A stretch of 63,777 nt of DNA, the filler included, from Reclinomonas americana ATCC 50394 (Eukaryota): the NCBI GenBank assembly GCA_048213135.1. It is 20 parts of 20 records of this genome, joined end to end, with 100 filler letters (N's around TTAATTAATTAA, not from the genome) between each part and the next. Parts side by side here need not be neighbours in the genome. Positions count along the whole stretch, not along the records: positions 40,166 to 44,285 come from AFZH01018331.1; 19 more parts are not named here. The stretch is one strand, 5' to 3'. A model generated the notes under the pieces. That model searched no databases and was not told the origin of the DNA. It saw only the letters and a program-made list of their open reading frames with translations. Position numbers and translations under genes: made by a program. Numbering within the stretch: the stretch's first letter is position 1; the number at the start of each line of letters is the position of its first letter. This document shows, piece after piece, positions 1 through 63,777 of this stretch.

Positions 1-1
1 T

Positions 2-40
2 AGCGACGATTCCGACACCGAGTCAGAGGAGTGGGACTGA
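2..40 (+). CDS. C-terminal end of an upstream gene, acidic tail SDDSDTESEEWD*
   Basis: Frame 2 reads AGC GAC GAT TCC GAC ACC GAG TCA GAG GAG TGG GAC TGA. An acidic stretch ending in W-D resembles the Arp2/3-binding acidic tail of WASP-family proteins. The rest of the gene is outside the window. Confidence 0.4.
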   Translation, partial: SDDSDTESEEWD

Positions 41-141
41 GAGGCCTGCGACGTTCAGTGCGCGAGGGTCATGGAGGATGAGAGCGAACAGTGTACACAT
101 CGAATCTCACGGAGGATTTTACACTTGGCGTTCGTGCACTC

Positions 142-1444
142 TCAGCTCTCAATCACCATGGCGTGCGCCAGCAGCCTGTTGCGCTGCGTTGACACGTACA
201 GCGAGAGGCCACCGAGGCACGCGGAAAAGGCCACGGCGGAGAGCACAAAGCCCTGCGTCTCCCACTTGTCGGTGACTCCGAGGTACCACCAGCCCAGGCC
301 GGTGAACACGAACACTGCGTGGTGGTGAGGGACACAGGGGGATGGTGGGGGAAGAATGGAGAAAGGAGGGGGCGCAACAGATGGAGCACACAATGCCAAA
401 GCCGAGGAACATGTTGTAGCGTCCGGGACTTGGTTTGAGGTACTGTGGGGAGGAAGTGAGGGGAAGGGAGAGAGAGAAGGCACAGGGTGGGAGAGAGAAG
501 GAGACGGCAAGAAGGAGGAGTGGAAGGACAGAGTGTGCATTTGTGGGAGAGCGAGAAAGTAAGACGAAAGGCAGAGGACGCCAGTGCGTGTGAGAAATAG
601 AGAGAGAGAACATGCAGAAGGCATTTTGTGAGAGGGAAAGAAAGTGTGCGGATGTGCGTGTGGAAAGAACAGTACGATGGGCAAGGGTGCTTTGTGAGAG
701 CCAGAGCGACACCTGAAGAAAAGCACAAATAGAAGGCAGAGGGCGACAGCGGATGCAAAGAATACAGAGACAACAAGAGAGTGAGCGAAGGAAGCATTTG
801 CTACATTTCCCTCAGCTGCAAAGAGATCTGAATTTGTCCCTTATTCCTCTCCATCAGCTTGTCTGCATCTCTCATTCTCGTCCCTACAGCTCACTCAATG
901 TAACAGATATCGGAAGCAGAGAATAGGGGAGGGCAGAGGGGGGAACTGATCTCTGTCAATCACTCACTCTCTCCCTTGTCCAACCTACCTCTCCATCCTC
1001 TTGTCAACATATCTCTCTCCCGTCCCTGCAGCTCACTCAGTAACACTCAATGTAGCTCATTCCCCTGCCTTCCATTGCGCATCATAACCACACTCAATCT
1101 CTGTCTCTCCCAGTGTTGCTCTCGGTCAACCAGTCTGAATCTCAGTCTTGCGACCCCTCAGTGACGCGCACAATAGAAGTTCTCACCTATCTCAACCTAA
1201 CCTTGCCTTCCCCTTTCTCCCCTTCCCATTACGCACCTCATCCGTGAGCATATACCACGCATCCAGCGGGAACGTCAACGCAAACGCCGCCACCGCCAAC
1301 AACCACAACTCCGCCCACCAAATCGGACCCACCGCCTGCGTCGTCAGGAATGCAAACGTCGCAAACGTCGCCCCGACCGCCCATGTAATCCCGCTGACAA
1401 TGCCGCCGACACTGATGAGAGGGAAAGGGAGAGGAATGAGGAAA

Positions 1445-1487
<43 letters not shown>

Positions 1488-1674
1488 GAGAGAAGAGAGT
1501 GAAACGAGTGCATTCTCCTCACTTTGCAATCCCTCCACTCTGCACGCTCTCGCTGTGTGCATACGAGTGCGTTCNNNNNNNNNNNNNNNNNNNNNNNNNN
1601 NNNNNNNNNNNNNNNNNNTTAATTAATTAANNNNNNNNNNNNNNNNNNNNNNNNNNNNNNNNNNNNNNNNNNNN

Positions 1675-1767
<93 letters not shown>

Positions 1768-1865
1768 CGATCAATCACACTCCTCACTCTCTTTCTCTTC
1801 AATCTTCACTTCCTCCCTCTCACTCCACAACACTCCTTACTAACTCCGCCACGCAACGTTGACAT
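142..1865 (-). CDS. Small multi-pass membrane protein of unknown function (~140 aa, 4 exons)
   Basis: Exons 1865-1858 (ATG TCA AC), 1411-1237, 442-379 and 314-142 join in frame through GT-AG introns: MSTVGGIVSGITWAVGATF...WWAELWLLAVAAFALTFP...YNMFLGFGIVCSILFVFTGLGWWYL...FVLSAVAFSACLGGLSLYV...IES*. Four hydrophobic segments. Intron 1 spans a gap. Confidence 0.65.
1575..1674. other. Artificial scaffold linker N44-TTAATTAATTAA-N44 (first of 19)
   Basis: The same 100-bp spacer, with stops in all six frames, starts at about 1575, 4931, 9108, 12328, 13661, 17689, 19465, 24295, 25974, 29426, 34700, 36921, 38561, 40066, 44286, 49514, 53302, 56629 and 59667. True gap sizes are unknown. Confidence 0.97.
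1675..1766. repeat. (CT)n-(CA)n compound microsatellite, representative of many intronic and intergenic GA/CT/CA/GAA tracts
   Basis: Seen directly. Similar tracts at 17070-17150, 17789-17892, 19357-19420, 35570-35900, 58450-58640 and 59500-59570. Confidence 0.95.
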
Positions 1866-2584
1866 GAGGAGAGAGCGCGTCACAAGACTCCGCAATTGCA
1901 AGAACTTTACTCCGACCGCAATTCCATTTCAACTCAGTTATTCTCGCGCTTCTTTGCCGAGCCACCACCGCTACCCCCTTTCACACTCAACTCCAATCAT
2001 CCAATCATGACTACCCCCACCCCCACCACGACTGACACTGGTGCGCGCGCGCATGAGAGTGCAAAAACTTTTGTGGCACGCGTTTTTTTCTCACTCTCTT
2101 TCTCTCTGTTTGCTTGTGTGTGTGCCCCTCTCTCTCGCTCTCATGTTCGCCCAAGCAGTGAGTTGCGTTGCGTGGGAATGCGGGAAGAAGAGGGGCGCAA
2201 AGTGTGTTTGTGTTTGTGTGCATGTGCATCATGTCCCGGGACAAGAACATGCTCACCTTGCCCCGCAACTCCCCCGTTTTCTCTCTCGCCATCCTTTTCC
2301 TCTTGTGTGTGTGTGCGGGAAGACAAGAGAGCGCGTGAGAATGCGGGAGTGAGAAGCGTGCAGTGCAAACAGACAGGCAGTTGCATGCTTGTCTCACACA
2401 CTCTCTCTTCTCCTCCTTTCTCTCTGCCTTCACCTGCCTCTCTCTCTCTCTTTCCACTTCTGTGTGTGTGTGTTTCCTGCACGGAATAGGTTGCTTGGTT
2501 GTGATTTTGCGAAAAGTTCTCACACTTCTGTGTTTTTTCCGATTTCTCACAGTGGCTGCTGCGCCCGCGACGGCGAGCTTCACC

Positions 2585-4928
<2,344 letters not shown>

Positions 4929-5030
4929 TTNNNNNNNNNNNNNNNNNNNNNNNNNNNNNNNNNNNNNNNNNNNNTTAATTAATTAANNNNNNNNNNNNNN
5001 NNNNNNNNNNNNNNNNNNNNNNNNNNNNNN

Positions 5031-5360
5031 GAGCAAGGGAGCAGAGAGGGCAAGGGAGCAGAGAGGGCAAGGGAGCAGAGAGGGCAAGGGAGCAGCGAGG
5101 GCAAGGGAGCAGCGAGGGCAAGGGAGCAGAAGCGAGAGCAAGGGAGCAGCGAGAGCAAGGGAGCAGCGAGAGCAAGGGAGCAGCGAGAGCAAGGGAGCAG
5201 CGAGAGCAAGGGAGCAGCGAGAGCGTGGGAGCAGCGAGAGCGTGGGAGAAGCGAGAGCGTGGGAGCAGAAGCGAGAGCAAGGGAGCAGCGAGGGCAAGGG
5301 AGCAGCGAGGGCAAGGGAGCAGCGAGAGCAAGGGAGCAGCGAGAGCAAGGGAGCAGCGAG
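5031..5360 (+). repeat. Minisatellite, ~20-bp unit GAGAGCAAGGGAGCAGC
   Basis: More than 15 imperfect tandem copies next to a gap. They generate spurious repetitive ORFs. Confidence 0.9.
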
Positions 5361-5476
5361 AGAAGGAATCGAGAGCAGAAAGCGCGAAAGTTGGGAGAAG
5401 GAGACAGTTATTGATCATGAGAGTACACAGAAGAAACGAAGAATTTGAAAGATCGACATTGAAGAGGCGAGGTGAC

Positions 5477-8131
5477 AAACCTCTTCGTGGCGACAAAACA
5501 GTGCCAGCAGCACCAGGTGGCGGAACAGTGCTGAGAGCGGAGGAGAGAACTGAGGCCAGAGTGGACGACGTGGGTGAGTCGGTGACTCCAGCGTGGGTAG
5601 ATCCAGTCTCTGCGGCGGAGCGGGGTCGCAGTTTCGGTGCGAGTGCCTGCGCGGAAAGCGATTGTGAGAAGCACATCGCAGATAGAGGATTGCAGAAGCA
5701 CATATGCACCGTGCGTGAAGAGGGTCGAGCGGTGGAGGAGCTTGACTGGGGGCGTGCAGACTTGGGCAGTGCCAGCTTCGGCACCGTCACAATGTTGCCG
5801 CCGTGCTTCGTGTCGCACGAGATGCAGCGGTCGCCTGCGAAAAGAAATCAGGGAGAGAGAAGAAGGAGACGCGATGATCACCACACGAAACTTGGCGGTG
5901 ACCCGTGTCGATGTTCCGGCGGGGCAGGGCTTATGCCGCGCGTGGAGAGGGCCATCGGCAGCTCCTCTCTGTGTCCAGCAGAGATGAGGATAAAAAAGAC
6001 AGGGACCAGCACCATGACTAAGAAGAAACTCACCGATCGACTTTGGTCCACAGCGCACGCTGCACGTCCCACCAATCGGACTTGTTGGCCAGCTGCTCAC
6101 TCATGTTGTTGCGCAGCATGTAGATGCACTTCATGCACTCGTCGAGTTCGGCCTGCGCAAACACAGGTGAGGGATCAAACGAGAGTCGAGAAGGCGACTC
6201 TATTCACGCACCACTCGCTGGTGCGTCTCCGTGACAAGTGCCGCTTCCAGTGAACGGGTAAATTCTCCAAGTGCAGCCACTTCGCCCTTGCTGGCCTTGT
6301 AATTGACTTGCTGCACGGCATCCTCGACGCGCACAAGCATCTCGTTGGTGTTGCTCTTCATCTCGCCAATCAGAGTCAGTGCCGACTCGACGGCCTTGTC
6401 CTGGCCGTCGAGGCGTGCTTCCCAGGCCTGCGGGAAGGAGAGGGAAGGGGGGAAGGAAATGAGAGGGAGGAGAGGGAGAAGGGGAAGGGGAAGTGATAGG
6501 GAAAGGAATGGAGAACAAAGGGAGACAACGAGCACGGCGAGAGACAGCGAGCACGGCGAGAGATAACGACGAGCACAGAGCGAGAGACAACGAGCACAGC
6601 GAGAGAGACAACGAGCACAGCGAGAGAGACAACGAGCACGGCGAGAGAGACAACGAGCACAGCGAGAGAGACAACGAGCACAGCGAGAGAGACAACGAGC
6701 ACAGCGAGAGAGACAACGGGCACGGCGAGAGAGACAACGAGCACGGCGAGAGAGACAACGAGCACGGCGAGAGAGACAACGAGCACAGAGCGTTGTAGAG
6801 GAGACCCTCATTACCCATCCACTACTCACATCAAAATCAGGCAAGTCAATCGAAGGCTCTGGCGGTGCGTCGCATTGCACACAAGCATCCCATCGCAGCG
6901 GAACTTCGTCATCGTCATCTTCTTCGACCTCATTCTGCTGCTGTGGCTGTGCGACTTGCGACTGTTGTGTCGGAGCGGCTGCTGAGGCTGAAGGATCGAC
7001 AACCGGCACTGGTTTCTGTTTGCGCTTGCCGGAACCTGCAGCAGCACTGGCGGCAGCGGCGGCCTGCGTGAAACTGTGAGCAGGGCGACTCACAACACTT
7101 GCACGTGAGACAGGTCGTCGGCAAACCTCGGCAGCGGCGGTAACCTCCTTTCGCATTTGATTGAGGGCATTGTCGAGCTCTGAGCGGGTTGCGCGCTCCT
7201 TGAGCTGCTGGCGGAGACCTGGAAGCGCCTCCACCGACTCGGCGGCGTCGCGTAGACCCACGGCTGCTGTCTGTCCGACGCGCGCCACGGCCTGATCAGT
7301 GAGTTCCACCATGCCCTTCACGCCCTTGATGGAGGCTTGCAGCAGTCGTTCGCTCTCTGTGAGGTTGGTGAGCGGTGAGCGATGACGGTGAAAGGAAAGT
7401 ACCGTTGAATGCGTATCGAACCAATGCGTGTCGCCTCATGCTCATTCTGCTTGCGCGTCAACTCGTCGAGTCGCTCCTTCTCGTGTCGCAGACGCCATTC
7501 GAGTTCCTCCACCGTCTTTACACGGCGTTCCAGTTCTTGTGCGGACCTGGGAGGCGAGATGAGAGTGAGATATCGAAAGCGACGGGAACGAGAGGTGGAG
7601 CAAGCACGCACCCCATGATGCGATCGTTGATGCCTCGCTGTGCGTTCAAGTCTCCCTCGCGCTGCCGGCCCAAGCTCTCCAGGGTCGACGGTACGGACAG
7701 CAACGGGTTGAGAAGATCTGTCAGCTCCTTGCGCATCTTGACTGTGAAGATTGTGAGTGACATGAGGTGTAAGAAGAGAAGGCAGCGTGTCACGCACCTG
7801 TCTCTGTCAGCGAGTGCTTGATTTGCTCGCCGCGTTGCATCACCAGGTCGCGCACTTCAATGTTCTCTGTTTGCATCTTCTTCATGTCGCGCTCCACGCG
7901 GGTTTTTACTTCCTGTTGGGGAGAGGTGAGGGTGAGGACACAGCACAGTGATTATCAGGGTGGGAGATCGAGGAACGCAACATCCAGCTGCGCTTGGAAG
8001 CTGGTGAGATTGCGCAAGTCGCCCTCGAGGCGCTCCAGACGGTTAAAGGTCTGTTCTCGGCGCTCCAGGAGTGCGAGGATGGTATCCATGCGGCGGTCGA
8101 CCTCGGCTTTGTTCGCTTTTTGGTCGAGGAT
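5477..8131 (-). CDS. Multi-exon coiled-coil protein with a C-terminal RCISCD motif (possibly DUF4795/QRICH2-like), partial
   Basis: Spliced exons read ILDQKANKAEVDRRMDTILALLERREQ..., EVKTRVERDMKKMQTEN..., QELERRVKTVEELEWRLRHEKERLDEL..., AELDECMKCIYMLRNNMSEQLANKSDWWDVQRALWTKVDR, DRCISCDTKHGG. Heptad-rich. The family assignment is recalled from the CISCD motif only. Confidence 0.6.
6525..6790 (+). repeat. Minisatellite, 21-bp unit GAGAGACAACGAGCAC(A/G)GCGA (intronic)
   Basis: About 12 tandem copies inside an intron of the coiled-coil gene. Confidence 0.9.
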
Positions 8132-9068
8132 CTGAGGGGGAAGGGAATCAAGGGGAAGGGAGGTGAGGGAAAAGGAGGGGAAGGGCGGCGAGATTAGAAG
8201 AGGTAACAACTAAGGCGAGAGAAGGGGAAAGAAAGTCGAAGACTAGCACTGTTTTTCACTGGTTTGATACAGATGAATGCAAGAAGAAAAAGGGTGTCTC
8301 TGTCAAGAGCGCTTAGTTGTCTCACAAAAGAAGGAAGAATGAGACAGGAAACGAAGATCCATCGGGAGCACTATCTACCACGCGAGCTGAAAGCAGGAGA
8401 GTAAGACAGACAGTAGAGAAATCCTCTCACTCCACCAGATGGAGATGGACATGACCATTGTCTACCTCTCCGTCGGAGAGAGGAGAGGAACTATCCCGGA
8501 AAGAACACCCTTCCTGTCCTCGCCTCCAAGTAAAGAAAGAGATGGCCTCCATCGACTTCTCGGCCAGTCCTTTCCGAGAGGAAGGGGGAGCTGTCAATCT
8601 CTCTGCCGGTCTCACTGCGAGAGTAGATAGAAAGACATAAAGATCGCCAACAAAGAAAGGAGGAGAGTCAGAGTGGCAGAACATGTCAAACAACGAGCGG
8701 GAGGACGAGAGTAAATCGCTAGTTTCTCCTCAGTTTCTCTCATTCTGTCACTGTCTCCGAGTGTGTGTGAGAGAGAGAGAGAGAGCGAGGGAGGGAGGGA
8801 GGGAGAGGGAGGGTCAGACTGACAGAAACATGCCACACATCAAGCGGCACAGACTGAGGGCGCCAGAGAAAACGAAGACCGAGAGTAAGTCGCTGGTTTC
8901 TTCTCAGTTTTTTCTCATTCAATCATCGCCTCCGAGTGTGTATGAGAGAGAGAGGGTCAGAGTGACAGGCACATGCTACACAACGAGAAGCACAGGCACC
9001 AGAGGCATACGAGAAAGGAATAAGACTGAGGGTTGGTTTCTCCTCAGTTTCTCTCATTCTGTCACTGT

Positions 9069-9107
<39 letters not shown>

Positions 9108-10074
9108 NNNNNNNNNNNNNNNNNNNNNNNNNNNNNNNNNNNNNNNNNNNNTTAATTAATTAANNNNNNNNNNNNNNNNNNNNNNNNNNNNNNNNNNNNN
9201 NNNNNNNAAATTCGAGAGGATGGGGGTGCGTGAGCGAGTGGCTGGCGATGCTGCTGTGAATGGCAAAGGCAGATGAAAGGTGAGCTTCATTTTCAGCGAG
9301 TTTTTGCAGAGAGGAAGAAAAAATCAAAAACAATTATTTCCCACACACCACCACGTTCCAAAATGCGATAAATGCCCACGAATCGCTTCACACCAAGTAA
9401 TGTGTAAGCACACAATTACTTGGACCAAGCACTCTTCTCTAGCAGTCACAGAAAACGTAAATATCGACGTCAAACGCGAGTGGGCTTCACTTCCCCACGG
9501 GGCTCGACGTCGTCAACTTGTGCTAATTCCAGCTTCCATACAGCGATATGTACTTGACGAAAACCAAGTGGCATTTGAGAGAATGGAGCTCGAGCAGTGC
9601 AGCGTGCTGAACTGCGAAGTGCCGATGCCGAATTCGAAGACCTTGCTGGCCTCGGAGAAGCACGCCGTCGAGTCTGCTGATTCCAAGCCCTTCGCAAGAA
9701 CGTGTGCTGCCGTTAACCCTCGAGGGAATCGGGAAACCGGAGATGCATGTAGCACAAGCAACGAAAGAGAAATTGACGTCGCAACGTTGAATTCATAACG
9801 ATGGCAGACGAACTCCATTCTCGGCTTTGCTAATTCCAAAAGCCGTTCACAGCAGCGAGGACTCCACATGTCTTGCGCCCCAGAAGCGCCGCGGGAGAGG
9901 TCAGCGCAACACGAAACACCGAATTTGAATTTGTCGAGCTCTGCATGCTTCGTGATCGCATTCTTCGCCGTTCTGCACCTTCCCTGCACATGCGTACTTG
10001 CAGCCAACCCAATCCACCCTCGCGCCTCTTGCAACTCACCTCGTCCTGCACCTTTCGATATCGAACACCATTTC

Positions 10075-13000
10075 ATGGCCACTCTCACGCGAGAGGAACT
10101 CCAACGACACAACACTCAGGTCACTCACCAAAGAGCAGCTTCCCCTCTCCCAGTCTCACTCACTCACCCTCACTCTCTCTCACACACACAGTCGCGTTAT
10201 GTCGGAGGAGGAGTGGGCATTGGCGACGATGACTCAGAGTTTGGCGCGCTGCCTCCTCCTCCGCCACTCAACGATGTCGAGGCGTTTAGTCCAGTGCCTG
10301 AAGTAAGGTTGGTGATCAGAGAGAGAGAGAGAGAGAGACAAGGAGGGAGGGAGGAAGGAAGGGAGGGATAGAGAAAGAGAGAGAAGAAGGAGGGAGAGCG
10401 AGAGAGACTGACTAAAGACAAAGATGATTACGAACTCACGAACACACACATGCACAAGGACGATCGATGCTGTGATCGCCGTGCTAAGGCAACGCCTTTC
10501 TGCAACTTAGGCAACGCCTATCTCTCTCTTTGCTCACTTATTCTTCATCATCTTTCAGTCTCCTCTCCTCTCTCGTTCTCTGTCATCTTCTCTTCCTTCT
10601 CTCATTCTCTGTCTGCTCTCATGCTCTGTCTCTTCTCGTTCTCTGTCATCTTCATCTTCATCTTTCTGTCTCCTCTCTCCTCTCTTCTTTGTCATCTTTC
10701 TCTGCCTTCTCTCGTTCTCTGTCTCTTCTCCTCTCTCGTTCTCCGTCATCTTTCTCTGCATTCTCTCATTCTCTGTCTGCTCTCGTCCTCTGTCTGTTCT
10801 CGTCTTCTGTCTTCGCGTTCTGTGTGTTCTCTCATCTCTGCCTTCTCTCGTTCTCTGTTCGCTGTCTTCTCTCGTTCTCTGTCTTCTCTCATTCTCTGTC
10901 TCATTGTCTTCGTTCTCTCATTCTCTGTCTTCCCTCTTTCTCTGTTTTTCTCTCTTCTCTCTCCTCCCGTCTCTGTCTCCCGTTCTCTGCCTTCTCTCAC
11001 TCTTTGCCTCCTACCAGGGCCATGTACGACGACGTCGACGACGATTTGCCCGATGAGGCCGCCGACATGCTGGATGACTACCTAGAGTTCGGCGCAGTGG
11101 TGGACACCGCGGCTGCGCACTCGCCACAACCGCTGGTGTTGGCGAACCGAGTGCAGCCGACTTTGGCGGCGCAGGGCAATGTCGAGGATTACTCAGCTGA
11201 GTTGCAGTTGGCGCCGGGGCAGGTGCGAATGATGGGGAGAGTAATGCGGATGAGTTGATGTGGTGTGACATCTCTGAAGGGACAGCCTTGTCAAGATCAC
11301 TCTTTTCTTTCCGTTCCTCTTTCGGCCCTCCAGATCACTCCCTGCCGTCTCACTCTCTCGCTCGTCCCTTTCCAAACATCTTGTGGCATGAACTATTCTC
11401 TCTGTCTTTTCCAGCCGCAGTTTTCTCTTCCTTAGTATTCCCCCCAATCGCACTTTACTCTGTTTCTGTGACTCAATCGCGCCACCTCTCTCTTTCTGTT
11501 TCTCTTTTCGGCATTCCAGGGCGTTGCTTGCCGTCTTGTATTCTCCACCCAAACACCTTGTTTGTCACACTCCACTTCTGTCATTGCTTTCCTTGCACAC
11601 CACGCTGCTCTCTTCCTCTCTCACTCCCTTCCCTCCCTCTCCCTTCCTTCCCTCTCTCCTTCTCTCCATGTCCCTTCCCTCCCTGTCCCTTCCCTCCATG
11701 TCCCTTCCCTCCCTGTCCCTTCCCTCCAGGTCCCTTCCCTCCCTGTCCCTTCCCTCCCTGTCCCTTCCCCTCCCGCCCTTCCCTCAACCTTCCCCCGTCC
11801 CTCCCTGTCCCTTCCCCTCCCGCGCTTCCCTCAACCTTCCCCTTCCCTTTCCCCTCCATAAGATCGCCGAGCTCCGCCGCATCTTCAACGAAATCGACGC
11901 CGACGGCAGCGGCACCCTCGACTTTTTCGAAATCCAAGCCTACATGAAGCGCATGGGCGAAACCAATGTGCGTAACAGTGAAGAGGATAAGAGAAAGAGA
12001 GTGTGTGTGTGTGTGTGTGAAAGAGAGAGAGAGAGAGAGAGAGAGACGCACTTGCACATCTCCTTTAGCACCTCGGCCTTCTTCTACTCCCCCTCGTCCC
12101 CCCTTTCCCTCACCCTTGCCCCCTTTCCCAGGACGACGCCATTCGCCGCATCTACGCCGACATTGATGTCGACGGCTCTGGCGAGGTGGACTTTGAGGAG
12201 TTTGTACTCGGCATGGCCAGAGTTGCGTGTGGGAGAGAGAAGAAGAAGAAGAAGGAGAGTGGAGGAGAAGCACGGCTGTACAGAATGTGCAGAGGGAGAG
12301 AGAAGAAGAAGGAGAAGAAGGAGAATGNNNNNNNNNNNNNNNNNNNNNNNNNNNNNNNNNNNNNNNNNNNNTTAATTAATTAANNNNNNNNNNNNNNNNN
12401 NNNNNNNNNNNNNNNNNNNNNNNNNNNTTAGCGAGTTTGTCATGATGTTGGCCAATGTCGTTCGCCTCTATGTGACCACCACTGTTGCGTCCCCTGCTCC
12501 CATCTTTTTTCTCCTCCTCTTCACCTCACTTCTACCACAAAAAGGCACAACCAAAATGGTACTGGCACGGCCTCGTACATGCGCTGATGACGGTGCTGCT
12601 GGCGTACTTGATCCGCGCGCTGCAGCACCTGAACACCCTCGAACCGAAAGACGAGTTCGGCAACAACATTGCGCCGCCGCCGCCGCCGCCCATCAAGATC
12701 CCGTCGCAGACCAATGTCGAGTACGACAATCCGTCGGCCGCGACAACGGCACGGCCACGCTCTGCCGCCCAACCCTCCGCACGCAGCGGCATCAGCGCCA
12801 CCCCCAGCGAGGCGGCGGCTGTGGCACCGCCTCCACCGCGCGTCAAGGTGTCGATGTGGTACTCGGCCACACTCGGAATGGCCGTGTCGTCGACGGTGTT
12901 TTACTGCACCGCAGTGTTGCGTCTGGAGTAGGAGAAGGTGTGTGGGATCGGCGAGTGACTCACAAGTGCTTTTTCCTTTTGTGTGCTGCAGCTGGTGGCA

Positions 13001-13771
13001 CTTTTTGGTCACTGCGGCAGCGTTTCTGGTGGTGCGCTGGGTTTACGGCCTGTTGCGCGACATTTTCCTCACCGAGCAGCGCATTCGACGCACCATTCGC
13101 TCGCGCAAGCTGCGCAATGCGATGCGCAATGTTCGCATCAATGACAAGCGTGGTCGGTATCTCAACGTGCAGGAGAGGTGAGTGTGCAGAGGAAAAGGGG
13201 GAAAAGGGGAAGGGGGAAGAGGGAGGGGGAAGGGGGGAGAAAGGGGGAAGGGTGAAGGGAGTGGGGTGAAGGGTGGCGATGGGTTGCGGGTTTGACACGC
13301 CAACCACGAGCACCGGTGTGGGCAGAAGACACGGTGACTGTGAGAGAGTTTACCGCCCCGAGATATTTGATTAGCGAACTCTTCGCGCTTGTCTCCTCCA
13401 TCACTGCACTATTTATCTCTGTGTGACACTCCTTCCTATCACGCTTTTTCTCTCTCTTTTCTATCTCTCTTTCCTCTCTCTTTTCTCATTCTCTCCTTCT
13501 CTCTTTCCTCTCTTTTCTCATTCTCTCCTTCTCTGTTTCCTCTCTCTTTCCTCTCTCTTTCCTCTCTTTTTCTTTCTCTCTTTGCTCTCTCTTTTCTATC
13601 TTCTCTTTCCTCTCTCTTCTCTATCTCTGTTTCCTCTCTTTTCTCATTCTCTCCTTCTCTNNNNNNNNNNNNNNNNNNNNNNNNNNNNNNNNNNNNNNNN
13701 NNNNTTAATTAATTAANNNNNNNNNNNNNNNNNNNNNNNNNNNNNNNNNNNNNNNNNNNNCGATCTCTTCT

Positions 13772-13817
<46 letters not shown>

Positions 13818-14698
13818 CTTTCAGCTTGTCTTTAACTTTCTCAATTGAACTTGCCATCCTCGCATGTTGTGCCTTCTGCCAGCCGCTACGCTGCTTTCTG
13901 TGTTTTTCATCTCCTGCTCATACACTTCCGCCTGTCACTGTTAGCTCTCTCAGACACCTCGCTGCACCCTTTCTGCAGTTATCTCTTGGTTCGCTCTCCT
14001 CTCCTCCTCCTTCTATTCACATGTCTGCCTCCAATTCGTCTCCTTCCCCTGCTCATGTACATCCACTTGTCACTAATGTCTCACGTCTCTCTGCGCTGTC
14101 CGTTGATTTGTTCTCCTCTCTTCCTCATTCATCTCTTCCTCGTACACTCATCGCCTGTTGCGTTCCTTCCTTTACCAGATTCCCCTTTTCACGCTCTGTT
14201 GACCTCACCATCTTCGCACGTTGTGCCTTCTGCCAGCCACTTCTCTACTTTCTGTCCATTCCCCGCTGTCTTTCGCTCATTCCTTCCTTCGTCATGCTGG
14301 TCCTCTTGACCTGTCGCTTGTGCTCTTTCGTTATTTGTCTTCTTCTTCGTGCCCTCCTTCTCACGTTGCTCTCTCTTTCTCTCTATTCTTTCCTCATTCT
14401 CACGTCCTTGCCCCCGACCTTCTTACATTGCTCTCTCTCTCTCTATCCTCCCTCCTCCACCCCTCCCCTTCCCCGCCCTTCCCCTTCCCTGCCGTTCACC
14501 CACCCCTCCCCTCCAATCAGGTTCGACCTCATGAGCGACCAAGGCTCCTCCTCTGACGAGTTCGACCGCATGAGCGAGCACTCGTCGGAGGAGCTGAACG
14601 ACTTCCGCGGCCTCGGCAATCTCATTCGCGGTGGCATGCCCGCCGCCGGCCCCACAGCCGCCGGTCGAATCAGTCGACAAGACAGCTTCAACATGTAA
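10075..14698 (+). CDS. EF-hand (calmodulin-like) protein with C-terminal transmembrane helices
   Basis: Exons give IAELRRIFNEIDADGSGTLDFFEI and AIRRIYADIDVDGSGEVDFEEFV (canonical EF loops), then SEFVMML after a gap. Hydrophobic segments follow: WYWHGLVHALMTVLLAYLI, MWYSATLGMAVSSTVFYCTAV, WWHFLVTAAAFLVVRWVYGLL. Stop at 14696-14698. The gene spans two gaps. Confidence 0.7.
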
Positions 14699-14799
14699 CT
14701 CTTTTTCTCCTCTTGAATCCCACCCCACTTAATTAATTTGTTGTAAAACCTCCCTGTTATCACATTTGGCATTGCTCCTTTTCGTGTTCTGTATTCTTC

Positions 14800-41490: not shown

Positions 41491-42389
41491 ATGACGTCTC
41501 GACTTGTTGGCATCGTGGTTTCACAGTGGGTGGGTACATTGCTCACTCGGAGAGGTGCCCGGTGCAGCGCGTGTTGCTTCATTGAGCGGCGTGTACGCGG
41601 GAGGTTGAGGAATGGTACTTCTCAACAGGTTTCACAGGAGTGCGCACACCCCGTTGCCGGAACCCTCGCCACGTCGGCTGCCAGACATTGGCGTGAAGGC
41701 TGAATTCGAGACGACACGTCCATTCGGAGTGTAGCACACAAGCCGGTCGTGCGTGCCGGACGGCTCAATGGGCCACCTGCTATGTGGTTGGAAAGGAGAA
41801 CGACAACAGAGAGAAGCAGTCTCAATCATCAATCCATCATGGACGTGCAAGCAGCAACACGCTTTCAACTTGACTCTTCCACTGCAACATCTACTCTCTT
41901 GCCTCTTGCTCCTCCTCTTGTACCTCCAGATCTAGACGTTCACTTGCAAACGCTAACTTCGGTGACTGCGGTCTCTCGTGTGGAAGGCTGTGTATGTGGT
42001 GCACCAATCATATGCGTCGTACGAGCAAGTTGCATCCCACAAGGGAGCGAGGTACACGCGCAAGTGAACCGGAGAAAGAAATATATAAAAGAAAAACACG
42101 CAGGACAACCGGACTCTCTTTTCAATGGCGAGTAAGGTGAGTGCCGTGCTTGCTTGCTGCGTGCACAGTGCTTGTTGGATGGCTGAGGGTCGTGCAGGTA
42201 CTGCGAGGCCACACGAGTGGGGTGCTTGCAGTGGCAGTGACACCTGATGGCCAGCACGTTGTCAGTGGCAGTCGAGACAAGACTGTGCGGGTGTGGTCGG
42301 TGGCAAGTGGAGAGGAGGTGCGCCGACTGGAAGGCCACACGGATTGGGTGCTTGCAGTCGCAGTGACACCGGATGGCCGGTACATTGTG

Positions 42390-42774
42390 GCCAACACGCG
42401 TTTGATTGGCTTTGTCTCCTGAAAGGGAAGATGACTGTTGGAGATGATTTATCTATGTGTTTTTTATATTGTTGGTGTGCCAATGGTCATCGTCGGCAAG
42501 GGATTTGTGGACATTTGTCGCATTATTGGAATGTGGTGAATGAAGTGTTTTGTTGAGTATTAATCTCTTTCTCTCTCTGTCGCCTTGGGTGGGGAGCAAG
42601 CCGGGCGCGTGCCGGCGTGTGCTGCAGCGCACGTCGGCAGCGCCTGCGTGGGCGGGAGACTCCTCTCCCCACGCAGCAGTGCTTGGCGAACGAACACTCT
42701 GTTCGTTCGGCAAGTATTGTCCGGTTTTTTCCCGCCTTTGGCTCGATTTGGGTTCTGTCGCATCGCGACTTCTG
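42390..42774. mobile_element. 385-bp non-coding insertion (putative non-autonomous mobile element) with a TG dinucleotide at both junctions
   Basis: Removing it restores ...TAC ATT GTG|AGT GGC AGT CGG (YIV-SGSR), matching the intact junction at 42892-42912. No GT/AG ends at these boundaries, no terminal inverted repeat, no poly-A. Small hairpins at both ends: GCCAA-n11-TTGGC and GTCGC-ATC-GCGAC. Confidence 0.75.
42582..42742 (+). ncRNA. Predicted four-way-junction (cruciform) structured RNA or ssDNA inside the insertion
   Basis: Paired by eye: closing stem 42582-42604 with 42721-42742, H1 42605-42643 (17 bp), H2 42644-42676 (~14 bp), H3 42677-42719 (~19 bp). The helices abut with only one unpaired base (42720). 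About ten G-U pairs form only on the + strand. Expression is unknown. Confidence 0.55.
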
Positions 42775-43609
42775 AGTGGCAGTCGGGACAGCACTTTACG
42801 GGTGTGGTCGGTGGCAAGTGGCGAGGAGGTCCGTCGACTGGAAGGTCACACGGATGTTGTATATGCAGTGACAGTGACACCCGATGGCCAGCACATTGTG
42901 AGTGGCAGTCGGGACAGCACTTTACGGGTGTGGTCGATGGCAAGTGGCGAGGAGGTCCGTCGACTGGAAGGTCACACGGATGTTGTATATGCAGTGACAG
43001 TGACACCCGATGGCCAGCATATTGTGAGTGGCAGTGATGACAGGACTGTACGGGTGTGGTCGATGGCAAGCGGCGAAGAGGTGCGCCTACTGGCGGACGT
43101 TGTATATGCAATGACGGTGACACCCGATGGCCAGCATATTGTGAGTGGCAGTTATGACAGGACTGTACGGGTGTGGTCACTGGCAAGTGGCGAGGAGATG
43201 CGCCGATTGGAAGGCCACGTGAGAGAGGTGCGTGCTGTGACAGTGACACCCGATGGTCAGTATATTGCGAGTGGCAGTGAGGACAAGACTGTACGGGTGT
43301 GGTCGATGGCAAGTGGCGAGGAGGAACGCCGACTGGAAGGCCACACGTTGTCGGTGCGGGCGATGGCAGTGACACCCGATGGCAAGCACATAATAAGCGG
43401 CAGTGCGGACAAGACTGTACGAGTGTGGCCCACAACACGCGGCCTTGCCGATGCCGAGCTGCAAGCTGCCCGGAATGCCCGTCTAGCCATCATCGAGCTC
43501 CAGCAGCTGCCGCCCGATGCGGACGGTGACCCGCGGTGCCTCGTAGAGATTGTGTTGCGCTGCTTCATCGGCGAGGACGCGGAGGTTATTCTCTTTGGTG
43601 CGCCGATTT

Positions 43610-43648
<39 letters not shown>

Positions 43649-43899
43649 GGGGAAGGACGAGGATTAATGTAGGAGGCGCAGGTCAAGCCTTCAAGCAGTG
43701 ATAGTCAGTGAAAGACATGAGAGGTGGTGTTAGTCATGGCACTTCATCGTCATCATAAGGTATCCATCTTTAAAAATAGCGAACAGAAAGCGAAGAGATC
43801 AGCGACTGCCCAAACCCTCCGTTGACAGAGGCTCCTTGCATCTCTAGATCTGCACGAAGTTTGCAATGTCCGCCACAGGTTTATTCATCTTATTTGTAC

Positions 43900-44191
43900 A
43901 TGAGAGTGATTGGCGCACTCTCCGGCACCTCTGCTGACGGCATCGACGTGGCAGTGTGTGACATTGAGGAGGTGCCACGCACAGACGAGTTGCGTCACTC
44001 ACAAAGGCAACAGTCACACACACTCTCTCACTCTCTCACTCTTTCTTTCTGTCTGTCTGCAGTGACCGGGTGGGAGTCTCATTGCGCGTGGTGGCCTCGG
44101 ATTGTGTGCCTTTCGCGCCCGAGTTGCGCAGTCGCATCTTGGCTGCGTGTGCAAGTGAGTGGAAGGGAGTTGTCATGTCGGAGAAATGACG

Positions 44192-44233
<42 letters not shown>

Positions 44234-45480
44234 GGAGAGAGAGTGACGAGACGAAGACGAGGACGAGGACGAGGACGAGACGAAGNNNNNNNNNNNNNNN
44301 NNNNNNNNNNNNNNNNNNNNNNNNNNNNNTTAATTAATTAANNNNNNNNNNNNNNNNNNNNNNNNNNNNNNNNNNNNNNNNNNNNACTTCCGCCGCATCG
44401 CAGTGGTCCATCGCGGACGCGTACCACCGCTTCGGCCCACCGCTGGACCAACTCACCGAAGTGATTGTGCACGGTGGCGGTGCACGCAACGTGGAGCTCA
44501 TGCGACGCCTGCGCGAAGCTCTGCCCGCATCGCGGGTGGTGAGCATGAGTGACGCCGAAATGTCGACACGAGTGGTCGGCATGGACGGCGACAACAAGGA
44601 GTCGTGCCTGTTTGCGTTGCTGGCGTTCCTGGCCGCACGTGGACTGCCAGTTGCGGCGTCGTGTGGTGCTTTCTCTTCGATACAGATGGCTCATTTGCAG
44701 CGCAGGGCAATGTTCCGAGTGCCACGCACGCTTCAGGTCCACGCATCCTCGGCAAGTACTCGCCGCCACCTCGATCATCGCCGTCCAAATTGGTGCTTCT
44801 GAAAGGCTTGCCGGCAACGGGCAAGACGACACTGGCGCACAAGGTAGCGGAGATCTCTTGTGCGCTCGCTTTCCACACGCGCCAACTCATCTTTACTTTG
44901 TGTGTCAGCTGGCGGAGCATCTCGGCGCTGTGCTGGTGTGCAAGGACGATGTGCGCGACGTGTTGAGCGTGATGGACGCGCGGCTGAATGCTTCCTTGCC
45001 ACCCGGTTCGCCAGTCGTGGACACCAATGACGAGTGCTACGTGCGTTTCACAATCTCGCCTTTAGAGCGTTTCCGTTAACTCGCCTGACTCGCCACGTCT
45101 CGCAGCACGTGGTCTTCAAACTGATGGAGAGCAATCTGCGCCTGGGTCACACGGTTCTGCTGGACTCGCCCATGATGCGTGGCGAGTTGTACGAGAGGGC
45201 GGTCTCTTTGCTGTCAGCATGCTGCGTGTCTAGTGCGCCACCGGCAGTCGTCGAGTGCATCGTGTCTGACGTGGACGAGTGGCGACGGCGTGTGGAGGCG
45301 CGACGCGGCCATCCGCACAAGCCGCACGAATGGTCCGCCATGGAGCACCTCATGCAACGGGATGCACCATACGATTTCGTGCCCGGCACCTGTCACGTGG
45401 TGATCGACACTGTGTCTGGCGACGATTCAGTGGACAAGGTCGTGCAGCAAGTCATGGCACAGTTGCGCGACAGCAAGTAA
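43900..45480 (+). CDS. anmK: Anhydro-N-acetylmuramic acid kinase (AnmK/levoglucosan kinase family) fused to a C-terminal P-loop (AAA_33-like) kinase
   Basis: AnmK motifs: MRVIGALSGTSADGIDVA, SIADAY, VIVHGGGARN, KESCLFALLA, GLP-GNVPSAT...ILG. The same exon continues in frame into LVLLKGLPATGKTTLA, then KDDVRD, VLLDSP and EWRRRVEAR, with stop at 45478-45480. The middle of AnmK is in a gap. Confidence 0.85.
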
Positions 45481-45603
45481 ACATTATTGGTAATTGAGTT
45501 TCATTTGTTTTGTATCTCTTTTCTTGTGTGTGTGTTTTTTGATTCGTGTTTCGACGGTCCGCACTTCTTTGGCGTTGCACGTCCACACTTATTTGTCGTT
45601 TAG

Positions 45604-48600
45604 TTATTGTGCCGCAGATGCTTGCGGCACCCGGCGGCGCTTCCGCGATGGCGAGGAATCGCCACTCTCTTGTTCCGCCTCTCCAGGCTCCTCCCTGCCT
45701 CGTTTCTGCAAGAAACAAGACCAACGGTGAGACAACCTGTTGCACACAACGCCACTCGCGCAAGCACGCACAACCCACACACCTTTTTGTTGGCGGCCTG
45801 CAACAACAGCTCCGACAGCGAACCCAGGCGGAAGTCCACCGACGGCGTTCGCTGTCGATCGAGACTCATCGAGCTGGCAGCAGCCGCTGCCGCAGCAGCG
45901 GCGGCAGCAGCAGCGGCGCCACTTCCACTTGCTCCACTGACAGCGGCGTGACCGTTTGTCGCGCTCGGCGGGTGCAGCGGCGGACGACCGGCCTCTGCCG
46001 CCGCAGCAGCAGCAGCAGTTCGATGTCTGTTGTGCATGCCCAGACGCAGTTCGTGCTCCTCGCCGTCCGGCGAGGTGATAATGGTGCTGGTGCGTCCCCA
46101 ACCGCCCAGCGGCAATGCCTCCTACAATTCATACACAATTGAGCACTCCAGGCGCTTGTCGTCACCTCGCCACTGTGTGCGCTCTCACCTTGACATGACC
46201 TCCCTCCCGTGGTGACAGCGGAGGCGACAATTTGCTCCACTTTGGCGTCGGCAGTGAATCTGCTGAAGGAGTGCGCGCCACCGGTGGAGGTGTGTTGTGA
46301 GCAGTGGAAGGCATGAGCGGATCGTGAGGCCGCGCCTCCAGCGGTGGTGATCCGAGTGGCACGCTGCCGACGCCGCCATTGGCCGTGCGATGAGCAGCAT
46401 TGCTTGCAATCGAGCGCACCGGAAGCTGCAGGGAGCAGAAGCGCAGTTCCCTGGTGGGATCAGCGCTGTGTTGGCGCTGCGTTGGGGAACAGAGATGAGT
46501 ACAAATAAAGGGAAGAGGGTGCAGTACTACTCGGTGTTGACGAACCACACGAGCCGAAAACGTGCCACAGAACGAGGCACGGTGCTCGCTCAAGTCGCCC
46601 GAACGCGGCTTGGCGGGCTGTTCACCGGATCCCGAGCCACCAGAACCATGCTGCGGCTGCGACTGTGTCTGTTGTTGTTGCTGCTGTTGTTGCTGTTGCA
46701 CCAGTGGCGACATGACACGAGTCGAGGACCACGAAGGCGTCACTGCCAGCGTGTCGCCAGTCGCACTCGACACTCTGCCCGGCGACGACACCAGCCGGAA
46801 CTTTGATGGCCGACTGCCGAGTGCGTCCACGCCAACACCAGCAATAGACGGCGACAGGCGCAAATGAGCTGTCGGCGGCACCTCGAGTCGCAGAGGACGC
46901 GAGGGCACAGCCGATGCACTTGTAGGATGCAATTGCTGCGACTCGTGTTGCTGATGGTGGTGGTGGTGGTGGTGGTGATATTGGTGATGATGTTGGTGAT
47001 GATGATCGTGCTGCTGCTGTTCAGCAGCGGCGGCCGCATGGAACACCGAGAGCACGTGCTGTGGCGAAAGCGAGCCAGCACGCAACTGTCGCCTCTGCTC
47101 CATCGGCGACTTTGGCGGTGTCGGCGGTGGCGACAGGTGTGGCGAGTGGCGCGGCGAGTGGCGCGGTGACACCAGGGGCGAAACCGCCGACCTCGCAACA
47201 AGCGAGTCCATGTCACCCGGCTGCGGCGTGTGCCGCCGTGCCACAGGCACGGCCACACTCAGCGAGCGCTGAGGAGGAGAGGCAGTCGGGGCCACCGGCA
47301 GCGTCGCCGAGTGGGCGCGAGAGTGACCCGTGACACTGGCCGCTCGCGTGCGCGTCCGTGGCGAATCCACCAGTGGCGGAGTGAACGCGGTGGATCTCCC
47401 GCCACGAGATGTGGCTGTAGGCACGGAAAGTGGCATCGGAACGCCACCAGTTCGTTTCAAAGCTGCACATGCACGCAGGTGAGTGACAAGGCAGAGAAAA
47501 ACAAAAGAGACCAGGCGACATGTGGGTGCATACCTCGATTGAGCAGTGAGTCGAAGACGCCAAGTCCGCGCGCCTCAGCCAGGCGACAGCAAAAGTCGAG
47601 TGCCCGCACCGACACGCCGTCTGTGGGCCGCGGACGAGGCGACCACACCGCCAAACCCATCACACCGGGGACGACCATGATGACGGCGCCATTGCGCGAC
47701 GCCTTGGTCGGCACGCCCACCTGCACGCACCACGAGCCGCGCGTATTGCCAGCACCGCAATGCAGCATCATGTGCGACACACGCTTCACGGCATCAGCGT
47801 CATACACTCGTCTGTTGGAGCGCGCAACACCGTGAGTCACCAAAACCAGGCTGTGAAGAACAACAATGACAGAGATTCTGACCTTCCAGTAAGCGGTGAA
47901 ACACCACCGGCGGCCAGCGTTCCCGCCATGCAGGCTAGTCTCCCGCAGTTCACCGGCACCGTGTTCTGCATGGCCTGCAGCTCCAAGGTCGCGGAGACAT
48001 CGGTGGCCCACTGCGGGAACACTTGGTGATCGAGCTGCACGGAATCAGCAGCGTGAGTCGACAATTAAACGAGAAGGGTGGCAAAGGGGCAAGGGATTAC
48101 AAACCAAATAGTGCGCGACACTGGCCTCGTGATCGAAATGCGAGCGCAGCATTTGGCGCGCCGCGGTCTCGGCCGGCACAAATGGCCGACCATCACCAGC
48201 GCACTGCTTGAGCGACTCGAGCAGTGAGGCGAACCGCTGTGGCACTGTGGCGGGCGCCTCGGCAGTGTTGCCCGCCAACGAAGTGACCACCAGCGATCCG
48301 GCACCCGTAAACGGGTTGAAAGGCTTGCCCTGACGGTCAAGCACAAAATCGTTGCGTGTCGGGTCCGCCTCCACGCCAATGTGAGCGTGCACACCTCGCA
48401 CACCATGCTGCGACAGCGCCGAAGCGTATGCGAACACCGACGCCAGTCCACCCAATTGGAACTCCTGCTGTGCACCTCCGCCGACCGTAAATCGCTGGCC
48501 GTCGACCGTGCACACCGACACCACTGCGAGAGGGGAGAAAAGGGGGGAAAGGCGTTAGAGAGGGTGTCGTTACATCTGGGCTGCTGCTACTGACTTGTTA

Positions 48601-51579
48601 ATTGCAGCTGCAAAAGTTACCTGTCCGCAGCGAACTCACGAGTCTCTGTGCTGCTATTACTGACTCGCAAAACTGCACAAATTACCTGCTCTCCGTCGCT
48701 CACTGGCGTCTCGCTCTCATGGTACGAGTCTCAGCGCTGCTGTGTTGCTGTTACAGACTCACAAAACTGCACCAATTACCTGCTCTCCTTGGCGTCTCTC
48801 TCTCGCGGCAGAACTCACAACTCTCTGTGCTGCATACACACACACACTGCGTTCATCCTTCGACAAAGGAAGCACCACTCACCCAACGGCACCTCGGGCC
48901 CGCCGTCGACATCGTCGCTGGGGCTGAAGAGGGTGCGAATGGTGGAGGAGCCAGTGGGTGCCGCCTTGCGGCGCGTCTGTTCGTGCAGGTCGCTGACAAG
49001 CCGGCAGAATCCGGTCCAATCGGGCACCGCCAGCGAGCCGGAGAGAGCACGCGACACGACATTGTCGGAACTGGTGCGCAGCACTTGCCCCAAAAACTGG
49101 GAGAAACTGAGTCGCGAGAATGTCGTGTGCGAGTGCACCGACGGAGGCGTCGGTGTGCGCGTCAGCGGCGCCCGTCCCGAGGACTCGCCGCCAGTGGATC
49201 CAGAAGCAGCTGCTGCCGCTGCTGCTGTTGCTGCCGTGGGAGGAGAGCCGGAGCCCTTTTCCGCAAACCACTCCTGCAACTGCGTCGCCACGTGCCGCAA
49301 CTCGCGCCACTGCAGACCGCACGACTGCTGCAAAAATGTCTGCAGGGCAGACACACTTAGCCGTGGGTCGGTGGCGCCGTGGCCGGACGGGGTTGTTGAT
49401 GTTGTGGTGGTGGAGGACGCGGAGGAGGAGGAGGAGGAGGGCACGCCGCCGCCGCGATGCATGGATTGTTGAGACCACGAGAGTGGTAGTGCTGCACTGC
49501 GACCTGAGATATGNNNNNNNNNNNNNNNNNNNNNNNNNNNNNNNNNNNNNNNNNNNNTTAATTAATTAANNNNNNNNNNNNNNNNNNNNNNNNNNNNNNN
49601 NNNNNNNNNNNNNGGAAAGGGGGGAATGGGGAAGGGAAAGTGAGGAAATGAAGGACACGAAAAAGAACAATAAGGCAACAACGCGGAGGAGGAAGGGAGG
49701 AAGAGACTTCAAGAGAGCCTACGGACCGCGCGAGAGCATGCGAGAAGGAAGGAAAGGAGTCGTCATGTAATTACTGAATAGCGGCGAGACACGCAGGAAA
49801 TAAAAAGGGAGAATCGCCTCCGAAGGGGCGATACACGAGGGAATAAAAAGGTGCACAAGTGGAGACGGTGTAATGGTACTGCGCAGCACTGAGAATTAAG
49901 TGTGCACGCATGACGATGAGACGAAGGAACAGCGACTCAAAAAGGAAGAGTGGTCAGGAGCGTTCGGAATCTTATCAAATTGCAGAAACCCAAGATAACA
50001 AACACATGCTTTGGACAGGCGGCGTGCACTGCTGGAGAATGACGAGGCAGCCCACGCAGCGAGTACATGTCGCAGGCAACATGCAGAAAAGAGGAGAGAA
50101 TCGCCAGGGTGGGAAGAAGGAGACGAGTTGCCACTTAAAACGGAATACAGCTGACGCGAGACGGGTGCTGCGCACTGCTGGAGAGATAAGACGGCGGGCA
50201 CAACGAGCATGTTACGCAATGAGAAGAGGCACGTGGACGTGACCACACGGAAATAAGCGATAACAGTGTGAATACAGGATTCACGAAACTAGACGAAAGT
50301 GGTTGGCAGAGACGCGGACGAGAGTGAACTTGCACATGCGCTAACACGCTTAGAGGAAACAAGGAGGAGAGTTGCCAAGGAGTGACGCACGTCACGAGAT
50401 GCAGAAGAGCAACGGATAAATAAAACACGCAGAAATCAGAAATTCCATCAATACACAAAACAGGAGCACTGTGTCCGAGAGAGAGAGAGAGAGGGAAGGA
50501 GAGGGAGGCGGAGGTAGGCATAGGGAGTGATAGGGAGGGAATGGAGAGAGAGAGAGCGCGCGCGCGCAAGTACACGAGAGAAAGAGAGAAAAAGAGAGCG
50601 GACATGGCAAAATTTAAAAGCACCCGCTGGACACGCACGTTTGCGCTCAACAACCAGTGCACAACAAAAGTCGCGCCACTCTCCCTCACGCAACATATCG
50701 AAGCACACATACACACACAAAACTAAGCACACACAAACCACACACACATACATACAGCAAAAAAAGGAGATTCATCCGCACACACAAACACACGCAGTTC
50801 TCCCTCGCCATTGGTCACTAACAGACACATAGAGAGCGACAGAGAGCGACAGAGAAAGAGCGGCCAAGATAATGTGGAACCGAGCCCGAAACAAAATAAG
50901 CGCAAAAGGAGCGAGAACCAACGGATATACTTCTCAAGAATCTCTCTCAAATTCCTCACTCCATGGCGCGTGTTGCCTGCCTCCGAGCGTGCATGCGTGT
51001 GCGTGTGTGCGTGTGTGTCTCTCTAAAGCACAGCGTGACGCGCAAACATAAAGTGGAATGAAAAGAGTGCCAAATATGGCAAACTGAAGGAAACAGACAC
51101 AAAGAGCAGCGGGTGTGTGTGAGAGCGCGAGCGAGATAGAGAGACAGGCAGCAGTGTGCTGAGCAACAAGCGCGTATTGAGCAATGCATACAAACATACA
51201 CACGGTTTCGAACACAATTAAGCAGAGAAAAGCTCTCCTTTGCACACTCTCCCTTCTTCTTCCCCTCACTCCCTCTTCGCTCACCAGCAGCCGACGAAGC
51301 AGCAGTGGCAGTCGCAGCAGTCGCAGGACCCGACGTGGCAGCGGCGAGCGCGGCCAGTGTCCCACCTTGTTGCCACTCCAACAGCGCCTCAAACACGCGC
51401 TGCCAGCGACGCTGCTCGCCGCGTGCCCATTGTCTCCATACGTCATCAACGGAGTCGGCGGCGGCTGTGGCGGCAGTGGAGGAAGAGGCTTCCGTGTCGC
51501 TCATGTGAGAGTCATACTCGTCATCGTCGTCATCGTGGAAAGAGACTGGTGAGAAGGCAGTGTCGCCGCGGTCTGCCAT
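45604..51579 (-). CDS. Glutaminase-like protein lacking catalytic residues, with a long disordered His/Gln/Ser-rich C-terminal tail
   Basis: Glutaminase landmarks: ALSGSLAVPDWTGF, VSVCTVDGQR, VHAHIGVE, KPFNPFTGAGSLVVTSL, MAGTLAAGGVSPLTG, MLHCG, VGVPTK, IMVVPGVMGLAVWSP, GVSVRALDFC. The QSxxK motif appears as GGLAS. The terminal exon ends SRKRRRVPQASAAQ*. Confidence 0.8.

Positions 51580-63777: not shown

Follow-up and report, generated by a model that had tools for sequence, protein, structure and literature searches.

The DNA studied here, which we refer to as the window, is a 63,777-nucleotide stretch (filler included) from the genome of Reclinomonas americana ATCC 50394 and comprises about 20 contigs of 1.2–5.1 kb each, linked by N44-TTAATTAATTAA-N44. 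One of these contigs (positions 40166–44285) carries a WD40-repeat gene whose second repeat is interrupted by an insert of 385 nt (42390–42774), a length that is 1 modulo 3. The upstream frame of the gene reads ...ACA CCG GAT GGC CGG TAC ATT GTG, at which point the insert starts with GCCAAC, and the 3' end of the insert, ...GCGACTTCTG, is followed directly by the exon sequence AGT GGC AGT CGG GAC. Cutting out 42390–42774 rebuilds the protein sequence ...GRYIV|SGSRD..., which matches the neighbouring WD40 repeats, and the reading frame is regained. A first-pass annotation of this DNA had described the insert as splitting a WD40 repeat precisely between the codons GTG and AGT, with TG at both junctions, and this description holds. 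As assembled, the upstream frame (...TPDGRYIV) enters the insert and meets a stop codon at 42420–42422 after 10 codons, and the frame on the 3' side of the insert picks up with SGSRDSTLRVWS....

Repeat 2 of this gene was the only one of the 22 recognisable WD40 repeats in the window to be interrupted, and TRF placed the beginning of the 126-nt WD40 array at 42773. The allele-specific left exon of the gene reads GGCCGGTACATTGTG. When the left part of the WD40 protein (64 residues) was used as a query in a protein search, the 120 matches listed included no protein of more than 73% identity and no ortholog without the insert. The coordinates of the gene, of the insert's parts and of a related sequence on another contig are given in Table 1. 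Other genes in the window appear to have introns as well: four were inferred in the TBC-like gene directly upstream of the interrupted WD40 gene, two in a glutaminase gene on the - strand and three in a gene for S-adenosylhomocysteine hydrolase (SAHH; 2585–4930), for which the closest SAHH in the protein collection had 81% identity when an SAHH exon was the query.

Table 1. Features of the interrupted WD40 gene, of its insert and of a related repeat copy, in positions of the window.
Feature	Positions	Strand	Basis or measure
WD40 gene, putative first coding exon (ATG and three codons)	42125–42136	+	Inferred; in frame with the repeats only without the 61-nt intron
WD40 gene, putative conventional intron, GTGAGT...GTGCAG, 61 nt	42137–42197	+	Inferred from reading frame
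WD40 repeat 1 and first half of repeat 2, up to ...GRYIV	42198–42389	+	Translation, repeat comparison
Unit A, 165-nt AT-richer dispersed repeat with 5' terminal hairpin (42390–42410) and two long imperfect hairpins	42390–42554 (end approximate)	+	X1 contig and window copy
Unit B, 220 nt, GC-rich, carrying the fold; CT-rich start	42555–42774	+	Single copy in window
Four-way-junction fold, closing stem and three abutting hairpins	42582–42742	+	z -11.0, 70 base pairs
Remainder of WD40 repeat 2, five more repeats and C-terminal tail to stop codon	42775–43614	+	WD40 E 5e-63 (Pfam)
Older unit A copy on another contig, about 70% identity with indels	9324–9490	-	blastn, alignment, nhmmer

The TG at each junction gives three equivalent registers for the borders of the insert, in which its terminal dinucleotides are GC..TG, GG..CT or TG..TC. 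The left flank TTGTG (42385–42389) and the right end TTCTG match at four of five positions, with only the TG repeated exactly, and by eye the termini have no common direct repeat longer than this dinucleotide. A repeat search identified no terminal inverted repeat (TIR) linking the two ends, of whose 11 terminal bases six match by eye, and, the WD40 units excepted, no direct repeat at least 10 nt long. The insert has no A-rich tail, and T6 runs lie inside it at 42460–42465 and 42725–42730. The short hairpins that the first-pass annotation had reported at both termini are present (42390–42410 and 42757–42769), with 5-bp stems; the right-hand one, GTCGC-ATC-GCGAC, is followed by TTCTG, which forms the 3' end of the insert.

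Reading frames and protein-family matches allowed 10 introns to be inferred in the window. All 10 are of the form GT..YAG (nine ending in CAG and one in TAG), and eight of them have CTCAY 16–25 nt before the 3' site. In none of its three registers does the insert have GT/GC..AG or GT..YAG ends, and CTCAY is absent from its last 50 nt in all registers. Judged by these local sequence rules, the insert is not an intron. The earlier statement that it lacks TIRs, poly-A and splice ends is thus borne out by the repeat search and by the local intron rules.

Comparison with other copies indicates that the insert has a two-part make-up, a dispersed repeat (unit A) joined to a single-copy structured sequence (unit B), and this is the principal new result of the present analysis. 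In a blastn search of the insert against the window there was one real match beyond the insert itself, 41 nt at 85% (E 9e-7), which lies in an older copy of unit A at 9490–9324. Local alignment of unit A with this collinear copy scored 133.5, compared with 75.1 ± 7.5 in 300 shuffles, and nhmmer gave the copy an E-value of 0.003–0.006. When the alignment was tested in parts, each with 2000 random segments of the window, scores as good or better were obtained by eight segments for the left end, by one for the middle and by none for the core. Past 42554, 858 of 2000 random segments scored as well, and there is thus no similarity beyond that point. A further copy came from the DNA run X1, in which a 526-nt Logan contig, found by mapping to 41800–42905, matches only 42385–42554, with one mismatch and one homopolymer indel. 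Beyond this match the X1 contig runs into sequence unlike the WD40 locus at both ends; unit A is bordered there by TTGTG at its left end and by TTTTA at its right.

The three occurrences of unit A agree in extent. Similarity ends at coinciding positions in both of the other copies, at 42385–42390 on the left and at 42554 (X1) or about 42556 (window copy) on the right, and unit A has its left end exactly at the left junction of the WD40 insertion. Because the X1 copy and the window copy have flanks that are unrelated to one another (scores of 8.0 on the left and 13.0 on the right, both at or below the null mean), the three places share a discrete unit and not a paralogous locus; the idea that unit A was part of such a locus had come from a likeness of the X1 and window-copy flanks seen by eye, and was not supported by the scored flank test. 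Unit A, as these alignments define it, is a discrete dispersed repeat, with each of its ends defined twice. Both young copies (the WD40 insert and X1) are preceded by TTGTG, and the old copy by GTGAA; we estimate the chance of a common 5-nt TTGTG at about 0.001. The old copy has also lost one hairpin arm of unit A to an 18-nt deletion, and for this reason the repeat's own fold seems dispensable. Near-identical copies of unit A are few in run X1, since the X1 contig passes through the unit and continues into unique flanks.

Unit B follows neither the X1 copy nor the window copy of unit A, and no second copy of it turned up when the window was searched with blastn, with nhmmer and with the fold's covariance model. 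An nhmmer match of unit B at 58276–58170 (E 0.067) and covariance-model matches of up to 18.4 bits were discarded as low-complexity or GC-rich noise. The known copies number three for unit A and one for unit B. Exact or degenerate patterns drawn from the left end of unit A, from its conserved core and from hairpin H3 of unit B returned 0 loci in metagenome, viral and prokaryote contigs. The first-pass annotation had treated the insert as one element. That view does not stand, as neither of the other copies carries the repeat past about 42554 and the fold sits in the second part; a BLAST search for further copies, which it had suggested and which was made here within the window, recovered the unit A copy at 9490–9324 and none of unit B.

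The fold in unit B is exceptional by each measure that was applied. Read as RNA, the + strand of 42582–42742 has a predicted energy of -117.4 kcal/mol, compared with -69.8 ± 4.3 in 200 dinucleotide shuffles, none of which folds as well, and its minimum free energy (MFE) structure makes up 0.25 of the ensemble. The structure computed is the one that had been drawn in the first-pass annotation, four abutting helices including the closing stem, and the RNAfold comparison with shuffled sequence upheld it (z -11.0 on the + strand). The - strand of the same region read as RNA reaches -82.3 (z -5.4), and for the entire insert as RNA the values are -175.7 (z -7.4) on the + strand and -116.1 (z -4.8) on the - strand. 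With DNA parameters the two strands of the insert are alike (z -6.5 on + and -5.7 on -). A scan of 1469 windows of 160 nt found the lowest energy on either strand at 42561 (-97.0), and in a GC-corrected scan the fold region was outranked solely by a low-complexity (CT)n/(CA)n stretch at 59361–59401. The covariance model of the fold scored 179.9 bits on the + strand and 43.2 on the - strand, with 18.4 bits at the next best place in the window.

The G-U pairs had been read in the first-pass annotation as a sign of selection for a single-stranded fold on the + strand. The better folding of that strand is confirmed, but the G-U share is not informative: G-U makes up 27 of 143 + strand pairs, and mononucleotide shuffles of the + strand likewise give 22% G-U pairs. 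The share is what base composition allows, the + strand of the insert being G+T-rich (T123, G117, C85, A60). No A-C mismatches occur among the pairs, and the four 1x1 mismatches are all G-G. The strand asymmetry of the fold is real; it can reflect selection on + strand RNA or on single-stranded DNA, and can equally come from a one-sided mutation bias.

T runs stop Pol III, and attention had been drawn to the T6 run at 42725–42730. It is present, but it lies within the closing stem and does not mark a unit end in the manner of a Pol III terminator; about 12 further paired bases lie 3' of it, and because the paired stem continues in this way the run is not the end of the folded unit. The proposals that the fold is a ribozyme, a guide-RNA scaffold or a Pol III RNA found no counterpart in Rfam, which gave 0 matches in the window at the gathering threshold in an Infernal search that the first-pass annotation had advised. 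The best sub-threshold match for the insert was mir-375, a generic hairpin-like miRNA model (23.7 bits, compared with a threshold of 46.7), and unit A matched nothing in Rfam. A likeness of the start of unit B to SRP/Alu-type RNA was also considered, and was dropped as no SRP model scored.

Our preferred reading, which we hold tentatively and at somewhat less than even confidence, is that the insert arose when a non-autonomous mobile element recently entered one repeat of a fast-evolving WD40 paralog at the DNA level, and that this copy was inactivated as a result. Mobile insertion is favoured because a discrete repeat has its own terminus at a base-exact interruption. This WD40 copy is most likely inactivated, since the assembled frame ends 10 codons into the insert. 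Unit A would then represent a full-length copy from a dispersed family of sharply bounded repeats of about 165 nt, and unit B may be cargo or read-through that was carried along with it; alternatively, unit B may be another element that inserted at this very position. The proposal in the first-pass annotation of a non-autonomous mobile element of unclear class survives in part, in that unit A (at least 165 nt at the 5' end) recurs elsewhere; the insert is, however, a composite and not one unit.

Both mobility itself and the kind of mechanism are matters that we infer. The mechanism could be a strand-specific copy-out that starts from one fixed end, with rolling-circle/HUH-like or site-specific recombinase-like processes as examples. 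Neither a cut-and-paste TIR transposon nor a retroposon would fit as well as copy-out, because there is no TIR, the junction repeat is at most 2 nt long and hairpins lie next to both ends; copy-out is also favoured by the TTGTG to the left of both young copies, by the fixed left end and by the extra sequence being on the right only. A fold far beyond chance and strand-asymmetric counts for the mobile reading as well. Several observations count against it: there is no TIR, and a target-site duplication (TSD) could be at most the TG, or TTGTG/TTCTG with one mismatch; copies are few (three of unit A and one of unit B), and the old copy has GTGAA and not TTGTG on its left; and run X1 gave no independent view of the assembled junctions, no contig of it extending over them or over unit B.

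No transposase, HUH, recombinase or TnpB/Fanzor-like ORF was identified among 158 ORFs of the window compared with Pfam (8 + 150), a scan that was incomplete for nine long ORFs (including two large NTPase-less WD40 genes), for 25 ORFs of at least 95 aa and for shorter ORFs. Two classes of retroposon were also considered. A Pol III SINE was rejected on the internal T6 runs and the lack of an A-rich tail, and a retroposon in the opposite orientation, with a common 3' end and 5' truncation, is only a minor possibility, as it has no tail and folds worse on the - strand. An opposite-orientation retroposon with 5' truncation would agree with the lengths of the copies (165, about 165 and 385 nt).

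Among known systems, HUH and rolling-circle elements (Helitrons, Replitrons and IS200/IS605 mini-elements) resemble the insert in having no TIR, no clear TSD, hairpins at the ends and a specific orientation, and the TTGTG to the left of both young copies and the much better folding of one strand belong to the same likeness. Helitrons begin with 5' TC and end with 3' CTRR, with a hairpin 10–12 nt before the end, whereas the insert begins with GCCAAC, GGCC or TGGC, depending on the register, ends with CTTCTG and has its hairpin 5 nt from the end. Similarly, the hairpins of IS608 and of Helitrons sit 10–20 nt inside the ends, whereas those of the insert abut them. IS200/IS605 elements are prokaryotic, and insertion of this type takes place 3' of a fixed 4–5-nt motif, with no TIR and no duplication. 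The insert has the subterminal hairpins at both ends that an IS200/IS605-like mini-element would have, their 5-bp stems being weak evidence. IS607-like elements employ a serine recombinase and a core dinucleotide that is common to the ends and the target. The 2-nt TG identity at both joints and the lack of a TIR resemble these elements, a weak likeness given that a 2-nt identity has a chance of about 1/16.

Target preference also differs from that of the eukaryotic rolling-circle elements. Helitrons are described as inserting between host A|T or T|T and Replitron-1 as following RG (PMC10288648). On the + strand the host bases at the joint of the insert read G|A, T|G or G|T, depending on the register; on the - strand they read T|C, C|A or A|C. 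In no case are they A|T or T|T. Unlike Replitron-1, the insert does not follow RG, and it has no Replitron-type terminal direct repeats. A resemblance to Replitron-1 is found in the 'fuzzy right ends' and read-through described for that element (PMC10288648), to which the fixed left end of the insert and its extra sequence on the right only would correspond.

Templated break repair is the explanation that best survives beside mobile insertion, and we consider it rather unlikely. Synthesis primed by microhomology would have copied an X1-type locus (unit A) and then a second donor (unit B), after which the break was rejoined. Repair of this kind is known, as synthesis-dependent microhomology-mediated end joining and as filler DNA (PMC2943611, PMC2567098), and the insert resembles such templated or filler insertions in its patchwork, in the microhomology at its joints and in the lack of transposon hallmarks. 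TTGTG (5 nt) is common to the WD40 flank and to the left of the X1 copy, TG (2 nt) is found at the right joint, no TIR or target-site duplication is present, the A|B joint of the composite is abrupt (42554/42555), and unit A is low-copy at near-identity in X1. However, the ends of the first segment coincide with those of an independent member of the family, which points to a discrete unit. The ends of the patch are the very positions at which the independent old copy of unit A loses similarity, which would be a coincidence for a random patch, and the other two copies have mutually unrelated flanks. Break repair also leaves the strong, asymmetric structure of unit B unexplained.

A more ambitious form of the mobile reading would place the insert in an undescribed family of eukaryotic mobile elements that are strand-specific, are of a single-stranded DNA or recombinase type and land 3' of TTGTG without duplication. 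Their right part would encode a four-way-junction RNA working for the element. That RNA might act as a guide-RNA-like scaffold reaching into the flank, or might promote exact excision from host transcripts, which would keep the cost of residing in a coding exon low. We regard this as quite improbable.

It is also quite unlikely that the interruption is an assembly or amplification artefact, that is, a chimeric join in a fragmented draft assembly. The contigs of the window are short (1.2–5.1 kb), WD40 repeats are difficult to assemble, and run X1 has a word depth of 23.6 upstream of the insert, carries unit A in another context only (depth 7.2) and has no contig over either junction or over unit B. 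Nevertheless, an artefact would need two independent joins in perfect register that re-enter the repeat at the very next base, and contigs that are missing in X1 prove nothing.

We think it very unlikely that the insert is removed from the pre-mRNA in the manner of an intron, whether exactly (by a structure-guided, non-spliceosomal or relaxed process) or inexactly, through a cryptic GT at 42380 and an AG at 42775–42776 or 42781–42782. The precedent for exact removal lies with the nonconventional introns of euglenids and hemistasiids, which likewise lack GT-AG, have slidable borders and are strongly structured on the sense strand. Most Euglena introns have a short direct repeat at their junctions that makes the borders 'slidable' (PMC12501133), as the junction repeat does here, and the insert is in the sense orientation, with a fold that is far better on that strand. 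Non-GT-AG, extensively pairing introns are described as making up about 97% of introns in hemistasiid diplonemids (PMC12621601), and the nonconventional introns of euglenids and diplonemids have been proposed to be transposon-derived (PMC12501133, PMC11170887, PMC11282704, PMC12621601).

The details of the insert differ from those of these introns. The Euglena code is given as 5'-N3CDG ... CH'GN5-6|R, the first base of the following exon being a purine (PMC12501133), and GTGTG is reported for donors of E. gracilis introns (PMC11170887). In no register of the insert is the CDG/CH'G code present: positions +4 to +6 read AAC, CAA or CCA, and 5–6 nt before the 3' end there is no CHG but GAC/CGA or CGA/GCG, or else the exon would start with T. 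The predicted folds of the insert are very compact, but its ends lie in separate small hairpins in them and are not paired with each other by a terminal helix; only a 4-bp CGCG/CGCG end pairing is possible. The other introns of the window, a small sample, are conventional in 10 of 10 cases, with GTGAGT-like donors, and none of the ten is nonconventional.

The cryptic route fares no better. Both GT..AG pairs, 42380–42776 (397 nt) and 42380–42782 (403 nt), keep the frame, and the GTACAT donor resembles the GTACGT and GTACCT donors of the neighbouring gene; however, their use would drop 4 or 6 residues of a WD40 beta-strand, one acceptor is GAG, which is used by none of the 10 inferred introns, and there is no CTCAY. 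Three RNA runs (X14, X16 and X24, picked by species label) had 0 reads on 41800–42905 and are no test of expression or splicing. Group I introns were dismissed because a U preceding the 5' joint and a G closing the 3' end do not occur together in any register and because no Rfam model matched, and group II introns for want of an Rfam match. Introner elements and MITE-derived introns (in Micromonas, dinoflagellates, Amoebophrya and Fritillaria) are alike in being short, repeated, non-coding elements in protist coding exons. These are described as carrying or creating usable splice sites and as having TIRs and TSDs of 3–8 nt (PMC11282704), whereas the insert has neither usable splice sites at its ends nor TIRs or such TSDs.

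The folded part might, finally, be a functional RNA gene or scaffold that the insert carries, for example a small structured RNA whose upstream element lies in unit A, or a scaffold resembling a guide RNA at the right end of an element of TnpB/Fanzor type, a possibility to which we assign very little probability. The fold is single, well defined (MFE 0.25 of the ensemble, z -11) and strand-asymmetric, and it is placed towards the 3' end of the insert, with a hairpin and then the junction after it. A TATTAAT box occurs at 42558–42564, about 25 nt 5' of the closing stem, and the old copy also contains the best-conserved 40 nt of unit A, which lie 50–85 nt 5' of the stem. However, no Rfam family matches (the best reaching 23.7 bits of the 46.7 required), the T6 run is not the end of the folded unit, neither of the other copies of unit A has unit B or B-like sequence next to it, and the fold is known from a single copy only.

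Overall, the insert is most likely an unclassified mini mobile element with cargo that broke one gene copy. If it is a plain mini-transposon of this kind that disabled one paralog of a large WD40 family, the event is an ordinary one, and even then it would be of use for the annotation of this genome, as a pseudogene call and as an entry in the repeat library. The finding would matter more if the folded half were functional. Exact non-GT-AG interruptions with strong sense-strand structure have so far been typical of euglenozoan nonconventional introns, and structured right-end RNAs are typical of TnpB/Fanzor-type elements. We consider it improbable that the folded half serves as a working RNA in an exon-dwelling element of a new type. 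If it were functional, which goes beyond the present data, it would provide a new system, in an unrelated eukaryote with conventional introns, for the tolerance of mobile elements inside exons.

The 385-nt insert (42390-42774, + strand) interrupts one WD40 repeat of its host gene and splits the hexamer GTG/AGT at 42387-42392. The intact WD40 repeats carry GTGAGT at the corresponding place (e.g., 42898-42903 and 43024-43029). GTGAGT is also the commonest 5' splice-site hexamer of the genome, being present in 4 of the 10 introns inferred, and the identity of the two hexamers may be a coincidence or may be something more.

Within the insert, a TATTAAT box is located at 42558-42564, approximately 25 nt 5' of the first base of the stem that closes the four-way-junction fold. 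Unit A, the dispersed repeat that forms the first part of the insert, is best conserved in the block 42498-42538, 50-85 nt 5' of the same stem. By analogy, the spacing of the box and this block recalls that of the external promoters of small RNA genes.

Alternating purine-rich and pyrimidine-rich blocks at 55680-56400, with a period of ~240 nt, are mutually pairable, and for this reason they formed the second group of outliers in the window fold scan; TRF called no tandem array at 55680-56400. Intron 1 of the S-adenosylhomocysteine hydrolase gene (717 nt) is extremely rich in C/T. At 2864-3395 of this intron, a 57-nt motif occurs four times at dispersed sites, its copies being 74-93% identical to the reference copy, and every copy contains a GC-rich near-palindrome, GCACACGTGC-TTC-GCACGCGTGC.

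In the WD40 array of the interrupted gene, for which TRF gave a period of 126, the adjacent units 42775-42900 and 42901-43026 are near-identical in DNA, with exact common stretches of >60 nt, and a repeat near 43090 is missing three codons. Together, these sequence features point to unequal exchange or conversion that would be ongoing in the array.

The window chains ~20 short contigs by N44-TTAATTAATTAA-N44 linkers (e.g., 40066-40165). Contigs side by side need not be adjacent in the genome, and many of them end within microsatellites of the (CT)n, (GA)n or (CA)n type. On several other contigs, long ORFs are closed by WD40 arrays of the same kind as that of the interrupted gene.

Long ORFs ending in a WD40 array on other contigs of the window
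Feature	Position
WD40-ending ORF	21652-24342
WD40-ending ORF	24489-25304
WD40-ending ORF	26580-29477
WD40-ending ORF	29526-29900

The N-terminal 700 residues of these ORFs had no Pfam match among the top families listed. The occurrence of several such long ORFs suggests a family that is large and has expanded recently.
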